Part shown: positions 1-64,000 of the stretch, in pieces
Position numbering within the stretch: the stretch's first letter is position 1
Layout of the letters: each line of letters starts with the position of its first letter
Virus record (IMG/VR): IMGVR_UViG_3300003962_000013
Span: 1 to 64,000 of that record
DNA from: a virus
Taxonomy: Duplodnaviria; Caudoviricetes
DNA: 64,000 bases
Strand: one strand, 5' to 3'
The notes under the pieces: generated by a model
What the model saw: the letters and a program-made list of their open reading frames with translations, nothing else
The model's database searches: none
Told to the model about the DNA's origin: nothing
Translations under genes and position numbers: made by a program

Positions 1-310
1 TTTTTATATTCAAACGTTCTCCTACCAATCTATTCCAATCATTTATATTATTTAACATGCAAATTCTTTGACAATCAATAGCTTCACTAAGTGAAATATC
101 TTTTTTAATTTTCTTAAATTTAACTAATATATCAGGTTGATTATCAGGATTATTAAGGTATTTTTCTACTCCTATTTCAAGATATTTTTCTCGAATATGA
201 TTTAATAAAATCGTCTCAGTAAATTTTCCTACTTTTAAATTATTATCATCACAATATTTTTTTATTGATTGATAAGGTTCATCACTTAAAGTAATAGTGT
301 ATTTTTTCAT
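1..310 (-). CDS. partial ORF (runs off left edge), N-terminal ribbon-helix-helix-like segment; probably an inserted/mobile gene
   Basis: ATG at 310, MKKYTITLSDEPYQSIKKYCDDNNLKVGKF..., open to position 1; own TATACATAT motif at 322-330. Confidence 0.55.
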   Translation of the reverse strand, partial: MKKYTITLSDEPYQSIKKYCDDNNLKVGKFTETILLNHIREKYLEIGVEKYLNNPDNQPDILVKFKKIKKDISLSEAIDCQRICMLNNINDWNRLVGERLNIK

Positions 311-332
311 ATGTTTTTTATTATACATATGT

Positions 333-360
333 AAAAAGGAATGAAAAATCATTCTTTTTC
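333..360. terminator. inverted repeat (terminator or operator) after the truncated glycosyltransferase
   Basis: AAAAAGGAATGA-AAAA-TCATTCTTTTT, near-perfect stem. Confidence 0.5.
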
Positions 361-361
361 A

Positions 362-889
362 TTAAATCCATTCTATAGGTTGATATATTTCCAAAGAAAT
401 ACCTTCAAAAATAACTTCAATGGGTGTTTTTACTTCAACTATACCTTCTACTTGTTTTGTTTGATCATTTACTCTTTGATATTTAGAATCTAAAAATGCT
501 TTTTTAGAATGTTCTGATGAAACAAGAACTAAATCCATGCTATTTACTCCTTCAACCCAATCACCAGGTACTATGGTTGTTTCTAAACCTGCTGTAATAC
601 CAATGTTGTATTTACCTACTTTTTGAAATTCATTTGGTACTGTTATCCAAATAAAGATATCTGGTTGAGATGTAAGTTGTCCATTAATTATATATGATTC
701 AAGAAATTTCCATTCGGGGTTCTCTTCAATAAATCCAGTTGGAGTATTTCCCCAATTACAAGGAATGATTTTAATGTCCCATTCTTCTTTTTTAAGTTGA
801 ATTATTGATTTAACTGTATCACGAGCTCTAGCTCCGTAACCTGAAAAGGTATCGATTGATGCGTAAATAACGCAAGTATTTTTACTCAT
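362..889 (-). CDS. GT-B (GT4-like) glycosyltransferase, N-terminal half only
   Basis: FSGYGARARD, ITAGLET, VSSEHSK motifs; stops just after EVIFEG, before any nucleotide-sugar-binding domain. Confidence 0.7.
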   Translation of the reverse strand: MSKNTCVIYASIDTFSGYGARARDTVKSIIQLKKEEWDIKIIPCNWGNTPTGFIEENPEWKFLESYIINGQLTSQPDIFIWITVPNEFQKVGKYNIGITAGLETTIVPGDWVEGVNSMDLVLVSSEHSKKAFLDSKYQRVNDQTKQVEGIVEVKTPIEVIFEGISLEIYQPIEWI

Positions 890-890
890 A

Positions 891-2327
891 TTAGTATAAC
901 AATTTATGGTTTAAAACTCTTTTTTCAGTATTTTTTGTATTTAATAATTCGAATTTTTCTCTAGGTTTCCAAGTTTTAAACAAGGTATCTAAATTTTCTA
1001 TAATTCTTTTACCCATTTGCTCTCCTGTAAATCCTGCTTCATCACTTAAAGCCCATTCACGACCTTTTAATCCTTTTTCTTTAAGTTTTTCTTTACCTAA
1101 TTCATAAGCAAATTTGATTTGTTCAGCTGCATCTTCTGCTTTGCATCTATCATCCCAGATATAAGGTGTAACTGGAGAACCTTGAATTGAACGATTTGTT
1201 GGATATACTGGTAGAGCCCATTCTCCATGTTCTTTTAAAGTACCATTATGATTTGAAGGAAAATCTTTATCAAAATCAATCCATTTTCCATCCTTAACAA
1301 AACGCATTTGATCTTGCATTCCACCAGTCACATTGGCAACAATTGGATTTCCTGCTAAAATAGCTTCAGTTAAACTTAATCCCCAACCTTCGTTACTAGT
1401 TAATAATATTTGTACATTAGTCATGTTATACAAATAATTCATTTGATGAGGTGGCAATGGTTTATCTGAGAATATTATGTTATATTTTTCATTTTTATCA
1501 AATAAAAAATCACATACTGCTTTTAAATCTGTTCCATTATCATCTACAACTTGTGTGTGAAGTAAGAATGCACATTTTTTAGCTTTTTCTTCAGGTAACT
1601 GATCAATAAAATATTTGTATGCTAAAAGAGTATCTGGAATTTGTTTTCTACGGATGTTTCTTGAATTGAAGAATAAAACAAAATCATATTCTTTTCCTTT
1701 AAATATTTGATTTTTAAATATTTTAAACTCAGGATTATTTTGGTCAATAGGTTTAAATATATCATGGTTTAATCCATGAGGAACATATTCAATAAGTTTG
1801 TTTTTTGCTTTATCACCTAATACTAACTTATTAATATTAACAGTCTGTTTAGAGATTCCTAATAAAGCATCACATGCTTCATAATATGGTTTATTATACA
1901 TCGGGGCTGGATAATCATCCCAAATGTTAAGATATACAATAGGAATTTTTCTACGAATTTCATTTTCAATTTGAAATAACCACATAAAATACCTTGGGTC
2001 AGTAATAAGAAATATAGCATCTGGTTTTTCTAGACGAATTAAATTTCTTATCATATGAGGATCACCATATCCATCAGCTGGATACATCTGAACATATGAA
2101 TCTTTTAATCCAGTAGTTGTATTAGTATCTTGAGATAAATCTAATTTTTTTCCTTTATCTGGATGATTTATAGCTCCAGCAATTTGAACCCAATTAAAAT
2201 GTTGAGCTGTATTAAGTACCATTTCTCGAGCAACTGTTGCTACTCCTGAATGAACTCTAATGTCATCACATATTAATAAGATTTTTTTTCTTTGATTTTG
2301 GGGTAGGTAGGCAAAACTTGAATTCAT
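891..2327 (-). CDS. GT4 family glycosyltransferase
   Basis: HSGVA, VPHG, NSRNIRRKQ and EGWGLSLTEA (EX7E) motifs. Confidence 0.9.
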   Translation of the reverse strand: MNSSFAYLPQNQRKKILLICDDIRVHSGVATVAREMVLNTAQHFNWVQIAGAINHPDKGKKLDLSQDTNTTTGLKDSYVQMYPADGYGDPHMIRNLIRLEKPDAIFLITDPRYFMWLFQIENEIRRKIPIVYLNIWDDYPAPMYNKPYYEACDALLGISKQTVNINKLVLGDKAKNKLIEYVPHGLNHDIFKPIDQNNPEFKIFKNQIFKGKEYDFVLFFNSRNIRRKQIPDTLLAYKYFIDQLPEEKAKKCAFLLHTQVVDDNGTDLKAVCDFLFDKNEKYNIIFSDKPLPPHQMNYLYNMTNVQILLTSNEGWGLSLTEAILAGNPIVANVTGGMQDQMRFVKDGKWIDFDKDFPSNHNGTLKEHGEWALPVYPTNRSIQGSPVTPYIWDDRCKAEDAAEQIKFAYELGKEKLKEKGLKGREWALSDEAGFTGEQMGKRIIENLDTLFKTWKPREKFELLNTKNTEKRVLNHKLLY

Positions 2328-2339
2328 AAAACTGTTTTG

Positions 2340-2528
2340 TTATTCGTTAATTTTTGGGTTAATGTAGTTAGAAACTTGTTTTCGAAAATTTTCATCTGTA
2401 AGGTACAAATCCATTGTACGATTCACAAGTTTATTTAAGCTAAATTTTCTTTTTACACATTCTATTTTGAAAGTATTGAATAATTCTTTATCTACTTTCA
2501 CAGATGTTAATTGGGTTTGATTTTCCAT
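2340..2528 (-). CDS. small ribbon-helix-helix-like protein
   Basis: LTSVKVDKELFNTFKIEC strand-helix-helix pattern. Confidence 0.55.
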   Translation of the reverse strand: MENQTQLTSVKVDKELFNTFKIECVKRKFSLNKLVNRTMDLYLTDENFRKQVSNYINPKINE

Positions 2529-2558
2529 GACTTATATTTGTATATAAATATATAATTA

Positions 2559-3512
2559 TTATGAGAGAATAGCTGATGAACATAATTCTTTTTTATCTCT
2601 ATATTGGCAAAATCTACAATTAGATTTAGACGGGATAGGAGCATGTTCATTAGAATTATAAGAACCATCTAGATTAAAAATATCACTAATAAATTTATCT
2701 AGGGCTGTTTTAGCTTTTTTTACCTTGGTTTTTCCGTTTGCTGGAGTAAATTGTTGAATACGTTTTTGAGGAAATTCACTTTCTTCCCAAATTTTTCTTT
2801 TTACTATAAAAAATTCCACATCTATATTTTCTTCAGGCACACCAAATTGTTCGCTGAAGAATTGTTTGTATAATAAAATTTGAAATTGTTTTACTTCATC
2901 TTTCTTTTCAGCATCTTTCCATCCTCTAGTACTAGTTTTTATATCATATATAACAAATTTTTCAGTTGCTTCATGATATAATACTAAATCTATATATCCG
3001 TTGTATAAAACATTGTTATAGCGTTTATCTGGAGTTATAACTATTGGGATTTCAATTCCTACTAAATGCCATCCTCTTACACTAAAATATTCACTTCTTT
3101 TCTTCTTAATAAATTCTAAAATGGCAATTCCATCATCAAAAAATTCTCTCATTTCTTGAGGATTACTAAAATGAATATTTTGGTTATCTTTATAACCTTT
3201 AGAATAATTTTCTCTAAATCTTTCCTCAAAATATTCTTCTAAATCTAGTTCATCTGCTTTTACACCACTTTCACTATAAAGTGTATTTATATAGTTTTGA
3301 ACAGTTTCATGTATTGCTGTTCCAAAAGTCATATTAATTGACTGTGAATATACTTTATAACCATCTCTGTATTGCAATGACCATCTTTTAGGGCATTGCA
3401 AATACATTGATAATTGGGAGTATGAAATTACTTTATTAGTAGAATAATCTATCTCTTTGGGAACAAAGTTACGAATTTGTTTTACTATGGAAGGTGTTTT
3501 ATCTTTAGCCAC
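2559..3512 (-). CDS. PD-(D/E)XK (Cas4/AddB-like) nuclease
   Basis: SYSQ..CP, GTAIH, GYID, DIKT, QILLY and C-terminal CRFC...C. Confidence 0.85.
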   Translation of the reverse strand: MAKDKTPSIVKQIRNFVPKEIDYSTNKVISYSQLSMYLQCPKRWSLQYRDGYKVYSQSINMTFGTAIHETVQNYINTLYSESGVKADELDLEEYFEERFRENYSKGYKDNQNIHFSNPQEMREFFDDGIAILEFIKKKRSEYFSVRGWHLVGIEIPIVITPDKRYNNVLYNGYIDLVLYHEATEKFVIYDIKTSTRGWKDAEKKDEVKQFQILLYKQFFSEQFGVPEENIDVEFFIVKRKIWEESEFPQKRIQQFTPANGKTKVKKAKTALDKFISDIFNLDGSYNSNEHAPIPSKSNCRFCQYRDKKELCSSAILS

Positions 3513-4099
3513 TATTTATTACTTTTTTGTCTATTTTCTTTAATTGATAAAGGTTGGGTATTCAAATAATGAAATGCTTTTAATATTTCTTCTTCTTTGG
3601 TTAAATCAAAATTTGAGATTGCTTTAATATGATCTATTTCCCAATAAGTTCCATAATTTTCCCAATTCATTTCTGGGTTGAATAATTTTTCCAAATATTG
3701 TTTATACTCATTTATTGAACACCCAAGATATTTTTTATAGGTACCAGATTTAGGAATAGAATTTACTAAAGCTTGTCTTATATAATGTCCGATATTTTCT
3801 CTAAGTTGATAAATAGGAGATTTTTTCCGATATTCTTTCATATATTCTCGTTGTCTAACTCTTAGTTTTTCTTTATTTTTTTCTCTCCATTTATCAATCG
3901 TTTTATTATATTTTTCTTTATTTTTAGCTAAACGTTCTCTACTCTTTTTATATTGTTCCTCTTTATTATCTTGATAATATTCAGATTGATATTCTTTTCT
4001 ATCTTGTTTATTATTTTGATAATATTTTTTAGCTAATTCCTTACCCTTACGTTCATAATACTCTTTTTGTTTTTCTTTAGTCCAATATTTATTTACCAT
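3512..4099 (-). mobile_element. free-standing HNH homing endonuclease
   Basis: MNWENYG.WEIDHIKA...NTQPL...N..KSNK; basic N-terminus. Confidence 0.85.
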
Positions 4100-4140
4100 A
4101 ATTTATATTTTATTATAAATATTGCCAAAAAACATTTTCA

Positions 4141-4494
4141 TTATTTTTTCCAAAGATCTTTTGAAACAAGTTGGGCTATAATATTATAATTAACTAAATC
4201 CATATATGAATCGGTTACAGATTCATTTTCTACTTGATTTTTTTTACTAAACAATACTAAATTTTTTAATCTATTCATTTTATCACTACAACGAATCCAA
4301 ATTGCTGTCAATGATAATTTTTTATCCTCAGGGCTTTCTAATCTAGTACCCATTGATATATTATCAACTCCATAATCTAGCATCTTTTGTGCGAATAAAG
4401 TATATTGCTCTTTCATTATTTGTTTATATCCTTGAGCAATAGTAGGATATTCTTTTTCTAGCTGTTCAATAACAGATATTTCTTCTTTAGCCAT
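4141..4494 (-). CDS. nucleotide-modification-associated domain 1 (DUF1599-like) protein
   Basis: KMLDYG, IRxxDKxxRL, DSYMDLVNY. Confidence 0.75.
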   Translation of the reverse strand: MAKEEISVIEQLEKEYPTIAQGYKQIMKEQYTLFAQKMLDYGVDNISMGTRLESPEDKKLSLTAIWIRCSDKMNRLKNLVLFSKKNQVENESVTDSYMDLVNYNIIAQLVSKDLWKK

Positions 4495-4921
4495 TTTTAA
4501 TAAGTTTTTTTATTTCTTTTTCATCTATTCCTTTTTTGATCAAAATATCTTCTACCCCTTCTTTTCTCAACAACGAAATATATTCATCTGCTTCACCTAA
4601 AGAACATTCAAAATATTCAGCTATATGTCTTGATAATTCAGGATTAATAGATTTTTTTAAATTTGATTTAATATAGGGAGAATAGGTATTTTTTGATTTG
4701 GGAATGAAATAACAATATACTTCATATAATTTTTTATTATTTTGAATATTAAGTCCTTGAACATAGTTTACTATTTCAACATATTTAGGATTCATTGATA
4801 AAAATTTATTAACCATAAAGTTGTTGAATTGTTTTTGTTGTTCAGGAGTAAATAAATCCCATGGTTTTTTAGTATCTATTATACTTTTAACCCAGTCAAA
4901 TATTGTAAATTGTTTATTCAT
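4487..4921 (-). CDS. clamp loader small subunit (T4 gp62-like)
   Basis: FMVNKFLSM, IAEYFECSLGEADEY; close to the gp44-like gene. Confidence 0.7.
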   Translation of the reverse strand: MNKQFTIFDWVKSIIDTKKPWDLFTPEQQKQFNNFMVNKFLSMNPKYVEIVNYVQGLNIQNNKKLYEVYCYFIPKSKNTYSPYIKSNLKKSINPELSRHIAEYFECSLGEADEYISLLRKEGVEDILIKKGIDEKEIKKLIKNG

Positions 4922-5486
4922 ATTTCCATCTAAATTTTCCGCATGTTTTAGTTCTTCCTTTTAAACAAGCACATAATGTTCCACTATCTAAATTATTATA
5001 TTTAGCTGCTGTTTTTATAGAATCATATCTTTTAATTTCATTCCAATTTAAATCAAATTGTATTATTGGTATAGAAAGAGCTTTGCTTATCATATTTTTA
5101 GATTTTTGAGATTTTTTCTTACCTAAATTATATTTATTACCTAATCTAAATTTACTCATTTTTTGTTTAGTCTCTTCACTTAAGGCTCCTTTTCCTTTTC
5201 CTAATCTACAATTTAAACCATTTTTTAAAACATCAAATTTTTTTCCTAAATATACTTCTTTTTCATCTAATTGGTCTAAAGAACATTCTTCAACTATTTC
5301 AAATATATGATTTTCAGGACCATATTTTTTAAGGGAATTATAAAGTTTAGTTTGTTGTTTACAATTAAATAAATTTAAATATTCATTAAATCTTCTTTTA
5401 ATATTTACACTTTGTCCAATATAAACTTTACCACTAGGACTTGTTACCTTGTATATTCCTATAATAGCGTTGTCGTGCTTTTTCAT
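4914..5486 (-). mobile_element. GIY-YIG homing endonuclease with NUMOD3/NUMOD1-type C-terminus (likely start ATG 5486)
   Basis: GIYKVTSPSGKVYIGQS; SEETKQKMS; C-terminal GKFRWKY. Confidence 0.9.
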
Positions 5487-5583
5487 CTTCTTGTTCTTTA
5501 TTTTTCCAATAATATTTTTTGGAAGCATTCGCTCTAGCTTTTTGCTTTTCTTCAGGTGTTTGATATTTTTTAATTCTTCCCAT
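5434..5583 (-). CDS. 49-aa basic leader ORF overlapping the GIY-YIG gene (not in ORF track)
   Basis: MGRIKKYQTPEEKQKARANASKKYYWKNKEQEDEKARQRYYRNIQGNKS*; paralog at 57932-58072. Confidence 0.75.
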   Translation of the reverse strand: MGRIKKYQTPEEKQKARANASKKYYWKNKEQEDEKARQRYYRNIQGNKS

Positions 5584-5587
5584 CAAT

Positions 5588-5631
5588 TATAAATATTGGA
5601 AAATTTTTAAAGATCACAAAAAAGATCACAA
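5588..5631 (-). promoter_or_regulatory. ATATTTATA promoter-like motif plus tandem direct repeat
   Basis: TATAAATAT at 5588-5596 (+); AAAGATCACAA at 5609 and 5621. Confidence 0.65.
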
Positions 5632-5874
5632 CGTTTTATTATATTCAATATATTCTTCTCTTAATTCTTTAGGAAGCATCTCAATTAAAATTTTACCAGT
5701 TTTTAAATCAACAAATACTGGGATAGGTACGATTGCATCTTCACTAGTACCAGTTAAAAATTTACTGATTTTTCTTAGTACTGTAGCTTCTTGGAAAACT
5801 TGTCCTCCATCTTCTGATTTAACTGGTGTAGACTGAGTGATGTCTATTTTCATTTGTGGTTGATCTGGTTGCAT
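5626..5874 (-). CDS. hypothetical protein
   Basis: ORF, operon packing. Confidence 0.7.
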   Translation of the reverse strand: MQPDQPQMKIDITQSTPVKSEDGGQVFQEATVLRKISKFLTGTSEDAIVPIPVFVDLKTGKILIEMLPKELREEYIEYNKTL

Positions 5875-5876
5875 AA

Positions 5877-6125
5877 TTATTTAGTTTTAATTGTTTCTAG
5901 AACTTTTCTTTGTAATTCTTTAAATTCGATTTCATTGCAATCTTTAGAGTTAAACATTTCAAATTTAACATCTCCAATCGAAGATATACAATCAAATATA
6001 CACATCACGTGGTAATCTGGGAGTTTAATAGATATTTGTTCAATTGTATCTTCTATGGTTTCATTTTTTTGTAAATGAGAATATGTTTCTTGGGGGAATC
6101 TAATTATGAAAATTGGTTTAGCCAT
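5877..6125 (-). CDS. hypothetical protein
   Basis: ORF, operon packing. Confidence 0.65.
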   Translation of the reverse strand: MAKPIFIIRFPQETYSHLQKNETIEDTIEQISIKLPDYHVMCIFDCISSIGDVKFEMFNSKDCNEIEFKELQRKVLETIKTK

Positions 6126-6142
6126 GAAATTTTTAATTTAAA

Positions 6143-7078
6143 TTATAATATTTTTTTAGTGTTTACTGTTTCTAATATTTTAGATATGCAAGCCATTATA
6201 TTTATCTCTTTATCAAGTCTAAAAGTAGCATGATACATATATTCTTCTAAATAACATATTATTATACCTTCATTTCCTTTAGAATATTCATTCAATTTAT
6301 CATATAAAAACTTATATAAACTATCAAACTCATCTATCTCTGAATTGGCAATGATTTGTCTTATATTGTTAAAAGATTTAAATGAAGGTTTTTTTAATTC
6401 TTCCAATATCTTTTCTTTATAATCATCAGATATATTTATTGAATTATCAAGAACTAATTTATTATCAACAGTATATTTTTGACAATTATTGATAATTTTT
6501 CTAAAATCAGGATAGAATTTATTTATAATAGTAACTAAATCTTGAACATCATAAGTAATTTCTTCTTTATCTAGAATAGTACTGATATGTTGTGCTACTA
6601 TTTTTTTGGTTGGAGGTGATAAATCAAATTCTTGACATCTGCTTCTTAAAGGTTCAATTAAACGTTCAGGGTAATTACCTGTTAAAATAAAACGAGTAGT
6701 TAAGCTATATGTTTCCATCATGTTTAACAATATAACCTGAGATGCTTGTAAAATATGGGTTGCTTCATCTAAAATTACTATTTTAATAGGTTTAAATGAA
6801 CCAGCAGCAGCAAATGCTCCTACTTTATCTCTCATAACATCTATTGATCGTTCATCAGTAGCATTAATATAAAGATAATCACAATCAATATTTTTAACTA
6901 ATATTTTAGCAATTGTAGTTTTACCAGCACCTGGTTTACCTGCAAATAACAAATGAGGAATATCTTGTTTAGCAATGAATTCTTGGAATTTATTTTTGAT
7001 TTCATCTTTACAAATATAACCTTCTAGAGTGTTAGGTCTCCATTTTTCATTTAATATTGTGTGTAACCTTTTTGACAT
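6143..7078 (-). CDS. clamp loader large subunit (T4 gp44/RFC-like AAA+)
   Basis: EKWRP, GKPGAGKTT, ILDEA, PLRSRC. Confidence 0.93.
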   Translation of the reverse strand: MSKRLHTILNEKWRPNTLEGYICKDEIKNKFQEFIAKQDIPHLLFAGKPGAGKTTIAKILVKNIDCDYLYINATDERSIDVMRDKVGAFAAAGSFKPIKIVILDEATHILQASQVILLNMMETYSLTTRFILTGNYPERLIEPLRSRCQEFDLSPPTKKIVAQHISTILDKEEITYDVQDLVTIINKFYPDFRKIINNCQKYTVDNKLVLDNSINISDDYKEKILEELKKPSFKSFNNIRQIIANSEIDEFDSLYKFLYDKLNEYSKGNEGIIICYLEEYMYHATFRLDKEINIMACISKILETVNTKKIL

Positions 7079-7094
7079 AACTTATTTAATAATT

Positions 7095-7316
7095 TTATGA
7101 TTGGAGCAATTTCTTTTTCCCATTTCCATTCTTTAAATTTATCTGTTCTTTTATATAAACAGAAATATCTTTTAAAGACATATTTAATAATCCTTCATTA
7201 TTTTCTAATTCAATATAAAATCCGTTTGATTCAGGGACAAAATTTATATTAGTAATTTCGTATAGGATATCATCTATTTCAATGGATTTTCCTAAAAGAT
7301 TAATTGCTCCTCTCAT
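7095..7316 (-). CDS. hypothetical protein
   Basis: ORF, operon packing. Confidence 0.55.
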   Translation of the reverse strand: MRGAINLLGKSIEIDDILYEITNINFVPESNGFYIELENNEGLLNMSLKDISVYIKEQINLKNGNGKKKLLQS

Positions 7317-7327
7317 TTTTTAGTTTT

Positions 7328-8953
7328 TTAAAACATTCCTGGGATTCCACCCATGTTTGGTTCTTTGTTATCTTTATTTGTTTCTACTATGGCTGCTTCT
7401 GTTAATAATACAGTTCCGGCAATTGATGCTGCATTTTCAATAGCATTTCTAGTTACTTTAGTTGGATCTATAATACCTTCTTTTTCCATATCAACGAATT
7501 TTTTGGTTTTTAAGTTATAACCAATCCAATGATTACTTTTTTTAATTTTATTTAATAATTCATATCCTTTATCATCATTGATACCTGCGTTAGATAATAT
7601 TTTAATAAAAGGAGAACCACATGCTTTATAAACAATTTGTTTACCAATTTGTTCATCTATGTTTTTTGAAGGGGTGATACTTTCTCTAGCATGTATTAGG
7701 GCTGAACCACCTCCTGGTACAATTCCTTCTTCTATAGCTGCTTTTGTAGCTTGAAGAGCATCATCTACTCTATCTTTGGTTTCTCTCATTTCTAATTCTG
7801 AGTTTCCCCCAACATGTATAATTGCTACTCCACCTACAAATTTAGCTAAGCGTTCTTGTAATTTTTCTTTTTCAAATGGTGTTTGTGCTTTATCAATTTG
7901 TGATTGAAGATTTTCTATTCTTAATTTGATTTTTTCATCCGTTCCTTTACCATCAACAATAGTTGTTTGATCTTTAGTAATAGTAACTAGACGAGCTCTT
8001 CCAAACCATTTAGGATCAAACTTATCCAATTTCATATTTTTTTCAGGACTAAATACTTCTCCTCCCGTCATAATTGCTATATCTTCAAGTATAAGCTTTC
8101 TTCGTTCTCCATAATCTGGGGATTTAACTGCTGCTACTTTCAATATTCCTCTCATTTTATTTACAATAAGAGTGGATAATGCTTCTCCTTCAATGTCTTC
8201 AGCAATAATTAATAATGATTTACCACTTTGAGAAACATTCTCTAAAATAGGTAATAAATCTTTTACTTGAGTAATTTTTCTATCAGCAATTAATATAAAA
8301 GGATCTTCTAAAGTACAAGTCATATCATTGTTGTTAGTAACAAAATAATGGGATTTATAACCTCTATCAAATTGAATACCTTCTACTGTTTCAAGATATG
8401 TATCTCCACTTTTAGATTCTTCAATAGTAATTATCCCTTCTCTTCCTACTTTTTTCATAGCAGTAGAAATTAATTTTCCTACTTCTGGATCATTATTGGC
8501 TGAAATTGTTGCTACTTGTTCTAATTGGTTTTCTGAGGATATATCTTTAGAAACATTTTTTCTTAGATAGGTTACTACTTCTTTAACTGCTGAATCCATT
8601 CCTCGTTTAATATCTACAGCGTTTGATCCTCTATCCAGATATGTAACACCTTCATTTATCATCTTTTGGGCTAAAAGAGTAGAAGTTGTAGTACCATCAC
8701 CAGCGCTTGTTGCTGTTTTAATAGATACTTGTTTTATCATTTGTACTCCTAGATCTTCTAGAGGTTCTTCAATATTGGAAATTTGTTTAGCTACTGTTAC
8801 TCCGTCTTTAGTACTTCTCACTTCACCCATTTCAGTGTATATAACATTTCTTCCGTTAGGACCCAATGTTGAAGTAACTGAATCTGCTACTTTGTTAATA
8901 CCATTAACAATTTTTTTACGAGCTTCTGGCCCAAATTCTACATTTTTATTCAT
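7328..8953 (-). CDS. groL: chaperonin GroEL
   Basis: [37 protein letters not shown]. Confidence 0.97.
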
Positions 8954-8971
8954 AAACTTGTTTATTTTTAA

Positions 8972-9256
8972 TTATTCTATAATTGATAAAACTTGTGTTT
9001 CTTGACATGACCAATATTCTTGACCGTCTTCTTCTATTTTGGTAGGACCTATTGAAGGAAGAATAACTTGTTGACCTGTTTTAAGGGTTGTTGGGATAAA
9101 TTCTCCTGTTACTGAGTAATGACCAGGTCCAACTGAAACTATGGTTCCTCTTAAACCTTTTTCTTTACCTAAATCTGGAATTATAATTGAACCATAAGTA
9201 GATTCATCATTTTCTTGGGGCTTTACAACTATTGAATTGAAAACTGCTTTTAACAT
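8972..9256 (-). CDS. groS: co-chaperonin GroES
   Basis: GSIIIPD mobile loop, GTIVSVGPG; adjacent to groL. Confidence 0.9.
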   Translation of the reverse strand: MLKAVFNSIVVKPQENDESTYGSIIIPDLGKEKGLRGTIVSVGPGHYSVTGEFIPTTLKTGQQVILPSIGPTKIEEDGQEYWSCQETQVLSIIE

Positions 9257-9286
9257 AATATAACTTGTTTTTAAATTTTTACTATA

Positions 9287-9320
9287 ATAAATATATAAAG
9301 GTTCTATTGGTTAATCAAGT
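9287..9320 (-). promoter_or_regulatory. Bacteroidota-type sigma promoter upstream of groS
   Basis: minus strand CTTGA-N-TATATTTA, resembles -33 TTTG / -7 TAnnTTTG. Confidence 0.5.
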
Positions 9321-10064
9321 TTAAATATCTTTTTTAACTAAATAATATGTACTTTTAATATTGGATGTACTAAATTCTAATTTCATTAGGCCTTCTAAAT
9401 TTATATATAAATGGGCTTCATCAATATCTTTATTAACTGTTAAAATTTCCTTAAATAAATTTGAATTAAATCCTAAAGTAAAATCAGGTAAAATAGAATC
9501 TTTACTGTTTATATTTGATAAATAATACGATACTTTATTAGAATATTCAATATCACCACCAAATATCAATTCCAATTGAGAATCTCCATCTAATCCTTTA
9601 TATGGTTTTATCACCACAGTTTCACTCTCATCTAATGCTGATTTAGCTTTTATTAATGCTTGAATTATTTCTTTATTTATTGGAATCTTAAAATTATATT
9701 CTTCACTTCCATTATATGCTCCAGATTTAGGAATAGTTAATATGTCTGCTAGAGTATAATTAACTGTGAATTGATTATCTGAAATAATTAATTTTGAAAA
9801 TATTTTATTGTGTTTAATATAATTAAGCATAACTTCTCCACCTGTAATTCCTATTAATTTTAATAATTGGGAAGTATTACTAATACCTATGGATGAGTCT
9901 TCTAAGTTAAAATTACTGTGAATGATTTCTCCAAGCATTTCTTTAGTTGGTGAAGTATATTTTATAACTAATTTGTTATCTTTTATATCCCATTTAACTG
10001 CTTCAATTAAACCATTTAAATAGTATTTGTTTATGACTGATTGTAATTCTAGTTTTGATATCAT
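9321..10064 (-). CDS. sliding clamp (gp45/PCNA-like)
   Basis: size, location between polymerase and clamp loader, C-terminal GLMKLEF..STYYLV. Confidence 0.75.
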   Translation of the reverse strand: MISKLELQSVINKYYLNGLIEAVKWDIKDNKLVIKYTSPTKEMLGEIIHSNFNLEDSSIGISNTSQLLKLIGITGGEVMLNYIKHNKIFSKLIISDNQFTVNYTLADILTIPKSGAYNGSEEYNFKIPINKEIIQALIKAKSALDESETVVIKPYKGLDGDSQLELIFGGDIEYSNKVSYYLSNINSKDSILPDFTLGFNSNLFKEILTVNKDIDEAHLYINLEGLMKLEFSTSNIKSTYYLVKKDI

Positions 10065-10069
10065 ATAAA

Positions 10070-10308
10070 TTAGTGTTTTCTAAATTTGGGTTCTTCAAAA
10101 GCCATCCAAAGTCCTAATAATGGGTCAACATTTTTTGGTAATGGATTTTTTAGCGAACTGTTAATATTATCCCTACATAATTGGTTAAATTCTTTTATCC
10201 AATTTATTCCTTGCTCTGCTGTTATTAATTCTTGACTAAGACTTACAACCTCCCTATTGGGAGTTAGGTCTTTAATTTTTTTCTAAAGAATTCTTCTATT
10301 GTTATCAT
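10070..10308 (-). pseudogene. ~79-aa hypothetical gene interrupted by a -1 frameshift in an A7 run
   Basis: MITIEEFFRKK then -1 frame IKDLTPNREVVSLSQELITAEQGINWIKEF...FRKH*; T7 at 10276-10282 (+). Confidence 0.55.
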
Positions 10309-10324
10309 AATATATTTAATAATT

Positions 10325-11236
10325 TTAATTAAAAGTAAAAAATTTATTTACATTCGGGTTTAAGGGAGGAAAATCCCAATTTAAATCTTTATATAGGTTT
10401 TTCAATTTGTTAGCTAATAAAGAATCAAAAATTTCATCTACATCTATATATGTTTTAACAAATTCTTCAATTTCTTGTGGAGTAGTGGCATTTGGTAAAC
10501 CTATAGTTTCTAAATGATAAGGATTTTGTTTTAAATTAATAATAAATAATTTATCTCCTTCAATAATAGATTCATATTTTTTATCTAGTTTCTTAAATTT
10601 AAGTAAATCATTATATCGAACCGCTGCTTTAGTATTTGAAGGAGCTTTTATTCTAAAACTTGAAAACATATCCCCAGCTTTAGCTGGTATTTGATATGCT
10701 TTTATTTGTTTTACTCCTGTAGGTTTACCAAGAGATCTAGGGTCTAAGGTTTTCAATGTTTTGTAAAAATTAACTATATCAGCATCAATTTCTGGTTTTG
10801 GTTTACCAAACAAAATATTTTTGATTAAATCTTCTCCAAATTTTTTAAATAATTTATTCATATTGGACTTCATTAATTCAAGTCCTTTCATGTCTAATTC
10901 TTCAACAGCAACACCTTCTTTGTTAGTAACATACATTGCATAACGACGTTTACCAGTTGTAAGTACCCCTGCACATATTACCTCTTGTTTTAATTGGAAA
11001 TAATGGGTGCCGGGTTTGATGTTGAATAGACGTTTATTTAAACTGTTTAAGTTGTCATTTGATTCGTTTTGGATTTGATTTGCTAATTTTAATATGATCT
11101 CATTTTTATTGGTATCATCAATTTCAATACCTTGAGATTTCATATGATCCAGTAATGGACGTAATCCTATAAAAAGACTATCCGTATCCGAGATTTTAAT
11201 ATGATTTGTTTCCTTTATTTCTGTTTCCGATGTCAT
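10325..11236 (-). CDS. polB: family B DNA polymerase, C-terminal piece (motif C, palm/thumb)
   Basis: ISDTDS, KRRYA, KGLE, C-terminal clamp-binding-like NKFFTF. Confidence 0.9.
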   Translation of the reverse strand: MTSETEIKETNHIKISDTDSLFIGLRPLLDHMKSQGIEIDDTNKNEIILKLANQIQNESNDNLNSLNKRLFNIKPGTHYFQLKQEVICAGVLTTGKRRYAMYVTNKEGVAVEELDMKGLELMKSNMNKLFKKFGEDLIKNILFGKPKPEIDADIVNFYKTLKTLDPRSLGKPTGVKQIKAYQIPAKAGDMFSSFRIKAPSNTKAAVRYNDLLKFKKLDKKYESIIEGDKLFIINLKQNPYHLETIGLPNATTPQEIEEFVKTYIDVDEIFDSLLANKLKNLYKDLNWDFPPLNPNVNKFFTFN

Positions 11237-11963
11237 TTATATAACCGTATTGTTCTGCTATTTCTGTTGTTTTAAATAGTGGTTGTAAATTTGTATAATG
11301 AAAGCATTGTTTTTGTTCTTCTAGTTTAGTTAAGTCAAAGTTTGAACAAGCTTTAATATGATCTATTTCCCATACTATTCCATGGTTTTCCCAAGTCATT
11401 TCAGGTTTAAATTGTTGTTCTAAATATAATTTAAGTTCTTCAATAGAACAATTTACTAATTTAAGTACAGACTTTATTTTATGTCCTTTAATTACAACAC
11501 GATAAAATCTATTTCTTAGAGTAGTTTTAATTTTATATTGAACATCATTGTTGTATCTATTATTTTGGTATGGTCTGTCTCTTTCAGCTATATAACCATA
11601 TTTTAAATTATATTCTTTTACACATTCTATACATTTATTTTGTAAACCATGAGGAGCTTTTTTATCAGGGTAAAATTCTATTTTATTTTTTATTGTAAAA
11701 CATGTATTACATTTTTTTATATTTTTATATTTTTCCTCTAAAAGTAACCATTTATATTCGTATTGTTGAAATGTTTCTTTTAATGTTTTACCTTTACGTT
11801 TTTCTCTAAACCACAATGCCCAACATCCATTACAGTAACCGCTTGATTGTAGTTGTTCAAATTCTTCTACACAACCAGTACATCTTTTTCTTAAACCATC
11901 TTCAGAATATTTTATTAAATCTATATTATGTTTATATTGTTTTCTATTTTTTGTTTTACTCAT
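11196..11963 (-). mobile_element. HNH homing endonuclease between the two polB pieces
   Basis: two CxxC pairs repeated; WEIDHIKA..NLQPL..GNRNK. Confidence 0.88.
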
Positions 11964-12012
11964 AATGTATTGTTTTATTATAAATATACATAGAGTCTGT
12001 CTTTTTCAATAT

Positions 12013-12041
12013 AAAAAAGAGAGCTTGATTTTCCAAGCTCT
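12013..12041 (-). terminator. intrinsic terminator
   Basis: AGAGCTTG-ATTTTC-CAAGCTCT stem followed by a U-run on the minus strand. Confidence 0.75.
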
Positions 12042-12051
12042 TAAATTAAAT

Positions 12052-12414
12052 TTATATATCCATTCCTCCATCAAATGCTAACTGTATATACCATCCATCT
12101 TGGGCTTTAGATACTTCATATACTCCTCCTCTAGAATAAGATTGTCCAGGACCCGAGTAGTTATGCACATTGAATTCTTTTTTAAAATATCTTGCAGCTT
12201 CTTCAGGATAATCAAATTTAGGAACATCATTATATGGTACTATCATATCAAATTCTAAATTCCAACTAGCCTCATTTTCTTCATATTTAATAGACTTTTT
12301 AATAATATATTCTGGAGTGCCATATTCATTAGCTAATTGAATAGGGTCAAAATTTTCGTTTAATACTTTACTTATTTATTCTTTAATAATTTGTTTTAAT
12401 TCAGATTTTTTCAT
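12052..12414 (-). pseudogene. gene with MKKSELKQIIKE(E)I N-terminus, interrupted by in-frame TAA at 12376-12378
   Basis: ATG 12414 is in frame with track ORF 12052..12246; TATACATAT motif at 12429. Confidence 0.65.
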
Positions 12415-12436
12415 AGTTCAATATTTGTTATACATA

Positions 12437-14191
12437 TTATAAATTGAATTTAGATATCAATTCGTCTTTACTTAACTGTAAATATTCATTGTTTATTTTA
12501 TCATTTACAAAATCTATAGTAGACATAGTTAATCTTTGTCCTGAATTAGTAATAGCAGCACTGCAAATTAAATGCCCATCAGTATATCTCCAACCATTAA
12601 TAGCAAATGTACCATACATTGCATTTTGTAAGATTTTAAATGCGTGTTGGAATAAATCGTATAATTTATAATTAGTCCAATCTTCTTCTTTACCTGCTTT
12701 TTTCTTTAATCCCCTATAATGCTCTCGCTTATCAAACCATCCAGCTAATATTTTAGATACAACGCTTTTTTCATCTGTTCTAAATATAGCTCCTGATGAT
12801 GATATAGTATATTCATTTTGTTCTATTAATTCTATTAATTCTTTTAAAGTTATTTTAGCTGATTTTAAAGTATAATTTATTGGGTTTACTTTTTCGATAG
12901 TTACAACTTCATTGGGATTTTTTAATTTTAATTTTTCTAATGAATGATTTTGCTCATATGTTGGATTATCATCTACTTTAATTCGACACACCAATGTTTC
13001 AATACCTAAATTTAATGATTTAATGATTGAAGGATATAGTGAAGTAAAATCCAAATCTATTACATCAAAATATAAACCAGGAATAGGTTCTAATAAATAT
13101 CCTCCAGCATAACTTTCTTTAGTATTTTTTAATATATGATTATGAGTAGTTGGTTTGTTTGGGGAAACAATTCCTTCACGTCTCAAATATTTTAATATGG
13201 CTCCTTCATTCATTACAGTATTATAATAAATACTTTCATAAGGAATATTACAAATATGAGAAATCATAATTGTTAAATTGATAAATTTTAATTTATCTTC
13301 TAAAGCATTAATAATTTCTACATCTCGAAAGTTATATTCTATAAATTTGTGGATATCAGATTCAAATAATGCATTTAAATTACCTTCATATTCAATTTTC
13401 CCCAAATTAACATATTTAGTCCCTATATCTCCTAATTTATATGATGGTTCTTCCTTCATAATATATTTTTTATGAAGAAGCATATAATCCAAATGGTTAA
13501 TCCCACCAATTGTAATTTGCATCTCCCCCATATATTCTCTATAATTAATTTTTCTTATTGGAGATAGACGTAATACATCATCTCCAACAATTTGTTTAAT
13601 TCTAAAGTATAAATAAGGTACGTCAAAGTAAGCACTATTCCATCCTACTATAATTGTTGGATCTAATTCTTCCCATTTATCTAAAAATTTATTTATTAAT
13701 TCTTTTTCAGATCCACATGGAATAATGATTTTTTCATATTCATCTTTTTCATGTGTTTTGTTTATTTTTTTACTTTTATCAGTAATAAAACATATTTTAG
13801 TTTTAGTAGAATCATCTATTAATGCTATTGAAGTTAAAGGCATTGGTGCAGCTTTGATATATTCAGATGTTAATGCTCCACCCATTTCAATCTCAATATC
13901 GAAATATACTATGTTATGCCATTCAGGAACAACATCATCAAATTTATAATATAATTCTCTTAAAACTACTAATTCTTTAGAAATATCTTTTTCTAACAAA
14001 TTAGGATCTTCTTTATTATATTTTTTAGTAGGAATAGCCCACCCCCCAGTTAATACTGGTTGGGCATTTTCTTGCCAAGAATTTACTCTTTTCCAATAAG
14101 TAGGTTGGTATTGAAATTCAGACCAACCCATTTTATCATCTCTTAGATGGTAGGTGTATGTTTGAAAATCATAATAAATTGACTGGTACAC
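12437..14191 (-). CDS. polB: family B DNA polymerase, N-terminal piece (3'-5' exonuclease, motifs A and B)
   Basis: FDIE, GWNSAYFD, YNFRD, DFTSLYPS, KILQNAMYG; GTG start. Confidence 0.93.
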   Translation of the reverse strand: MYQSIYYDFQTYTYHLRDDKMGWSEFQYQPTYWKRVNSWQENAQPVLTGGWAIPTKKYNKEDPNLLEKDISKELVVLRELYYKFDDVVPEWHNIVYFDIEIEMGGALTSEYIKAAPMPLTSIALIDDSTKTKICFITDKSKKINKTHEKDEYEKIIIPCGSEKELINKFLDKWEELDPTIIVGWNSAYFDVPYLYFRIKQIVGDDVLRLSPIRKINYREYMGEMQITIGGINHLDYMLLHKKYIMKEEPSYKLGDIGTKYVNLGKIEYEGNLNALFESDIHKFIEYNFRDVEIINALEDKLKFINLTIMISHICNIPYESIYYNTVMNEGAILKYLRREGIVSPNKPTTHNHILKNTKESYAGGYLLEPIPGLYFDVIDLDFTSLYPSIIKSLNLGIETLVCRIKVDDNPTYEQNHSLEKLKLKNPNEVVTIEKVNPINYTLKSAKITLKELIELIEQNEYTISSSGAIFRTDEKSVVSKILAGWFDKREHYRGLKKKAGKEEDWTNYKLYDLFQHAFKILQNAMYGTFAINGWRYTDGHLICSAAITNSGQRLTMSTIDFVNDKINNEYLQLSKDELISKFNL

Positions 14192-14194
14192 TAC

Positions 14195-14869
14195 TTATAA
14201 AAATTTTTTAAGATTTGGGGCAAAATAATTGATTGATTTTTGGGCTTTTCTATCGCTAGAACGATATACTATCCATTTATCAGCTACTTTTTCATAGTGA
14301 CAATCATAACCTTTTTCTTGGGATCTTACTTTAACAGTTTCAATTGCTTCTTCTTCTGTTGAACAAGATTTAGACATATTTGAAGCTTGTATTTCTTGAA
14401 ATATATCTTCGAATTTATCTTTTAATCCATAAACTAAAATCCCAGCAGAAAGAACATACATTATATCACCAAATGCATCTGCAATACCTACGATATCATC
14501 TTTTTCATATGCTTCTTTATATTCTTCTAATTCTTCAAGAATAAAATCATAAATAAATTTCTTCTCAAATTCAGGAATATCTGTGGTAGGTGTTTCGTTG
14601 TTTAATTTTCCAAAAGTAGTGTTAAATATTTCTACTTCAGAAACAAATGGTACATATTTTTTTTCTTTCATAATTCGCTCTATTGTTTCGTGATTATTTT
14701 CTTTTACTATTCTTATATATTCTTTATTAAAATCATATGGTTCTAAGTTATCCCATGAATCATTAGTAAAACTTATTGTTGTTGGGTTTGGTTCAAAACT
14801 TTTTCCTCTAAGTCGAATTTCTTCCATATATTGGTTAAATTCTTCTTGTGTTTTAATTAATCTGTTCAT
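14195..14869 (-). CDS. MazG-like/PRA-PH nucleoside triphosphate pyrophosphohydrolase
   Basis: EELEEY, IADAFGDIMYV, SNMSK. Confidence 0.85.
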   Translation of the reverse strand: MNRLIKTQEEFNQYMEEIRLRGKSFEPNPTTISFTNDSWDNLEPYDFNKEYIRIVKENNHETIERIMKEKKYVPFVSEVEIFNTTFGKLNNETPTTDIPEFEKKFIYDFILEELEEYKEAYEKDDIVGIADAFGDIMYVLSAGILVYGLKDKFEDIFQEIQASNMSKSCSTEEEAIETVKVRSQEKGYDCHYEKVADKWIVYRSSDRKAQKSINYFAPNLKKFL

Positions 14870-15011
14870 GTATTAATTCTTTTAATCTGTTAATTTCTTC
14901 AATTACATCATCTCCTAATTCAATTTTAGACATCAGTGTTAAATCCATAATTTGTTGTTCATATAAATCAATTAATTCTTGTTGTAATTTGATTATTTCG
15001 TCTTGGTTCAT
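14853..15011 (-). CDS. 52-aa hypothetical protein (not in track)
   Basis: MNQDEIIKLQQELIDLYEQQIMDL...; fills the intergenic gap. Confidence 0.55.
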   Translation of the reverse strand: MNQDEIIKLQQELIDLYEQQIMDLTLMSKIELGDDVIEEINRLKELIHEQIN

Positions 15012-15012
15012 T

Positions 15013-15510
15013 TTATAAAGATGTATTTAATTCAACATATTGAGGTTTTTTAATCCATGGATTTTTAGATAATAAATCTAAATATTCATTCCAAATTTTA
15101 TCTAATCCTTTATTAAAAGATAAGGCTCTTTCTATTTTGTGGTCTTCTCTATCTTTATTATAAAAATATCGAATAGTAGATTCATTACAATTTGTTTTTA
15201 ATATTAAATCGGGAAAAAATAAACTTTCTTGAATACCTTTTCTCAATAATCTAAAACATAATATTCCTTCTACAATAATTGGAATTCGTTTTTGATGAAA
15301 AGGAGTTATATCTCTAATAAAAGCATATAATGATTCTTCAGGATCAACAAATTGATAATCATCTGAAAGGAAAATTTTTCTATTTAATTCTTTAGCTAAT
15401 TTATTTGCTATAGTAATTTTTCCTGTTTTAGTAAAACCACATACTACTATTGTATTCATATTTGAACAATAATTTATTAAATTTGGGGTTACTAAATCTA
15501 ATGGATTCAT
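15013..15510 (-). CDS. P-loop nucleotide-kinase-like protein
   Basis: GFTKTGKIT, IIVEG. Confidence 0.6.
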   Translation of the reverse strand: MNPLDLVTPNLINYCSNMNTIVVCGFTKTGKITIANKLAKELNRKIFLSDDYQFVDPEESLYAFIRDITPFHQKRIPIIVEGILCFRLLRKGIQESLFFPDLILKTNCNESTIRYFYNKDREDHKIERALSFNKGLDKIWNEYLDLLSKNPWIKKPQYVELNTSL

Positions 15511-15982
15511 TAGGTGTTGGATTTTGCTATAACATTATTAAATGTTTCTAATTTTCTTTCTTCTTTATCCAAAAGTCCCTTCCCATATTTCTCTATTCTA
15601 GTTTCGTATCTTTTTTTAACACGTTCTGAAATTGGGATAGGGTTTCCTTCTTCATCAATACGAACAAATTTGATATTGGTATGTAATACTACTTCTTGTT
15701 CTCCTGTATATACATTATGTTTTCTAGCTTCTGTATAAAGAGTAACAGATGTATTTCCAAACTCCTTTACCATGGCATATATCTTAATGATGTTGCCTTC
15801 TTTTACGGGGTTTTGAAAACTAATTCATCTATTTTAATTGTAACCATTTTGGGTGTATCACAAATTTGAGAAGCATAAGCACCCGAACTTTGATCTATTA
15901 AGCCTAAAATAGTACCTCCAAACATGTTGGAATGAACTCCAATATCAGAAACTTTACATATATATGTTGTTACTAATTCCAT
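15510..15982 (-). pseudogene. hotdog-fold acyl-CoA thioesterase, frameshifted (-1) near 15810
   Basis: MELVTTYICKVSDIGVHSNMFGG...DELVFK then -1 frame PVKEGNIIKIYAMVKEFGNTS...FVRIDEEG.P.PI. Confidence 0.75.
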
Positions 15983-16161
15983 TATTTATTATTTTCGTCA
16001 TTTAAATGTAAATAAATTCTCTCAGCAACTAACTTCATCCAAGCTTTAACTCTTTGAGAACTAAAACTATCTTTTAACTGTGGGTCTAAAAGTACTGAGA
16101 GATTTCCTTCTAATTCAGCTTCAATAAATGAAATGAATTCTTTTTTAGAAATCTTTTCCAT
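15982..16161 (-). CDS. 59-aa hypothetical protein (not in track)
   Basis: MEKISKKEFISFIEAELEG...; TAATG coupling to the next gene. Confidence 0.55.
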   Translation of the reverse strand: MEKISKKEFISFIEAELEGNLSVLLDPQLKDSFSSQRVKAWMKLVAERIYLHLNDENNK

Positions 16162-16795
16162 TATAATAATTTTTATTTATATATTCAAATTTACTATTAG
16201 GATCTTTTAATAATAAAAACATTTTTCTTTTACAAATTTTTTCTTTATTCATACATGATTTAACAGATAAATATATTTGATTAGTTTCTTTATTTATAAT
16301 ATGATTACCTTCTTTAGGTCCTGCTCCAACATGGGGAATACCTTTTCCCCCAGCTCCTGGTTTTGGTTTTCCTTTTTGTTTTAGGTCGGGTTTTCCTTTT
16401 CGTTTACTAGGAATACCTGTTTTTCCAATACTAATATTTTTGCAGTGTTCTTTTGTTTTTTTCTTCCCCAATAAAGCATTACTAATTTTTTGTTTGGTTT
16501 TTGAATTTAAGGCCCCTTTTCCTTTTCCCAATTTACAATTCAAACCTTTATTATAATCTAACACATTAAATTTATTCCCCCAATAAATTTCTCGTTCATT
16601 GAGTTGTTCTAAAGAACACTCTTCAATTATTTCAAATATATGGTTTTCAACTCCATATTTTACAAAAGAATTATATAAATAAATTTGTCGTTTACAATTT
16701 AACTTTTTATATTTTCTCAATCTTTCTTTTATATTGACAGATTGTCCTATATAAATTTTACCACTCGGGCTTGTTATTTTATAAATTCCTACCAT
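16145..16795 (-). mobile_element. GIY-YIG homing endonuclease
   Basis: GIYKITSPSGKIYIGQS; paralog of 4914..5486. Confidence 0.9.
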
Positions 16796-16843
16796 ATGTT
16801 TTTTTATTATACATATAATATCCTTTTAACCCGTTTGGGGGTT

Positions 16844-17608
16844 CTATTTAAAACTAGCTAAATCCATTTGAATATATTGGAGAACTTCTTGTTTTGCTGT
16901 TTTATCATGTTCGGCAAACACCCCTGATACTTCACTTGTTACCATAGATGCACCCATGTGTTTTACTCCTCTACAAGAAACACAATTATGTGTAGCATGA
17001 ATAATAACCATCACTCCTTTATTTTCTGTTACTACTTTATTTATACCATTATGAATAGCCATAGTAAGTTGTTCTTGAATAGCTCCTCTGCGGGCAAAAT
17101 GCTCTACGATTCTATTTATTTTGGATAACCCAATAACTTTATTTTCAGGTCCTGGAATATATGCAACATGTACTTTTCCTAATATAGTTTGGTGGTGGTG
17201 AGAACACATACTTACAATAGGAATGTTCATTTCTAAAACAATTCCATTATAATTATCTGATGGGAAAGCGGTAATATCTGAGGGTAGCTCATATCTTCCT
17301 TTCCATAAATCAGTTACAAAAGCTTTAGCTATACGATGAGGAGTTTCCATACTATTAGGATCATTTTCCCAATTCACACCTAATGCGGTTAAAAAATTCC
17401 CAAAATGAAATTCTGCGTTTTTGATGATTTCAGATTTTTCTTCCTTATTTAAGGAGCGATGTTCGCCTTTATCAATTAAAGATTTAAGTTGAGTTGAAAT
17501 TCCATTTGCATTTCCTGCTTCAGTGATTTCTAATTTTTCAATATCAATTTTTTCTCTACGTTTGTTTTCTTTAATTTTCTTTCGATTTTCGTTTGCTTTT
17601 TGTAACAT
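16844..17608 (-). CDS. folE: GTP cyclohydrolase I
   Basis: ETPHR, SMCSHH, GLSKINR, IQEQLT, HNCVSCRG. Confidence 0.95.
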   Translation of the reverse strand: MLQKANENRKKIKENKRREKIDIEKLEITEAGNANGISTQLKSLIDKGEHRSLNKEEKSEIIKNAEFHFGNFLTALGVNWENDPNSMETPHRIAKAFVTDLWKGRYELPSDITAFPSDNYNGIVLEMNIPIVSMCSHHHQTILGKVHVAYIPGPENKVIGLSKINRIVEHFARRGAIQEQLTMAIHNGINKVVTENKGVMVIIHATHNCVSCRGVKHMGASMVTSEVSGVFAEHDKTAKQEVLQYIQMDLASFK

Positions 17609-17613
17609 AAAAT

Positions 17614-18024
17614 TTAATTTTTATTTAATTGATTTAACATATAATTTAATCCATCAACTTCATTATTAAATATTTCTTTATCCAATTGAAGACGAAATTT
17701 TTCAACATAGTGATAAACTATATCAAATAATTCTTTACTAAAAAATTCATCTATTGGAGATTCAATAAATAGTTTATGATTGGTAATTTTGATTTTATTT
17801 TCTTCTAAAACAATAGTATAATCTTTATCAAATGTTTGTAGATATATTGTTCTAGAAAGAGGAGATATTAAAATTAGATTATTTTGATTTGATGATATCT
17901 TAACTAATACATTTTTTATTAATTTTTCATCTACTTGAAGATTTCTTTTATTAGAAGCTTTACCATTAACATAAGCTTTCCATCTATAAAATTTCCATTT
18001 AATCCAAATTTTTAATCTTTTCAT
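17614..18024 (-). CDS. hypothetical protein
   Basis: ORF, operon packing. Confidence 0.65.
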   Translation of the reverse strand: MKRLKIWIKWKFYRWKAYVNGKASNKRNLQVDEKLIKNVLVKISSNQNNLILISPLSRTIYLQTFDKDYTIVLEENKIKITNHKLFIESPIDEFFSKELFDIVYHYVEKFRLQLDKEIFNNEVDGLNYMLNQLNKN

Positions 18025-18139
18025 AACCTTTGTTTATTAAGTATAAAATTTCTTGATAACTTACAATAAATATATTTAAGAAATTTGGGTGAGCCAAACT
18101 TTCTGGGAAAAAGCCTATTATATGAAGTAATTCATGCAT
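17999..18139 (-). CDS. 46-aa small protein (not in track)
   Basis: MHELLHIIGFFPESLAHPNFLNIFIVSYQEIL...; overlaps a promoter-like motif. Confidence 0.4.
   Translation of the reverse strand: MHELLHIIGFFPESLAHPNFLNIFIVSYQEILYLINKGYEKIKNLD
18066..18099 (-). promoter_or_regulatory. Bacteroidota-type sigma promoter
   Basis: TTTGG-N19-TATATTTA on the minus strand. Confidence 0.55.
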
Positions 18140-18143
18140 ATGA

Positions 18144-19019
18144 CTAAACGTTTAAAGTTTTATTCCAAGCTGCAATGTGTAAACGAGTCATTCCAATGAA
18201 TTTATATTTTTTAGCCATCTCCAAACAAAAACGAGTACGTTCTTCAAAATTGGTAGCATCATCTAATCCTGGCATACAAACAACGTTTTTAAGTGGTATA
18301 TTAAATGGTTCTATAAAATCACGGAATATTTCCTTAACATCTTCTTCATTTGAGATAACAAATTTAAATTGATAATTTTCATGAGTCATTATACGTTTAA
18401 TGGCTTCAGGTACTATACGTTGTTTTTCAGTCATACCTGAGTTAGATAGTTTTGGTGAGCAGTTGATTTGGTCAATAATCTCAAATAAAGGTTGTTCAAT
18501 ATAAACAGTACCATTTGTCTCTATTTCATCAAATGGTGTAAAATTTAATCTCACTCCATTTGTAGTATCTGGGTTGGAAAACAGTTTTTGGTATTCTTGA
18601 TTAAACCAATAGCTTCTAAAATTAACAATAGCTTCTTGATGTCCTTTAATTGTAGGTTCACCACCAGTCCAAATAATATGGATAGTACCATTTTTAATAT
18701 CTTCATAAATACCTTGTTCTTTCCATCGATCAATTAAATATTGAAAGTCTTTATTTTCTCCTCTCCATAACCATTGAGATGTTGAATCACAAGTCCAAGT
18801 TGCTTTACCTTCTTTAACTAAATCACCTTCAAATATTTCTCCATCTTCTAGTGATTTTTCTTTAAGTAATTTGTTAGCAAATAATCTACTCATTCCACAA
18901 GTTAAATTACAAGTACCCAAACGTACAAAGTATGATGGAACACCAGTTGTTTTCCCCTCTCCCTGGCAACTGTAAAAATCACTACTAATCAATAATTTGT
19001 TTGTATCTAGCTTGGTCAT
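18144..19019 (-). CDS. queE: 7-carboxy-7-deazaguanine synthase (radical SAM)
   Basis: FYSCQGEG, CNLTC...CDS, TGGEP, ETNGT, CSPKL, RLH. Confidence 0.92.
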   Translation of the reverse strand: MTKLDTNKLLISSDFYSCQGEGKTTGVPSYFVRLGTCNLTCGMSRLFANKLLKEKSLEDGEIFEGDLVKEGKATWTCDSTSQWLWRGENKDFQYLIDRWKEQGIYEDIKNGTIHIIWTGGEPTIKGHQEAIVNFRSYWFNQEYQKLFSNPDTTNGVRLNFTPFDEIETNGTVYIEQPLFEIIDQINCSPKLSNSGMTEKQRIVPEAIKRIMTHENYQFKFVISNEEDVKEIFRDFIEPFNIPLKNVVCMPGLDDATNFEERTRFCLEMAKKYKFIGMTRLHIAAWNKTLNV

Positions 19020-19702
19020 TTCTTTTTATGTTTAAAAGGTTTTTCATTATTTTCTTTTCTACTTCTTTTTATAATATTGTTTTCTTTTAATCTTCTATCT
19101 ATAAAAGCACAACTTTTACTAAAATAAGTAGCTATTCTATTCACACTCCATTTTTCAATATTATATAATTCTAATAATTTATCCAAATATTTTTTATCAA
19201 AATCTAAATCTCTTGCTCCTGAAGTAATGAATTTGTTATATCTTAATTGTTGTGATTCAGAAACTGTTCTTTGAATATCTTTAACTAAATTTTTTATTGT
19301 TCCTCTATCACATTTATATTTTTTACCTAATTCTTTTAATGTTTTACCATTTTTATATAGTTCTCTTATTTCAGTATAATAATCATACCATAAATCTTTT
19401 CTAAAACAATGTTTATTATCACTATATTTTCCTGTTCTATTTATATTATAAGTTTCAGAATTGTTGCAAAATTCTTCAGTTAGTAATTTTCCTTCATAAT
19501 TTTCTGCTTCTTCTCTAGTTTGAAAAATTTTAATTATTTCTTTTTTAAAATTTTCTATACCTTCAATCTCAATTACTTTCTGGATGATAGTTCCACTTCC
19601 CATATATTTATCTAATTCAGGATTTGGGTGAGTTCTAACTCCAATATAAATTTTACTATTTTTTAAATTAATAATTTTATAAACATAATGTTTTGCTTCC
19701 AT
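19016..19702 (-). mobile_element. GIY-YIG (Seg-like) homing endonuclease with HTH repeats
   Basis: YVYKIINLKNSKIYIGVR, YMGSG, YNI. Confidence 0.85.
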
Positions 19703-19754
19703 AATTGTATTTTATTATACATATTATAGAATTTAATTTTTGTCGATTAATCGA

Positions 19755-19946
19755 TTAAAATTCAGGATAAAATTCAATTATTGTTTTATCTTCTAAGGGT
19801 TTTGTTCCTTTATCTAATTTACCTTCACTATGATCTTTGGCTTCTTTATAACGAACAAAAACTCTATCATCAGAAGTTACCTAAATAACATCTAATTGTT
19901 GACCTAAATCAGTTTCGAAAATTTTATTAGCTCCTTCTTGAGTCAT
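19755..19946 (-). pseudogene. 63-codon hypothetical gene with in-frame TAG at 19881-19883
   Basis: MTQEGANKIFETDLGQQLDVI*VTSDDRVFVRY...FYPEF*; fills the gap exactly. Confidence 0.55.
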
Positions 19947-19951
19947 AACTT

Positions 19952-20428
19952 TTATTCTTCGTAAATTGAACTGTTATTTTTATTCTCCCAAACTCTTACT
20001 TTTATGGCTTTACATCTTCCAGCATCTGTTTTGGCTAAACGTTCATTAAATTTATCATAAACTAATTTTGCTACTGATTCTGCTCCCATTTTATCCATAA
20101 CAATTAATTTACAAATTCCCATTTGTTCTAATTGTTGAAATATATCTAAATATGGATCATCTTTTTCAATAAGGGTTGTATGATCAAACATATGATCTAA
20201 CCATTCTCTAAGACCGTTTCCTTGAGGAGGTTTTTTAAAACTACCATAATCAACAATCCATGACATATCATCAAGTTGTTTATCTACTTCTGGTTCATTT
20301 GAAGCAAATGTAACTTCGATTTCAAAAGCATACCCATGTAATAATTGACAATGTGAATGTTGTGCTTTATGTTGTCTTAAGGCTACACTAAAATTGTCAA
20401 AGTTTTTTATAGAAAGATATCTAGCCAT
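19952..20428 (-). CDS. queD: 6-carboxytetrahydropterin synthase
   Basis: HCQLLHGY, DYG, FDH, AES, WEN. Confidence 0.9.
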   Translation of the reverse strand: MARYLSIKNFDNFSVALRQHKAQHSHCQLLHGYAFEIEVTFASNEPEVDKQLDDMSWIVDYGSFKKPPQGNGLREWLDHMFDHTTLIEKDDPYLDIFQQLEQMGICKLIVMDKMGAESVAKLVYDKFNERLAKTDAGRCKAIKVRVWENKNNSSIYEE

Positions 20429-20679
20429 TATCCTTGTATTAAATTTTTAATTTGAGCAGGTGATTGAGTTCCAACTACACGATTAATTTCATTTCCATTT
20501 TCTAGGATAATCATAGTGGGAACACTTCTAACATTATATTTTTCAACCAAACTAATATCATAATCAGTATCGATTTTAGCTAGTTGAACACCTGTTTCTT
20601 TGGTTACTTGTTCTACAATTGGTTTCATAGTTTGGCATGATGAACACCAATTTGCTGTAAATAGGATTACTTGTCTCAT
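20428..20679 (-). CDS. thioredoxin
   Basis: FTANWCSSC, VRSVPT. Confidence 0.9.
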   Translation of the reverse strand: MRQVILFTANWCSSCQTMKPIVEQVTKETGVQLAKIDTDYDISLVEKYNVRSVPTMIILENGNEINRVVGTQSPAQIKNLIQG

Positions 20680-20993
20680 TATTTTTTATTTAATATGGTT
20701 TCTTTTTCTTTTTTTAATTCGGCTGCTAATTCATAATTTTCTGTTTTAACAGCTTCTTCAATTTTTTTATTAATTTCACTTATTTTATTTTTTGTTTCAT
20801 CAACTACAGAAATTGATTCTGATGATGTTATTTTTGTATTTCCATCAAACGAAACGAATGTTCTAGTAATTGTTTTGAAACCGTTTTTTTCCTCAACAGT
20901 TTCAGTTACTGTTCCTTCTTTTTTTAGGGCTTCCCAATCATGATTAGATTCATTACCCCAAGTACTATCAAATGTCCAATTAAAGTTAAACAT
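20679..20993 (-). CDS. protein with C-terminal UVR (UvrB/C) coiled-coil motif
   Basis: IEEAVKTENYELAAELK. Confidence 0.7.
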   Translation of the reverse strand: MFNFNWTFDSTWGNESNHDWEALKKEGTVTETVEEKNGFKTITRTFVSFDGNTKITSSESISVVDETKNKISEINKKIEEAVKTENYELAAELKKEKETILNKK

Positions 20994-21027
20994 AATTTTT
21001 AGTTTTTATGAGTTAATAATATTTGTT

Positions 21028-21486
21028 TTAAATTTTGTTTTCCACATATTCTTTTATTGTAATTCCATTTAATTTTTCTAAATGGTGAAACTCTCTATGA
21101 CAATTTGAACATAAAGGGATACATTTTTTTATTTCCTTAAATGTGTCTTTTATAGATTTATATTGCCATGAATTTCCTATCTGAAGTGTTTTTTTGGATG
21201 GGTCTAGATGATGAAAATCTAATAAGTACCATCTTTTTTCATTACATTTTAAACAAAATAAAGTTTCTTTATAATTTTTAATAGTTTCTTTATATTTTCT
21301 TTTAAATTCTCTTTGATATTCTCTCCATTTATCTTTATTTTTATTGTAATTTTTTTTTGTAGTTTTTCTTACACATTCTTTACAATAAAATTCCCAACCA
21401 TCTTCTCTACTTTTTCTATGATGCCAAAATTCTTTAGTTTCTGGTTTTTTAGAATCACACTTTTTACAATATCTTAGTTTTTCCAT
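21028..21486 (-). mobile_element. HNH endonuclease
   Basis: CxxC motifs, DFHHLDP, LCSNCHREFH. Confidence 0.85.
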
Positions 21487-21526
21487 AATTATATTTTATT
21501 ATAAATATGGTGACAATCTAAAAAAA

Positions 21527-22459
21527 TCAATGATCTCCCTTATTTTCTCCCCATTCTTGGCAGATTTTAATTACATATTCTTTTACAAAATCCCATGTAA
21601 CTAAAGTACCATCTTCTTCAGCATATTGAACTGGATCTTCTAATCCTAATTTAATAAATGATTCTACACGTTCAATACTCGAACCTGATTTATAATCAGA
21701 ATACCAAATATATGTTTCTCCTGATTCTGTTTCATCTCCAGGTATAGGAGATTTTTGAGATGGAATTGTAATTTTAATAGGGGAGTAGCTGGTATTGGTA
21801 CGTTTATAAATTTCTTTATAATCTAAACCTAATTCTTTACAACATTCAATTCCATCCTTTAATACTCCTGTTTTATCAGTTATATTATATGGGGCATAAT
21901 AGTCTACTTTATCTGAATCCCAATTGCCTATTTTAAAAGCATATTCAATAGCTTGTTTAAATTCTTCAGAACAATCAGGATATATTCCACTTTGTTTTTT
22001 ATTATCAAAATCTCCCATATGAGTTCCCAAAGTTATTTTACATGGTTCTCCTGTTCTTTTTACTACAGATAAAGCAACAGCATATGTAATTGCTGAAAAT
22101 ATAGCATTACGGTTCGGGACAACAGTTGTAAGAGCATTTTCATGAGCATAATGTCCTTTTTTCATTTCCATAGAATCATTATCTACTAATCCACTTACTA
22201 ATAAATTTGATAAACCATCTAATTTGATGATTTGATGAGTTATTGGATTAAAAGGGAGAGATAATTCTAAGCTTGATGTTAAAGTTTGATTAACATATTT
22301 TACCAATTCAGTAGCTCTTTCTAATTCTACTTTATGTTTTTGACCATAATCAAATGATAAAGCAGTTACTTCATAACCTTCAGCTAACAATTTTAATAAT
22401 AAAGTAGAGCTATCCATACCTCCACTTAATGAAATTACAGCATATTTTTTATTTACCAT
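21527..22459 (-). CDS. queC: 7-cyano-7-deazaguanine synthase (Zn-less type)
   Basis: SGGMDS, DYGQKH, VPNRN, YPDC; Cys cluster replaced by SDYKSGSSIER. Confidence 0.95.
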   Translation of the reverse strand: MVNKKYAVISLSGGMDSSTLLLKLLAEGYEVTALSFDYGQKHKVELERATELVKYVNQTLTSSLELSLPFNPITHQIIKLDGLSNLLVSGLVDNDSMEMKKGHYAHENALTTVVPNRNAIFSAITYAVALSVVKRTGEPCKITLGTHMGDFDNKKQSGIYPDCSEEFKQAIEYAFKIGNWDSDKVDYYAPYNITDKTGVLKDGIECCKELGLDYKEIYKRTNTSYSPIKITIPSQKSPIPGDETESGETYIWYSDYKSGSSIERVESFIKLGLEDPVQYAEEDGTLVTWDFVKEYVIKICQEWGENKGDH

Positions 22460-22646
22460 TGAAATATGAATTTAAAAATTCTCTTCTATACAACATTATT
22501 TTCCCAGTATATGTTTTAGTAGATACATCTCTGGTATATGTTTTTTCTTTAAGTGCTTTTGCTCTTGCAAATACTTCTTTTCCTAATTTTCCTCCTGCTG
22601 GTTTTCCTAAAAAATCATACAGTGAAATAAAATTCTCTTTTTCCAT
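22449..22646 (-). CDS. hypothetical protein
   Basis: ORF, SLYDFLG.PAG. Confidence 0.65.
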   Translation of the reverse strand: MEKENFISLYDFLGKPAGGKLGKEVFARAKALKEKTYTRDVSTKTYTGKIMLYRREFLNSYFNGK

Positions 22647-22647
22647 A

Positions 22648-23433
22648 TTATAAATTATTTATTTGTTTAAACATTTTAACATTGTATTTGATTAAATCAA
22701 CATTTACTCTTTTATCTTCAAAGACACTATTCATATTAACTGTTGGTTTTTCATATAAACCACTACTTGAATATTCTAATCCTTGAATACCAGCCATTAC
22801 AGGGTTTGAAGTATCTAATGATTCAATATATGGAAGATCTTTATACCAGCCAAATTCTTGAGGTACTGAGCATCCTAATAAATGAATTTTATCATTATCT
22901 TCAATTATATTAAGTTCTTTTAATTTAGAAATTATTTGGATTCGGCCTAGTGCTTTACCTAATGCTTTGTTAGGGTGAGTACTTATCTCATTATAATATG
23001 AAGCACCATATGAAAATGCTATCTTTTTATATCCAAAATCTTTATATGCTGTGTAACATTCAGCTATATCTTGGAATGATTTTCCTTGAACTACAGCTAT
23101 AAAAGTAACATTAGGATATGAATGTTGAAATTGAATCCATTTTTTAGCAGATACTATTGATCTGTTTTTATCTTCCCAATAATCAGGAACAAAAAATTCT
23201 TGAGGTTTTAATTCATCCAACCAATGAAATAATCTTTCTTCATGATAAGGAACTCCTAGTTCATGTAATGAATTATCCATCATTATGTGGCGACCTTTAT
23301 CTCTAGCTTCTAAAAAGAAATCTTGATATTCTTCATATTGATCCATTAAATGTGGTAAACAATATTCATAATCATTAAATTCTTTACTTCTTTTTAATAA
23401 AACTAATGGTAATTCGTGTGATATTTTAATCAT
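22648..23433 (-). CDS. TGT-fold transglycosylase, DpdA-like (7-deazaguanine insertion into DNA)
   Basis: MDNS, VPD, AVVQG, IHLLG, SLDTS in the same order as TGT/DpdA motifs; first gene of the que operon. Confidence 0.7.
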   Translation of the reverse strand: MIKISHELPLVLLKRSKEFNDYEYCLPHLMDQYEEYQDFFLEARDKGRHIMMDNSLHELGVPYHEERLFHWLDELKPQEFFVPDYWEDKNRSIVSAKKWIQFQHSYPNVTFIAVVQGKSFQDIAECYTAYKDFGYKKIAFSYGASYYNEISTHPNKALGKALGRIQIISKLKELNIIEDNDKIHLLGCSVPQEFGWYKDLPYIESLDTSNPVMAGIQGLEYSSSGLYEKPTVNMNSVFEDKRVNVDLIKYNVKMFKQINNL

Positions 23434-23445
23434 AACTTTAATTTA

Positions 23446-23480
23446 AATAAATATACATTAAAAAATCTTGTAATCCAAAT
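23446..23480 (-). promoter_or_regulatory. Bacteroidota-type sigma promoter for the dpdA-que operon
   Basis: TTTGG-N19-TATATTTA. Confidence 0.6.
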
Positions 23481-23560
23481 TATTTAGTTAAAGAACCACT
23501 AATGTTAACTAGCAGTTCTTTAATCCATTGTTCATATATCCAATCTTTAGTATCCATAAT

Positions 23561-25420
23561 TTAATTTATTTCACAATTTCCCCCTGCACAAGCTAATTCA
23601 TCTTGTCTTGCTGTAGTGTCAGTGATCTCAATTACTTTACTTAAATCAATTTCATGTAATTGTTTTACCATTTCATTAAATTTAATTTCATCAATATCTT
23701 CAAATGGAGCTTGAATATATGTATGATCTGAGAAAGGTAAAAATGATAATGCTGTGAAATATTCTCTATTTTCATATACCCATTCACCTACTTTATTCCA
23801 TTCATTGGGTTTGATAGTAACAGTAGCAGAAACATTGTGTTGATTTGCTCCTTTTCTATAACCTGGTTGAATCCATTCTTTATTAATCAATTTAATTCTT
23901 TCTAATAATTTTATTGCGGATTCTTTTTTTCTAGTGATAGCACCATTTGGAGCTTTTTGAGGAATACTTACAATTGATTGAATTGTAGGTTTAAAATAAT
24001 CATCTTCTAATAATTCGGGATGATGAATAGAAAGATAAGTATATAAAGATTCATTTTTACCTAAACGAATTCTTCTTATATAATATTCTGCGTGCCATGC
24101 ATGTATTCCACTTGATGTGCCTAACACTAATGAAGTTGTTCCTGATGGTTTTACTGTTGTAACTCGGGCTGCTTTATTAATTCCTAATATTGCTGCTACT
24201 CTTTCATTTTCATCACATGCTGCTTGGGCTGCTTCTTTCATATTAAGTTTTAATACATTCCCTGAAGCTATTCCTGTCATGCCTATTCCTAATAGGGCTT
24301 CCTTTTCTGTTGTTTTTTTCCAAATATCCCTTAAATAATGAAAATCAGTATATGATGCTTGTAATGTTCCTATAAATGCTGCTGCTTTACATCTTGCATT
24401 ATATTCTTCTTGTGTTTCAATATCTGAGGCGTTGATTTCACATAAATTACAAAATTGGTTGGCTTTTAAATTTATTTCAGCACACGGATTTGTACCTGCG
24501 TCTTTATCATTAGTAAAAATGAACCCAGGTTCTCCACTATTGCTTAGTTCTATTTTTTTCCAAAGATCTAAAAATGTTTTTTTATTAATTTTATTTCTCA
24601 ATAAAACTGCTGAATTATTTGCTCTACCTCGTTGTGGATTATTTTCCCACCAATTTTCAAATTTACATGTAAGCATATCTTGATCATCTAGATCAAATAA
24701 AGCAATTAATGCTGCTCTACGAATACCACCTGATAATACAGCGTCTGCTAAATGACAAATTATATCATGGCATTCCAATGAAGTAAGTTTTTCTCCATCA
24801 TTTTTTCTATCTAGAATAGCCTGAACATGGGTTAGAGCAATTTTTAATGGCTCAGGGCCTGGGGCTTTACCTCCAACTGTAATTAAATGGGATCCTTTAG
24901 GTCTAATATCTCTAAAATCAAATTTAGGACAAGAGGATATAATTCCAAAATAAGATTTCATTAACATTCTTACAGCATCTGCCCATCCTTCAATTGAATC
25001 CCCAACTAAATATCTTTTTGATTTTAGTGGTTTTCTAATTTCTGGGAGTTCTTCGATATGGTGAGTTTGAACTGAGTATCCTACTCCACAACCTGAGAGT
25101 AATAAAAACATGATTTCAGAGAATGCTCTATGATCATCAATAGGTAAATAAGAGCAATTAAAAATACGAGCATTGTTTATTTCGATGGGTTTTCCGGCAA
25201 ATTGTAAACTACGCATTGAAGGGAGAACTTTTTTATCATAAACATATTCGTATGCATTTTTAATTTCTATAGCCAAATGAGGAAATCTTTTTATATGCAT
25301 TTCCATATTTCTTGTGACTAATTCATCCCATGTTTCTCTTCTTTCTAATTCTGGGAGGTATTTTGCATATTTAGTATATACTGTAATTTCTGATAAAATT
25401 TGTGATTCTTTACTTAACAT
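23561..25420 (-). CDS. nrdJ: class II (adenosylcobalamin) ribonucleotide reductase
   Basis: LPSMR, FNCS, RRAA, NPCAE, TVKPSGT, C-terminal CAGGNCEI; no small subunit nearby. Confidence 0.9.
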   Translation of the reverse strand: MLSKESQILSEITVYTKYAKYLPELERRETWDELVTRNMEMHIKRFPHLAIEIKNAYEYVYDKKVLPSMRSLQFAGKPIEINNARIFNCSYLPIDDHRAFSEIMFLLLSGCGVGYSVQTHHIEELPEIRKPLKSKRYLVGDSIEGWADAVRMLMKSYFGIISSCPKFDFRDIRPKGSHLITVGGKAPGPEPLKIALTHVQAILDRKNDGEKLTSLECHDIICHLADAVLSGGIRRAALIALFDLDDQDMLTCKFENWWENNPQRGRANNSAVLLRNKINKKTFLDLWKKIELSNSGEPGFIFTNDKDAGTNPCAEINLKANQFCNLCEINASDIETQEEYNARCKAAAFIGTLQASYTDFHYLRDIWKKTTEKEALLGIGMTGIASGNVLKLNMKEAAQAACDENERVAAILGINKAARVTTVKPSGTTSLVLGTSSGIHAWHAEYYIRRIRLGKNESLYTYLSIHHPELLEDDYFKPTIQSIVSIPQKAPNGAITRKKESAIKLLERIKLINKEWIQPGYRKGANQHNVSATVTIKPNEWNKVGEWVYENREYFTALSFLPFSDHTYIQAPFEDIDEIKFNEMVKQLHEIDLSKVIEITDTTARQDELACAGGNCEIN

Positions 25421-25443
25421 ATTGATTTAATTTGTTTTATTAT

Positions 25444-25992
25444 TTAATTTTTTGGAGATATAAAATATGTACCTTCTGCTTCAAATTCACCTTTATCTAA
25501 ATCATATTTATCTTTTCCTAATTTAGAGAACATGTTGTAAAAATAGCTGTATCTATCATCTTTTAATCCGTCTTCACTATATGGTTGAAACATAATACCT
25601 GTAATTTTTCCTGTTTCAAATAAATATTTTATTTTTGATTCTAGTACTTTCATTAAAAATAAAGCTTTTTGTAATCGATAAGGATCTTTATCATCCCATT
25701 TATATCTTTCTTCATCAGTAGAAGCATTTAAATTTCCGAATTTTAATTCGTGGTATCCTTCTAGTGCTTTACTTTTTAATAATCTAACTTCAAATGGTGG
25801 GCTATTTTTATCTCCTATAAATTCTTTGGGTTTGAAAAAATAATTATCTCCTTGTTCTGAAGTTTTTACTTCCCAATGGGTAATTTCATTTAAAATATAT
25901 TGTCTAGTGGCTTCTGCTCGTTCAAATGGACTATTGTATTGTTCTTTTAAATTTTGATATATTTCTACGGCTATTGTTGTTAATGCTCTCAT
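25444..25992 (-). CDS. hypothetical protein with its own promoter motif (possible head-internal protein)
   Basis: TATAAATAT at 26014; LKE/LNE potential maturation sites. Confidence 0.6.
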   Translation of the reverse strand: MRALTTIAVEIYQNLKEQYNSPFERAEATRQYILNEITHWEVKTSEQGDNYFFKPKEFIGDKNSPPFEVRLLKSKALEGYHELKFGNLNASTDEERYKWDDKDPYRLQKALFLMKVLESKIKYLFETGKITGIMFQPYSEDGLKDDRYSYFYNMFSKLGKDKYDLDKGEFEAEGTYFISPKN

Positions 25993-26031
25993 ATTTTATA
26001 TTAATTGAACTTATATAAATATCAGAAAATC

Positions 26032-27405
26032 TTATATTTTCTCCAATTCAAAGAATTTTTTCTTCAAAAAGTTTTTTTCACTTATATCTATTTCACTTCC
26101 ATTTTTAGGCTTGTTTTCTGGGGCATCTTGTACATCATATTCTTCTTCTTCAATTTCAATACGTCCAGTAGAAGTATCAATTTTGGAAAAATACGTAACT
26201 CCATCTGAACCATATCTATTACCCATAAAGTGCCATCTACCTGTTCCATTTAATCTATCTAATCTACCTCTAGCTAATGATACAACTATATCTCCAATCA
26301 TTAATTTATCGAATGAACCTGCAATATGACTACTTTCTAATATTTCTTTTTCAGCTCCTGAACGATTTGCTTGGGATGGAGAAATAATTGGAATATTTCT
26401 TTCTTTAGCTAATCCTTTAGCATCTGTAAATATATCGTCAGTATCATCTTTTCTTTCAGTTCTATTTCTGTTGCGGTTTTTTAATAGATCTAAATAATCT
26501 ATAAATACTGCATCTATTTTAAGATCATGTTGGTTTTGTAATTGGTCTAAGTGATGTTCAATGTTGTTTAAAGAAGCGCGTTTTGGTGGATATCCCTTAA
26601 TTATAATTTTGCCGGGGATAGTTGCTAATATTGATTCAACTTTGTCTCTATGTTTATCTAATTGATCAACAGGAATACCTGTAAAATAAGCATCAAATCT
26701 TTTTCCAACATATGATTCTCCTAATTCTAAGGCATAATAAACAACATTAAATCCTTGTCTTGCTGCTTCAGCTGCCATAGCAATGATTGCCCATGATTTA
26801 CCTCCTTTAGGATTACCAAATATAAGAACTAAATCTCCTTTTCCATATCCTCCTTGAGTAATATTGTTAAAGGTTTTCCAAGGAAACGCTATTGGACATC
26901 TATTATCTTCTCTATATCTAGTTTCAATATCTTTTTCGTATTCCGTACCTATATCTCGGTTTTGTCCTGAACGTAAAGCGTTATCGACTAACATTCTTAT
27001 TGAATCATAGTCTCCTGCTTTCAATAAATCAACCGAATTTAAAAGCGCTTTTTTTAATTGTTGGTTTTTACAAAAATTAGTAAACTCTTCTTTTACATAA
27101 GTTAAATCTGATTCATCTGAGGAGCGATAAGCTTCTCTTAATTGTTCTTTAATAGAAAGTTGTAAAACATCATTTTCAACCTTTTTCATTTCTACTTTAA
27201 GAACTTCCATGGTTGGAGAACAATTATATTTTTGATAGTATTTATTTATTTCCCCCACAATCCACTTTTGGGCTGAATTTGAAAAATCATCTTCTACTAA
27301 AATGTCGTTTACTGTTTGAAGAAATGGTTTATCCGTTAATAGTGCGGAAATTACTTTTGTTTGAAAAGCAATCCCGTAGTTTTCTAAAGAGTTTAATGCT
27401 GCCAT
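26032..27405 (-). CDS. replicative helicase (DnaB/gp41-like)
   Basis: GNPKGGKS, LEL, IDYLDL, SQANR, NRYG. Confidence 0.92.
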   Translation of the reverse strand: MAALNSLENYGIAFQTKVISALLTDKPFLQTVNDILVEDDFSNSAQKWIVGEINKYYQKYNCSPTMEVLKVEMKKVENDVLQLSIKEQLREAYRSSDESDLTYVKEEFTNFCKNQQLKKALLNSVDLLKAGDYDSIRMLVDNALRSGQNRDIGTEYEKDIETRYREDNRCPIAFPWKTFNNITQGGYGKGDLVLIFGNPKGGKSWAIIAMAAEAARQGFNVVYYALELGESYVGKRFDAYFTGIPVDQLDKHRDKVESILATIPGKIIIKGYPPKRASLNNIEHHLDQLQNQHDLKIDAVFIDYLDLLKNRNRNRTERKDDTDDIFTDAKGLAKERNIPIISPSQANRSGAEKEILESSHIAGSFDKLMIGDIVVSLARGRLDRLNGTGRWHFMGNRYGSDGVTYFSKIDTSTGRIEIEEEEYDVQDAPENKPKNGSEIDISEKNFLKKKFFELEKI

Positions 27406-27419
27406 ATATTATAATGGGG

Positions 27420-28115
27420 TTAGTTTTTATATTTCCAGATAAATCCACCTGCTTTTTTTGTTTTTCCACTAAGATTAAAAGATATAGTTTTAATCCCGGT
27501 TGTTTTAATAGCTTCATTTAATGAAGAATATGTTTTTATTATTTCATTTGTATTAAAATCTAATTGCATTATAGTTTTTCCTTTTTTATTTTTTCCTTTT
27601 TTTGATTTACTAATTTTTTCCCCCCAAGTAATATTTCTTGGTTTTCCTTTTTTTGATTTACTAATTTTTTCTCTATGTTCTTTTGAGTAAATTTTTCCTT
27701 TTTTTGTATTACTCATTTTTTGTTTACTTTCATCAGAATACTTAAAACCAGTTCTATTTTTACTTCTTTTATTTTTGGTTTCTTCACTTTGTTTTTTTCC
27801 AATTAACATTTTGGAGTGTTCTTGTTTTAGACGCTCATATATTCTTGAACTTATCATATAATGTTTATTTTTGGTTTTTTGCTTACCTATAGCCATTAAA
27901 AATAAAGCATACTTAAGTTTAAACTCTTCAGAATATATTTCACATAACAAACGATGACATAAAAAATGTTCTCGTGCTGTTAGTTCAACTAAGTTTTCTT
28001 TTATATCTAAACCACCAATACATTTAGGTATGATATGATGTTTTTCTTTATAACCTTCTAGTTGACGTGTTTTAGCACGTTCTATAATTTGATTGTATAT
28101 CCTTTGATAATCCAT
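27420..28115 (-). mobile_element. HNH homing endonuclease with NUMOD3 repeats (MobE-like)
   Basis: EKHHIIPKCIGG..NLVELTAREHFLCH; SEETKNKRS repeats. Confidence 0.9.
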
Positions 28116-28154
28116 ATTGTTTTTTATTATAAATATGGTTAAGTATGGTAAAAT

Positions 28155-28373
28155 TTATAACCTTTCTATTTCTTGTTTAACTTCTTTCCACCAATTAAGA
28201 GTATTATATAAAATAACATCTTGAGTTTCTTGTATTTTGTATACTTGATTAATAATTTCATCAATCGCTATTAAGGTACATCTCTTTACTCCACCAAATA
28301 CTTTTGGATGGGTAGAACCATCATCTCCAAGCATTTGTTTATATAGTTCCTCTGCTTTTTCTTTTGGTGTCAT
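28155..28373 (-). CDS. hypothetical protein
   Basis: MTPKEKAEEL...WKEVKQEIERL. Confidence 0.7.
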   Translation of the reverse strand: MTPKEKAEELYKQMLGDDGSTHPKVFGGVKRCTLIAIDEIINQVYKIQETQDVILYNTLNWWKEVKQEIERL

Positions 28374-28376
28374 AAC

Positions 28377-29438
28377 TTATTGTTTACTTTTATTATACCT
28401 ATCTATTAATATCCAATTATCTCTTAACCAGTATTCAATATTTTTTAAAACGTTTTCCAACCCATCCTGGTTATATAATTTGGTAAAGGCTGGAATATTC
28501 AATTTGTGAGGGATTTTATCTAATTGCTCTAATATAAATAATTTTTCTTTTTCATCCAACATAGGATTACTTAAGTTCATAATTTTTCTATTATTTTTTA
28601 AATTATTATTTTCAAACAATATTCTAGAATATATCACATGTTTATCATATTTGGCTTCACATATTTCGAATATGTCATCTAAATCTATAGTTTGTACTCC
28701 AAATAATTCAGGAAATAATTTGGGAAGTTTTTTTACCCCTAAACCTTTAACTCCTGGAATTTTGTCTGAATCATCTCCCATCAATGATTTATAAGTAAGA
28801 AAATTATATGGGTAAATACCATATTTATTTTTTACTTTTTCAGGAGTATAAAATACCTTCTCCATTGCTGCATATACAGTAATGTTTTCATTTACTAATT
28901 GGAGAAAATCTTTATCTGATGATATTATAAATGCCTTAGTTGATGGGGCTTTTGTTGTTTCTAAACTTAAAAATGCTATTATATCATCAGCTTCTACTTT
29001 ATCTAGGGAAATTATTTTTAATGGAAGACAATTTAAATATTGAATTAATCTTTCAATTTGATCTATTTTTGATTCATTTTCATCTTCAATATCATTAAAA
29101 ATAAGTTTATTTATTTGATGTGAGCTTCGATTTGATTTATATTCAGGAACTAAATTTTTTCGATTAATAGAAGAACCAACCCCATCGAATATTATATATA
29201 TTGATGTGGGTTGGGTTTGTTTTACAAGTGATCCTAATGAACGTAAAAATCCACCCAAACCTCCAATATGAACTCCATCTTGATTTATATAATTAAGAAC
29301 AGCAAAGTTTCTTAAAAATAAATTCAATCCATCTATAATTAAAATTCGATTTTGAGATGGAGGAGGAACATTTTCAGGGATGGAATTATCATCTTCTTGA
29401 ATATTATCAAGGAGTTTAAGCAAATCTTTACGATCCAT
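28377..29438 (-). CDS. 5'-3' exonuclease / RNase H (T4 rnh-like)
   Basis: IIDGLN, EADDII, SSDKDFLQL, GDDSDKIPGV. Confidence 0.92.
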   Translation of the reverse strand: MDRKDLLKLLDNIQEDDNSIPENVPPPSQNRILIIDGLNLFLRNFAVLNYINQDGVHIGGLGGFLRSLGSLVKQTQPTSIYIIFDGVGSSINRKNLVPEYKSNRSSHQINKLIFNDIEDENESKIDQIERLIQYLNCLPLKIISLDKVEADDIIAFLSLETTKAPSTKAFIISSDKDFLQLVNENITVYAAMEKVFYTPEKVKNKYGIYPYNFLTYKSLMGDDSDKIPGVKGLGVKKLPKLFPELFGVQTIDLDDIFEICEAKYDKHVIYSRILFENNNLKNNRKIMNLSNPMLDEKEKLFILEQLDKIPHKLNIPAFTKLYNQDGLENVLKNIEYWLRDNWILIDRYNKSKQ

Positions 29439-29439
29439 A

Positions 29440-30513
29440 TTATTCTTCTTCGATTAAGGTTATAGATTCTTTACTTTCTTCCCACTCTGAGGTGTCTTCA
29501 ATTAAATCTACTTCTACACTACCTAATATGTTAACCCATTCGTTAGCATATTTTTTCTTGTAATCATTAATTTCATTTTCATTGATGAAACCATGAATGG
29601 TAGCGACAACAGTACTTTTGGTTTGTAAACCAGTTACGTGATTCTTATCACATGCAACTTTGGTTCTAACTGCGAATTCTACTTCTTTACCATTTTTACT
29701 AGCTTTTATTTTACTAGTACCACTGTTTGTGATATTACCAAATGTTAATACAATTGAAGCATCTAAAAACATTGTCTCTCCGTTTTTCATTTTCATTTTT
29801 GGTTGAGACATGATTGTTTCTGCTGGAGCAACCCATATTTTATTGATTGCTACCATTGTATTAGTATAAAGGGAAGTTTCTTTTCGTGATAAAGGAAATC
29901 TTTGATTAATAAAATTTCCAAATTGTTGAGACATAGCCCCAGCATTCCACATAGGATTGTTTTTATTAGCTTCTATACTCATTTTACAAGGTATAGATCC
30001 AATACTATCCCAGAAGAAACATAAGTCGTATGGTAGATTTCCTTTACGCTGTTCATCTAATAAATCAGCAATAAATTCAGCTACATCTTCTATAGTATTA
30101 AGGGAACCTCTATCTTTATATAAGAAAAATCCTTTATAATCTATAACTTTTCCATTTTCATCTGTTATATCTTCAACTTGGAATCCCATTTGTTTAGCAT
30201 GTTCCCATGACCACTTCATTTCGGTAATAATGAATATAGGTAATATACCCATTTTTTGAGCATTTATTGCTAATTCCAACATTGCTGTTGTTTTACCTGT
30301 ATTACTATGACCTCTAAGTAAATTGATATGACCAATTGCTGCTCCTGGGATTGAGATAGAGTCTTGGAGTGCTTTTGAAAATGGAATCCATTTTTGTTCT
30401 TTAAATTTGACTTGATGGTTCAAGGATTTTTTTTCCTTGAACTTATCTAAGTCAAAATTATTTTTAAGCTGTGAACTAACAGCCGCTGTAAGCGATGTTG
30501 ATTTCTTTGTCAT
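29440..30513 (-). CDS. uvsX: RecA-like recombinase
   Basis: GHSNTGKT, WDSIGS, KNHV. Confidence 0.85.
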   Translation of the reverse strand: MTKKSTSLTAAVSSQLKNNFDLDKFKEKKSLNHQVKFKEQKWIPFSKALQDSISIPGAAIGHINLLRGHSNTGKTTAMLELAINAQKMGILPIFIITEMKWSWEHAKQMGFQVEDITDENGKVIDYKGFFLYKDRGSLNTIEDVAEFIADLLDEQRKGNLPYDLCFFWDSIGSIPCKMSIEANKNNPMWNAGAMSQQFGNFINQRFPLSRKETSLYTNTMVAINKIWVAPAETIMSQPKMKMKNGETMFLDASIVLTFGNITNSGTSKIKASKNGKEVEFAVRTKVACDKNHVTGLQTKSTVVATIHGFINENEINDYKKKYANEWVNILGSVEVDLIEDTSEWEESKESITLIEEE

Positions 30514-30524
30514 AACTTATTAGT

Positions 30525-31355
30525 TTAAGAGTTACCTTCATCTTCAAATAATGCTTCAAATTTATCTGCTGTTGATTTTTTTCTAACAGGAGATGCTTGA
30601 GTTGTAGTTGGTTTTTCATCATCCCAAGGAAGATCATCATTAGATGAAGTAGTTTCTTCAGCTTCTTCTTCAACTTCCTCTTCAGGATTTAAGAAATTTT
30701 GAAGGGTTTCTTTTAATTTATCAAAACTCATTTTATATGTGCTTTGAATTTCCAGAATATCTGGTTGTTCTTCAAGCCATAATTCTATTTCTTTTTTATC
30801 AGTACTTAATGGAGATGTTTTTGGTTTGATTCGAACTGATGATTTTAGACCTTTTCTTCCTCCGATATCTCCCATTACTGCTTCTAATGTGAAATCTCTT
30901 CCCTCACTAATATCAGTATAATCACCATAATCTTCATCATCTGCAATTCCTAATAATTGCATGTAGATTTCTTTACCAAATTCCCAAAGACGTACACCTT
31001 TATCTTCTTCTCCTCTAACAATTACTGGGGCGAATACACGCATTTTAGGGTCTAATTTATTAGCTAATTTCCAGCTTTCTTTGTCGTTTGATTTTCTTAA
31101 TTGTTTAGTAAATTCAACGATTGGATCTTTTTCTCCCCAATTTACAAGAGAATAGATAGGGAATTTAGATAACCCGTAATGTAAAAATACTTCTTTGAAG
31201 GGATTGTTTTTGTCTAGTTTTGAAGGAACAATTCTAATTTGATATTTACCTTCTTGTTTTGGTTTCCAAAGATACTTTGAATAATCAACCTTTTCTTTTT
31301 TTTGCCCTGTAGTTTGTAGAGCGTTCAGTTTTGATTTGATAGATTTTAAATCCAT
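30525..31355 (-). CDS. single-stranded DNA-binding protein (gp32-like)
   Basis: LWKP, IRIVP, LWEFGK, GRDF, acidic C-terminal tail. Confidence 0.88.
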   Translation of the reverse strand: MDLKSIKSKLNALQTTGQKKEKVDYSKYLWKPKQEGKYQIRIVPSKLDKNNPFKEVFLHYGLSKFPIYSLVNWGEKDPIVEFTKQLRKSNDKESWKLANKLDPKMRVFAPVIVRGEEDKGVRLWEFGKEIYMQLLGIADDEDYGDYTDISEGRDFTLEAVMGDIGGRKGLKSSVRIKPKTSPLSTDKKEIELWLEEQPDILEIQSTYKMSFDKLKETLQNFLNPEEEVEEEAEETTSSNDDLPWDDEKPTTTQASPVRKKSTADKFEALFEDEGNS

Positions 31356-31481
31356 AATTTATTGTTTTTTATTGGTTACTATTGAAAAATACTACTTTTT
31401 TAATATAGGCCAAATTTAGCTTTTAAAGCTCTTGAATGCCTCTTTTGTTGTAGTTATGCTATTAGTATATGTTATAAATAT

Positions 31482-31940
31482 TTAAAGATCTACAATCTTA
31501 TAAATTTTTGTGTTAAGTTGTTTTATATCTCCGTGTTGAGTTAATAAAATACAATTTTTATAATGTTGCCAATCTATTCTATATGATGAATCGACAATTC
31601 CATTATTTAATTTTCTTATTAAATCATTAAGTGCATTGATTGTATATAAAGTATTTGATTCTTTTTTACGATGAACTAAAATAGTATTAACAGGAATAAC
31701 ATCAACATTTCCTTGTTCAACATTATATGTTACAACATATTCGTTAGTACTTTTAACAAAAAGTACAAACATTTTTTTATACATTATATCATAAGTTGAA
31801 GATAAATTATTAATTAATTCATCCAGTGTTTCATGTTGAGTAAAAGTTGCAAATAATCTATTGTTCATACATTCATTTTCAGTTATAAAATCATACTGAT
31901 TATAAATATCAACTCTAGGTTCAAATTCGATTTGTTTCAT
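31482..31940 (-). CDS. hypothetical protein
   Basis: ORF, HRKKESNTLYTINALN. Confidence 0.7.
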   Translation of the reverse strand: MKQIEFEPRVDIYNQYDFITENECMNNRLFATFTQHETLDELINNLSSTYDIMYKKMFVLFVKSTNEYVVTYNVEQGNVDVIPVNTILVHRKKESNTLYTINALNDLIRKLNNGIVDSSYRIDWQHYKNCILLTQHGDIKQLNTKIYKIVDL

Positions 31941-31944
31941 ATAT

Positions 31945-33234
31945 TTAAATTGTATAAGGTAACATATTATTATAATTGTTACCCATAGTTATTTTAGTGT
32001 TTAATTTATACTTAGTGAATACTGAATTAATTTTGGGTAAAATTTGATCTTCTTCACTATAATCAATTAATATAGAATCATATGTGTATAAAACTATTTT
32101 TGATTGTTTTTTACTTAATAATTTAATTATATCCCATAATATGAGAGTATTTGTAGATGTCTCTAAATTTTGTAAATAATAATTAAATAATTTGGTTGGA
32201 TTAATATCTTTTAAATTTTTATCAAATTTGTGTCCTGAAATAGAACATGATATATATCCATTTGTATTAAATTCTTCCCATAATTTATTTATATATTGTT
32301 GAATTAATTTAAAGAATTCTATATGTTGATATTCTTTATATATTCCACCATATAATTGTTTGAACATTAATATTTTAGCTTCTTCAGTACTAATATTTGC
32401 TTCTTTAGCAAAATAACTGTATGGAGTTTCATCATTAAAATCATACCCTATTAATTGTGAAGCCAATACAGGATGATATGAATTAATATCTATTTCTATT
32501 AAATAATCATTCTCAGGAATAAATGCTTCTCTACATCCATTATCTTTTACAAGTGCTGCAAAATTAATCCCATTAAAACTATTAGAAGGCCGTCCGGTTG
32601 TAGTATGTAAGTTATACTTGGAATATATTTTGTTATCAAATATAGAATATAATTCATTTTGAGGGGTAAAATATTGGTTAAAAATAGTTTTATCAATTTT
32701 AATACCATTTTTTTCTATGGCAAAGAATATACTGGATAATTTAATATGGAATTTTGAATTATCAAGTTTAAGGCAATAAGGTTTTATTTTTTCAAAAATT
32801 AATTCACATTTTTCATAATGTTTAACTAGAGGTATAATAGTATTAATATTAGATAAATTATCAAATTTTTGGTAAAAAAAGTTATAAACATTCAATTCAG
32901 GTTCATCAATTTTAGGTGAACCAAATGATATATCTATTGTATTTTTAATAGGAAAATCATATATAAATGATTTTCTGTCCCTTACATAAATTTCCTCGAA
33001 TGAAAGAAGAAAATCGGTTATATCAATTTTATTAATTGAAAGAGCTTCAGTATGATTAATACATAATATATATCCTTTATCATTATTTAGTGGTTTCAAA
33101 TAAAGAAGAGATACATCATTAAGGGCAGGGTGTACATTATCATTAAAATATATTGGTTCTACAAATACTTTTTTATAGTTTTTACCCAATAATAAATTTA
33201 ATTGATCATATGTTTCAACAATAAAAAATAACAT
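31945..33234 (-). CDS. compact family A DNA polymerase-like protein
   Basis: TTGRPS, EIDINSYHP (motif A), KILMFKQLYG (motif B), YTYDSILI (motif C variant). Confidence 0.8.
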   Translation of the reverse strand: MLFFIVETYDQLNLLLGKNYKKVFVEPIYFNDNVHPALNDVSLLYLKPLNNDKGYILCINHTEALSINKIDITDFLLSFEEIYVRDRKSFIYDFPIKNTIDISFGSPKIDEPELNVYNFFYQKFDNLSNINTIIPLVKHYEKCELIFEKIKPYCLKLDNSKFHIKLSSIFFAIEKNGIKIDKTIFNQYFTPQNELYSIFDNKIYSKYNLHTTTGRPSNSFNGINFAALVKDNGCREAFIPENDYLIEIDINSYHPVLASQLIGYDFNDETPYSYFAKEANISTEEAKILMFKQLYGGIYKEYQHIEFFKLIQQYINKLWEEFNTNGYISCSISGHKFDKNLKDINPTKLFNYYLQNLETSTNTLILWDIIKLLSKKQSKIVLYTYDSILIDYSEEDQILPKINSVFTKYKLNTKITMGNNYNNMLPYTI

Positions 33235-33292
33235 AACCTTTTTAATTTAAATTAATATAATAATAAATTTTTAAATTCTCAATCTTAAATTC

Positions 33293-33366
33293 AAAAAAGA
33301 AAACACCCAGATAGCGAGTCTTGAGTGTTTTCAGATAGCCGAAGCTATAACGGTCCTAATCCGTAT
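33293..33366 (-). ncRNA. compact three-hairpin structured element ending in an intrinsic terminator
   Basis: ACGG/CCGT hairpin, AUAGC-UUCG-GCUAU hairpin, GAAAACAC..GUGUUUUC-U6. Confidence 0.5.
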
Positions 33367-33370
33367 GTCT

Positions 33371-33976
33371 TTATTTATAGTATTTTACAAAATCATTTTT
33401 TAAATATTCTACTAACATTGGGAAATTACCTTGAGTAGATACTAATTGAGTAATATTTTTGTTAGTTTTATATACTTGTTCTTTATCTCCTGTTAATTGC
33501 CAAGGTATATTAAAAGGTCTATATAATTGGTAAAGTATAGTAGAATCTTTTGCTACTAATTTATCATAGGTTTCTTTATTTATTTCAATATATATAATTT
33601 CATTAGATTTTTTACAAAAATATCTTCTGTATTCTCCATTTGTGTAATCTTGTTCTGTTGGGATATTTGGAGAATATAAAGGTAAATATGTAACTTTAAG
33701 TGAATCTATATTTTTAATTTCATCATATTTACTGAAATAATTAACTTTATTAACTGGAGAAGGATTGTTAGGGTTATTAAAAGTATCATTTATAGGATCT
33801 TTAAATTCTACAATTTCTTGAGTAGGTGTATCTTGGGGAGTTTTACCAGTAAAAAATTGTCCTTTGGAAGTTTTCCAATAATATCCTTTATATGGGTTAA
33901 AAGTATTTAAATATACAAATGTTTCACCATTAGTATATAAATTAGTTGTTATCTGGGATAAAGGATAATACGCCAT
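33371..33976 (-). CDS. putative baseplate-region protein (likely start ATG 33976)
   Basis: MAYYPLSQ...; end of the tail/baseplate operon. Confidence 0.6.
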   Translation of the reverse strand: MAYYPLSQITTNLYTNGETFVYLNTFNPYKGYYWKTSKGQFFTGKTPQDTPTQEIVEFKDPINDTFNNPNNPSPVNKVNYFSKYDEIKNIDSLKVTYLPLYSPNIPTEQDYTNGEYRRYFCKKSNEIIYIEINKETYDKLVAKDSTILYQLYRPFNIPWQLTGDKEQVYKTNKNITQLVSTQGNFPMLVEYLKNDFVKYYK

Positions 33977-33987
33977 ATTAATAAATA

Positions 33988-36900
33988 TTAGATAGACCCC
34001 CAATATTCCCAATGCCAACATTCATCAACACCATTTCCATCAGATAATCTATATGGATTATACCATCCAAATTTTGGACCATTTTCACTCATCCATTTAT
34101 ACAGTGGATTATTTTGTCTTACTAATGAATTAACATATGGTGCACCAGATCCTCCAACTGCTTGATATAATTCAGATACATCAAATGCCCCCGCCCATCC
34201 ATGTGGAGATGAACCAGGAGATGATACTGTATTACCTGATCCTAGATTTGATTGGTGTTGTCTACTTCTATATGCTGAACCTAATGTCCAATTAAATCCT
34301 GCTGCTTTAGCGGAATTGTAAAAAGATATATATGATTTGGCTGCTATTGGGTGTAATCTCCAATACCCATCAGGGTAATATATTTTATTAGCTGATGGAG
34401 GGAGGAAAGTTAATTTTTGTAACACAGATGAATCATTAATATTTAATAATCCGTTTTGTTTTCCTAAGGATTTAATATATTTAGCTAAATCAGAATTATC
34501 ATATGGTAATGCTCCTACTTTGTTATTAGAAGGAATAATAATAGGTTGAGATGTTACATCACTATTTTGACCGGTTGAAGTTAAATTTGGAGAGGTATTT
34601 TCATCTAATACTCCTGAAGCTATACAATATGATTCTAACTTAGTATACCATTTATTATTAGATACTTCATGAGAGATATTTTTAATTAAAAATTTAACTA
34701 CATTAGGATAATTCGATGGTAAATAAGAAGTATCAATAGTAAATTGCTGATTAATTTTCATTCCTGAGATACCATCCATTGTTAAAGATAAATTAAAGGG
34801 GATAAATCCTGTACTTGGGGATGCAGTGTTTGATTGTTGAGGATTATTTAAATTATTTATTCGTTCTTTAACTTTAACTATTTGTTGTTTTAATTGAATA
34901 ATGTTTGTTAATGTATCTTTATAAGTATCTATTTCTTCAACATTAAGTTCTTGGAGAGTATCATAATTTGAAGATTTTGTAGGACTTAATGTTTTTAAAA
35001 AGGTAGTATATTCAAAATAAATTTTACCTAACTTATTAGATAATTCTTCATATTCCTTAGAAGAAGAAATAGAAGTTGATATATTAGATATATTATTTGA
35101 TTCTGAGAAACTACCGTTGGTTACTGTGTTTTTATATCTATCTTCTAATCCTTTATTTAATTTAGATAATGCTGTGTCATTTTCTCCTACAACAGTCCCA
35201 TTTGCTGCAGCTCCAACTGTTATTATTGTAGAAAATTCTGGGGTTAATTCTGTTGTGAATGAAAAATCTTTTATAAATCCAGCGGTTCCATTATTTCCAT
35301 TATATCCATATAATTCAAAATATGCTGGTTCTGTTGATAAGCTACTATTTTCTATTGATTTATATTGGATTCCTTTATCTTTATAATAATTAATTACCTT
35401 ATCCAAATTAGGAAGAGGATTTTTATCTATTATTTTAACAGTATTAGTAGTTTCATCTATAAACACATCTAAATCATTTATTCCCCCCAATGCTGTGTTT
35501 ACACCTTGTAATATTCCTTGTAAAAAATCAATTAATGAAACTTTATTTTTATCATCTTTTAATTCATCTATTTTATTTAAGATAAAAGTGAAATTAAGAT
35601 ATATATTCATTATATCTCCATAATCTGTATTTGGAATAGATGATTTTATATCTTGAAATATAAATGGTTCACATCCAGGTGCATATACAAAATTAGCATT
35701 ATCAATTTTAGATTCAATTGAAAATAAATTATATGTAGTAGACGAGTCTAACATTTGTAATGTTTTATTAACAACACATATCCTTGGATCTACACTGATT
35801 TGAAGAGGATCTACATACATAAGATTAGTTCCTGATTCAAAATCAAATTTTAATCCGGGGATGAAGTTATTGTTATCATTAGATACTTGAATCATTATTA
35901 CATTTTGAATAAATTGTAAAAGTGTTCCTAGTCTTACATAATACTGCCATTCATCTTTATAATTATCCCATTTGATGGAAACAGCATCTCTATGTCCTTT
36001 ATCAAATAATGTGGAAGATATCTTAAGATTTTGGTTATTATATTCTTCTATAAATTTATTCTGGTTTTTTTGGATTTGAGAATTTATTATAGGAATAGAT
36101 GTATAATAAGAATTTGCTTTTTCTGGGACTGTTACTTTAAATCTAACTCCTGCAGATAAATTTTCTGGTAATGGTGATAACAAATTTGATATATCAAAAG
36201 CGACATCTGGAATCCATGAAGATTTTGGGTTTGTTTCTTCTTTAACATCAGCTAATTGAAATTTTAAGAAATAGAGAAAACTTCCTATAGTGTGTTTAGA
36301 AGCATATAAATCTATTAAATCTACAGTTGATAATTCTTCTGTTGATGCTGATTTTTCTTGCTCATCTTTAATAGAAATAAAAGTTCCATCTGTTTCTAGT
36401 AAAGTATTTATTTTTAAACTTTCAATAATATCTCCAATACTAGATAAACTAATAGTTATATCATAGCTTCCATCAGGTATAAATGACCAATGAAAATTAG
36501 TAACTTTAGCAAACATCGCATCATAGTTACCATTTGTTAATAATCTTTGGTCATGGATTTGTTTTAATAAAACATCATAATTACCAGCTCCATTTAAAAA
36601 AACATTATCTAAACTATTATTTGAATTTTTTTGTAAAATTCCTTTATTATCAAAATACATTGTATTTCCCCATTCTAATAGAACTGAGAATCCTAAACGT
36701 AAATAAAGTATATCGATTATTTCAAATTGGGTTTTATTAAATGCTTTTAGTTTAACTTCTGCTCTTCTTAATGAACCTCTATTTTCATGGCTAACAGATA
36801 TAGATTGAATACCCATCATTGGGCGTAAACCAAATTCTGTACCTCCAATACCATAAGCTGAATCTCCTCCTGATAATAAATTTGACTCAGTTATTCCACT

Positions 36901-37206
36901 TCTAGAAAACATGTTTCCACCATTATATTCACTGGTTCCATTAAATAAAACATATTTCTGAGCTAATCCATTTCCAACTAAACCATTTTCAAGGGTGAGT
37001 TGTTTTACATTTTGACTATTTATTAGTTTAGGGTCTCTTATAAAAACAGATGACATTAATTTACACCAAGATGTATTTGCATTTAAAAATGATATTTCAT
37101 CAGGTGTTCTGGAAGTACCTTTAGCATATCCTGATCCGTAAGCTTTTTGTCTTACTGAGATTTGATCTGTAATTTCTTTAGGGAATCCTTCTCCAAAAAT
37201 ATTCAT
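33988..37206 (-). CDS. baseplate hub/tail-associated protein with C-terminal M15 (VanY-like) peptidoglycan peptidase
   Basis: SAYRS..Q, SPHGWAGAFD, ECWHWEY. Confidence 0.8.
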   Translation of the reverse strand: MNIFGEGFPKEITDQISVRQKAYGSGYAKGTSRTPDEISFLNANTSWCKLMSSVFIRDPKLINSQNVKQLTLENGLVGNGLAQKYVLFNGTSEYNGGNMFSRSGITESNLLSGGDSAYGIGGTEFGLRPMMGIQSISVSHENRGSLRRAEVKLKAFNKTQFEIIDILYLRLGFSVLLEWGNTMYFDNKGILQKNSNNSLDNVFLNGAGNYDVLLKQIHDQRLLTNGNYDAMFAKVTNFHWSFIPDGSYDITISLSSIGDIIESLKINTLLETDGTFISIKDEQEKSASTEELSTVDLIDLYASKHTIGSFLYFLKFQLADVKEETNPKSSWIPDVAFDISNLLSPLPENLSAGVRFKVTVPEKANSYYTSIPIINSQIQKNQNKFIEEYNNQNLKISSTLFDKGHRDAVSIKWDNYKDEWQYYVRLGTLLQFIQNVIMIQVSNDNNNFIPGLKFDFESGTNLMYVDPLQISVDPRICVVNKTLQMLDSSTTYNLFSIESKIDNANFVYAPGCEPFIFQDIKSSIPNTDYGDIMNIYLNFTFILNKIDELKDDKNKVSLIDFLQGILQGVNTALGGINDLDVFIDETTNTVKIIDKNPLPNLDKVINYYKDKGIQYKSIENSSLSTEPAYFELYGYNGNNGTAGFIKDFSFTTELTPEFSTIITVGAAANGTVVGENDTALSKLNKGLEDRYKNTVTNGSFSESNNISNISTSISSSKEYEELSNKLGKIYFEYTTFLKTLSPTKSSNYDTLQELNVEEIDTYKDTLTNIIQLKQQIVKVKERINNLNNPQQSNTASPSTGFIPFNLSLTMDGISGMKINQQFTIDTSYLPSNYPNVVKFLIKNISHEVSNNKWYTKLESYCIASGVLDENTSPNLTSTGQNSDVTSQPIIIPSNNKVGALPYDNSDLAKYIKSLGKQNGLLNINDSSVLQKLTFLPPSANKIYYPDGYWRLHPIAAKSYISFYNSAKAAGFNWTLGSAYRSRQHQSNLGSGNTVSSPGSSPHGWAGAFDVSELYQAVGGSGAPYVNSLVRQNNPLYKWMSENGPKFGWYNPYRLSDGNGVDECWHWEYWGSI

Positions 37207-37533
37207 CTATAAATTATTTAAATTTTTAAAACTATTTAAAACACTAACATAATTTGCAGGAATACGGATTTGAATTCCTTCAGGTATTATTAATGAATCT
37301 TGTGATAAATCAGAGGGTAATGATGTTCCAGCTGTAGCTGTGTTAGCAATAGATATTATCCACCAAAGTGATTGGTCACCATAGTATTGATTTGCTAATA
37401 TATCAAATCTATCTCCTTGAGTAGCATAAACATAAATATCTTCATCCGAAAGGGGAATTTCAGGATATTTAGTTGTTTGATATGCTAATTTATTATCAAT
37501 TTTTATATTAGGTATGGATTGATATCTATTCAT
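37207..37533 (-). CDS. LysM-type baseplate wedge protein (gp53-like)
   Basis: GDRFDILANQYYGDQSLWWIISIAN. Confidence 0.85.
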   Translation of the reverse strand: MNRYQSIPNIKIDNKLAYQTTKYPEIPLSDEDIYVYATQGDRFDILANQYYGDQSLWWIISIANTATAGTSLPSDLSQDSLIIPEGIQIRIPANYVSVLNSFKNLNNL

Positions 37534-37535
37534 TT

Positions 37536-39218
37536 TTAAGAATCATAGTTATTAGAGTTTATTCCTTTTCCATTGGATAAAGCTATATAACGCTCAGGAC
37601 CATAATTTGTTAAGATTCCATTTTTATCAAAAATATTTTGTTGAGATCTTGGAACAAAATTGTGAATTGGGATGAAATTAAATCCAGTTACTTTAATCAA
37701 ATGAGGAAGTTCCTTAACAGATTCATCGTAATTCCCTTCATCATTTATTCCTATTTCCCATGTTGCGTTATCATCATTCATTTCATAATTAAACCCAGTT
37801 ATAATACCCGGTTGTTCATAAAGATACCCACCAATGGTTAAAGTAATTATATTTCCTCTCATATAACCACTATTACTATAATCTGGAGCACAAACTGAAG
37901 CTAAATAGTTTAATTTTTTATACATTGGAATTAATTCTATCTTTGATTGAGCTGCTACAGTCCAAGATAATGAAATTTTTCTATCAAAACCAGCATAAGT
38001 ATAAAATTTTTCTCCTCTTCCTATATATTGAGTTGAATTCCAATCAGATGAATACCCATCAGATATATTGTTAAGGAAAGCTCTAAAATGAATATAATTT
38101 TTAGGTATATTTTCATTTCCTGTCAAATCATAAACTCCTATTCTAAATTTTATTAGGTCATTTACGGGTTTATCAGTAGTTATAGCAGCTGTTTCACTTT
38201 GGTAAATAGGTAATACATTTATTTTATCATACGAATTTTCACTTGCTGCTCCTTTAAAACTTCCACTAGTATATGATGATATGTTTTTACCAAAATCATT
38301 TCCTGGGTCTCCTAAATTTACTCTTTGTTCTATATTTTTTTTAGTATAATTAGGGGCAGCCGTTATTAATTCATTTCTTTTTCTCAATAATGATCTAAAA
38401 TCTCCTGGAGTTGTTGTGGCTCCATATTTACCATTTTGAATTAAAAATGATTCACCATCTGATTGTGGAGTTGTGGAAATAGTAGATAATTCATTTTGAG
38501 TATATGTAGTGGTTCTATTACTATTAGGAAATACCCCAGCAACAGTTGCATTAGATATAATTCTTTGATCTGCAAATCTTATATTTGTGTTTCCTATACC
38601 TAATAATGAGTTGGGACCTCCAATATATGTTAAAATATTAGTAGATAAAGGTGAAATGCCTGTTGTTATAGGATTGTATGATAATTCATCTGTTATTTTC
38701 GATCTAGTTAATCTAACTAATCTATTAGTAGATGTTTCTTCAATTAGTAAATCTGATGGGATTGAGCTTCCTACTTTTACAATATCAGAATATGTTCTAA
38801 TAGAACCTGGTGTGTCAGGAATTGGATTAAAACCTTGTTTATTAAAATGTAATCCAAAAGCACTAACACTCGCTTGAGCTAATGTAGATAATGGGGTATA
38901 TATACCTTCGTTTAATATTCCAGTACTAGATTGAGTACGAACAGCAGTTCTTGATAATAAGTTTTGTTTGGCTACAAATAATAAACCACTAGGACTTTTT
39001 AAATCATTGAAATATTTAGTTAATCTTAATACATCTTCTGTAGTATTCTTAACAGAATATAATCCACCTCTAAGAATAAAATCTTGATTTGGAATTAAAG
39101 AAGTATCCCCATCTGGAATTGGTGATATGATATATGGTTGGTTACTACTTCCTCCATGTATTCTATCATTACCAAATTTAAGAGATTTAAGATTGGTTTG
39201 TAGGTTTATTAATCCCAT
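37536..39218 (-). CDS. baseplate/tail-tube initiator protein
   Basis: FRAFL, W....YIGRGE, TLTIG C-terminal domain; position. Confidence 0.65.
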   Translation of the reverse strand: MGLINLQTNLKSLKFGNDRIHGGSSNQPYIISPIPDGDTSLIPNQDFILRGGLYSVKNTTEDVLRLTKYFNDLKSPSGLLFVAKQNLLSRTAVRTQSSTGILNEGIYTPLSTLAQASVSAFGLHFNKQGFNPIPDTPGSIRTYSDIVKVGSSIPSDLLIEETSTNRLVRLTRSKITDELSYNPITTGISPLSTNILTYIGGPNSLLGIGNTNIRFADQRIISNATVAGVFPNSNRTTTYTQNELSTISTTPQSDGESFLIQNGKYGATTTPGDFRSLLRKRNELITAAPNYTKKNIEQRVNLGDPGNDFGKNISSYTSGSFKGAASENSYDKINVLPIYQSETAAITTDKPVNDLIKFRIGVYDLTGNENIPKNYIHFRAFLNNISDGYSSDWNSTQYIGRGEKFYTYAGFDRKISLSWTVAAQSKIELIPMYKKLNYLASVCAPDYSNSGYMRGNIITLTIGGYLYEQPGIITGFNYEMNDDNATWEIGINDEGNYDESVKELPHLIKVTGFNFIPIHNFVPRSQQNIFDKNGILTNYGPERYIALSNGKGINSNNYDS

Positions 39219-39221
39219 CTA

Positions 39222-39497
39222 TTATTGGGGTAGATTATTAATATATTGTGTTGGAGTTGCTCCGTTTAAATCTAATTGAGATGGTTGAGGTAATACATTA
39301 TTAACTCCATCATTGTATTGTTGGAAAGCAGTATTTACATCTGTAAAATTTGATCCATTGATGGAATAACCTGGTTGATTACCATCAGTATGTAATTTTG
39401 ATAATTGAGTTGCTCCAGGATTTACTGATGGAGTTGAACCATTACCATATGAAAGTGGTGATCCACCTTGAGTTGTTAATTTGTCTAAAAGTCCCAT
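39222..39497 (-). CDS. hypothetical structural protein
   Basis: ORF with promoter motif at 39511. Confidence 0.65.
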   Translation of the reverse strand: MGLLDKLTTQGGSPLSYGNGSTPSVNPGATQLSKLHTDGNQPGYSINGSNFTDVNTAFQQYNDGVNNVLPQPSQLDLNGATPTQYINNLPQ

Positions 39498-39525
39498 GTT
39501 ATTTTTTATTTATAAATATTATTAA

Positions 39526-41709
39526 TTATTGAGTTTTATAAGTATTCATAGCAACTGAAGTACCAAATTTAGTACCATTCATACTATTTTCTACTACGGT
39601 TGGTTTAGAATTGGATTTTACTTGTTCTTGACGTAAAGCTTTTAACTCATTAAGTAAAGGAGAAAGATCTTGTTGTGGTTGTTGATTTGGGGAAGATTTT
39701 TTTCCTCCACCTAAATTAGTTCCAGCTATCACTGTATCTTCATTATTTAATGCTATTGAACCTTTAGGTGTAAGTAATGTTCTATCACCATATCCTGGAG
39801 ATATAACGTCATCACCTTTAAACATAGAATATGCTGCAGCACCCACAGAAGCAATGGCTCCAAGTGCTGTAATCCACCCAACAACTGGAACTGCGGCTGC
39901 ACTTTGACCCGCAGCTGCTGAAGCTCCTGCTATTTGTGCTATTGCTGCTTCGCGGGCTTTTTTTCCAAATAGACCCATAGAGGTAATATTTAAAGCTAAA
40001 GATCTAGCTAATTTTCCTCCAGCAATACCTGCAATTGCTGTGAATAATATTTTAATTGATGTAGTGTGGCTTAAAAGTGAAGCTACTAATTCTAATGGGC
40101 CTGCTAATGCTTCACCCATTTTTTCAATAGATTTATTTATACTATCTTGAACAGATAAACGCTTCATATCTTCTAAAGCTACTCCTGATGCTGCAGCTGC
40201 TGCTTCTTCTGTTAAACCATTTTGAAGTTGTTGAGTAAAAATCATTTTTGATAATTCATCTTTACTTAATCCTATGGCATCAGCTATAGCTTGTTGTTGT
40301 ATTCTATTCCCTTTAGAGAAACCACTTATTACAGCTTCATTATTACCTATTTCTTTAGTTAATCCTGCTAAATCATTATTTAATGCTAATAAACGAGCTT
40401 TTTCTAGGTTTAATTGTTGACCCGTCATAAGTTCAGCTGATATTTCTGAATTTATTGAGGATTCAAAATTAAGTAAAGATTCGGCTGTTTTATCTATTTG
40501 TTCTAAGGTTAAACCTAATTTTCTGGCTTCAGTAGCAGCTGCTGCTAGTTTTTCAGGATTACCTCCAAATGTAATAGCAATTGCATTGGATATATTAGTT
40601 ATATCTTTTAATATTTGTTTTTGAGATATAGCTGTTTTATTAGCCTTATTAAAATTACTAACTTGATTTATTATAGTTTTATCAATAGATTTTAATTCTT
40701 TACCATTTATCTTAGAAAACATAGATAAACGACCTGCTTCATTAGCACTAAGACCCATCAATTCAACCAATTCAGTAGCTTCTTGAAGAGTTTCGGGAGT
40801 AAAAATCAAATCTGCTGCTAAACCTAATTCCTTAGTCATAGCAGTAGCTTGTTTAATATAATCTGAAGATGTAATTAGGCTAGTATTGAGAGTATCAATA
40901 TGTGAAATAGATCTTCCTGTTTCTCTAGTAAAATCAGTTTGAGCTTTATTTAATGAGTTAAATCCTCTTACAATAGATGTAACTAAAAATAACATCATAT
41001 TTGATGGATTTAAAATGCCATCTTTAAATTGTATTCCTAAATTTTTAACTCCAGCTCTTAATCCTTGAATTCCACTTTGAGTTTTAATAGTTTCTTCTCG
41101 TGCGGACTTTAATGCTTTTTCTGTGTCTATTAAATCACCTATTATTGGGATCTTACCCATACCTTTTAGTATACCTGAAAATACTCCTAATTCTTTATCA
41201 GCACCTTTAATAGAATTTTCTATAGATTCAAGTGTTGATTTTTGTTGTTTTAAAGGTTCAATAGATTCGTATGCTAATTCATTAAAATTCTTTTGAAGTT
41301 GGATTATAAGTTTTTCCTTCTCAATTCTTTCGTTTTCACTTATAGTAATATCTTCATTTAATTGTTTTTGAATACTTCCTATTCTAGTAGTTAATACTTG
41401 TTGTTCAGCTATTTTTTTATTTATCTGAGATTGGATATCTTTAGAAGTAATCGAATTGTTATTTATTTTAACCTGATTCTTAACTAAATCTTCAGTAATT
41501 TTGCTTAAAGATTTTACAGATCGATTTATATCTTTATATGTTAAATCAAATGATTTAGCGCTTGATGTTCCTTCTCGTATTTCATCAACTACGTCTGATA
41601 ATCTACTAGTAAGTTCTCTGAATCCTTCTTCTAAGACTCCAGTAAGTTCACTCATATTCTTAAGTGAATTATTCATTTCTTCAGCTTTATCGTTTGGATT
41701 TTCAGCCAT
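39526..41709 (-). CDS. tail tape measure protein
   Basis: long Ala-rich helical protein downstream of the chaperone pair. Confidence 0.82.
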   Translation of the reverse strand: MAENPNDKAEEMNNSLKNMSELTGVLEEGFRELTSRLSDVVDEIREGTSSAKSFDLTYKDINRSVKSLSKITEDLVKNQVKINNNSITSKDIQSQINKKIAEQQVLTTRIGSIQKQLNEDITISENERIEKEKLIIQLQKNFNELAYESIEPLKQQKSTLESIENSIKGADKELGVFSGILKGMGKIPIIGDLIDTEKALKSAREETIKTQSGIQGLRAGVKNLGIQFKDGILNPSNMMLFLVTSIVRGFNSLNKAQTDFTRETGRSISHIDTLNTSLITSSDYIKQATAMTKELGLAADLIFTPETLQEATELVELMGLSANEAGRLSMFSKINGKELKSIDKTIINQVSNFNKANKTAISQKQILKDITNISNAIAITFGGNPEKLAAAATEARKLGLTLEQIDKTAESLLNFESSINSEISAELMTGQQLNLEKARLLALNNDLAGLTKEIGNNEAVISGFSKGNRIQQQAIADAIGLSKDELSKMIFTQQLQNGLTEEAAAAASGVALEDMKRLSVQDSINKSIEKMGEALAGPLELVASLLSHTTSIKILFTAIAGIAGGKLARSLALNITSMGLFGKKAREAAIAQIAGASAAAGQSAAAVPVVGWITALGAIASVGAAAYSMFKGDDVISPGYGDRTLLTPKGSIALNNEDTVIAGTNLGGGKKSSPNQQPQQDLSPLLNELKALRQEQVKSNSKPTVVENSMNGTKFGTSVAMNTYKTQ

Positions 41710-41758
41710 GGTATTATAAGTAGTATTTATCCATCATAAATATTAAAAATTTATAATC

Positions 41759-42086
41759 TTATTTATAATCGGAAATTTTTCGTTTGAGTGGATGGGGATT
41801 TTTATTTTGGGGAATACTCTTCCAATTTTCTTTATTTATTGTTCCATCAGGATTTATCAATGTAGATTTGTTTGGAGAGTTTATTGATAATGAATTTTCA
41901 ATAGCTTCGTTTTCTTTATCGTAAAATTCTTTTATTTTATTGAAAGTAAATTGGCGCAACCATCTAGGCATATTATAGACAGTTGGCCAATCAAAACCAC
42001 CCTTTCCATGAAAACAGATTTCATGAATTTGGGAAAATAAATTAGCTCGAGCAATTGAAGCTGTATCAGAAGTCAGGCCAAAAAAA
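41759..42086 (-). CDS. tail assembly chaperone extension (gpGT-like), reached by frameshift
   Basis: no good ATG; +1 frame open from the U7 run; YNMPRWLRQF motif. Confidence 0.7.
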
Positions 42087-42785
42087 CTTAACCCCAATTG
42101 GTATATCGACTCTATTTGAACTTCCTTCGGGAAAAAAAGTTAAATCGACATCTGGTTGATTTTCTTTTATGTGTTTTCTTAGCTCTCTTGAATCTCGGGC
42201 TAAGAGATGTTTATCTACAAATTCTCGAATTGTCTTAGATTCCCTGTCTCCATTAACTGAAGTGATTAGGAATTTTAAACGCGTGGAAAGTTCTGGAGAT
42301 GCATTTTTATTAATTTTTTTAAGACCTTCCAATTCTGCTTGAATTTTTTGTTCATCTCCATGAGTTAAAATTTTATAAGTAATAAGAGTATTTGTTGATG
42401 GTAATGTATAATTAAATTCATTTATTCCTTTATTTGAATGTTCAAATGGTTTATTATCAATTTTAGTTAAATCAACTGTGTATTCTTGTCCACTATATTC
42501 AAATATATAATCTTTACCATACCCTAATACCCTGGCTGCTACCATTATTGCATTTTTATCTCCAGTAACCAAATCATCATAATTAATTTTAGATACAATA
42601 AGGGCTTGTAATAATTTATCTAATACGATTCCTTTTTGAATATAGGATTGATTGGTAAGAATATCTTCGTGTTTAGCAGTCATATAACACATTTCTACTT
42701 TTCCACTTGATAAAGGGTTTTCGGAAGGATATAATAATCCTTTTGATGGTAATTCAATAATTTCTGTAGGGATATCTTTTTCCAT
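42066..42785 (-). CDS. tail assembly chaperone / baseplate hub assembly protein
   Basis: LPSKGLLY, MTAKHEDIL, ends FFWPDF. Confidence 0.8.
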   Translation of the reverse strand: MEKDIPTEIIELPSKGLLYPSENPLSSGKVEMCYMTAKHEDILTNQSYIQKGIVLDKLLQALIVSKINYDDLVTGDKNAIMVAARVLGYGKDYIFEYSGQEYTVDLTKIDNKPFEHSNKGINEFNYTLPSTNTLITYKILTHGDEQKIQAELEGLKKINKNASPELSTRLKFLITSVNGDRESKTIREFVDKHLLARDSRELRKHIKENQPDVDLTFFPEGSSNRVDIPIGVKFFWPDF

Positions 42786-42853
42786 AGCTTTTATTTAATG
42801 TAACTTATTATTATCGAATATAAATATAATGAAGATAAAGGGGTTCACCAAGT

Positions 42854-43618
42854 TTAAGTGAGTTCTTTTTTAAGTATTTCTATAATCTGTTGAGGGTTGT
42901 TTTTTATATCATACTCCCAAAATCTAAGTAATTTAAAGCCATTATCTTTTGCCCATTGATTTTTCTTTTGGTCATTAAGCATATTTATATCTTGGGTTTT
43001 ACATTCTGGTAGGGCATATTTAGTATCGGGATTACAATGCCAAAAATCACCATCTACTTCAATTAAACATTTATGCTTTGGGAGATAAAAATCATATATA
43101 AAATGATTTTCTTTAGTATTAATATAGTAAGAATGTTGAAATTCTATATTAAGTAATTGAAAAAACAGCTCAAATCTTATTTCTAATAAAGATCGTTTTA
43201 CTTTTCCTGTTTTGATTATTCTTTGAACAGCAGAATCACTCATTTTCTCTTTGGTCTTTTTTGAGTGTTTTCTACCTACTCCAAATCCTTCTGGTTTAGG
43301 TTTAGGTATTCCTTTAGCACTTTTAGATATTTTTTCTCCTAATTTAGGATCCTTTCTATTTTGTTTTACAGCATTTTTTATATGATTATACTCACCAGAA
43401 GCAAATTTTTGTTTACGAGTTGATATAATTTTTTCTACTCGTTTTGGATTTTTAGGATCTCCAAAATAGTTTGGATTTACTCGGGTTTGATGTCCGCGTT
43501 TAAATTTTCCAAAGTCTTTTGAATTATAATCATAAATTGTTTTTTCTCCACATCCACACCCACAAATTGGGTGAGTACCATTATATTTTTCTTGAATTAA
43601 TTTTTCAGCATTAGTCAT
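42854..43618 (-). mobile_element. EDxHD/Vsr-like (DUF559) homing endonuclease with NUMOD3 (likely start ATG 43618)
   Basis: CGCGCG, HSKKTKEKMS, YDF..IEVDGDFWH, LLRFWE. Confidence 0.85.
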
Positions 43619-43631
43619 AATATAAAATAAA

Positions 43632-43658
43632 AATGTCCGATAATAAATATCGGACATT
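43632..43658. promoter_or_regulatory. perfect 11-bp inverted repeat enclosing the promoter motif
   Basis: AATGTCCGATA-ATAAA-TATCGGACATT. Confidence 0.65.
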
Positions 43659-43690
43659 CTTGTAAAATCGCGGAGTGGATGGTAGTACTT

Positions 43691-44179
43691 TCAGAAATTG
43701 AGGATACAATAATCCATTCCTAAATTAACTGTTAATTCTTGAGCTGCATTTTCATCATCCCAACTATAATCACCCATACTAAAATCTTTAATAAATGCAC
43801 TTTTAATAATCCATTCAGATACTATATCTCCTACTGGTCCTAATACATTAACAGTTACATCTTTTTTATAGAAATCAGAATAACCATCACGACCAGTAAC
43901 TGATTCATGATGTAAACGAACCCATTCCATTACAGATTGAGCACCTGAAGGTGTAATAGGATCAAATAAAGTCATTTCAATATCTTTCCATTCTACTTTA
44001 CCTTTAATTTTACGATAAACATTAATGTGGTTTAATTTAATTTCACCTATTGAAGCTCCAATAGCTCCTACTTTTTTAATAGTATAAGATGGAATGCCAT
44101 CTACATACATTATAAAGCGGTTTTTTACCTTTGGTTCAAATGCTGTGAAAAATATTTCGTTTGGATCTAATATTGCCAT
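43691..44179 (-). CDS. tail tube protein (gp19-like)
   Basis: FEPKVKNRF, EWVR, YKKD, position after sheath. Confidence 0.9.
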   Translation of the reverse strand: MAILDPNEIFFTAFEPKVKNRFIMYVDGIPSYTIKKVGAIGASIGEIKLNHINVYRKIKGKVEWKDIEMTLFDPITPSGAQSVMEWVRLHHESVTGRDGYSDFYKKDVTVNVLGPVGDIVSEWIIKSAFIKDFSMGDYSWDDENAAQELTVNLGMDYCILNF

Positions 44180-44220
44180 TGTTATTTGTTATTTTGTTTT
44201 ATTATAAATATCTAAGATTT

Positions 44221-44252
44221 AAAAAATCTTCCCCCCTTTTTGGAGGGGAAGA
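44221..44252 (-). terminator. intrinsic terminator after sheath gene
   Basis: CTTCCCC/GGGGAAG stem with U-run. Confidence 0.75.
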
Positions 44253-44261
44253 AATATTTTA

Positions 44262-45992
44262 TTATGCTGGGAATGTTGCACCAGTTGGAGTAATGTTGAA
44301 GTCTAAGTATATAAATTCAGCTGTTTTTGTCGGTTGAATATATATTTGACCAATTAATTCATTACGATCAATTATATCTGGAGTATTATTAGTATCATCC
44401 ATAATTACTTTAAATGCATACAATCCTTGTCTTTGTTGAACACTAGTTAAATATGGGTTAACTTGAGATAAGAATTGGTTTCTTGTAGCAATTGTATTTT
44501 GTTCAAATACTAAATTAAGAGATACTTGAGAAATATATGATTTAAGAGCAATCAATAAACGTCTAACATTTACTCTATCAAGAGCTGAGGCTCTAGTTTG
44601 TAATGTTTTCTGACCATATACTACAATTCCTGTTCCTGGGAAAGTAGCAATTGGGTTTACTTTTCCATTATATAATGTATCTCTATTTGTTTGAGATAAT
44701 TTTTGTTCTGCTCTTACAACTGTTGATAAACCACCTCTGTTAATACCTGCTGGAGCAAACCAAGGTTCTGCTACAGAGTCATTATAAGCGTAAACTCCAC
44801 CAATCATTGTTGAAGCTGGAACCCAAACTAATTCACCTGAAGCTGGATCTACAACTTGTAACCATGGCCAATATTCTGCAGCGTATGAAGTATTTCTTGT
44901 TGCTGCTTTAGCAACAGCGTCTGCTACTGTTTTACCATATTCTACTGGATCTATGATATAAATATTATCACCACGATCTTGAGTATTAGATATTAAAGTT
45001 GAAATTGTACCAGTATGAGTTGAAAAATTATCAATTAATCCAGGAGTAGACAATACATTAAATTTATAATCATCTGTGTTTGCAAGTAAATTAACCATGT
45101 TTGTATAACATCCTGCTGTCAATCCTTGAGTATCAGTATCGCTAATCAATTCATAAAATTTAGCTCCTCCTCTTATTGCACCTGTAGCTCCACCAAATGA
45201 TCCACTTGCATTTATTGGAAGAGATCCTGTGAATTGATTTTTTGCTACTCCATTATTATCAAAGTAATTATATGTAGTGTAGTTAACAGCACTTACATAA
45301 ACATAATTTGATCTGTTAGCAAATGAACCAGTAATAGTAATTTGATTTGTAGTTGAATTATAATTTTGAACTTGATCTCCAATTACACGAGCTATATAAT
45401 TTCCAGAATTAGGATCTAAAGTAAGATTAGTCCATGTTTCTAATATAACTGGTTGAAGAGAAGTATCATCACCTCTACGAATTAATAAATCAAAAGTACC
45501 TGAGGATGTGTTTGAATTTACAATTTGCCATCTAACATTATCTGCTGAACCACTTGGTAAAGCATTGTTAGTAATTTCAGTAGAAGTACTGTTCATTATA
45601 GTACCTTGAGAAATAGTTTTCAATACAAATGGTGATAAACCGGTTGTAGGACCACCTGAACCTGTTTGCATCACAGAGCTAGAAGCAGCGGTATAAGAAC
45701 CTGTTACTACTCTTGCTACTAATAATGATTGGCCTCCATTTGCAAAATAGTTATAAGCAGCTATTGATGTGAAATACGTATACGTATCTGCATCATTTGC
45801 TCCTCCACTTACAAATGTGGTTCCAAATTTATTTACATATTCATTGTAAGTTGTAACAATTGTTGGAATTTCAACAGGACCTTTTACAGTTGGTCCTATA
45901 ATTGCTGCACCTATAGTAACTGGTCTTTTAGATACAAAAGATGAATCATTTTCTCTTGCTAAAACGCCTGGTGATATTAAAGTTTCTGCCAT
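44262..45992 (-). CDS. tail sheath protein (gp18-like)
   Basis: SPGV, WFAPAG..RG, GQKTLQ, RVNVRRL, FEQN, PTKTAEFI. Confidence 0.96.
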   Translation of the reverse strand: MAETLISPGVLARENDSSFVSKRPVTIGAAIIGPTVKGPVEIPTIVTTYNEYVNKFGTTFVSGGANDADTYTYFTSIAAYNYFANGGQSLLVARVVTGSYTAASSSVMQTGSGGPTTGLSPFVLKTISQGTIMNSTSTEITNNALPSGSADNVRWQIVNSNTSSGTFDLLIRRGDDTSLQPVILETWTNLTLDPNSGNYIARVIGDQVQNYNSTTNQITITGSFANRSNYVYVSAVNYTTYNYFDNNGVAKNQFTGSLPINASGSFGGATGAIRGGAKFYELISDTDTQGLTAGCYTNMVNLLANTDDYKFNVLSTPGLIDNFSTHTGTISTLISNTQDRGDNIYIIDPVEYGKTVADAVAKAATRNTSYAAEYWPWLQVVDPASGELVWVPASTMIGGVYAYNDSVAEPWFAPAGINRGGLSTVVRAEQKLSQTNRDTLYNGKVNPIATFPGTGIVVYGQKTLQTRASALDRVNVRRLLIALKSYISQVSLNLVFEQNTIATRNQFLSQVNPYLTSVQQRQGLYAFKVIMDDTNNTPDIIDRNELIGQIYIQPTKTAEFIYLDFNITPTGATFPA

Positions 45993-46045
45993 TGATGTTT
46001 ATTTATTTAATTTTGTTATAAATATGGCAGAACCTATTAAAGATA

Positions 46046-46297
46046 TTAGTCACCAATAAATTCTCCTTTTTCGAGATTTATAGTTCCATTACCATATTTT
46101 TGTTGGAGGGTTTCACCTATTTGAATTTCTTCTTGGCGAAAATTTTTTAATTCTTCCTTAAGTGTTGCTTTTTTTAATTCAAATTCTTGAATCCCTAATT
46201 CAATTATACCAAACTGTTCTGTTAAGTGGAGGCGTTTTTCTTGAATTGATTTTAATAATTGAATTTCTTCTTGGGTTAAAACTTTTATTTTTTCCAT
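46046..46297 (-). CDS. small coiled-coil protein
   Basis: KYGNGTINLEKGEF. Confidence 0.7.
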   Translation of the reverse strand: MEKIKVLTQEEIQLLKSIQEKRLHLTEQFGIIELGIQEFELKKATLKEELKNFRQEEIQIGETLQQKYGNGTINLEKGEFIGD

Positions 46298-46302
46298 TTT
46301 GT

Positions 46303-47163
46303 TTAACTATTTAAGTCATTTATATTTTTAACTACTTTTTCTTCTACTATTACTTTAACCACATCTGGAATTTTCTTAAGTGCAGTTAAATCTTTTTGTA
46401 TTACATCAGGTATTATATACCCATTTAATTTTATATTGAAAGTACTACTTACTATTCTTTCATCTTTTTCAGCTAATTCAGCCTTTATAGCAAACGAATC
46501 AATCATCGCTCTAAACTGAAATTTTGCAGGATCACCCCAATATGAATCTGAAGCATATTCAATTGCTTCAACAATTTTATTTAATTGATCCATATAATAA
46601 GTATTAATAGCACAACTGTATGTTATAGTAACATAATCAGGAACTACTACTGCATAATTTGTTTTTTCAGGTACTATTCCATTTAATACACTAAAATTAT
46701 CATATGCGTTTTTTGAACTATATTTTTTTCTATGAATTGAAACATTATTTGGATTATTTGCATCTAATTTGTTAGCAATTGATCTTACTTTTTCAATATT
46801 ATCTCTTTTTATCATTATAAGAGGTAACATTATTTTTCCTTGAGCATCTCTGTAATATCCATCTTTTTGAAACGATTTCCATTTTTCAGGAGAACCATAA
46901 ATTACTGGAACAGGTATTTTTTCTCCATTTTGAGTAACAGATGGTTTTATTATATTATTAAAATAATACATAACAGATTCATCTATATCTTGAATCCCTA
47001 TTGATAATGGTTTTACAGAATCTCCACTAAATGAAATTTGGTTTCCTCTATTAATGGTATTAGAAAAATTTGGGTTTCCTACTTCAGAATCAAAAGCTGT
47101 ATGTTGTTCGATACTGAGTTCTCTTTGAGATTTAGGGATTGGGGTTCTACTATTTTTATTCAT
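46303..47163 (-). CDS. tail terminator/sheath stabiliser (gp15-like)
   Basis: VPVIYGSPEKW, LPLIMI; position. Confidence 0.75.
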   Translation of the reverse strand: MNKNSRTPIPKSQRELSIEQHTAFDSEVGNPNFSNTINRGNQISFSGDSVKPLSIGIQDIDESVMYYFNNIIKPSVTQNGEKIPVPVIYGSPEKWKSFQKDGYYRDAQGKIMLPLIMIKRDNIEKVRSIANKLDANNPNNVSIHRKKYSSKNAYDNFSVLNGIVPEKTNYAVVVPDYVTITYSCAINTYYMDQLNKIVEAIEYASDSYWGDPAKFQFRAMIDSFAIKAELAEKDERIVSSTFNIKLNGYIIPDVIQKDLTALKKIPDVVKVIVEEKVVKNINDLNS

Positions 47164-47675
47164 TACAATCTTGTTTTAATAATGTTAACTCTATCTGCTG
47201 GTATATAATGACACTCACAAATTACAGAAACATTATATCCGAAATTTTCTAATCCTGGGTTTAGTGGATTTACACTATATGGATAATCTGGGTCTTTACC
47301 TGCAAAGTATTGATTTATATTAGTATTATCTACTTCGAAATAACTTTCTTGATATAAAATAACATCACCTACTTCAGGATGTAAATTAGCATCTACTAAA
47401 TCATCTCTTAAAAATGCAAAACTAACAGGCCATTTAAAATCTACCCCTAAATCACTTACAGGACTTGAATTATCTCCAACTGTAATCAAAGCATTAATTA
47501 ATGTTGGACCATCAAAGAATTTTCCTCCTGATGCTTCACCATAGATGTTGGTTTTTGTTTCGTCTAATTTATATTTGTAAAAAGCACATTGTTGAGAGAT
47601 AATATTTCCCATCAGTTCACGACTGATTCTTCTAACAAATGATGCGTCTCTTGATGATCCAAATAATGCGCACAT
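47163..47675 (-). CDS. neck/head-closure protein (gp14-like)
   Basis: NIYGEA, PEVGDVI. Confidence 0.7.
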   Translation of the reverse strand: MCALFGSSRDASFVRRISRELMGNIISQQCAFYKYKLDETKTNIYGEASGGKFFDGPTLINALITVGDNSSPVSDLGVDFKWPVSFAFLRDDLVDANLHPEVGDVILYQESYFEVDNTNINQYFAGKDPDYPYSVNPLNPGLENFGYNVSVICECHYIPADRVNIIKTRL

Positions 47676-47678
47676 ATT

Positions 47679-48332
47679 TTATAAAGTTTTATATTTCCAA
47701 ATAAACTTACCACAAGTTTTTTTGAATCCATTAATTACATTCCATATTCCTGCTTGTTGTAAATTTAATTCTTTTGCAGCTTGTTTTGATGATTGCCATT
47801 CTCGTATATATTCTCCATCTAAATTATATTGAATTACAGGTATAGATTTTGCTTTAATAACAGCTTCAACATGATAGTTTCGAGAAACTCCTTTATCTTT
47901 TCTTGTTTTAGTTATATTATGTTTTTTACCTAATTTACTTATTTTAATTTTTTCTTTATGTTCTTTAGTCAATATTTTTCCTTTATTTCTACTCACTCCT
48001 TTATTTGATTCACTGTTTTTTCTTCTTGTTTCTTCACTATCAAAAGAACCAAAACCTCTTCCTAATCTATTGTTAAGATGTTTGTTATTTAAAACATTAT
48101 ATTTTAATCCCCAAAATATTTCTTGATTATCTAAATTTTTAACTTCACATTCTTCAATTATTTCAAATGTATGGTTTTCAAAACCATATTTTTTTAATGA
48201 TGAATACAAACTAGGTTGGTCTTTGCATGCTAATTGTTTGTATTTAAGCCATCTTCCTTCTATATTGGTAGATTGCCCAATATATATTCTTCCATTAGGG
48301 TTTGTTATTTTATAAATACCTATTTTAGCCAT
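47679..48332 (-). mobile_element. GIY-YIG homing endonuclease
   Basis: GIYKITNPNGRIYIGQS; NUMOD3/NUMOD1-type tail. Confidence 0.9.
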
Positions 48333-48333
48333 C

Positions 48334-49470
48334 TTATCCTATAAAAATTGTCATTGGTGATTTTCCTAACTCGTTCATAGTTGAATCACCTTCATCTTTT
48401 TTTCTTTCTAATAAAGCTTTACGAGAAGTTTCATCTAAATATGCTCTTAATCTTTCAATCAATGATTGTTTTTCACTAGTAGCTGCTGTTATCAAATCTG
48501 ATTGATTCATGGAAATTTCTCTTCCAGGAATTGGAATTGTTGATTGGTATTTACCTCTAACATATCCTAACATTTCTTTACATAAAGCTAAAGTATATTC
48601 AAATATCCATTGACGTCCAATTGAATTAATTTGGGAATAAACTGGATTTGTAAAGTTAACATTTGAAACATTAGTAACTAAACCTGCAGATTGAGATATA
48701 GCACTATTAATTCTTTCTTCAATATTAATATATTGGAACCAAACTCTATCTCCATCATCTGTAGGGATAGGGAATATTCTTAATTGATTATTTATTAATT
48801 CAAATGAATAACTAGCTAATGAAACATCGTTTTGCATTTCAACTGCTTGAGTTGTTTGAATCAATAAACTTGTAGGGAACATTAAAAATCCAGTTGAACC
48901 AAATAAACCATATGTTCCTACAGAAGGAACTCCACCTAATCCTGAGAATAGATTTAGTTGATATACTTGATTAATAGCAGGAATTGGTTGGTAGAATATT
49001 CTTTTTATTTCAATTCCACCAGTTATATTATTATTTGAAGCCCATTCATTTAAATTATAATCTTGAATTGATGAAGTAAGAAGAATTGATCCTGTATGCC
49101 AAGTTACATTTCCTCCAACACCAGCTTCTGAACCATATTGTTGAGAAATTTTAATTACTGTTGCCATGTTAGGAGTTACAGTAGCATGATTTAAATTTGA
49201 GGAAGTTGAAGCTCCCATCACATTTAACATGTTATCTCTTACTTGGAAAGCATATAATTCATTTCCATATGTTGTAATAGCTTCTTCAAAGGCAGCATAA
49301 AAATTTATGTCTTGAAGTTCAACATCCATAATTGGATATCCTAATCTTCTAGCACAAAATGTAGTAACTTTATCAGCATCTGTTTGAAATTGATAATCGT
49401 TATCATAAAACCCAAATGGAGTATTTCCTGGGAAGAATGAACTAGAGCCTGGATATATAGGGATATTCAT
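48334..49470 (-). CDS. neck protein (gp13-like)
   Basis: RRLGYP.MDVEL, YTLALCKEMLG..RGKY. Confidence 0.82.
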   Translation of the reverse strand: MNIPIYPGSSSFFPGNTPFGFYDNDYQFQTDADKVTTFCARRLGYPIMDVELQDINFYAAFEEAITTYGNELYAFQVRDNMLNVMGASTSSNLNHATVTPNMATVIKISQQYGSEAGVGGNVTWHTGSILLTSSIQDYNLNEWASNNNITGGIEIKRIFYQPIPAINQVYQLNLFSGLGGVPSVGTYGLFGSTGFLMFPTSLLIQTTQAVEMQNDVSLASYSFELINNQLRIFPIPTDDGDRVWFQYINIEERINSAISQSAGLVTNVSNVNFTNPVYSQINSIGRQWIFEYTLALCKEMLGYVRGKYQSTIPIPGREISMNQSDLITAATSEKQSLIERLRAYLDETSRKALLERKKDEGDSTMNELGKSPMTIFIG

Positions 49471-49512
49471 GTAATTTATATTTTATTATAAATATTGAAT
49501 TGAGGAGAAAAA

Positions 49513-50712
49513 TTAATTAATAGAAATAGCATTTGATGTAGGAACATCACTTGTTACTGAGAGCCAATTAGTTGTGTTAGATAAGGTTCCATTAAATGTT
49601 TTACATAATCTTCCTCTAGAACTATCAACATCAGTTATATTTACAAATGCTGGGAAAGAGTTTGCTCCTTGAGTTAATGTTAATATGGTTTTAGTTCCTG
49701 GGGTGTCAGAGTTTATTATACATCTATTGCTCATACCGATAGAGAGAGTACGAAGTTCTCCTGTTATAATATATTCTATTCCGGCTTTTAAAGTTAGGGT
49801 TCTTCCATTAACGGCATTTGTACCTAAAATAAATAGTGGTACTTCAAACCCAAATGTTCCTGCAAATGTATAATTTTGTTGCATAAGAATATTACTGGAG
49901 ATAGTTAATTTACTAAGAAGAGTAAGAGTACCTCCGGCTCCAACAATACTTAATTGATATATATTCATACCAGCAAGATCAAAAGTAGCTCCACCTGCAC
50001 CTATACCAAAAGCAGTATTATTTGGATTCCATGTTCCTGTAATATATGTCCATGTCGCATTATTACCTATATTAATACTTCCTATTTGATTAATAGTATT
50101 GGTAGCATTAATTATGACATTATTATTTATTTGTCCAGTAATAGATATACTAAGGGTTGTAGTTGTTGTAACTAATCTTATAGTTGAGGTTCCGGAGATT
50201 GTTCTACTAGGAGATGCCACAAATGTTAGAGTATGACCTTTTAAATATAAATCACTCCCATTCAAATTTACAGTTCCAGCAATAACTGTATGTGCAAAAC
50301 TACCACATTTAAAATCTCCGTTTAAAGTAATTGTTCCACCATTTGGAAAGCCTGTATTGACAGTTATAGCTCCACTTATTTCTTTACCATTTGAATTAAT
50401 TGTTCCACTTGCTGCAAAAATCAAATTACCAGTATTTCCTATTGTCATACCAATACCATATGTAATATCTCCCCCGTATAATTGAATTGATTGGGAACCT
50501 CCCAAATTACCTCCGAAATTTGTAAAATCCGCACTTAAAACACTTAATGTAGCATTTACATTGACAGTACCTGTTCCACTATTAGCATCCCATATAGCAT
50601 CGTCGGTGGTACCTGGAACAGATGCACCTGATGACCCTCCACTAGTTGTACTCCAATTTGTCGTACTATTAGTAGCTCCAGTTCCTCCTGTTACCCAATA
50701 TCTAGCTGCCAT
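49513..50712 (-). CDS. beta-helical virion protein (fibre/decoration candidate)
   Basis: RYWV..G...NWS..SGG..GASVP...DD N-terminus; G/T/N rich; paralog of next gene. Confidence 0.6.
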   Translation of the reverse strand: MAARYWVTGGTGATNSTTNWSTTSGGSSGASVPGTTDDAIWDANSGTGTVNVNATLSVLSADFTNFGGNLGGSQSIQLYGGDITYGIGMTIGNTGNLIFAASGTINSNGKEISGAITVNTGFPNGGTITLNGDFKCGSFAHTVIAGTVNLNGSDLYLKGHTLTFVASPSRTISGTSTIRLVTTTTTLSISITGQINNNVIINATNTINQIGSINIGNNATWTYITGTWNPNNTAFGIGAGGATFDLAGMNIYQLSIVGAGGTLTLLSKLTISSNILMQQNYTFAGTFGFEVPLFILGTNAVNGRTLTLKAGIEYIITGELRTLSIGMSNRCIINSDTPGTKTILTLTQGANSFPAFVNITDVDSSRGRLCKTFNGTLSNTTNWLSVTSDVPTSNAISIN

Positions 50713-52222
50713 TTCCTATTGTATATTCTTGATTAAGTCTTATCCAATTATCTGTGTTACTAAAAGATCCACTATATGATCTTAATGTTATTCCATTTAA
50801 TGAATTTACATCTGTTACGTCTACATATCCTATATTTTGAGTTGATCCTTGACGTACTGTTAATAATGTTTTTGTTCCTGGGGATGCTGATTTTATGGTT
50901 CCTACTCCTCCTTGTCTTGCCCCATAATGTCTTATATATCCTGTTACAATATATTCTTTTGAAGCTACTAATAATAAATCTATACTATTGGCTGCTGTTA
51001 TTTGTCCTATCATAAGTCCATAAGTTTCAAAAACATCCCCCGATATTGTAGTATCTCCTTGAAACCAAAGTTCTCCAGAAACTGTTAATTTATTAGTTAA
51101 GGTTAATGTAGTAAGACCTGTAGTTGTAGTTATATTATTCCAAATTATACCATCAGTAGCTAAAGTGCAATTAGATGATATACTCATAGTAGATCCAGTA
51201 GTAATTACTGTTCCTGCGGTATATGTAAAAGTATTTAAATTAAATCTTAAAGTAGTTCCTATAGTTATTGTTCCTAATGTGTTTATTTCAATATTAATTC
51301 TAAAATTACCCGTTGAACTTGTATTTTGAATTGTTCCAGTTCCGTTTAAAATTATATTTGTTGTTCCCGAAACCATTGTGTTTACCTTTGTATTTAAACC
51401 GCCTCCAACATATAAATTAAACCCATTTATTGCAAATGTAACAGCACTTCCATCACCCAACAAAGTCCCTGACATTGTTATATCATTTGACAATGTTAAA
51501 ACAGTATTGTTTAATGCAGTTATATTTCCGAAATTCAAACCCGTTCCCGTAAAAGTTACGTTTCCTGTTAATGCCGTAGTACTCCCAATTGAAGCCATTG
51601 TTCCCGAAATCCAAGTTACTATATTTCCGTTTAGATAAAAATTGTTTGACAATGTAAATGTTCCTACTGTATTAATTGTAATCGGGTTTGAAATATATGC
51701 CGCTCCAGCGGCCCATGAAGTTGTGCCTGTAATGTGTATCGCTGTTGTGCCGTTTACGGTACACCCATTTCCGTGACTTATTGATGTTCCACTAACGTAT
51801 AAAATAGAACCATTTAAAGTTACAGTTATAGCAGCGTTGACAAACGTTAAAATGCTTGAAACGTCCCAATTATCAGCAAGAGTTACTGTAATCGTATTTG
51901 AAAATTGTAATCTCGGAATATCTTTTCCATTACTTGTTAGAGTTGAAGTTGCATTGACTACTAAACTTGTTGTAAATGTACCCCAAACAACACTTGCTCC
52001 AAGTGTAACATTTCCACTAACAGTCAATCCGGCCGTGTTTACAAATGTTCCCGAATAAGTCCCGAAATTAATTGTTTTACAAACAGCTGCAGATGTAACA
52101 CTACAATTCACATTGGTACTAAATATTACATCATCGGCATTTGTAGGTACAAAACCCTCAGACCAATTAGTAGCAGTAGTCCAATTATTATTAGTTGCTC
52201 CTGTCCAAGTTCTTGTAGGCAT
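50702..52222 (-). CDS. beta-helical virion protein (fibre/decoration candidate)
   Basis: TWTGA...W....NW....VP...DDV; G/T/N rich. Confidence 0.6.
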   Translation of the reverse strand: MPTRTWTGATNNNWTTATNWSEGFVPTNADDVIFSTNVNCSVTSAAVCKTINFGTYSGTFVNTAGLTVSGNVTLGASVVWGTFTTSLVVNATSTLTSNGKDIPRLQFSNTITVTLADNWDVSSILTFVNAAITVTLNGSILYVSGTSISHGNGCTVNGTTAIHITGTTSWAAGAAYISNPITINTVGTFTLSNNFYLNGNIVTWISGTMASIGSTTALTGNVTFTGTGLNFGNITALNNTVLTLSNDITMSGTLLGDGSAVTFAINGFNLYVGGGLNTKVNTMVSGTTNIILNGTGTIQNTSSTGNFRINIEINTLGTITIGTTLRFNLNTFTYTAGTVITTGSTMSISSNCTLATDGIIWNNITTTTGLTTLTLTNKLTVSGELWFQGDTTISGDVFETYGLMIGQITAANSIDLLLVASKEYIVTGYIRHYGARQGGVGTIKSASPGTKTLLTVRQGSTQNIGYVDVTDVNSLNGITLRSYSGSFSNTDNWIRLNQEYTIGNGS

Positions 52223-52416
52223 TATTCTTTAGGAACTATATTTAAATTATTATTTTCAGTTATTTCTCTGTTTTGAATACCTCTAATTATATCTGCTTCA
52301 TCTTTAGGCATAAAATGAGGTATATCAATTATTTTAGTTGAACCATCACTTAAAGTAAATTCTACAGTAGTGATAACTGTTATTTGATCTCTTCTATTTA
52401 CTATTGTATATGACAT
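52222..52416 (-). CDS. hypothetical protein
   Basis: ORF, operon packing. Confidence 0.6.
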   Translation of the reverse strand: MSYTIVNRRDQITVITTVEFTLSDGSTKIIDIPHFMPKDEADIIRGIQNREITENNNLNIVPKE

Positions 52417-52422
52417 AATTTA

Positions 52423-54843
52423 TTATATTTTTTTATGTGTTATTAATTCTAATCTAGCCCATGTACACAATGATGATGTAAGCACATTAAATCCAATTAT
52501 ATATCCATTATCAAAAGATGATGTCCAATTAGTTAAATTAGTACTCGAAGTTATAAGACTAGCTGTTATAAAAGGTATTTGAGCATCTGTTATTGTATTC
52601 GAACCTATAGGAAATTCAGTTTGGGATGAAGTAACCCACACATCTATTTTTAATGCTCCTGTTGGACTACACATTAAATTCCATCCAACAAAGCTTCCTG
52701 AATATGATAATCTTGAATAATTTTTTTGTCCTGTAGTTATAACTCCCCCTTGACCATCTAAAATTAATACTACTGATCCTGTATTATTACTAATTGCTAC
52801 ATTTCCACCACCTGTTCCTCCATTCAAAGCATATGAAGCTGTTAGAGCATAAGATGCAGTTCCCAACAAACTTCCAGTAAATGAACCAGTGAATGAACCA
52901 GTTGTTGTTCCACCCGTTGAATTTAAAGCATATGAGGCTGTTAGAGCATAACTAGAACTTAATGCTTGAGATGAAGTTGCACTATATGAAGAACTTATTA
53001 CTGATCCACCATAATATGATGCTGTAGAGGCATATGAAGCACTCGCTACAGAACCTCCATAATAACTGGCTGTTTGAGCTGTTATAACATAAGATGCAGT
53101 ATTAGCATTAGATGCGGTTATAACATTAGTTGCCCAACTTGCAGTACCATTTAAATTTCCTATAAATGATCCAGTAAATGAACCGGTGTTATATGAGCCA
53201 GTAAATGCATTAAAACTTGAAGTGGTTACAAATGAACCAGTATCAATTGTAGTTCCGGCATTTAAGGAATAACTTGCTGTTATAGCATAACTTGAAGTAC
53301 CCTGTAATGAACCTGTAAATGAAGTGGCTTCTAAACTTCCTGTTAATCCATAAGATCCAGTTAATTGTTTTGAATTAATCCATACACTTCCACTTTTTAC
53401 TAATAAATCTCCATATGAACTAGTAGTAGAAGAATTTATTACATCATGTAATTCTCCTATCTCATATCCATTCATTATATCAACATATATTACCCCATCA
53501 ACTGCTTGAGTAATAGTTTTCCCTAATCTCACTTCATGCAGAGGAGATATTGGTAATGTTGATGTATAATCTCCACTTGATGAAAGATATAATTGAGTAC
53601 CAGGAGAATAAGCAGTAGTATCTATTCCTCTTATTAATCCATTAGTAATTACATAACCTGTTTGATTGTTAGAAATATTTTGTGCTACCCATCCTACTGT
53701 GGTTGAAGATTGAGCTTCATTAGAATAACTTGCTGTTACAACGGTAGGTCTATTTCCACTTTCACCATTAACATATACTATTTTTCCTTTAGCTAATACA
53801 TCCCCAGTTACATTTCTTACTCTAACAACATTTTGATGACCAACTTCAATCATAAAGTTGTTCACATCAGTATCTATTTGGATTGTTTTAACATCATCTT
53901 TCCAATGTATTCTTCCTTCTTGATGAGGATAACCATCTACTGTTACAAAATCTATGTAATCTACAGTTGATATATGAGATTGTGTTACGAGTAATGATCC
54001 AGTTAATATTACATTTTGATGTAATGGATTAACATATGAAGCAGTAGAAGCATTTGAAGCACTTAAAGCTTGTAAAGCATAAGATGCTGTACCTAATAAA
54101 CTTCCTGTGAATGAACCTGTAAATGAGCTTGTATTATATGAAGAACTAAAAGTTAAAAAACTACTTGATAATAAAACAATACTGGAGCTGTTGTTTAAAA
54201 TGCGAGTATTGAAAGAAGCACTATCTACATAATACGATGCAGTAAAATTGTTAAATGAGCTGCTTAATAATAGAGATCCAGTGTTATTACTTGTTAATAA
54301 ATCATATCCATTTAAGGTTCCTGATCCTGTTATATCTAAAGATCCTGTAAATTGAGCAGGACCTATGTTTTTAAATGTATTTGAACCACTAACTATTAAT
54401 GAACCAGTTACTACTGCATTACCTACAATTTGTAATCCATTACCATAAAAACTAGAAGCAGTAATTGGAAGTGTAGTTACATTTCCATTGTTTGTTATAT
54501 CTTGTAAATTAGCTGAGAATGAACCAGTAAACGAACCACTAAAAACTCCACCCCCATTTCCGTAAAATGAACCAGTAAAGTAGGGGGAGGAGATGGTATT
54601 AGCATTTATACTTCCTGAAACATTGATTGAACCTGTAAAATTAAAAGAACCAGATGTTGGAAATTCACCTTTGGCTCCCATAGGTCCTGTCAGTATTTGT
54701 ACTACAGAAGTTACTGGTTGAGTAACGGAAACTTCAGTACAACAATTATTATCAATTACAGTAATAGATTTATTATTATCTTGTAAAATGACTTGATTGT
54801 TGTTAGGAATAATATTTATTGGGCCTACACAATTATCTACCAT
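52423..54843 (-). CDS. Ser/Thr-rich repetitive virion protein (fibre/decoration)
   Basis: many TGSF and TASYA repeats around a globular domain. Confidence 0.7.
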   Translation of the reverse strand: MVDNCVGPINIIPNNNQVILQDNNKSITVIDNNCCTEVSVTQPVTSVVQILTGPMGAKGEFPTSGSFNFTGSINVSGSINANTISSPYFTGSFYGNGGGVFSGSFTGSFSANLQDITNNGNVTTLPITASSFYGNGLQIVGNAVVTGSLIVSGSNTFKNIGPAQFTGSLDITGSGTLNGYDLLTSNNTGSLLLSSSFNNFTASYYVDSASFNTRILNNSSSIVLLSSSFLTFSSSYNTSSFTGSFTGSLLGTASYALQALSASNASTASYVNPLHQNVILTGSLLVTQSHISTVDYIDFVTVDGYPHQEGRIHWKDDVKTIQIDTDVNNFMIEVGHQNVVRVRNVTGDVLAKGKIVYVNGESGNRPTVVTASYSNEAQSSTTVGWVAQNISNNQTGYVITNGLIRGIDTTAYSPGTQLYLSSSGDYTSTLPISPLHEVRLGKTITQAVDGVIYVDIMNGYEIGELHDVINSSTTSSYGDLLVKSGSVWINSKQLTGSYGLTGSLEATSFTGSLQGTSSYAITASYSLNAGTTIDTGSFVTTSSFNAFTGSYNTGSFTGSFIGNLNGTASWATNVITASNANTASYVITAQTASYYGGSVASASYASTASYYGGSVISSSYSATSSQALSSSYALTASYALNSTGGTTTGSFTGSFTGSLLGTASYALTASYALNGGTGGGNVAISNNTGSVVLILDGQGGVITTGQKNYSRLSYSGSFVGWNLMCSPTGALKIDVWVTSSQTEFPIGSNTITDAQIPFITASLITSSTNLTNWTSSFDNGYIIGFNVLTSSLCTWARLELITHKKI

Positions 54844-55223
54844 TATCTAGTTATTTCTTTAGATAGTTTTACTTGTCCTTCTAAAATTCTAGTTACTATA
54901 CTCCCTGAGTGAATTTCTAAATCATATAATCCTGTGTCAAAATCTAATAATGAAGAAGAGATTGCAGAAATATATATACCTATAGAGCCGGAGGTTGGGG
55001 GTGTAGAATTGTTAGATCCACTAAAATTTAATCCTGTTCCATCCGCTTGAAGAGAACTACTTAAAGTAATATATACTGTAGATGAAGGTTGAGTAGGACG
55101 TATTTGCATTCTTCCTCCATAAGATGAAAGATCTATAGGATTCCCTGAGGAATCTTTGTATTGAAGTTCTAAATTTAAAGTTGAACCTTGTTCTATTAAA
55201 AATGAATATCTCCCTGCGCTCAT
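54843..55223 (-). CDS. putative fibre-attachment/structural protein
   Basis: IEQGST, YDLEI, RILEG. Confidence 0.6.
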   Translation of the reverse strand: MSAGRYSFLIEQGSTLNLELQYKDSSGNPIDLSSYGGRMQIRPTQPSSTVYITLSSSLQADGTGLNFSGSNNSTPPTSGSIGIYISAISSSLLDFDTGLYDLEIHSGSIVTRILEGQVKLSKEITR

Positions 55224-55225
55224 AA

Positions 55226-55810
55226 TTATTTTAATTGATTTGATTTATTTCTATTTCCTATTTGATTAGAACCATATTGTTCTGCTATTTCTGTTGTTTT
55301 AAAACGAGGCATTAAATTAGTATAGTGAAAACACTTTTGTTGTTCTTCTAATTTAGTTAAATCAAATTTTGAACAAGGTTTAATATGATCTATTTCCCAT
55401 ATTTTTCCATAATTATTCCAATCCATTTTATTGATGAATTGTTGTTCTAAATATAATTTAAATTCAATTACTGAGCATCCTAATAATGTTATAATAGATT
55501 TTGATTTTGAATTGGAATTAATTGCTTTAAAAAATCTAGATCTTAGATTATCAGAAATTCTAAATTGGATATTATTTTTTCTTTTATTGGATTTATAAAT
55601 ATTACTATATATAGTTTTTCTTTTTCTATTTATAATATTATATTTTTTAAAATATAATTTTTGTTGTTCTTTAATACTATTTTTATATTGTTTAGTACAT
55701 AATTTACATCTAGGTTCTTTCCCATCTGGAGAGTTTTTGTTATTTGAAAAATAATTATTCTCTTGTGGGATTTTACATTTATTACAAATTTTTGTATATA
55801 AATATTGCAT
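55226..55810 (-). mobile_element. HNH homing endonuclease
   Basis: CxxC; WEIDHIKP..NLMP..IGNRNKSN; paralog of 11196 and 57337. Confidence 0.88.
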
Positions 55811-55841
55811 TTTTTATTTTATTATAAATATTAAAAAGGTT

Positions 55842-55870
55842 AAAAAAGCTACCCATGTTAATGAGTAGCT
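55842..55870 (-). terminator. putative terminator after phoH
   Basis: AGCTAC..GTAGCT stem and U-run. Confidence 0.55.
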
Positions 55871-55918
55871 ATTATTATATTAACTTTGCAGAATTAATAT
55901 AATTAATTAAACCAATGT

Positions 55919-56602
55919 TTAATCTCGAAATTCATCATATACTTTTAAAATGTCTTCAACTATTTCATGTCGATGATTTTTCTTTAAAGTAACAATTCTA
56001 ACACCTTTGATTCTTTCTTCTAAACGTGGAAAAAAACCAATACCTGATTCTTTTTTGCTTTTTAAATCTACTTGAGCTAAATCACCACAAAATACTATTT
56101 TACCGCCTTTACCTAAACGACCTAACATCATTTCAGTTTGTGGTCCTGTAATATTTTGACATTCATCTACTATAACAAAACAATTAGGAAATGTTCTACC
56201 TCTCATAAATGCAAATGGTACAATTTCAATCTGATTTTCTTGAACCATTTTATCTATTTTTTCTTTATCATATAATAAATATAAATTAGAATATATTGGA
56301 GCTAGCCAAGGGTCCATTTTTTCTTTTAAATCACCTGGGAGGAAACCAATTTCTTCTTTTGATACAGTTGGACGCGTAATAACAATTTTATCCATTTCTT
56401 TTTTGAAAACCATATCTAAAGCAATTTGACATGCCACCAATGTTTTTCCTGAGCCAGCCATCCCTTTAAGTAATGTAACAGGATTTTCCAATATAATTTG
56501 TTTGGCTTCTTTTTGTTCTTCGTTAAGTGATAACTTGAACTTTATTTCTCCTTTTGGTTTTCGTTTTTCTTTGAAAACATCTTCATTATTGTTTTGAGAC
56601 AT
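55919..56602 (-). CDS. phoH: PhoH-like ATPase
   Basis: GMAGSGKT, GFLPGDL.EK, FMRGRTF, DECQN, GD..QVD. Confidence 0.95.
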   Translation of the reverse strand: MSQNNNEDVFKEKRKPKGEIKFKLSLNEEQKEAKQIILENPVTLLKGMAGSGKTLVACQIALDMVFKKEMDKIVITRPTVSKEEIGFLPGDLKEKMDPWLAPIYSNLYLLYDKEKIDKMVQENQIEIVPFAFMRGRTFPNCFVIVDECQNITGPQTEMMLGRLGKGGKIVFCGDLAQVDLKSKKESGIGFFPRLEERIKGVRIVTLKKNHRHEIVEDILKVYDEFRD

Positions 56603-56620
56603 AATTTTTGTTTATAAATA

Positions 56621-57340
56621 TTAATTAAATTTTACTTTAACCAAAGGATCGATTCCTGCTTCGATATGCCATGTATTTTGTTGACATAAAGTAAAATCAT
56701 ATCTTTCGTCAAACGGAAGTATTAATTCTGCTTGGCTACCCCATCTTACTAAAGCAAATCGTTGGTTTTGAGAAAATAATTCATTTTGACCTAAAACAAA
56801 AGGACATATTACATTTACATCTTCATCTGCTATTAAAGTAATATAATAAGTGTAATCAAGTAGTGATGAATAAACTTCAACTAACATTCTTTCATTATAC
56901 TTCAGATAATCCATATTATCAGGATTAATAGCTTGATTCAATAAATCTTTTTCAACTGCGAGCATTGGTCTGTTTGTTGACTCAATAGGTTCTAGTTGTT
57001 TATAACGTACTACTCCTCCATAAGGAATACGAATTATATGAGGGTCATAAAATGATAAAAATACACCCACAACAAGTGAAGGTTTATTATATGTTTTATC
57101 ACCTATAACATCTTGTAAAGTGTAATTTATACCTTTTATCTCAACTACTTTATCTGATGGATTATTTATATGTTTTTGATACATTATAGTTCCATCACAA
57201 GGTGAGTAGAAATGTTCGTTATCAATATAATTAGGCCTCTGCGGATCGCGGAAAAAAAACTGTGTGCTAAGTTTGGTGAGATTCATTTTTTTACATTTGG
57301 AAATGTCTTCTTTAATCCACTGTTCTAACGATTTACTCAT
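56621..57340 (-). CDS. phosphatidylserine-decarboxylase-fold pyruvoyl enzyme
   Basis: FFFRDP.R, SPCDG, FLS.YDPH, WGS self-cleavage motif. Confidence 0.8.
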   Translation of the reverse strand: MSKSLEQWIKEDISKCKKMNLTKLSTQFFFRDPQRPNYIDNEHFYSPCDGTIMYQKHINNPSDKVVEIKGINYTLQDVIGDKTYNKPSLVVGVFLSFYDPHIIRIPYGGVVRYKQLEPIESTNRPMLAVEKDLLNQAINPDNMDYLKYNERMLVEVYSSLLDYTYYITLIADEDVNVICPFVLGQNELFSQNQRFALVRWGSQAELILPFDERYDFTLCQQNTWHIEAGIDPLVKVKFN

Positions 57341-57975
57341 AATATTTTATTTGATTTATTTCTATTTCCTATTTTATCTTTATAACCAAAAGATTGAGCA
57401 ATTTTAGTAGTCTTAAATATAGGTCTAGTATTCTTATAATTAAAACATTCTTTTTGTTGTTCTATATCTTCTAAATCAAATCTACTACAAGGTTTAATAT
57501 GATCTATTTCCCAAACTATCCCATGATTTTCCCAAGTAAATTCAGGGAGAAATTGTTGTTCTAAATATAATTTATAAAATATTATTGTACAACCTATAAA
57601 TTCTAAAGTATTATTTTGTTTAGTAATATTATTAGTATGTAAAACTTCTCTAATTCTATTACTTATATTTAATCTTAATTTAACTTGTTTATTAGAATGA
57701 TATTGTTTTACTCTATATTTATTTATCTTTTTTCTACTAATTAAATTATATTCTTTTTGGTAATTGTATTTTTCATAGTGAATTTTGTGATAATCATGTC
57801 TTGCTTTTTTATTTTCAGAATGATAATTACTACTATACCCTCTTTTACATCCCTTACATTGATTTTCTAAACCATCTTTAGTTCTATTATGTTTATAAAA
57901 ATTATTTAGTGTTTTAAATTCATTACAAACTCTACAATTCTTTTTTAGCTCTATCTCTTTGTCGTTGTTTTTCAT
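57337..57975 (-). mobile_element. HNH homing endonuclease (likely start ATG 57975)
   Basis: CRVC/CKGC; WEIDHIKP; IGNRNKSNK. Confidence 0.88.
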
Positions 57976-58072
57976 CACATTTTTCTTTGTTTTTCCAATA
58001 ATATTTCTTGGATGCCTTAGCTCTAGAAGCTTGCTTCTCTTCAGGAGTATTGTATTTTTTTAGGCGGCCCAT
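57932..58072 (-). CDS. 46-aa basic leader ORF overlapping the HNH gene (not in track)
   Basis: MGRLKKYNTPEEKQASRAKASKKYYWKNKEKCDEKQRQRDRAKKEL*; paralog of 5434-5583. Confidence 0.75.
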   Translation of the reverse strand: MGRLKKYNTPEEKQASRAKASKKYYWKNKEKCDEKQRQRDRAKKEL

Positions 58073-58080
58073 TTATCGGA

Positions 58081-58124
58081 TATAAATATGTTAAAAAGAA
58101 TAAAGATCAAAAGAAAGATGACAA
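58081..58124 (-). promoter_or_regulatory. ATATTTATA motif plus tandem direct repeat
   Basis: TATAAATAT at 58081-58089; AAAGATCAAAA at 58102 and AAAGATGACAA at 58114. Confidence 0.65.
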
Positions 58125-58125
58125 G

Positions 58126-59040
58126 TTATACAACTGATTTTTTATAATCTACATAATTCAAGTTTAAGATACAGCAACTGAGAAGTGCACCTGATTTCAT
58201 ATATTCACTTAAATTAAATATAATAGGTTCTAAACCTTCTTCTCCACATATCTTAGTTAAATTATCTATTTTAGTTTTTTCTAATTGGTAATCTTCTGAT
58301 TTTTTATCTAATTCAGAAATATTTGAAGCACATAAAATCATATTACCCAATCTAGCTGAATTAGTTATTCCACCAAATGCATCATCCTCACTTACGTCTA
58401 TAACCTTAGTATAGCATTTTAACTCACTTATCTCATCTGGAGTATATAAGGATGTACAAATCATAGTTTTCTCATTTGTTAACGGGAAAACTGAACAATC
58501 TAAATGGTATAAATAAGGTTCAACCATATGTAATCTAATAATTTTCATATCAAAATTTTGTTCCATCCAATCATAAGCTTCTAAGGTTGAACGTTGTCCA
58601 TAACCTCCAACATATATGTTATCTTTTAGATATTTAAGATCTGCAACACCTTCCCATTTAAATGGACAAATAAATGTTTCATACCCCATCATATCAAAAA
58701 ATTCCTTACCAATCCATTCTTCACCACGTCTTGGTTCTGAAGTATAATTAGATAATAACATTACATTACGATCTTTGATATGAGGTAAATGTAAACCTAA
58801 ATTAGCTACATATACTTGGTCTTGAAAATCACCTTTACTAGGTAATAAATAAACTAATCCTTGACCAGCCATAAAGCTATATAAATCCATGAATTGTTTA
58901 TAGGCTTTAGGTCTATTAATTTCTAATTCTTCAGGTTTAAGTTCTTCCATCCAAATATTATTTGGTTCTTTTGCGGATAAGGTGAATGGAAAATTCATTA
59001 CATAACTAGGTATGTTTAATTGTGATGGAGTTTCTTTCAT
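58126..59040 (-). CDS. pentein (amidinotransferase/arginine dihydrolase-like) enzyme
   Basis: DQVYVAN, R.GE, WEGVAD, YHLDC, KSGALLSC. Confidence 0.82.
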   Translation of the reverse strand: MKETPSQLNIPSYVMNFPFTLSAKEPNNIWMEELKPEELEINRPKAYKQFMDLYSFMAGQGLVYLLPSKGDFQDQVYVANLGLHLPHIKDRNVMLLSNYTSEPRRGEEWIGKEFFDMMGYETFICPFKWEGVADLKYLKDNIYVGGYGQRSTLEAYDWMEQNFDMKIIRLHMVEPYLYHLDCSVFPLTNEKTMICTSLYTPDEISELKCYTKVIDVSEDDAFGGITNSARLGNMILCASNISELDKKSEDYQLEKTKIDNLTKICGEEGLEPIIFNLSEYMKSGALLSCCILNLNYVDYKKSVV

Positions 59041-59117
59041 TTTTTAAATTTAATTTATTAATACTTAATATATAATAAGTATATTGTATCTCCAAGGAAT
59101 TTTTAGAAAGAAGTAAA

Positions 59118-59147
59118 GAAAAAGAAAAGCCGAGCTGAGCTCGGCCT
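59118..59147 (-). terminator. intrinsic terminator after major capsid gene
   Basis: GCCGAGC-TGA-GCTCGGC followed by a U-rich tract. Confidence 0.8.
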
Positions 59148-59175
59148 TATCTTTTAACACTATTATGTTAATTTA

Positions 59176-60837
59176 TTATAGAGTTGTTAAACCACTAACA
59201 TAAATCTTACCATAGAATTCTGGTCTTAACATTTTCTTAGCGTAACGAGTCATTAAACCTTTACGTGGAGTGAAAGTTGATGGATCGTACACAAGTGGTG
59301 TCATGATCAATGGAATATATGGAGCGAAAACGGCACCTGATTCAAGGAATTGTTTACCTCTGAATCCCATCAATATTACGTTTTCAGTCATATAAGGGTT
59401 CTTATAAACTGTGTAACGGTTGTTGATAGCACCAACTTTTTGAACACCCATTGCAAATTCCATATTTGCAGCATCACCATTAGAGTTAGCAGCAAATCCT
59501 GGGATTGATTCTAAAACTGTTGCTACAGTTGGAGAACATACTAAGAAATTTGCACCACCTCTTAAAGTTAACTGGTGAATCTTGTTACTTACTTTTTGCA
59601 TTTTAGTACCAAGTGTTTGGAACCACTGACCTTGAGAGTTGTAGTAACCTAAACTTGCTGTGAAATCTGTACTACCTGCATTTAAAGTAGTGTTGTTAAC
59701 TACTGACCAATATTCAGTTGCTGCAGCAGCATCTTCAATTAACATATCTAAGATTTCCAAATCAATTTCCATTGAAATGTATTCACTCATGATGTTAGTT
59801 AATTCAGCTTCAGCATCAATGTTTTGGTAAGCATTTAAATCTTGAGCAAATTCAGGAGTCCATACTGCTTTTAATTTTTTAGTTTTAGCAGTGATAGCTT
59901 GAGATTGCATCTTGATATTGATTTCTGGAATTACAATTGTACTTGCACTTTGAGCATTCGGTACTGAGAATGAAGGAGCAGAAGTATCTTCGAAATCACC
60001 ACGGTTATTATCAACAGTAGCTTTATTGTAGTAAAGCGTACTTCCAGCAGAAGTACCAGAACCATTAGTTTCAGCTGTTGAAGCAGTGAAATAGAAAATA
60101 ATACTTGCAGCACCATCAAATGAAGTAAATGCTGGTAAAGATTTAGCTACTGTAGCAGCAGAACCAGAAGTTAATACGAATGCACGGATACCTTCGATAT
60201 CAAAGTTTGGAATACTACCTGTTGAAACTGTGAATGATTTAATTTCACCTCTAGCTGCAGAAGCTGATAAAGCTGAATCATACATTACACTAGCCCAAGA
60301 AGCTGTAGCTACTGTAGCACTAACTGTTGATGATGTTTGGTTTGTAGAATATGCGAAACGACCAGCTCCATAAAGACCACCTGTTGTATCAGTTGTTTGG
60401 AATGGGAAACGAGCGTTTGCGTTACGGTTACCATATAATGAGTTACCTGAAGAGAATGGGTTAACACTAGTTCCGTATTGGAAATCTAAGAAGAACACAA
60501 GACCTGAAGGTAAGTTCATTGGTTGAACTGAAACGAATTCTTTAGCTGCAATTTGACCAAATACTTTACGTACTAATGGTAATGCGATTCCAGCCCAGTT
60601 TTCAGATTGACCTACAGTAAATGTACCTGCAGATGTTCCAGCACCAGTTTGACTAGTTTCTACGACTAATTGTTTTGCTTGGTTTTCAAGAATAAGAGCC
60701 ATATTGTTACGCTCAACATCTGAACCAAATCCTTCCAAAAGACCTGTTTTAGACCATTTGGTAGCTAGTTTAGAAGCATCACTTTGAAGTGATTTCCATG
60801 GATTAGCTGATTCCAATAATGATTGAATTGAATTCAT
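59176..60837 (-). CDS. major capsid protein (T4 gp23-like)
   Basis: ILENQ, VQPMNLPSGLVF, KLKAVWTPEFAQDL, FAPYIPL, MTRYA. Confidence 0.97.
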   Translation of the reverse strand: MNSIQSLLESANPWKSLQSDASKLATKWSKTGLLEGFGSDVERNNMALILENQAKQLVVETSQTGAGTSAGTFTVGQSENWAGIALPLVRKVFGQIAAKEFVSVQPMNLPSGLVFFLDFQYGTSVNPFSSGNSLYGNRNANARFPFQTTDTTGGLYGAGRFAYSTNQTSSTVSATVATASWASVMYDSALSASAARGEIKSFTVSTGSIPNFDIEGIRAFVLTSGSAATVAKSLPAFTSFDGAASIIFYFTASTAETNGSGTSAGSTLYYNKATVDNNRGDFEDTSAPSFSVPNAQSASTIVIPEINIKMQSQAITAKTKKLKAVWTPEFAQDLNAYQNIDAEAELTNIMSEYISMEIDLEILDMLIEDAAAATEYWSVVNNTTLNAGSTDFTASLGYYNSQGQWFQTLGTKMQKVSNKIHQLTLRGGANFLVCSPTVATVLESIPGFAANSNGDAANMEFAMGVQKVGAINNRYTVYKNPYMTENVILMGFRGKQFLESGAVFAPYIPLIMTPLVYDPSTFTPRKGLMTRYAKKMLRPEFYGKIYVSGLTTL

Positions 60838-60876
60838 GTTTGTTTTTAATTGTTTTTTAGTTATTTTTTAGTTTAA

Positions 60877-62043
60877 TTATTTTTTACTACCGAATGCTAA
60901 TTCTCTCATACGTGAAAATGCTGCATTATCTTCGATAATAGGTTTTGATTGAGTACTACTTGCTATAGATTTAGAAGCTGATCCTAATGATTCTTTAATT
61001 GGGGCTTTTTGTAAAGTAGATACTTTAAAGCTTTCTTGTAAAGTTTCATAAACCAATTCTACTTCTTTTTTAGTAGTTGCTTTATCAAATGCTGTTAACA
61101 CTTTAACTTTTTGAGTTTCTGTTAACGTTTTGTTACGGAAAATTTTGTTAGTATAAAGAAGTTTAGCGTTTAACAAATTAACTTCATTAAGTTCTGATGT
61201 AAGAGTTTTAACTAACTTACGTGATTCTTCTAATTCTTTTTCTTTTTCATTAGTTTCCTCAAGTCGAGATTGTTTTTCTCCTGATCCACCACCACCAGTA
61301 AACGAACCAGCAGCACTAGAAACACCAGATACACTTTTTAAAAGTTTGTATTGAGCCATAAATTCTGCATCATCTTTAAGTTCAGGAGATTCTTTTAATT
61401 TTTTCTCCATTTCTTTAACAAATTCTGCTGGTTGTTTAAATGGATTGAACATATTTCCAATACCTTTTAAAATACCCATTCCTTTACCTTCTTCAATAGT
61501 TTCTTCTTCAGCTGTGATTTCTTCTGTTTCGGATAAAAGTTCTTCAATATTGATTTCTTCTTCATCTTCAACTTCGATTTCATCTTCTGTTTCTTCAGCT
61601 TCTTCTTCAACTTCCTCATTTTCCTCATCTTCATGGCTTGCTTCAAGTTCACCTGCTGCTACCATGTCTTGGATTACTCCTTCAATAAAAGATTTAAGAT
61701 CATCTTCAGACATATCTTCAACAGATATTTCTTCTTCTTCTTCTTTTTCTTCCTTTTCTTCCTTTTCAGCTTCGTTGATTTCGGTTTCACCTTCTTCAAG
61801 TTCAGCTAAAAGTTCATCTAAAGAAATTTCTTCCATTGATTCTGCTTCTTCATTTACAATTTCTTCCTTTACTTCTTCTTTTTCTTCAGCTTCTTCCATT
61901 TCTGCAAGTTTAGCGAATAATTTTTCTTTTAAGTAAGGGGTAAATTGTTCTTCCAAAGCAAGTTTTGCATTAGCTAAAGCTGTTTCTTTTACAGTTTGAG
62001 CATCTGCGATTGATTCGCTTAGCAAATCTCTGTTTGTTTTCAT
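60877..62043 (-). CDS. prohead core/scaffold protein (gp22-like)
   Basis: very acidic coiled coil, LNEVNLLNAKLLY; directly upstream of the capsid gene. Confidence 0.85.
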   Translation of the reverse strand: MKTNRDLLSESIADAQTVKETALANAKLALEEQFTPYLKEKLFAKLAEMEEAEEKEEVKEEIVNEEAESMEEISLDELLAELEEGETEINEAEKEEKEEKEEEEEISVEDMSEDDLKSFIEGVIQDMVAAGELEASHEDEENEEVEEEAEETEDEIEVEDEEEINIEELLSETEEITAEEETIEEGKGMGILKGIGNMFNPFKQPAEFVKEMEKKLKESPELKDDAEFMAQYKLLKSVSGVSSAAGSFTGGGGSGEKQSRLEETNEKEKELEESRKLVKTLTSELNEVNLLNAKLLYTNKIFRNKTLTETQKVKVLTAFDKATTKKEVELVYETLQESFKVSTLQKAPIKESLGSASKSIASSTQSKPIIEDNAAFSRMRELAFGSKK

Positions 62044-62158
62044 TTTTTCCTTAATTTTTTAATTGGAAATACACTTAATACGAAAAGAATTTTTCAAAGT
62101 GTAATAAATTTATTGCGGTAGGATGCCTCATATTTTGGGCACATTCCGATATACATAT
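62044..62158 (-). promoter_or_regulatory. promoter motif and ~105-nt structured 5' leader of the scaffold-capsid operon
   Basis: ATATGTATA, then GGAAUGUGCC/GGCAUCC and UACACUU/AAGUGUA stems. Confidence 0.5.
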
Positions 62159-62185
62159 ATAAAAAATATTCAAAAATTGAAAAAT

Positions 62186-62782
62186 TTAAAAAAACTTTTT
62201 TCCTTTTGATATATTATCCGAAGCCCACAATGGTTGTAAATTAGTATAATGACACAATTTAATTAATTCTTCTTTATTTTTGGCACTTGATAATGGAATT
62301 ATGTGATCAATATGCCATTTACCATAATTTTCCCAATTCATACCTTCAGTAAATAAATTTTCAATATGTTTAACCCCAAATTTAAAATTACATCCCAATA
62401 ATTTCTCTGTTTTACCTTCTTTTTTCCATTTTGTTCTTCTAAAAGCATGATTAATTCTTACTCTAAGATTTGTTGAAAAATTATACAATGGATCTATTAA
62501 TTTTTTGTTTTTTTGATAATTTTTAATATATTCTCGTTTTTGAGATTGTGTTTTAGGGATGAATTTAGGTTGGGTGTTTTTATAAATTAAATATTTTTCT
62601 TTGTAATAATTAGGATTTAACTTATACCAATTTTTATGGTATTCGGAATTAGATTTTACCCAAATATTATTATTACCATATAAACATTCTTTACACCAAT
62701 ATGTATAACCATCTTTACTTTTTTTATCTTTATTAAAGTATTTTATATCTTTTTCTATTTTACATTTACTACAAATTTTCAT
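62186..62782 (-). mobile_element. HNH homing endonuclease
   Basis: CSKC; MNWENYG.WHIDHIIP..NLQPLW..N..K. Confidence 0.88.
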
Positions 62783-62816
62783 TTTTTATTATAAATATTC
62801 AAAGTCGCAAAATGCG

Positions 62817-62848
62817 AAAAAGAAAAGCACTTCTTTTTGAAGTGCTTC
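62817..62848 (-). terminator. intrinsic terminator after prohead protease
   Basis: AAGCACTTC/GAAGTGCTT stem and U-tract. Confidence 0.75.
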
Positions 62849-62877
62849 GATTTTAATATTCTATATTAAAAGGGGTA

Positions 62878-63480
62878 CTATACTATTGGGCAAGATCCAT
62901 TAGCACAAAGTATTTCTGTTACTAAACTATTTAATTTTAGATATGGATCTACATTATGGTTTAATCCTTCATGAATTGGAGACATATATGAACCAGGATT
63001 TGAAGGAGTACTAACGAAATCCCAACATAATAATTCAAAATCATCCTGAACTTCTAATACTTCACCCACTTGCTTTAAACTACCCATCCCACGAGATGAT
63101 ACACCTACTCTAATATTATTTTCTATAAGTGATTTTAATATATTTCCTGATGGGGTTGGGAGGATTTCAATTGCCCCCATAACTTTATCTCCATCCCACC
63201 ATAATTTTTTAATATTGTGAGATACATTTTTTAAGTTAATAATTTGAGAATCGGGGTGATCTAATTCGCCTAATGCTCTATTTTCGTTAACTAAGGTTAG
63301 ATATTTATCGATTTCTCTTTCCCATAATTCTTTAGAATAATATCTACCATTTCCATTCTTAACTTCACAAGTAGCTAATATACCTTCAACTAATGGATTA
63401 CCAGATATACTATCACGAGATTCAGTTAACATTTTTGGAGAAATGTTAAATGGAGTTGTTTCTATAAGTAGTGGTTTCAT
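62878..63480 (-). CDS. prohead protease (gp21-like)
   Basis: NGNGRYY, LGELDHP, GVSSRGMGS, DFVSTPS. Confidence 0.95.
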   Translation of the reverse strand: MKPLLIETTPFNISPKMLTESRDSISGNPLVEGILATCEVKNGNGRYYSKELWEREIDKYLTLVNENRALGELDHPDSQIINLKNVSHNIKKLWWDGDKVMGAIEILPTPSGNILKSLIENNIRVGVSSRGMGSLKQVGEVLEVQDDFELLCWDFVSTPSNPGSYMSPIHEGLNHNVDPYLKLNSLVTEILCANGSCPIV

Positions 63481-63481
63481 A

Positions 63482-64000
63482 TTATTTTTTATCTAATTCT
63501 TCTTTTATAATTTCTCTTATTAAAATGCGAAGTTTTTCTTCTTGTAATCCTGATTGAAGTTCTTTAATTTTCAATTCAATTTCTGCTTTACGATCAGGAT
63601 CAGTTGTACTCATTAATTCTTGTTCTAAATCTGCTATTTGTGCTGAAATAGGGTCCAAAGTTTTAATTTGGGCTTTTTTATATTCTATTTCTTCATCAGG
63701 ATTACCTGCTACACCATGAATATCAGTTTCATCTACTTTATCAGATTTATATGAATACCAATTTTTTATATCAAATGGGTCTATTCCTTTTTTAATTAAA
63801 GCATTTTTACTATAAATTATAAAGTCAGATGGTTTACTATCAGGGAATATATCTTTCAAATCCATCTTAGCATAATATTTTAAGCTTTCAACATCTGAAA
63901 CTGTTTCCCAACCTTCTACTACTTTATTATCTGATTTACGAATAGCGAAATGGGTATATTTTTTATTGATATTTTCTTCTATTTGTTCAATATTTTCTTT
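63482..64000 (-). CDS. hypothetical head-module protein, 5'-truncated by the window edge
   Basis: frame is open from 64000 into track ORF 63482..63865; ends LRILIREIIKEEL. Confidence 0.65.
   Translation of the reverse strand, partial: KENIEQIEENINKKYTHFAIRKSDNKVVEGWETVSDVESLKYYAKMDLKDIFPDSKPSDFIIYSKNALIKKGIDPFDIKNWYSYKSDKVDETDIHGVAGNPDEEIEYKKAQIKTLDPISAQIADLEQELMSTTDPDRKAEIELKIKELQSGLQEEKLRILIREIIKEELDKK

What the first reader, a model, noticed from the sequence alone, without database searches (positions are those of the whole stretch)
5434..5631. Portable repeat + promoter + overlapping leader-peptide cassette in front of a GIY-YIG nuclease (copy 1)
Seen: AAAGATCACAA occurs twice with a 12-bp period (5609, 5621), exactly 12 nt from the ATATTTATA motif. 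An unannotated 49-aa basic ORF follows (MGRIKKYQTPEEKQKARANASKKYYWKNKEQEDEK...). Its GAT-GAA-AAA (D-E-K) codons contain the nuclease's ATG-AAA start in the +1 frame. The same architecture recurs 52 kb away in front of an unrelated HNH nuclease. Inference: a self-contained control module shuffled between nuclease families. The peptide could bind the repeat (autoregulator), inhibit the nuclease (antitoxin-like) or throttle its translation. I know of no description of this module.
Basis: partly seen in the sequence, partly recalled or inferred. Interest (0 to 1): 0.85.

Follow-up and report, generated by a model that had tools for sequence, protein, structure and literature searches.

The report
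Portable controller cassette for phage homing nucleases
A roughly 165-bp module (two phased DNA repeats, a phage promoter and a tiny translated gene that contains the nuclease's start codon) sits in front of selfish DNA-cutting genes of different families in many Flavobacterium-type phages, and probably keeps these nucleases on a short leash.

Summary
The parts are two TTGTGATCTTT units 12 bp apart, the motif ATATTTATA, a 49-aa basic ORF, and the GIY-YIG start codon inside that ORF's codons 33-34 in the +1 frame. A second copy precedes an HNH gene 52 kb away.

All 75 related metagenomic loci keep the layout: a stand-alone 42-51 aa ORF, ATG at nt 98 in +1, and two tandem 11-12-bp units plus the motif. 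The small ORF is under protein-level selection. No conserved RNA structure was found.

Near-identical cassettes front a GIY-YIG gene in one contig and an HNH gene in another, with sharp boundaries. Fifty-two related contigs show the empty site.

The peptide (basic arm plus one long helix, no Pfam family) is a free copy of a module that distant HNH and EndoVII nucleases carry in frame.

Best reading, not shown: a controller circuit like the C proteins of restriction-modification systems. The small protein would bind the repeats, and its translation would dampen nuclease initiation. It is not a member of the C-protein family.

I rate it a new variant of a known kind. The scan noted the same cassette in another genome (e1-5865992).

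The parts
5621..5631 (-). Copy 1, repeat unit 1 (TTGTGATCTTT). It is the 5' edge of the mobile insert, and its TGA is the stop codon of the upstream 82-aa gene.
5609..5619 (-). Copy 1, repeat unit 2 (TTGTGATCTTT), 12 bp after unit 1.
5584..5596 (-). Copy 1, promoter-like motif ATATTTATA plus ATTG. It ends directly at the leader ATG.
   Evidence: The motif occurs 22 times in the window, 21 of them on the coding strand, against 9 expected.
5434..5583 (-). Copy 1, small gene ('leader'), 49 aa. The conserved core is residues 1-40.
5484..5486 (-). Copy 1, nuclease ATG inside leader codons 33-34, +1 frame.
   Evidence: The Asp codon is GAT and the next base is G in 49 of 49 unique cassettes.
4914..5486 (-). 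GIY-YIG + NUMOD3 + NUMOD1/I-HmuI-like homing endonuclease, 190 aa. Its last codons overlap the new ATG (4921) of the gp62-like clamp-loader gene.
58114..58124 (-). Copy 2, repeat unit 1 (TTGTCATCTTT).
58102..58112 (-). Copy 2, repeat unit 2 (TTTTGATCTTT).
58081..58089 (-). Copy 2, promoter-like motif ATATTTATA, 8 nt before the leader ATG.
57932..58072 (-). Copy 2, small gene, 46 aa, 78% identical to copy 1 over residues 1-40.
57337..57975 (-). HNH-type endonuclease (zinc ribbon, Y-x-x-N-K repeats, HNH tail), 212 aa. Its ATG lies at nt 98 of the leader, +1 frame.

Best explanation
SHOWN. The locus is the 5' control cassette (about 165 bp) of a free-standing homing endonuclease gene in a T4-like myovirus related to Flavobacterium phages. 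In gene order the cassette holds:
1. Two phased 11-12-bp direct repeats.
2. The phage's own recurrent promoter motif, ATATTTATAAT.
3. A small translated gene that starts 3-9 nt after the motif.
4. The nuclease's start codon, embedded at codons 33/34 of that gene in the +1 frame, in an A-rich, unstructured stretch.

The cassette moves as a unit between GIY-YIG and HNH nuclease genes. Cassette plus nuclease is a precise insertion between conserved phage genes. The small protein has a basic N-terminal arm and one long helix. It is a detached copy of an unannotated module that distant HNH and endonuclease VII proteins carry in frame at their N-terminus.

INFERRED MECHANISM. This is a controller circuit analogous to the C proteins of restriction-modification systems.
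- The promoter makes a leaderless or nearly leaderless transcript, so the small protein is made first.
- Two copies of the protein bind the two repeats, which lie one or two helical turns upstream of the promoter motif. That binding feeds back on transcription of both genes.
- Ribosomes translating the small gene run over the nuclease initiation site, which keeps nuclease synthesis low.
- The net effect is tightly limited, self-contained expression of a potentially toxic nuclease wherever the element lands.
For: Layout is conserved:
- All 75 loci plus the 2 window copies have a stand-alone 42-51 aa ORF.
- All have the +1 ATG at nt 98; it opens a 150-280 aa ORF wherever the locus holds the whole gene, except L053 (17-aa mini-ORF).
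- Of 48 unique downstream proteins, 44 are GIY-YIG and 4 are HNH.
- Repeats and motif lie upstream in all.

The small ORF is translated and selected:
- pN/pS is 0.45 in frame, against 0.75-0.86 in the other frames.
- Arg3 is encoded by AGA, CGT, CGC and CGA.
- One relative has a normal 5'UTR with GGGAG before the same ORF.

The nuclease ATG is selected: GAT followed by G in 49 of 49, whereas other Asp codons vary.

There is no RNA switch: 0 conserved pairs and z = -1.4.

The cassette is portable: L006 and L026, at least 40 different flanking contexts, and the empty site in 52 contigs.

The repeats behave like an operator:
- There are always two units.
- Both units change together between subfamilies: TTGTGATCT, TTCTTAGAY, TTGGATCTT, TTCAMTCTTTA.
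- These classes go with different peptide residues 10-23.
- One phage record carries two cassettes with different units and different peptides.
- Spacing to the promoter is quantised by one unit, i.e. about one helical turn.
- Other promoters of the same phage lack these units.

The binder is unlikely to be the nuclease, because GIY-YIG and HNH versions share the same repeats.

The peptide is a real module: 164 clusters at 50% identity, and it is fused in frame to HNH (P0180, P0149) and Endonuclease_7 (P0130). The AF2 model is an arm plus a helix at pLDDT 82.

The precedent for such a circuit is the C proteins (PMC2632904, PMC2997769).
Against: - No DNA-binding fold or family was recognised: Pfam none, PDB sequence search none, Foldseek none. 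A single helix with few hydrophobic residues is an unusual sequence-specific binder.
- The co-variation of repeat and peptide involves only about 4-5 classes that lie within 60 bp of each other, so shared descent alone could produce it.
- Phased T-tracts could act as bent or UP-like DNA, or bind another factor.
- The transcription start is unknown. If it lies after the leader ATG, the own-promoter transcript would not encode the peptide.
- For PvuII, overlap of the C and R genes had no measurable translational effect (PMC2997769), so the 'throttle' part may be weak.
- Spacing from motif to ATG varies from 3 to 9 nt, so strict leaderless initiation is not universal.
Confidence: 0.45

Rival explanations
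1. Detached nuclease subunit, or OrfA/OrfAB-type arrangement. The small protein is the nuclease's N-terminal DNA-binding or targeting module, supplied in trans. Alternatively it is joined to the nuclease at low frequency by +1 ribosomal frameshifting, as in IS1/IS3 transposases. Alone it would act as a competitor or regulator.
For: - Distant relatives carry the module in frame on HNH and EndoVII nucleases.
- The in-window HNH gene 3512..4099 has similar Y-Y-x-x-N-K-E repeats in frame.
- The nuclease is in the +1 frame in every subfamily, at offsets 88, 97, 121, 160 and 202.
- A-runs such as GAA-AAA-G allow tRNA-Lys to re-pair in +1 (sequence).
Against: - The nuclease has its own ATG in a good A-rich context, conserved in 49 of 49.
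- No shift site is conserved: AAA-G in one class, AAA-C or AAA-T in others. There is no stimulatory structure.
- The +1 frame's openness is explained by composition, because leader second codon positions are rarely T. Two loci have TAG right before the ATG.
- One module would have to serve unrelated nuclease folds.
- GIY-YIG homing enzymes normally have the catalytic domain at the very N-terminus. The FL-1 homologue starts MIGIYK and has no such module.
- Natural in-frame fusions are nearly absent among close relatives.
Confidence: 0.2
2. Pure translational throttle. The small ORF matters only because ribosomes translating it occlude the nuclease start. The repeats are promoter architecture (bent or UP-like DNA) or the site of some other phage or host factor.
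For: - The nuclease initiation region lies wholly inside the small ORF.
- There is no RNA structure, and no Shine-Dalgarno use in this phage.
- The stretch before the ATG is conserved even at third codon positions.
- T4 seg and mob genes overlap upstream ORFs, apparently to limit translation (PMC2988022).
- Ribosomal occlusion by uORFs has been shown in bacteria (PMC13285730).
- The units are T-tract rich and phased.
Against: - The amino-acid sequence of residues 1-32, upstream of the overlap, is conserved with synonymous change.
- The module is homologous to one found in many other proteins. A traffic-only uORF needs no particular sequence.
- The non-T positions of both units change in concert, and there are always exactly two units.
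- Other promoters of the phage lack these units.
Confidence: 0.2
3. Decayed fusion. The small ORF is the frameshifted remnant of an N-terminal nuclease domain and has no function of its own.
For: - The module occurs in frame in distant nucleases.
- A few odd variants exist: P0061 and P0062, with tails that look out of frame.
Against: - The identical split layout is found in 77 of 77 copies spanning 51-98% peptide identity and at least 40 genomic contexts.
- The small ORF is under purifying selection.
- Its own ATG always sits directly behind the promoter, usually just after a stop codon.
- Most partners are GIY-YIG genes, which do not carry this module in frame.
Confidence: 0.03

Closest known systems
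Controller (C) proteins of type II restriction-modification systems (C.PvuII, C.AhdI, C.Esp1396I)
   Same: - A small regulator gene lies directly upstream of, and overlaps, a nuclease gene in one operon.
- Two binding sites lie at or upstream of its own promoter.
- The start codon is very close to the promoter, with leaderless mRNA common.
- The unit is portable between unrelated nucleases.
- The purpose is limited or delayed nuclease expression.
(PMC2632904, PMC2997769.)
   Different: - C proteins are 70-100 aa Xre-type helix-turn-helix dimers that bind palindromic C-boxes. This peptide is a 40-aa arm-plus-helix with no HTH, and the sites are direct repeats.
- The C/R overlap is within about 20 nt of the C stop codon. 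Here the nuclease start lies 26-56 nt inside the small gene.
- There is no methyltransferase partner, and the host element is a phage homing endonuclease.
Regulation of T4 homing endonuclease genes (I-TevI autorepression; hairpin-masked RBS of I-TevI, segB and mobE; seg/mob overlaps with upstream ORFs)
   Same: - Free-standing GIY-YIG or HNH genes inserted between conserved genes.
- They are driven by the phage's own promoter class.
- An operator lies next to the promoter (I-TevI).
- The nuclease start lies inside an upstream ORF (segC, mobA and mobC, 20-24 bp).
(PMC2988022.)
   Different: - The putative binder is a dedicated element-borne small protein, not the nuclease.
- There is no RNA hairpin.
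- The upstream ORF belongs to the element and travels with it. It is not a neighbouring host gene.
PeSL promoter/stem-loop cassettes of T4-type phages
   Same: A short conserved regulatory cassette containing a promoter recurs in front of unrelated genes and marks recombination junctions (PMC2839356, PMC4122927).
   Different: - This cassette contains a protein-coding gene and tandem repeats.
- It has no stem-loop or terminator.
- It is tied to nucleases only.
IS1 InsA/InsAB' and IS3-family OrfA/OrfAB (from my own knowledge)
   Same: A small upstream ORF encodes the DNA-binding part and overlaps the catalytic ORF in another frame. The small product acts as regulator of a selfish element.
   Different: - Those use a -1 frameshift at a conserved slippery heptamer, and the downstream ORF usually lacks its own start.
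- Here the frame is +1, the ATG is conserved, and no conserved slip site was found.
NUMOD modules of homing endonucleases
   Same: A short module shared across GIY-YIG and HNH enzymes, presumably nucleic-acid binding. It occurs in frame in some HNH and EndoVII proteins.
   Different: - There is no match to NUMOD1-4 or to any Pfam model.
- It is usually encoded as a separate polypeptide.
- It lies N-terminal or upstream of the nuclease, not in the C-terminal DNA-binding region.

Membership tests
Free-standing homing endonuclease gene (GIY-YIG / HNH) | Nuclease catalytic domain plus modular DNA-binding region | tested here: met
   Copy 1 hits GIY-YIG, NUMOD3, NUMOD1 and I-HmuI_NUMOD-like and PHROG homing endonuclease families. 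Copy 2 hits PHROG endonuclease VII/HNH families and has an HNH tail.
Free-standing homing endonuclease gene (GIY-YIG / HNH) | Presence/absence insertion between conserved genes of related phages | tested here: met
   In 52 related contigs the 82-aa gene abuts the gp62-like gene (gap -13 to +30 nt) with no nuclease. W1 and L004 carry the insert.
Free-standing homing endonuclease gene (GIY-YIG / HNH) | Site-specific cleavage of the empty allele and gene conversion | not testable with these tools
   This needs enzyme assays and co-infection crosses.
R-M controller (C) protein family | Xre-type helix-turn-helix protein of about 70-100 aa | tested here: not met
   No Pfam family at E <= 0.1. The AF2 model is one helix, residues 10-46, after an extended arm. 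No PDB relative by sequence or fold.
R-M controller (C) protein family | Two palindromic C-box sites overlapping its own promoter | tested here: not met
   Two sites are present just upstream of the promoter motif, but they are direct repeats, not palindromes.
R-M controller (C) protein family | Gene upstream of and overlapping the nuclease gene; leaderless mRNA | tested here: inconclusive
   The overlap is met in 77 of 77 copies. Leaderless status is only suggested: the ATG lies 3-9 nt after the motif, against mostly 10-24 nt at the window's other copies of the motif (a few are as short as 5-7 nt). No TSS data.
PeSL cassette | Early promoter combined with a stem-loop terminator | tested here: not met
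   No terminator-like site in 4800-6200. No conserved pairing.
Leader-peptide attenuator / arrest-peptide switch | Alternative RNA structures or a masked start site controlled by leader translation | tested here: not met
   RNAalifold on 30 cassettes predicts 0 pairs. The single-sequence fold gives z = -1.4.
IS1/IS3-type programmed frameshift pair | Conserved slippery site (plus stimulator) and a downstream ORF dependent on the shift | tested here: not met
   The nuclease's own ATG is conserved in 49 of 49. The A-run context differs between classes and there is no structure. In two loci a stop lies directly before the ATG.
NUMOD1-4 modules | Match to a NUMOD profile | tested here: not met
   No Pfam hit on either leader. 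There is only a weak match to PHROG 17714, of unknown function, E = 1e-3.

The most novel reading that the evidence does not exclude
A 40-residue, single-helix protein is a new kind of sequence-specific DNA-binding controller. It co-evolves with its own pair of 11-12-bp direct repeats and travels as a plug-in 'safety switch' for homing endonucleases of unrelated folds. It would be a phage counterpart of restriction-modification C proteins built from a different, so far unannotated module. That module is also found fused to HNH and EndoVII nucleases and at the N-termini of eukaryote-looking proteins.
Probability: 0.35. Interest if true: 0.75.

Novelty: new variant of a known kind. Interest (0 to 1): 0.66.

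Why it matters
How free-standing homing endonucleases are kept harmless to their own phage has been worked out only for a few T4 genes, through hairpins, late promoters and I-TevI autorepression.

This cassette would be a general, transferable solution. It is present in at least 75 viral contigs and 164 protein clusters, in a host group (Bacteroidota) that lacks Shine-Dalgarno initiation, where the T4-style masked-RBS trick is not available.

It also does three further things:
- It defines an unannotated small-protein and N-terminal module family associated with nucleases.
- It gives a clean natural example of a start codon held inside another gene by selection: GAT followed by G in 49 of 49 unique cassettes.
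- It offers a compact promoter/operator/regulator unit that could be tested as a genetic part in Flavobacteria.

Tried and rejected
- RNA switch or masked start. RNAalifold on 30 cassettes predicted 0 pairs. The single fold is not better than shuffles. Rejected.
- Terminator or PeSL-like stem-loop. None found.
- Nuclease autorepression in the I-TevI manner. Rejected, because GIY-YIG and HNH versions share the same repeats.
- Known fold or family for the peptide. Pfam none. PHROG gave only a weak hit to a family of unknown function. PDB sequence profile none. Foldseek PDB none. The ESM atlas gave only unnamed clusters.
- Cultured phage carrying the cassette. tblastn and blastn against 50,697 phage records found nothing (the low-complexity filter may hide it). 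Flavobacterium phages immuto and FL-1 lack it.
- In-frame fusions among close relatives. Only P0061, a deletion derivative.
- Programmed frameshift. No conserved slip site was found. It is kept as a minor rival.
- CRP-like site. TGTGATCT resembles a CRP half-site (from my own knowledge), but the units are direct repeats and the other classes lack it. Dropped.
- Dam GATC sites. Not conserved across classes. Dropped.
- A formal phylogeny-corrected test of repeat/peptide co-variation. Not attempted, because the parts lie within 60 bp and share one history, so it would not be decisive.

Full report
OBSERVATION

All genes in this part of the window read on the minus strand. Read in the gene direction, copy 1 contains these parts in order:
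- The last codons of an 82-aa gene. Its TGA stop lies inside the first repeat unit.
- TTGTGATCTTT at 5631-5621 and again at 5619-5609.
- A 12-nt spacer.
- ATATTTATA at 5596-5588, then ATTG.
- An ATG at 5583 that opens a 49-aa basic ORF (MGRIKKYQTPEEKQKARANASKKYYWKNKEQEDEKARQRYYRNIQGNKS), ending at 5434.

Nucleotides 98-100 of this ORF are an ATG in the +1 frame, formed by the T of GAT(Asp33) and the GA of GAA. This ATG starts a 190-aa protein with GIY-YIG, NUMOD3, NUMOD1 and I-HmuI-like domains.

Copy 2 has the same order: units at 58124-58102 with one mismatch each, the motif at 58089-58081, a 46-aa ORF at 58072-57932, and the +1 ATG at 57975. Its partner is an HNH-type gene. The two copies are 74% identical over about 170 nt and at background level (54-58%) outside that stretch.

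IS IT MORE THAN CHANCE?

A single 11-mer match is not above chance. The arrangement is.
- A scan of IMG/VR with the peptide returned 75 loci.
- In all of them the ORF stands alone (42-51 aa) with its ATG directly behind the motif.
- All have an ATG at the same position in the +1 frame. Wherever the locus holds the whole gene it opens a 150-280 aa ORF; the one exception is L053 (17-aa mini-ORF, see Noticed in passing).
- All show two tandem 11-12-bp units followed by ATAT(T/G/A)TATAAT.
- Units match each other at 9/10 or better in 35 of 49 unique cassettes, against 3-4% of shuffled or random windows.
- In the whole 114.8-kb record, tandem units occur only at the two cassettes.
- None of the other 24 copies of the promoter motif in the window has these units.

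THE SMALL ORF IS A GENE
- For codons 1-32, upstream of the overlap, pN/pS is 0.45 in frame and 0.75-0.86 in the other two frames.
- Third codon positions vary most.
- Arg3 is written AGA, CGT, CGC or CGA, and Tyr codons are split evenly between TAT and TAC.
- A more distant relative (L079) has the same ORF and the same +97 ATG behind a normal 5'UTR with GGGAG.
- Sixty clusters of 44-51 aa homologues exist in the 90% clustered protein collection.
- A profile search of 1.84 billion representatives found 164 clusters, most of them 42-90 aa with the module at residue 1.

THE NUCLEASE START IS SELECTED

Asp33 is GAT and the next base is G in 49 of 49 unique cassettes. Asp codons elsewhere in the leader include GAC. 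The homologous nuclease of Flavobacterium phage FL-1 has no cassette and starts MIGIYK. The cassette therefore contributes the first seven residues (MKKQDNx) and the start site.

THE CASSETTE IS PORTABLE, AND THE WHOLE ELEMENT IS MOBILE
- L006 (GIY-YIG) and L026 (HNH) are about 94% identical from the first repeat to about 22 nt beyond the nuclease ATG, and unrelated on both sides.
- Of 48 unique downstream proteins, 44 are GIY-YIG and 4 are HNH.
- Flanking genes fall into at least 40 different contexts.
- For copy 1 the empty site is seen directly. In 52 related contigs the 82-aa gene abuts the gp62-like clamp-loader gene (gap -13 to +30 nt). In W1 and L004 about 710 bp is inserted, running from the first repeat to the nuclease stop.
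- The original overlapping start of the clamp-loader gene is lost. The 3' end of the nuclease gene supplies a new ATG at 4921.

THE PROMOTER MOTIF AND THE HOST
- ATATTTATA occurs 22 times in the window, 21 of them on the coding strand, against 9 expected.
- It lies 7-33 nt before many start codons, including tail sheath and tail chaperone genes. It is therefore the phage's own promoter class, probably late.
- No gene shows a Shine-Dalgarno sequence.
- The sheath protein is 54% identical to that of Flavobacterium phage immuto.
- A Bacteroidota host is therefore likely, where initiation relies on A-rich, unstructured regions (from my own knowledge). The nuclease ATG sits in exactly such a stretch (AAAAATAAAGAACAAGAAG-ATG-AAAAAG), conserved even at third codon positions of the leader.
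- The leader ATG lies only 3-9 nt after the motif, against mostly 10-24 nt at the window's other copies of the motif, a few of which are as short as 5-7 nt. That suggests a leaderless or nearly leaderless message. There are no TSS data.

WHAT THE PEPTIDE IS
- No Pfam family matches it. There is a weak match to PHROG 17714, a family of unknown function.
- There is no PDB relative by sequence or by fold.
- AlphaFold2 with 62 homologues gives an extended basic arm (residues 1-9) and one helix (10-46) at pLDDT 82.
- Distant relatives carry the module in frame: P0180 (module, Y-Y-x-x-N-K-E repeats, HNH), P0149 (repeats, HNH) and P0130 (module, Endonuclease_7).
- The in-window HNH gene 3512..4099 has similar repeats.
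- Other subfamilies keep it as a separate small ORF in front of other endonucleases. The nuclease start is at +88, +121 or +160, always in the +1 frame.
- The preference for +1 is explained by composition. Leader second codon positions are rarely T, so +1 stays open, while the other frame is full of stops.
- Among close relatives, in-frame fusions are essentially absent. The one case, P0061, is a deletion derivative.
- The peptide is therefore a detached nuclease-associated module, not a decayed fusion.

THE REPEATS LOOK LIKE AN OPERATOR
- There are always two units.
- Their non-T positions differ between subfamilies (TTGTGATCT; TTCTTAGAY; TTGGATCTT; TTCAMTCTTTA), but the two units of one cassette stay alike.
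- The unit classes go with different peptide residues 10-23.
- One phage record (G005) holds two cassettes with different units and different peptides. The units are therefore not tuned to a single phage-wide factor.
- The units sit either directly next to the motif or one unit length (11-12 bp, about one helical turn) further away.
- GIY-YIG and HNH versions share the units, so the nuclease is not the binder.
- No conserved RNA structure exists.

MECHANISM (INFERRED)

The best fit is a controller circuit like that of restriction-modification C proteins. Those are small regulators encoded upstream of and overlapping the nuclease gene. They bind two sites at their own promoter and are often translated from leaderless mRNA (PMC2632904, PMC2997769).

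Here the small protein would bind the two repeats and feed back on the promoter. Ribosomes translating it would pass over the nuclease start and limit nuclease initiation. That resembles the seg/mob overlaps in T4 (PMC2988022) and ribosomal occlusion by uORFs (PMC13285730).

It fails the membership tests for the C-protein family: there is no HTH, and the sites are direct repeats rather than palindromes. So it works like a C protein without being one.

Rivals:
- A detached nuclease subunit, or an IS1/IS3-like frameshift pair (0.2).
- A traffic-only throttle with structural repeats (0.2).
- A decayed fusion (0.03).

LIMITS
- DNA binding, the transcription start, translation of both frames and any regulatory effect are untested.
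- The repeat/peptide co-variation rests on few classes within one tightly linked segment.
- No cultured phage with the cassette was found.

NOVELTY

I found no description of this module. The scan itself noted the same cassette on another genome (e1-5865992). I rate it a new variant of a known kind (regulated free-standing homing endonuclease; C-protein-like control). It has a new small-protein module and a strikingly conserved embedded start codon.

Noticed in passing
window 4914-4921 and 5626-5640; L090-L141: The insertion destroyed the original overlapping start of the gp62-like clamp-loader gene. Empty sites read GAATATGAAGAG...; the filled site reads GAATATATTGAA. The last codons of the nuclease gene supply a new ATG (ATGAATAAA at 4921). 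The first repeat unit supplies the stop codon of the upstream 82-aa gene: TGA in W1, TAA in L004.
   Followed up: partly
window 3512-4099, 11196-11963, 27420-28115, 47679-48332, 55226-55810 (all minus strand): At least five further homing-endonuclease-like genes lie in the window without the leader cassette. They include an HNH gene with in-frame Y-Y-x-x-N-K-E repeats, a GIY-YIG/NUMOD1 gene and a NUMOD3 gene. Most follow the plain ATATTTATAAT motif at 12-15 nt.
   Followed up: partly
L053:2443-2620: In this cassette the +97 ATG opens only a 17-aa mini-ORF. Its TGA overlaps the ATG of an HNH gene (ATGA). The cassette's initiation site is thus relayed to a newly acquired nuclease by termination-reinitiation.
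   Followed up: no
window 5440-5470; L003-L025: In the GIY-YIG versions the leader tail R-Y-Y-R-N-L-Q, which resembles a second Y-Y-x-N repeat, is overprinted on the catalytic I-I-G-I-Y-K motif of the nuclease in the +1 frame.
   Followed up: no
proteins P0136, P0157, P0182, P0205, P0207, P0208, P0117, P0187, P0202: The MGRxKKY-T-EE...YYxxN module also heads 160-265 aa proteins that look eukaryotic (fungus-like, Ser/Thr-rich or with coiled-coil tails). They have no Pfam domain. Their origin and meaning are unknown.
   Followed up: no
window, whole (minus strand): The recurrent promoter-like motif ATATTTATAAT has 21 of its 22 copies on the coding strand. There are no Shine-Dalgarno sequences and the 5'UTRs are very short. 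The nearest cultured relative is Flavobacterium phage vB_FspM_immuto (sheath 54% aa identity).
   Followed up: partly
window 7328-8953 (-): The phage encodes a full-length Cpn60/GroEL-type chaperonin (Pfam E = 2e-69), next to the gp44-like clamp loader. L040 has its cassette directly upstream of a homologous chaperonin gene.
   Followed up: no
L081:801-1931: In this distant relative, the gene upstream of the leader plus HNH pair is another NUMOD4-containing protein. That suggests clusters of homing genes.
   Followed up: no

Follow-up and report, generated by a model that had tools for sequence, protein, structure and literature searches.

Convergent evolution has a textbook example in polyamine biosynthesis, for which few routes from arginine to putrescine are known, and we know of no ornithine decarboxylase (ODC) with the fold of phosphatidylserine decarboxylase (PSD). 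Giant viruses pair an arginase with an ODC because ornithine is limiting, and the arginase and ODC of Klosneuvirus KNV1 provide a virus-encoded two-step supply of putrescine, from arginine through ornithine, such as is predicted here for a phage pair (PMC9992855). The enzymes themselves are non-homologous, since those of the giant virus are an Mn-ureohydrolase and a PLP-dependent AR-fold ODC, whereas those of the phage are a Cys-hydrolase pentein and a pyruvoyl-type protein of the PSD fold; the same viral survey found no arginase in phages (PMC9992855). Marine phages encode pyruvoyl-dependent ODCs and arginine decarboxylases (ADCs) derived from AdoMetDC (PMC9992855, PMC10407285), which are likewise phage-borne and recruited from an enzyme with another substrate, but have the AdoMetDC fold, not the PSD fold, and come without a co-encoded ornithine-generating enzyme.

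Each of the two phage proteins also has described relatives of its own. ArgZ of Synechocystis (Sll1336) and AgrE of Anabaena (Alr4995) (PDB 6JUY-6JV1, 6LRF-6LRH) have in common with the phage pentein the fold, the Cys/His/Glu set, Asn71, the H-x-D motif and an Asp with two Arg, but the phage protein (304 aa) consists of one domain, has no counterpart of their C-terminal ornithine cyclodeaminase/LOR-SDH part, and is paired with a decarboxylase instead of a cyclodeaminase. Within the PSD family, Ao-ADC1 of A. oryzae (PDB 9JER/9JF5) and PsiD of Psilocybe both cleave themselves to the pyruvoyl form, take a free amino acid and have no PSD activity; in contrast to the phage enzyme, they are eukaryotic proteins of ~440 aa without a pentein partner. 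Short-type bacterial and archaeal phosphatidyl- and archaetidylserine decarboxylases (PF02666; PRK05305, TIGR00164) share the D-V-H-x-N-R-x-P and G-S motifs and a similar size with the phage PSD-like family, which differs from them by a core enlarged by ~50 residues, among them a 12-residue insertion where N123, M126 and E130 are invariant, and by having no membrane attachment.

In the window, i.e., the whole stretch of viral DNA that was analysed (64,000 nucleotides), the enzyme pair sits behind the capsid gene of a Flavobacterium-type T4-like phage. A two-step route from arginine through ornithine to putrescine, one of the options of the original prediction, is the best-supported reading of the pair in view of the active site, the gene coupling and the polyamine neighbours, and we give it about an even chance of being correct. 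The observation behind that prediction held, as did the likeness to ArgZ, the lack of a membrane domain and the co-occurrence of the two genes, whereas its reading of the pair as inserted and its preQ0 option fell, and its host-type promoter is unproven.

Locus layout and transcription signals

All genes of the locus are on the - strand (Table 1). The pair had been described as "inserted" behind the capsid gene; however, gp23-pentein-PSD-PhoH is the conserved order throughout this phage group, and it is the HNH cassette that was inserted. In the 80 viral loci, the PhoH-like gene nearly always lies 3' of the PSD-like gene; the bacterial clusters carrying the pair lack it.

Table 1. Features of the capsid-adjacent locus, with positions in the window.
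Feature	Position	Strand	Details
gp23 capsid gene	59176-60837	-	PF07068, 6.7e-76
Intrinsic-terminator-like hairpin closing the gp23 capsid unit	59126..59148	-	10-bp stem, 6 GC pairs, T run
Promoter-like region 5' of the pentein gene	59064..59096	-	contains the CTTGG...TATATTAA of the original prediction
ArgZ/AgrE-like single-domain pentein (P0001, 304 aa)	58126..59040	-	predicted L-arginine dihydrolase
Mobile cassette segment	57353..58179	-	leader ORF 57932-58072 and HNH gene; splits the enzyme pair
HNH/endonuclease-VII-like homing nuclease gene	57337..57978	-	phrog_1035 4.2e-15; phrog_2340 5.5e-11
PSD-fold pyruvoyl-dependent decarboxylase (P0002, 239 aa; activity predicted)	56621..57340	-	PF02666 3.4e-20
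PhoH-like ATPase, conserved third gene of the unit	55919..56602	-	PF02562 3.4e-62
Terminator-like hairpin closing the pentein-PSD-PhoH unit	55847..55870	-	10-bp stem and T run

The cassette (~830 bp) separates the pentein and PSD-like genes in this genome. When the window was compared by blastn with L005, L004 and L006, the segment was present in the window and in L004, whose HNH gene copy is 88% identical, while the close relative L005 has ~168 bp instead; by blastn and locus comparison the cassette is absent from L005, L006 and most other loci. The HNH stop codon overlaps the PSD start codon here, while most relatives have 2-3 nt between the pentein stop and the start of the PSD gene. A nuclease family match combined with presence/absence polymorphism at an otherwise conserved junction marks it as an HNH homing cassette, which has landed between the pentein and PSD-like genes and left both undestroyed.

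The capsid terminator that had been noted from the sequence corresponds to the hairpin with a T run 3' of gp23, and a hairpin upstream of the pentein gene, differing in sequence and constant in position, was found in 52 of 59 distinct upstream regions of relatives. Upstream of the pentein gene lies TATATATTAAG (59074-59064), and a TATAT-N-TAT-type motif precedes the pentein ATG by 15-70 nt in 41 of 59 relatives, where shuffled sequences give an expectation of 2.1, although this motif was derived post hoc from the very sequences counted. A sigma-70 consensus match is present at 59094-59067 (9/12 positions); however, in the sigma-70 promoter scan such matches were not above chance (31 vs. 25.4 +/- 5.5 in shuffles), and a host-type promoter before the pentein gene is therefore not supported. 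The pentein, PSD-like and PhoH-like genes form one unit that lies between two terminator-like hairpins and has its own promoter-like motif. Megablast of the region against phage records gave no match.

The ArgZ-like pentein

The pentein carries the motifs D74-Q-V-Y-V-A-N80, E130, H179-L-D181 and S288-C289, and its sequence matches in the PDB are AgrE (1.9e-15) and ArgZ (1.3e-12). Its AF2 model (pLDDT 95.2) has ArgZ (6jv0) as the best fold match, with Z 34.9 and an rmsd of 1.8 A over 264 of 273 residues at 24% identity, followed by AstB (Z 27.5), DDAH (Z 26-27.1) and amidinotransferases (Z 22.7-24.3). The Cys/His/acid set is intact, as had been noted: C289, H179 and E130, which are invariant among 63 pentein relatives, correspond to Cys264, His168 and Glu118 of ArgZ/AgrE in the phmmer alignment, with a constant offset in the structural alignment. 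Moreover, N80 aligns with N71 of AgrE, and 62 of 63 phage-type sequences and 53 of 56 bacterial ones have Asn here. Reportedly, this AgrE residue is required for the second hydrolysis, and deiminases and DDAH have Asp in its place. The title of PDB 6juz, an ArgZ N71S mutant trapped on the intermediate, likewise implies a role for Asn71.

ADI and DDAH hold the carboxylate of their substrate with two Arg and its amine with an Asp, while H-x-D (ADI) versus H-x-K (DDAH) decides between plain and methylated guanidine (PMC11659421). The residue set for free L-arginine is present in the pentein (D74, R104, R150 and H179-L-D181), and 62-63 of the 63 relatives and ~53-56 of the 56 bacterial orthologues keep it; its equivalence to that of ADI and DDAH is positional, and the role of R104 and R150 in substrate binding is predicted from that equivalence. 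Overall, D74, N80, R104, E130, R150, H179, D181 and C289 are invariant or nearly so. The family also has motifs of its own (P18, N27-N28, M31, E132 and H293), and the allele in the window shows E132V and H293N, unusual lineage-specific changes at two near-universal residues, which could alter the activity of this particular allele.

Among curated models, the ArgZ-type NF052232 of NCBIfam gave 76.3 bits against a cut-off of 450, and the DDAH model NF045659 gave 78 bits against a cut-off of 300; the pentein also lacks the bifunctional architecture with an ornithine cyclodeaminase domain. Because of the 76.3 bits against 450 and the single 304-aa domain, the protein is filed as ArgZ-like and not as an ArgZ orthologue. 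A DDAH identity was rejected, as H179-L-D181 stands in place of H-x-K and N80 in place of Asp, and Z is 26-27 against 34.9. An amidinotransferase identity (AGAT, StrB1, SxtG, HsvA; PF02274 clan) was rejected on residues and Z-scores, and Pfam, including PF02274, gave no match to the pentein at E 0.01. The earlier call of an ArgZ-like protein, as opposed to a DDAH or deiminase, is consistent with the Asn at the N71 position, the H-x-D motif and the lead of ArgZ/AgrE as best fold by 7 Z.

The pentein could instead stop at citrulline as a deiminase, in which case the PSD-fold enzyme would decarboxylate citrulline to N-carbamoylputrescine and a host NCPAH would complete putrescine, converging with the agmatine deiminase route. 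Hosts in the Campylobacter and Bacteroides groups use the N-carbamoylputrescine route, agmatine-deiminase-like neighbours of the pair would yield the same intermediate, and dihydrolases and DDAH-type hydrolases are not told apart by the curated scores. However, Asn at the N71 position is the dihydrolase signature, the top fold matches (ArgZ/AgrE, then AstB) are all dihydrolases, NCPAH was not found in four near-complete phage relatives or among recurrent bacterial neighbours, and no citrulline decarboxylase is known to us; we regard this reading as improbable.

The PSD-fold decarboxylase

The PSD-like protein matches PF02666 with 73 bits against a gathering score of 22, and aligns with E. coli PSD at an hhalign probability of 97.5%. 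Fold matches of its AF2 model (pLDDT 95.6) are E. coli PSD (Z 12.9), PsiD (Z 10.7) and the PSD-fold ADC of A. oryzae (Z 10.5), the latter two at 10-15% identity. The self-cleavage motif R-W-G201-S202, with D49, D99 and H101, is equivalent to G253-S254, D90, D142 and H144 of E. coli PSD, for which the roles of the Asp/His/Ser triad and of the G-S site have been described (PMC7952604), and all these residues are invariant in 40 bacterial orthologues. With the WGS pyruvoyl site intact, as had been noted, and the triad intact as well, the protein is predicted to cleave itself to a pyruvoyl enzyme.

E. coli PSD has three N-terminal amphipathic helices for monotopic membrane binding and acyl contacts, and its Tyr137 (or Arg) and Ser166 touch the phosphate (PMC7952604). 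The original prediction of a decarboxylase without a membrane anchor agrees with the model, which aligns only from E. coli residue 40 onward, residues 1-39 being missing, with the lack of any hydrophobic or transmembrane segment (maximum KD19 1.20), and with a hydrophilic N-terminus, as the mean hydropathy of the first 45 residues is -1.03 vs. +0.40 in E. coli PSD. Tyr137 gives way to F94, and Phe occupies this position in at least 90% of the family and in all 40 bacterial orthologues, while Ser166 aligns with a variable position where the alignment is less certain. PsiD also has Phe at the Tyr137 position and takes a free amino acid; PsiD and Ao-ADC1 (PDB 9JF5) are both examples of PSD-fold enzymes that act on free amino acids. 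Both are only distant relatives, with a profile E-value of 0.1 for PsiD and Ao-ADC1 not reported.

The PF02666 match, the fold and the curated models, among which short-type PSD models match best (55 bits vs. cut-offs of at least 183), would also suit a genuine phosphatidylserine decarboxylase with a role in remodelling the membrane of the host, placed next to the pentein by chance. This is highly improbable, however, as the membrane helices and any transmembrane segment are missing and Tyr137 is Phe family-wide, as the family is small, separate and mostly viral (362 clusters among 1.84 billion proteins), and as it is tightly coupled to an arginine enzyme, with a PLP amino-acid decarboxylase substituting for it in cyanobacteria. 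The substrate is rather predicted to be a free basic amino acid, more likely ornithine than arginine. In the Atlas, only viral "PSD family" and "amidinotransferase" clusters were found. Fusions of PSD-like proteins to ADP-ribosyltransferase, Acb1 and inteins were also seen and are uninformative on function.

Gene neighbourhoods and the candidate putrescine route

Co-occurrence of the two genes in related phages, whose absence was the first of the refuting conditions set by the original prediction, is very strong in phages and bacteria alike. The genes are adjacent in ~75 of 80 related IMG/VR viral loci, in 6 Bacteroides phages, in either order in the distant phage contigs L086, L096, L098 and L099, and in 68 of 80 loci in bacteria that represent many phyla; ~39 Fletcherviruses have both genes far apart. 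The PSD-like gene was almost never found without the pentein in the viral, distant-phage and bacterial loci examined. Since dN/dS of both genes against relatives is 0.08-0.24 and gene order is conserved in dozens of contigs, the observation is more than chance. Three short contigs had too little gene context.

Bacterial and phage neighbours point to polyamines. Of the 80 bacterial loci, 8 have agmatine-deiminase-like genes, 9 have PotD/F-like binding proteins and 54 have MATE/ABC exporters; in 5 cyanobacterial loci, an AR-fold PLP-dependent Orn/Arg-type decarboxylase takes the place of the PSD-like gene; and in L097 and L103, overlapping agmatinase-like and SpeY/DHS-like genes lie directly upstream of the pair. 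The near-complete relatives of the phage have no polyamine gene beyond the pair; neither G000 nor any of four near-complete relatives has members of the spermidine synthase, HSS/CANSDH-type, AR-fold decarboxylase C-domain or CN-hydrolase families. The pentein of DAC19 and two distant PSD-like proteins gave no matches when used as queries in scans.

In the route from arginine through ornithine to putrescine, the pentein would, as its active site suggests, act as a stand-alone ArgZ-type dihydrolase that converts L-arginine to L-ornithine, CO2 and 2 NH3, holding the free amino acid by two Arg on the carboxylate and an Asp on the amine while the guanidino group is fully hydrolysed. The PSD-fold protein would cleave itself at G201/S202 to form the pyruvoyl group and, as a soluble enzyme, could then decarboxylate that ornithine to putrescine, a step suggested by coupling and context. 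During infection, the phage unit would probably supply a polycation to the cell for DNA condensation and packaging or for translation; alternatively, it may feed host spermidine/homospermidine steps. The folds, the catalytic and substrate-binding residues, the coupling in phages and bacteria and the polyamine neighbours are the observations from which we infer substrates, step order and physiological use. Against the route, both proteins fall far below every curated equivalog cut-off (pentein 76-78 vs. 300-450, PSD-like protein 55 vs. at least 183).

A wider proposal, which we put forward tentatively as possible rather than probable, is that of an unrecognised arginine-to-putrescine route in which a stand-alone arginine dihydrolase feeds the first PSD-fold ODC. 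Gene transfer would have spread it among T4-like phages of Bacteroidota and Campylobacterota and among bacteria of at least 10 phyla; bacteria have it wired to an exporter, and some also to a polyamine-binding sensor, and the amine would then double as a secreted product or signal. The pair was not found described in the literature searched. If true, two small, predicted soluble proteins, a dihydrolase and a PSD-fold decarboxylase, would constitute a new route from arginine to putrescine and a new prokaryotic activity of the PSD fold. Thousands of "phosphatidylserine decarboxylase", "DDAH" and "amidinotransferase" annotations would be corrected, and the conserved capsid-adjacent pair in abundant aquatic and gut phages, including Campylobacter biocontrol phages, would be explained.

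The exporters bear on another reading, in which the pentein is an amidinotransferase that transfers the amidino group from arginine onto the amine product of the decarboxylase, giving a guanidino compound that bacteria export and phages use for tailoring. In 54 of the 80 bacterial loci, MATE/ABC exporters do come after the pair, an arrangement shared with natural-product clusters, Fletchervirus GenBank records are labelled "amidinotransferase", and the polyamine amidinotransferase HsvA exists in the superfamily. Nevertheless, Z of 23-24 vs. 34.9, the lack of a PF02274 match and an active site of the hydrolase type, which consumes the amidino group, argue against this reading, in which we see little likelihood; the hydrolase-type active site also argues against the guanidino-type tailoring that had been considered. 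Modification of 7-deazaguanine DNA of the phage (e.g., preQ0 to an amidine) or of another base would suit the queC and DpdA-type operon of this phage group and the related Flavobacterium phages in which all G is replaced by a preQ1 derivative (PMC10516641). However, the complete genomes of Fletchervirus NCTC12673 and Bacteroides phage DAC19 carry the pair and no queC, and the preQ0 option of the original prediction was rejected because the pair occurs in such phages; many bacterial phyla, moreover, have the pair plus an exporter, and the pentein pocket is built for a free amino acid, so modification of this or another base has a very slight chance of being the function.

The main rival to the ornithine route holds that the PSD-fold enzyme is an ADC making agmatine, which host or co-encoded AIH/NCPAH, or SpeY and a diagmatine ureohydrolase, carry on to putrescine or homospermidine, with the ArgZ-like pentein beside it acting on arginine or an agmatine-derived guanidino compound. 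The sole characterised PSD-fold enzyme acting on a basic amino acid is the A. oryzae ADC (PDB 9JER/9JF5). SpeY strictly needs agmatine, not putrescine, and the decarboxylases beside speY proved to be ADCs (PMC13625781). Because of this need, the pair that follows the agmatinase-like and SpeY/DHS-like module in L097 and L103, as well as the agmatine-deiminase-like genes of the 8 bacterial clusters, fit an agmatine-making decarboxylase at least as well. In addition, Hoeflea, Amycolatopsis and an acidobacterial genome have AguA-like genes and no SpeA-type ADC above cut-off. Yet an ADC leaves unexplained its near-obligatory partner built for a free amino acid, in which D74, R104 and R150 are kept although agmatine has no carboxylate; a lone ADC would work with host enzymes, whereas the PSD-like gene is hardly ever alone; and in Glomeribacter, a Caulobacteraceae MAG and a Verrucomicrobiales MAG, which have the pair, no agmatine-using enzyme was detected. 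We therefore consider agmatine production a serious but rather unlikely alternative. When 12 bacterial genomes, several of them MAGs, were surveyed for SpeA, AguA, agmatinase, SpeE and AAT-fold decarboxylases, ODC and ADC were not told apart, and the AR-fold LysA-like matches are not typable. In Ca. Glomeribacter (1.7 Mb), the pair is present and no SpeA, AguA, AAT-fold decarboxylase, agmatinase or SpeE was found, a gene set that fits a self-sufficient route. The phage SpeY/DHS-like genes also extend the published viral polyamine survey, which had found none.

Conservation and layout of the gene pair

The genes for the pentein (P0001) and for the protein with a phosphatidylserine decarboxylase fold (PSD-like, P0002) lie in a region of the window whose genes are all on the minus strand; the GC content of the window is about 30%, and its parent IMG/VR record of 114,784 bp is about 71% complete. 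The order gp23, pentein, PSD-like and PhoH is found in 80 IMG/VR loci (63–90% identity) wherever the contig extends far enough, and the PSD start is usually located 2–3 nt past the pentein stop. Among phage records, both genes are present in about 39–40 Campylobacter Fletcherviruses, tens of kb apart, and in six Bacteroides phages, where they adjoin, while one Xanthomonas phage has the pentein alone. A pentein also adjoins in four distant PSD-like contigs (25–32% identity), with the order reversed in two of them. In bacterial genomes, 80 loci with a pentein 46–53% identical span Actinomycetota, Pseudomonadota, Campylobacterota, Acidobacteriota, Gemmatimonadota, Planctomycetota, Verrucomicrobiota, Latescibacterota, Cyanobacteria and others, and the PSD-like gene adjoins it in 68 of the 80, usually upstream. 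Failure of the two genes to co-occur in related phages, originally named as grounds for refutation, is thus contradicted. Purifying selection acts on both genes (dN/dS 0.08–0.24).

Features of the pentein and PSD-like locus in the window
Feature	Position	Strand	Remark
gp23 major capsid gene	59176-60837	-	PF07068
Terminator-like hairpin, strong	59148-59126	-	3' of gp23
AT-rich spacer with the originally proposed promoter-like motif	between gp23 hairpin and pentein ORF	-	
Pentein P0001, 304 aa	58126-59040	-	
Leader ORF, 47 codons	57932-58072	-	overlaps HNH ORF start
HNH/endonuclease-VII-like ORF	57337-57978	-	
PSD-like P0002, 239 aa	56621-57340	-	own ATG overlaps HNH stop codon
PhoH-like gene	55919-56602	-	
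Second terminator-like hairpin	55870-55847	-	after PhoH-like gene

The pentein, PSD-like and PhoH genes are flanked by two terminators and, therefore, form one unit. Upstream hairpins of unrelated sequence are present in 52 of 59 distinct relatives, and a TATAT-N-TAT-type motif, derived from the same 59 sequences on which it was counted, lies 15–70 nt 5' of the pentein ATG in 41 of them, compared with 2.1 in shuffles. Comparison of the relatives speaks for a terminator and, after it, a promoter-like motif ahead of the pentein gene. The "host-type" character given to this promoter in the original prediction was not established, as matches in a sigma-70 consensus scan were not above chance. At window 59064–59096 and in the upstream regions of L004–L083, a bipartite motif common to the relatives, TAGGTA-like and then TATAT-G/T-TATAG, stands after the capsid terminator and about 25–35 nt before the pentein ATG; this motif is probably a phage promoter class. 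TATATNT-like motifs were also seen in the window 5' of nuclease genes at 11988 and 16817.

Predicted activities of the two proteins

A Pfam search of the window pentein at E 0.01 gave no match, and its relatives do carry PF19420. Only AgrE (1.9e-15) and ArgZ (1.3e-12) were matched in a PDB sequence search. The AlphaFold model, for which 63 diverse relatives were used (pLDDT 95.2), is closest to the ArgZ N-domain (6jv0; Z 34.9, rmsd 1.8 Å over 264/273 residues) and AgrE (Z 34.7), followed by the succinylarginine dihydrolase AstB (27.5), DDAH (26–27), arginine deiminases (ADI, 23–26), amidinotransferases (23–24) and agmatine deiminases (20–21). Residues D74, N80, R104, E130, R150, H179 and D181 are equivalent to D65, N71, R90, E118, R139, H168 and D170 of AgrE/ArgZ in the PDB sequence alignment, and C289 to C264 by the constant offset in the structural alignment. 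In ADI and DDAH, the substrate carboxylate is held by two arginines and the amine by an aspartate, and a second acidic residue, six positions after that aspartate, holds the guanidine; two positions after the catalytic His stands Asp in ADI and Lys in DDAH, the latter leaving room for methyl groups (PMC11659421). The phage pentein has the Asp, both Arg and H-x-D, and, like ArgZ/AgrE, Asn at the second acidic position; these substrate-site residues are kept in 62–63 of 63 phage-type sequences and about 53–56 of 56 bacterial orthologues. From this residue pattern, we conclude that the predicted substrate is a free L-amino acid whose guanidino group is unsubstituted, namely L-arginine, and, given the dihydrolase signature, the predicted product should be ornithine. 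The phage protein was rejected as an ArgZ orthologue, since it has a single domain, reaches 76 bits where the curated cut-off is 450 and belongs to a family with its own invariants (P18, N27, N28, M31, E132 and H293).

P0002 matches PF02666 (3.4e-20), with a best curated score of 55 bits against cut-offs of 183 or more. A complete HMMER pass over 1.84 billion representatives at E 0.001 returned only 362 clusters for the PSD-like protein, so canonical PSDs are out of reach and PSD-like proteins form a small separate family, labelled mostly viral in the Atlas. The model (pLDDT 95.6) matches E. coli PSD (Z 12.9), PsiD (10.7) and 9jf5, an arginine decarboxylase of PSD fold from A. oryzae (10.5). 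When the family profile was aligned to E. coli PSD with hhalign, the probability was 97.5%. With the catalytic triad and cleavage site as defined previously (PMC7952604), D49, D99, H101 and G201-S202 are equivalent to D90, D142, H144 and G253-S254 of E. coli PSD. For the membrane and the acyl chains, PSD also requires three N-terminal amphipathic helices (residues 1–45), and for the phosphate it requires Tyr137 and Ser166 (PMC7952604). In contrast, P0002 begins at the equivalent of residue 40 with a hydrophilic N-terminus, and no transmembrane segment was found in it, which bears out the earlier view of a decarboxylase without membrane anchor. The Tyr137 position is Phe in P0002 and throughout the PSD-like family, as it is in PsiD, which acts on a free amino acid, and P0002 further differs from E. 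coli PSD by a 12-residue insertion by the active-site strand with invariant N123, M126 and E130. Judged by these features, P0002 is a member of the PSD family, but one predicted not to be built for phosphatidylserine. Among metagenome homologues, an intein bearing a LAGLIDADG nuclease interrupts some (P0245, P0377), and apparent fusion partners of others are an ADP-ribosyltransferase domain (P0248) and the anti-CBASS protein Acb1 (P0262).

Candidate route from arginine and its genomic neighbourhood

The module quite probably makes a polyamine-type amine from arginine. In the best-supported chain, which has about an even chance of being the right one, the pentein would convert arginine to ornithine and the PSD-fold enzyme would subsequently convert ornithine to putrescine; such a chain would account for the rarity of the decarboxylase without a partner predicted to make ornithine from arginine. 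It would mirror the arginase and ornithine decarboxylase pair of giant viruses, in which ornithine supply is limiting (PMC9992855). In five cyanobacterial loci, an AR-fold PLP decarboxylase (Orn/Arg/Lys/DAP family) stands in the place of the PSD-like gene, and this non-orthologous replacement says that the PSD-like protein would decarboxylate a basic amino acid.

Overlapping agmatinase-like and deoxyhypusine-synthase/SpeY-like genes lie directly 5' of the pentein and PSD-like genes in the viral contigs L097 and L103 (130-kb IMG/VR record), and L108 has the former two genes only. SpeY has a strict need for agmatine, and decarboxylases clustered with speY turned out to be arginine decarboxylases (PMC13625781), as is the sole PSD-fold enzyme known to act on a basic amino acid (PMC12904898). 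The main rival, that the PSD-fold enzyme acts on arginine itself, draws on these precedents, and the agmatine-deiminase-like genes found in 8 bacterial loci fit it too; we nevertheless consider it rather unlikely, as the pentein pocket appears made for a carboxylate-bearing substrate and hence not for action on agmatine, while an arginine decarboxylase would have no need of the pentein. Minor variants are each very improbable.

Deoxyhypusine-synthase/SpeY-like proteins were seen in fifteen viral contigs (L100–L114, including L103:7950-8990; one of 464 kb) with a mutual identity of 50–60%, and at L097:1496-2506, in contrast to a 2023 PNAS survey that reported SpeY or DHS homologues in no virus or phage (PMC9992855). 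With its four-gene polyamine cluster, L097 (5729-6721, 4302-5601) also carries GMP-reductase-like, two SET-domain, dUTPase/dCTP-deaminase-like and DnaE-type polymerase genes. No further polyamine gene was found in near-complete relatives of the window phage.

In the bacterial loci (L115–L194), the pentein is followed by a MATE exporter in 40 and an ABC exporter in 14, which suggests export of the product by bacteria. Nine Verrucomicrobiales loci continue with a PotD/PotF-like binding protein and a Cache-domain hybrid sensor kinase. As far as gene content goes, the pair with these genes looks like a make-export-sense amine circuit. In Ca. Glomeribacter gigasporarum (1.7 Mb), which carries the pair, SpeA, AguA, AAT-fold decarboxylase, agmatinase and SpeE were not detected; the same enzymes are missing in two MAGs with the pair, bar a faint SpeE-like match in one, which fits a self-contained route.

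The option that the pair converts preQ0 to an amidine was rejected together with any 7-deazaguanine reading: three Flavobacterium-type relatives have queC, which is missing from the complete genomes of the Fletchervirus NCTC12673 and the Bacteroides phage DAC19, both of which have the pair. DpdL, put forward as the CDG decarboxylase, is paralogous to QueD and is unrelated (PMC10516641). No description of the pair was found in the literature searched, and it is missing from the 2023 survey of viral polyamine enzymes (PMC9992855).

HNH cassette and the allele of this genome

The enzyme pair was originally regarded as inserted behind the capsid gene. In the close relative L005, about 168 bp stand in the place of window 57353–58179, a segment that L004 shares at 88% identity, so the insertion is the HNH cassette, not the enzyme pair. 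The homing cassette with its leader ORF (57337–58179) sits exactly between two genes that are normally translationally coupled. A small unrelated ORF is found at the same junction in L005 and L006, and the junction is, therefore, an insertion hot spot.

The changes E132V and H293N/G are common to P0001 and its relatives P0003 and P0004, the three sequences of the HNH-bearing lineage, while about 95% of the remaining phage and bacterial members have Glu and His there. Having changed together, the two residues may be an interacting pair. Selection is still acting between the window and L004 (dN/dS 0.16).

Three endonuclease-VII/HNH-like genes, this one included, are located within a span of 8 kb in the window; the two others (phrog_1035; 55226–55810 and 62186–62782) flank the head-gene region, and a TATTTATAAT-type motif lies 5' of the nuclease gene that comes after the PhoH terminator.
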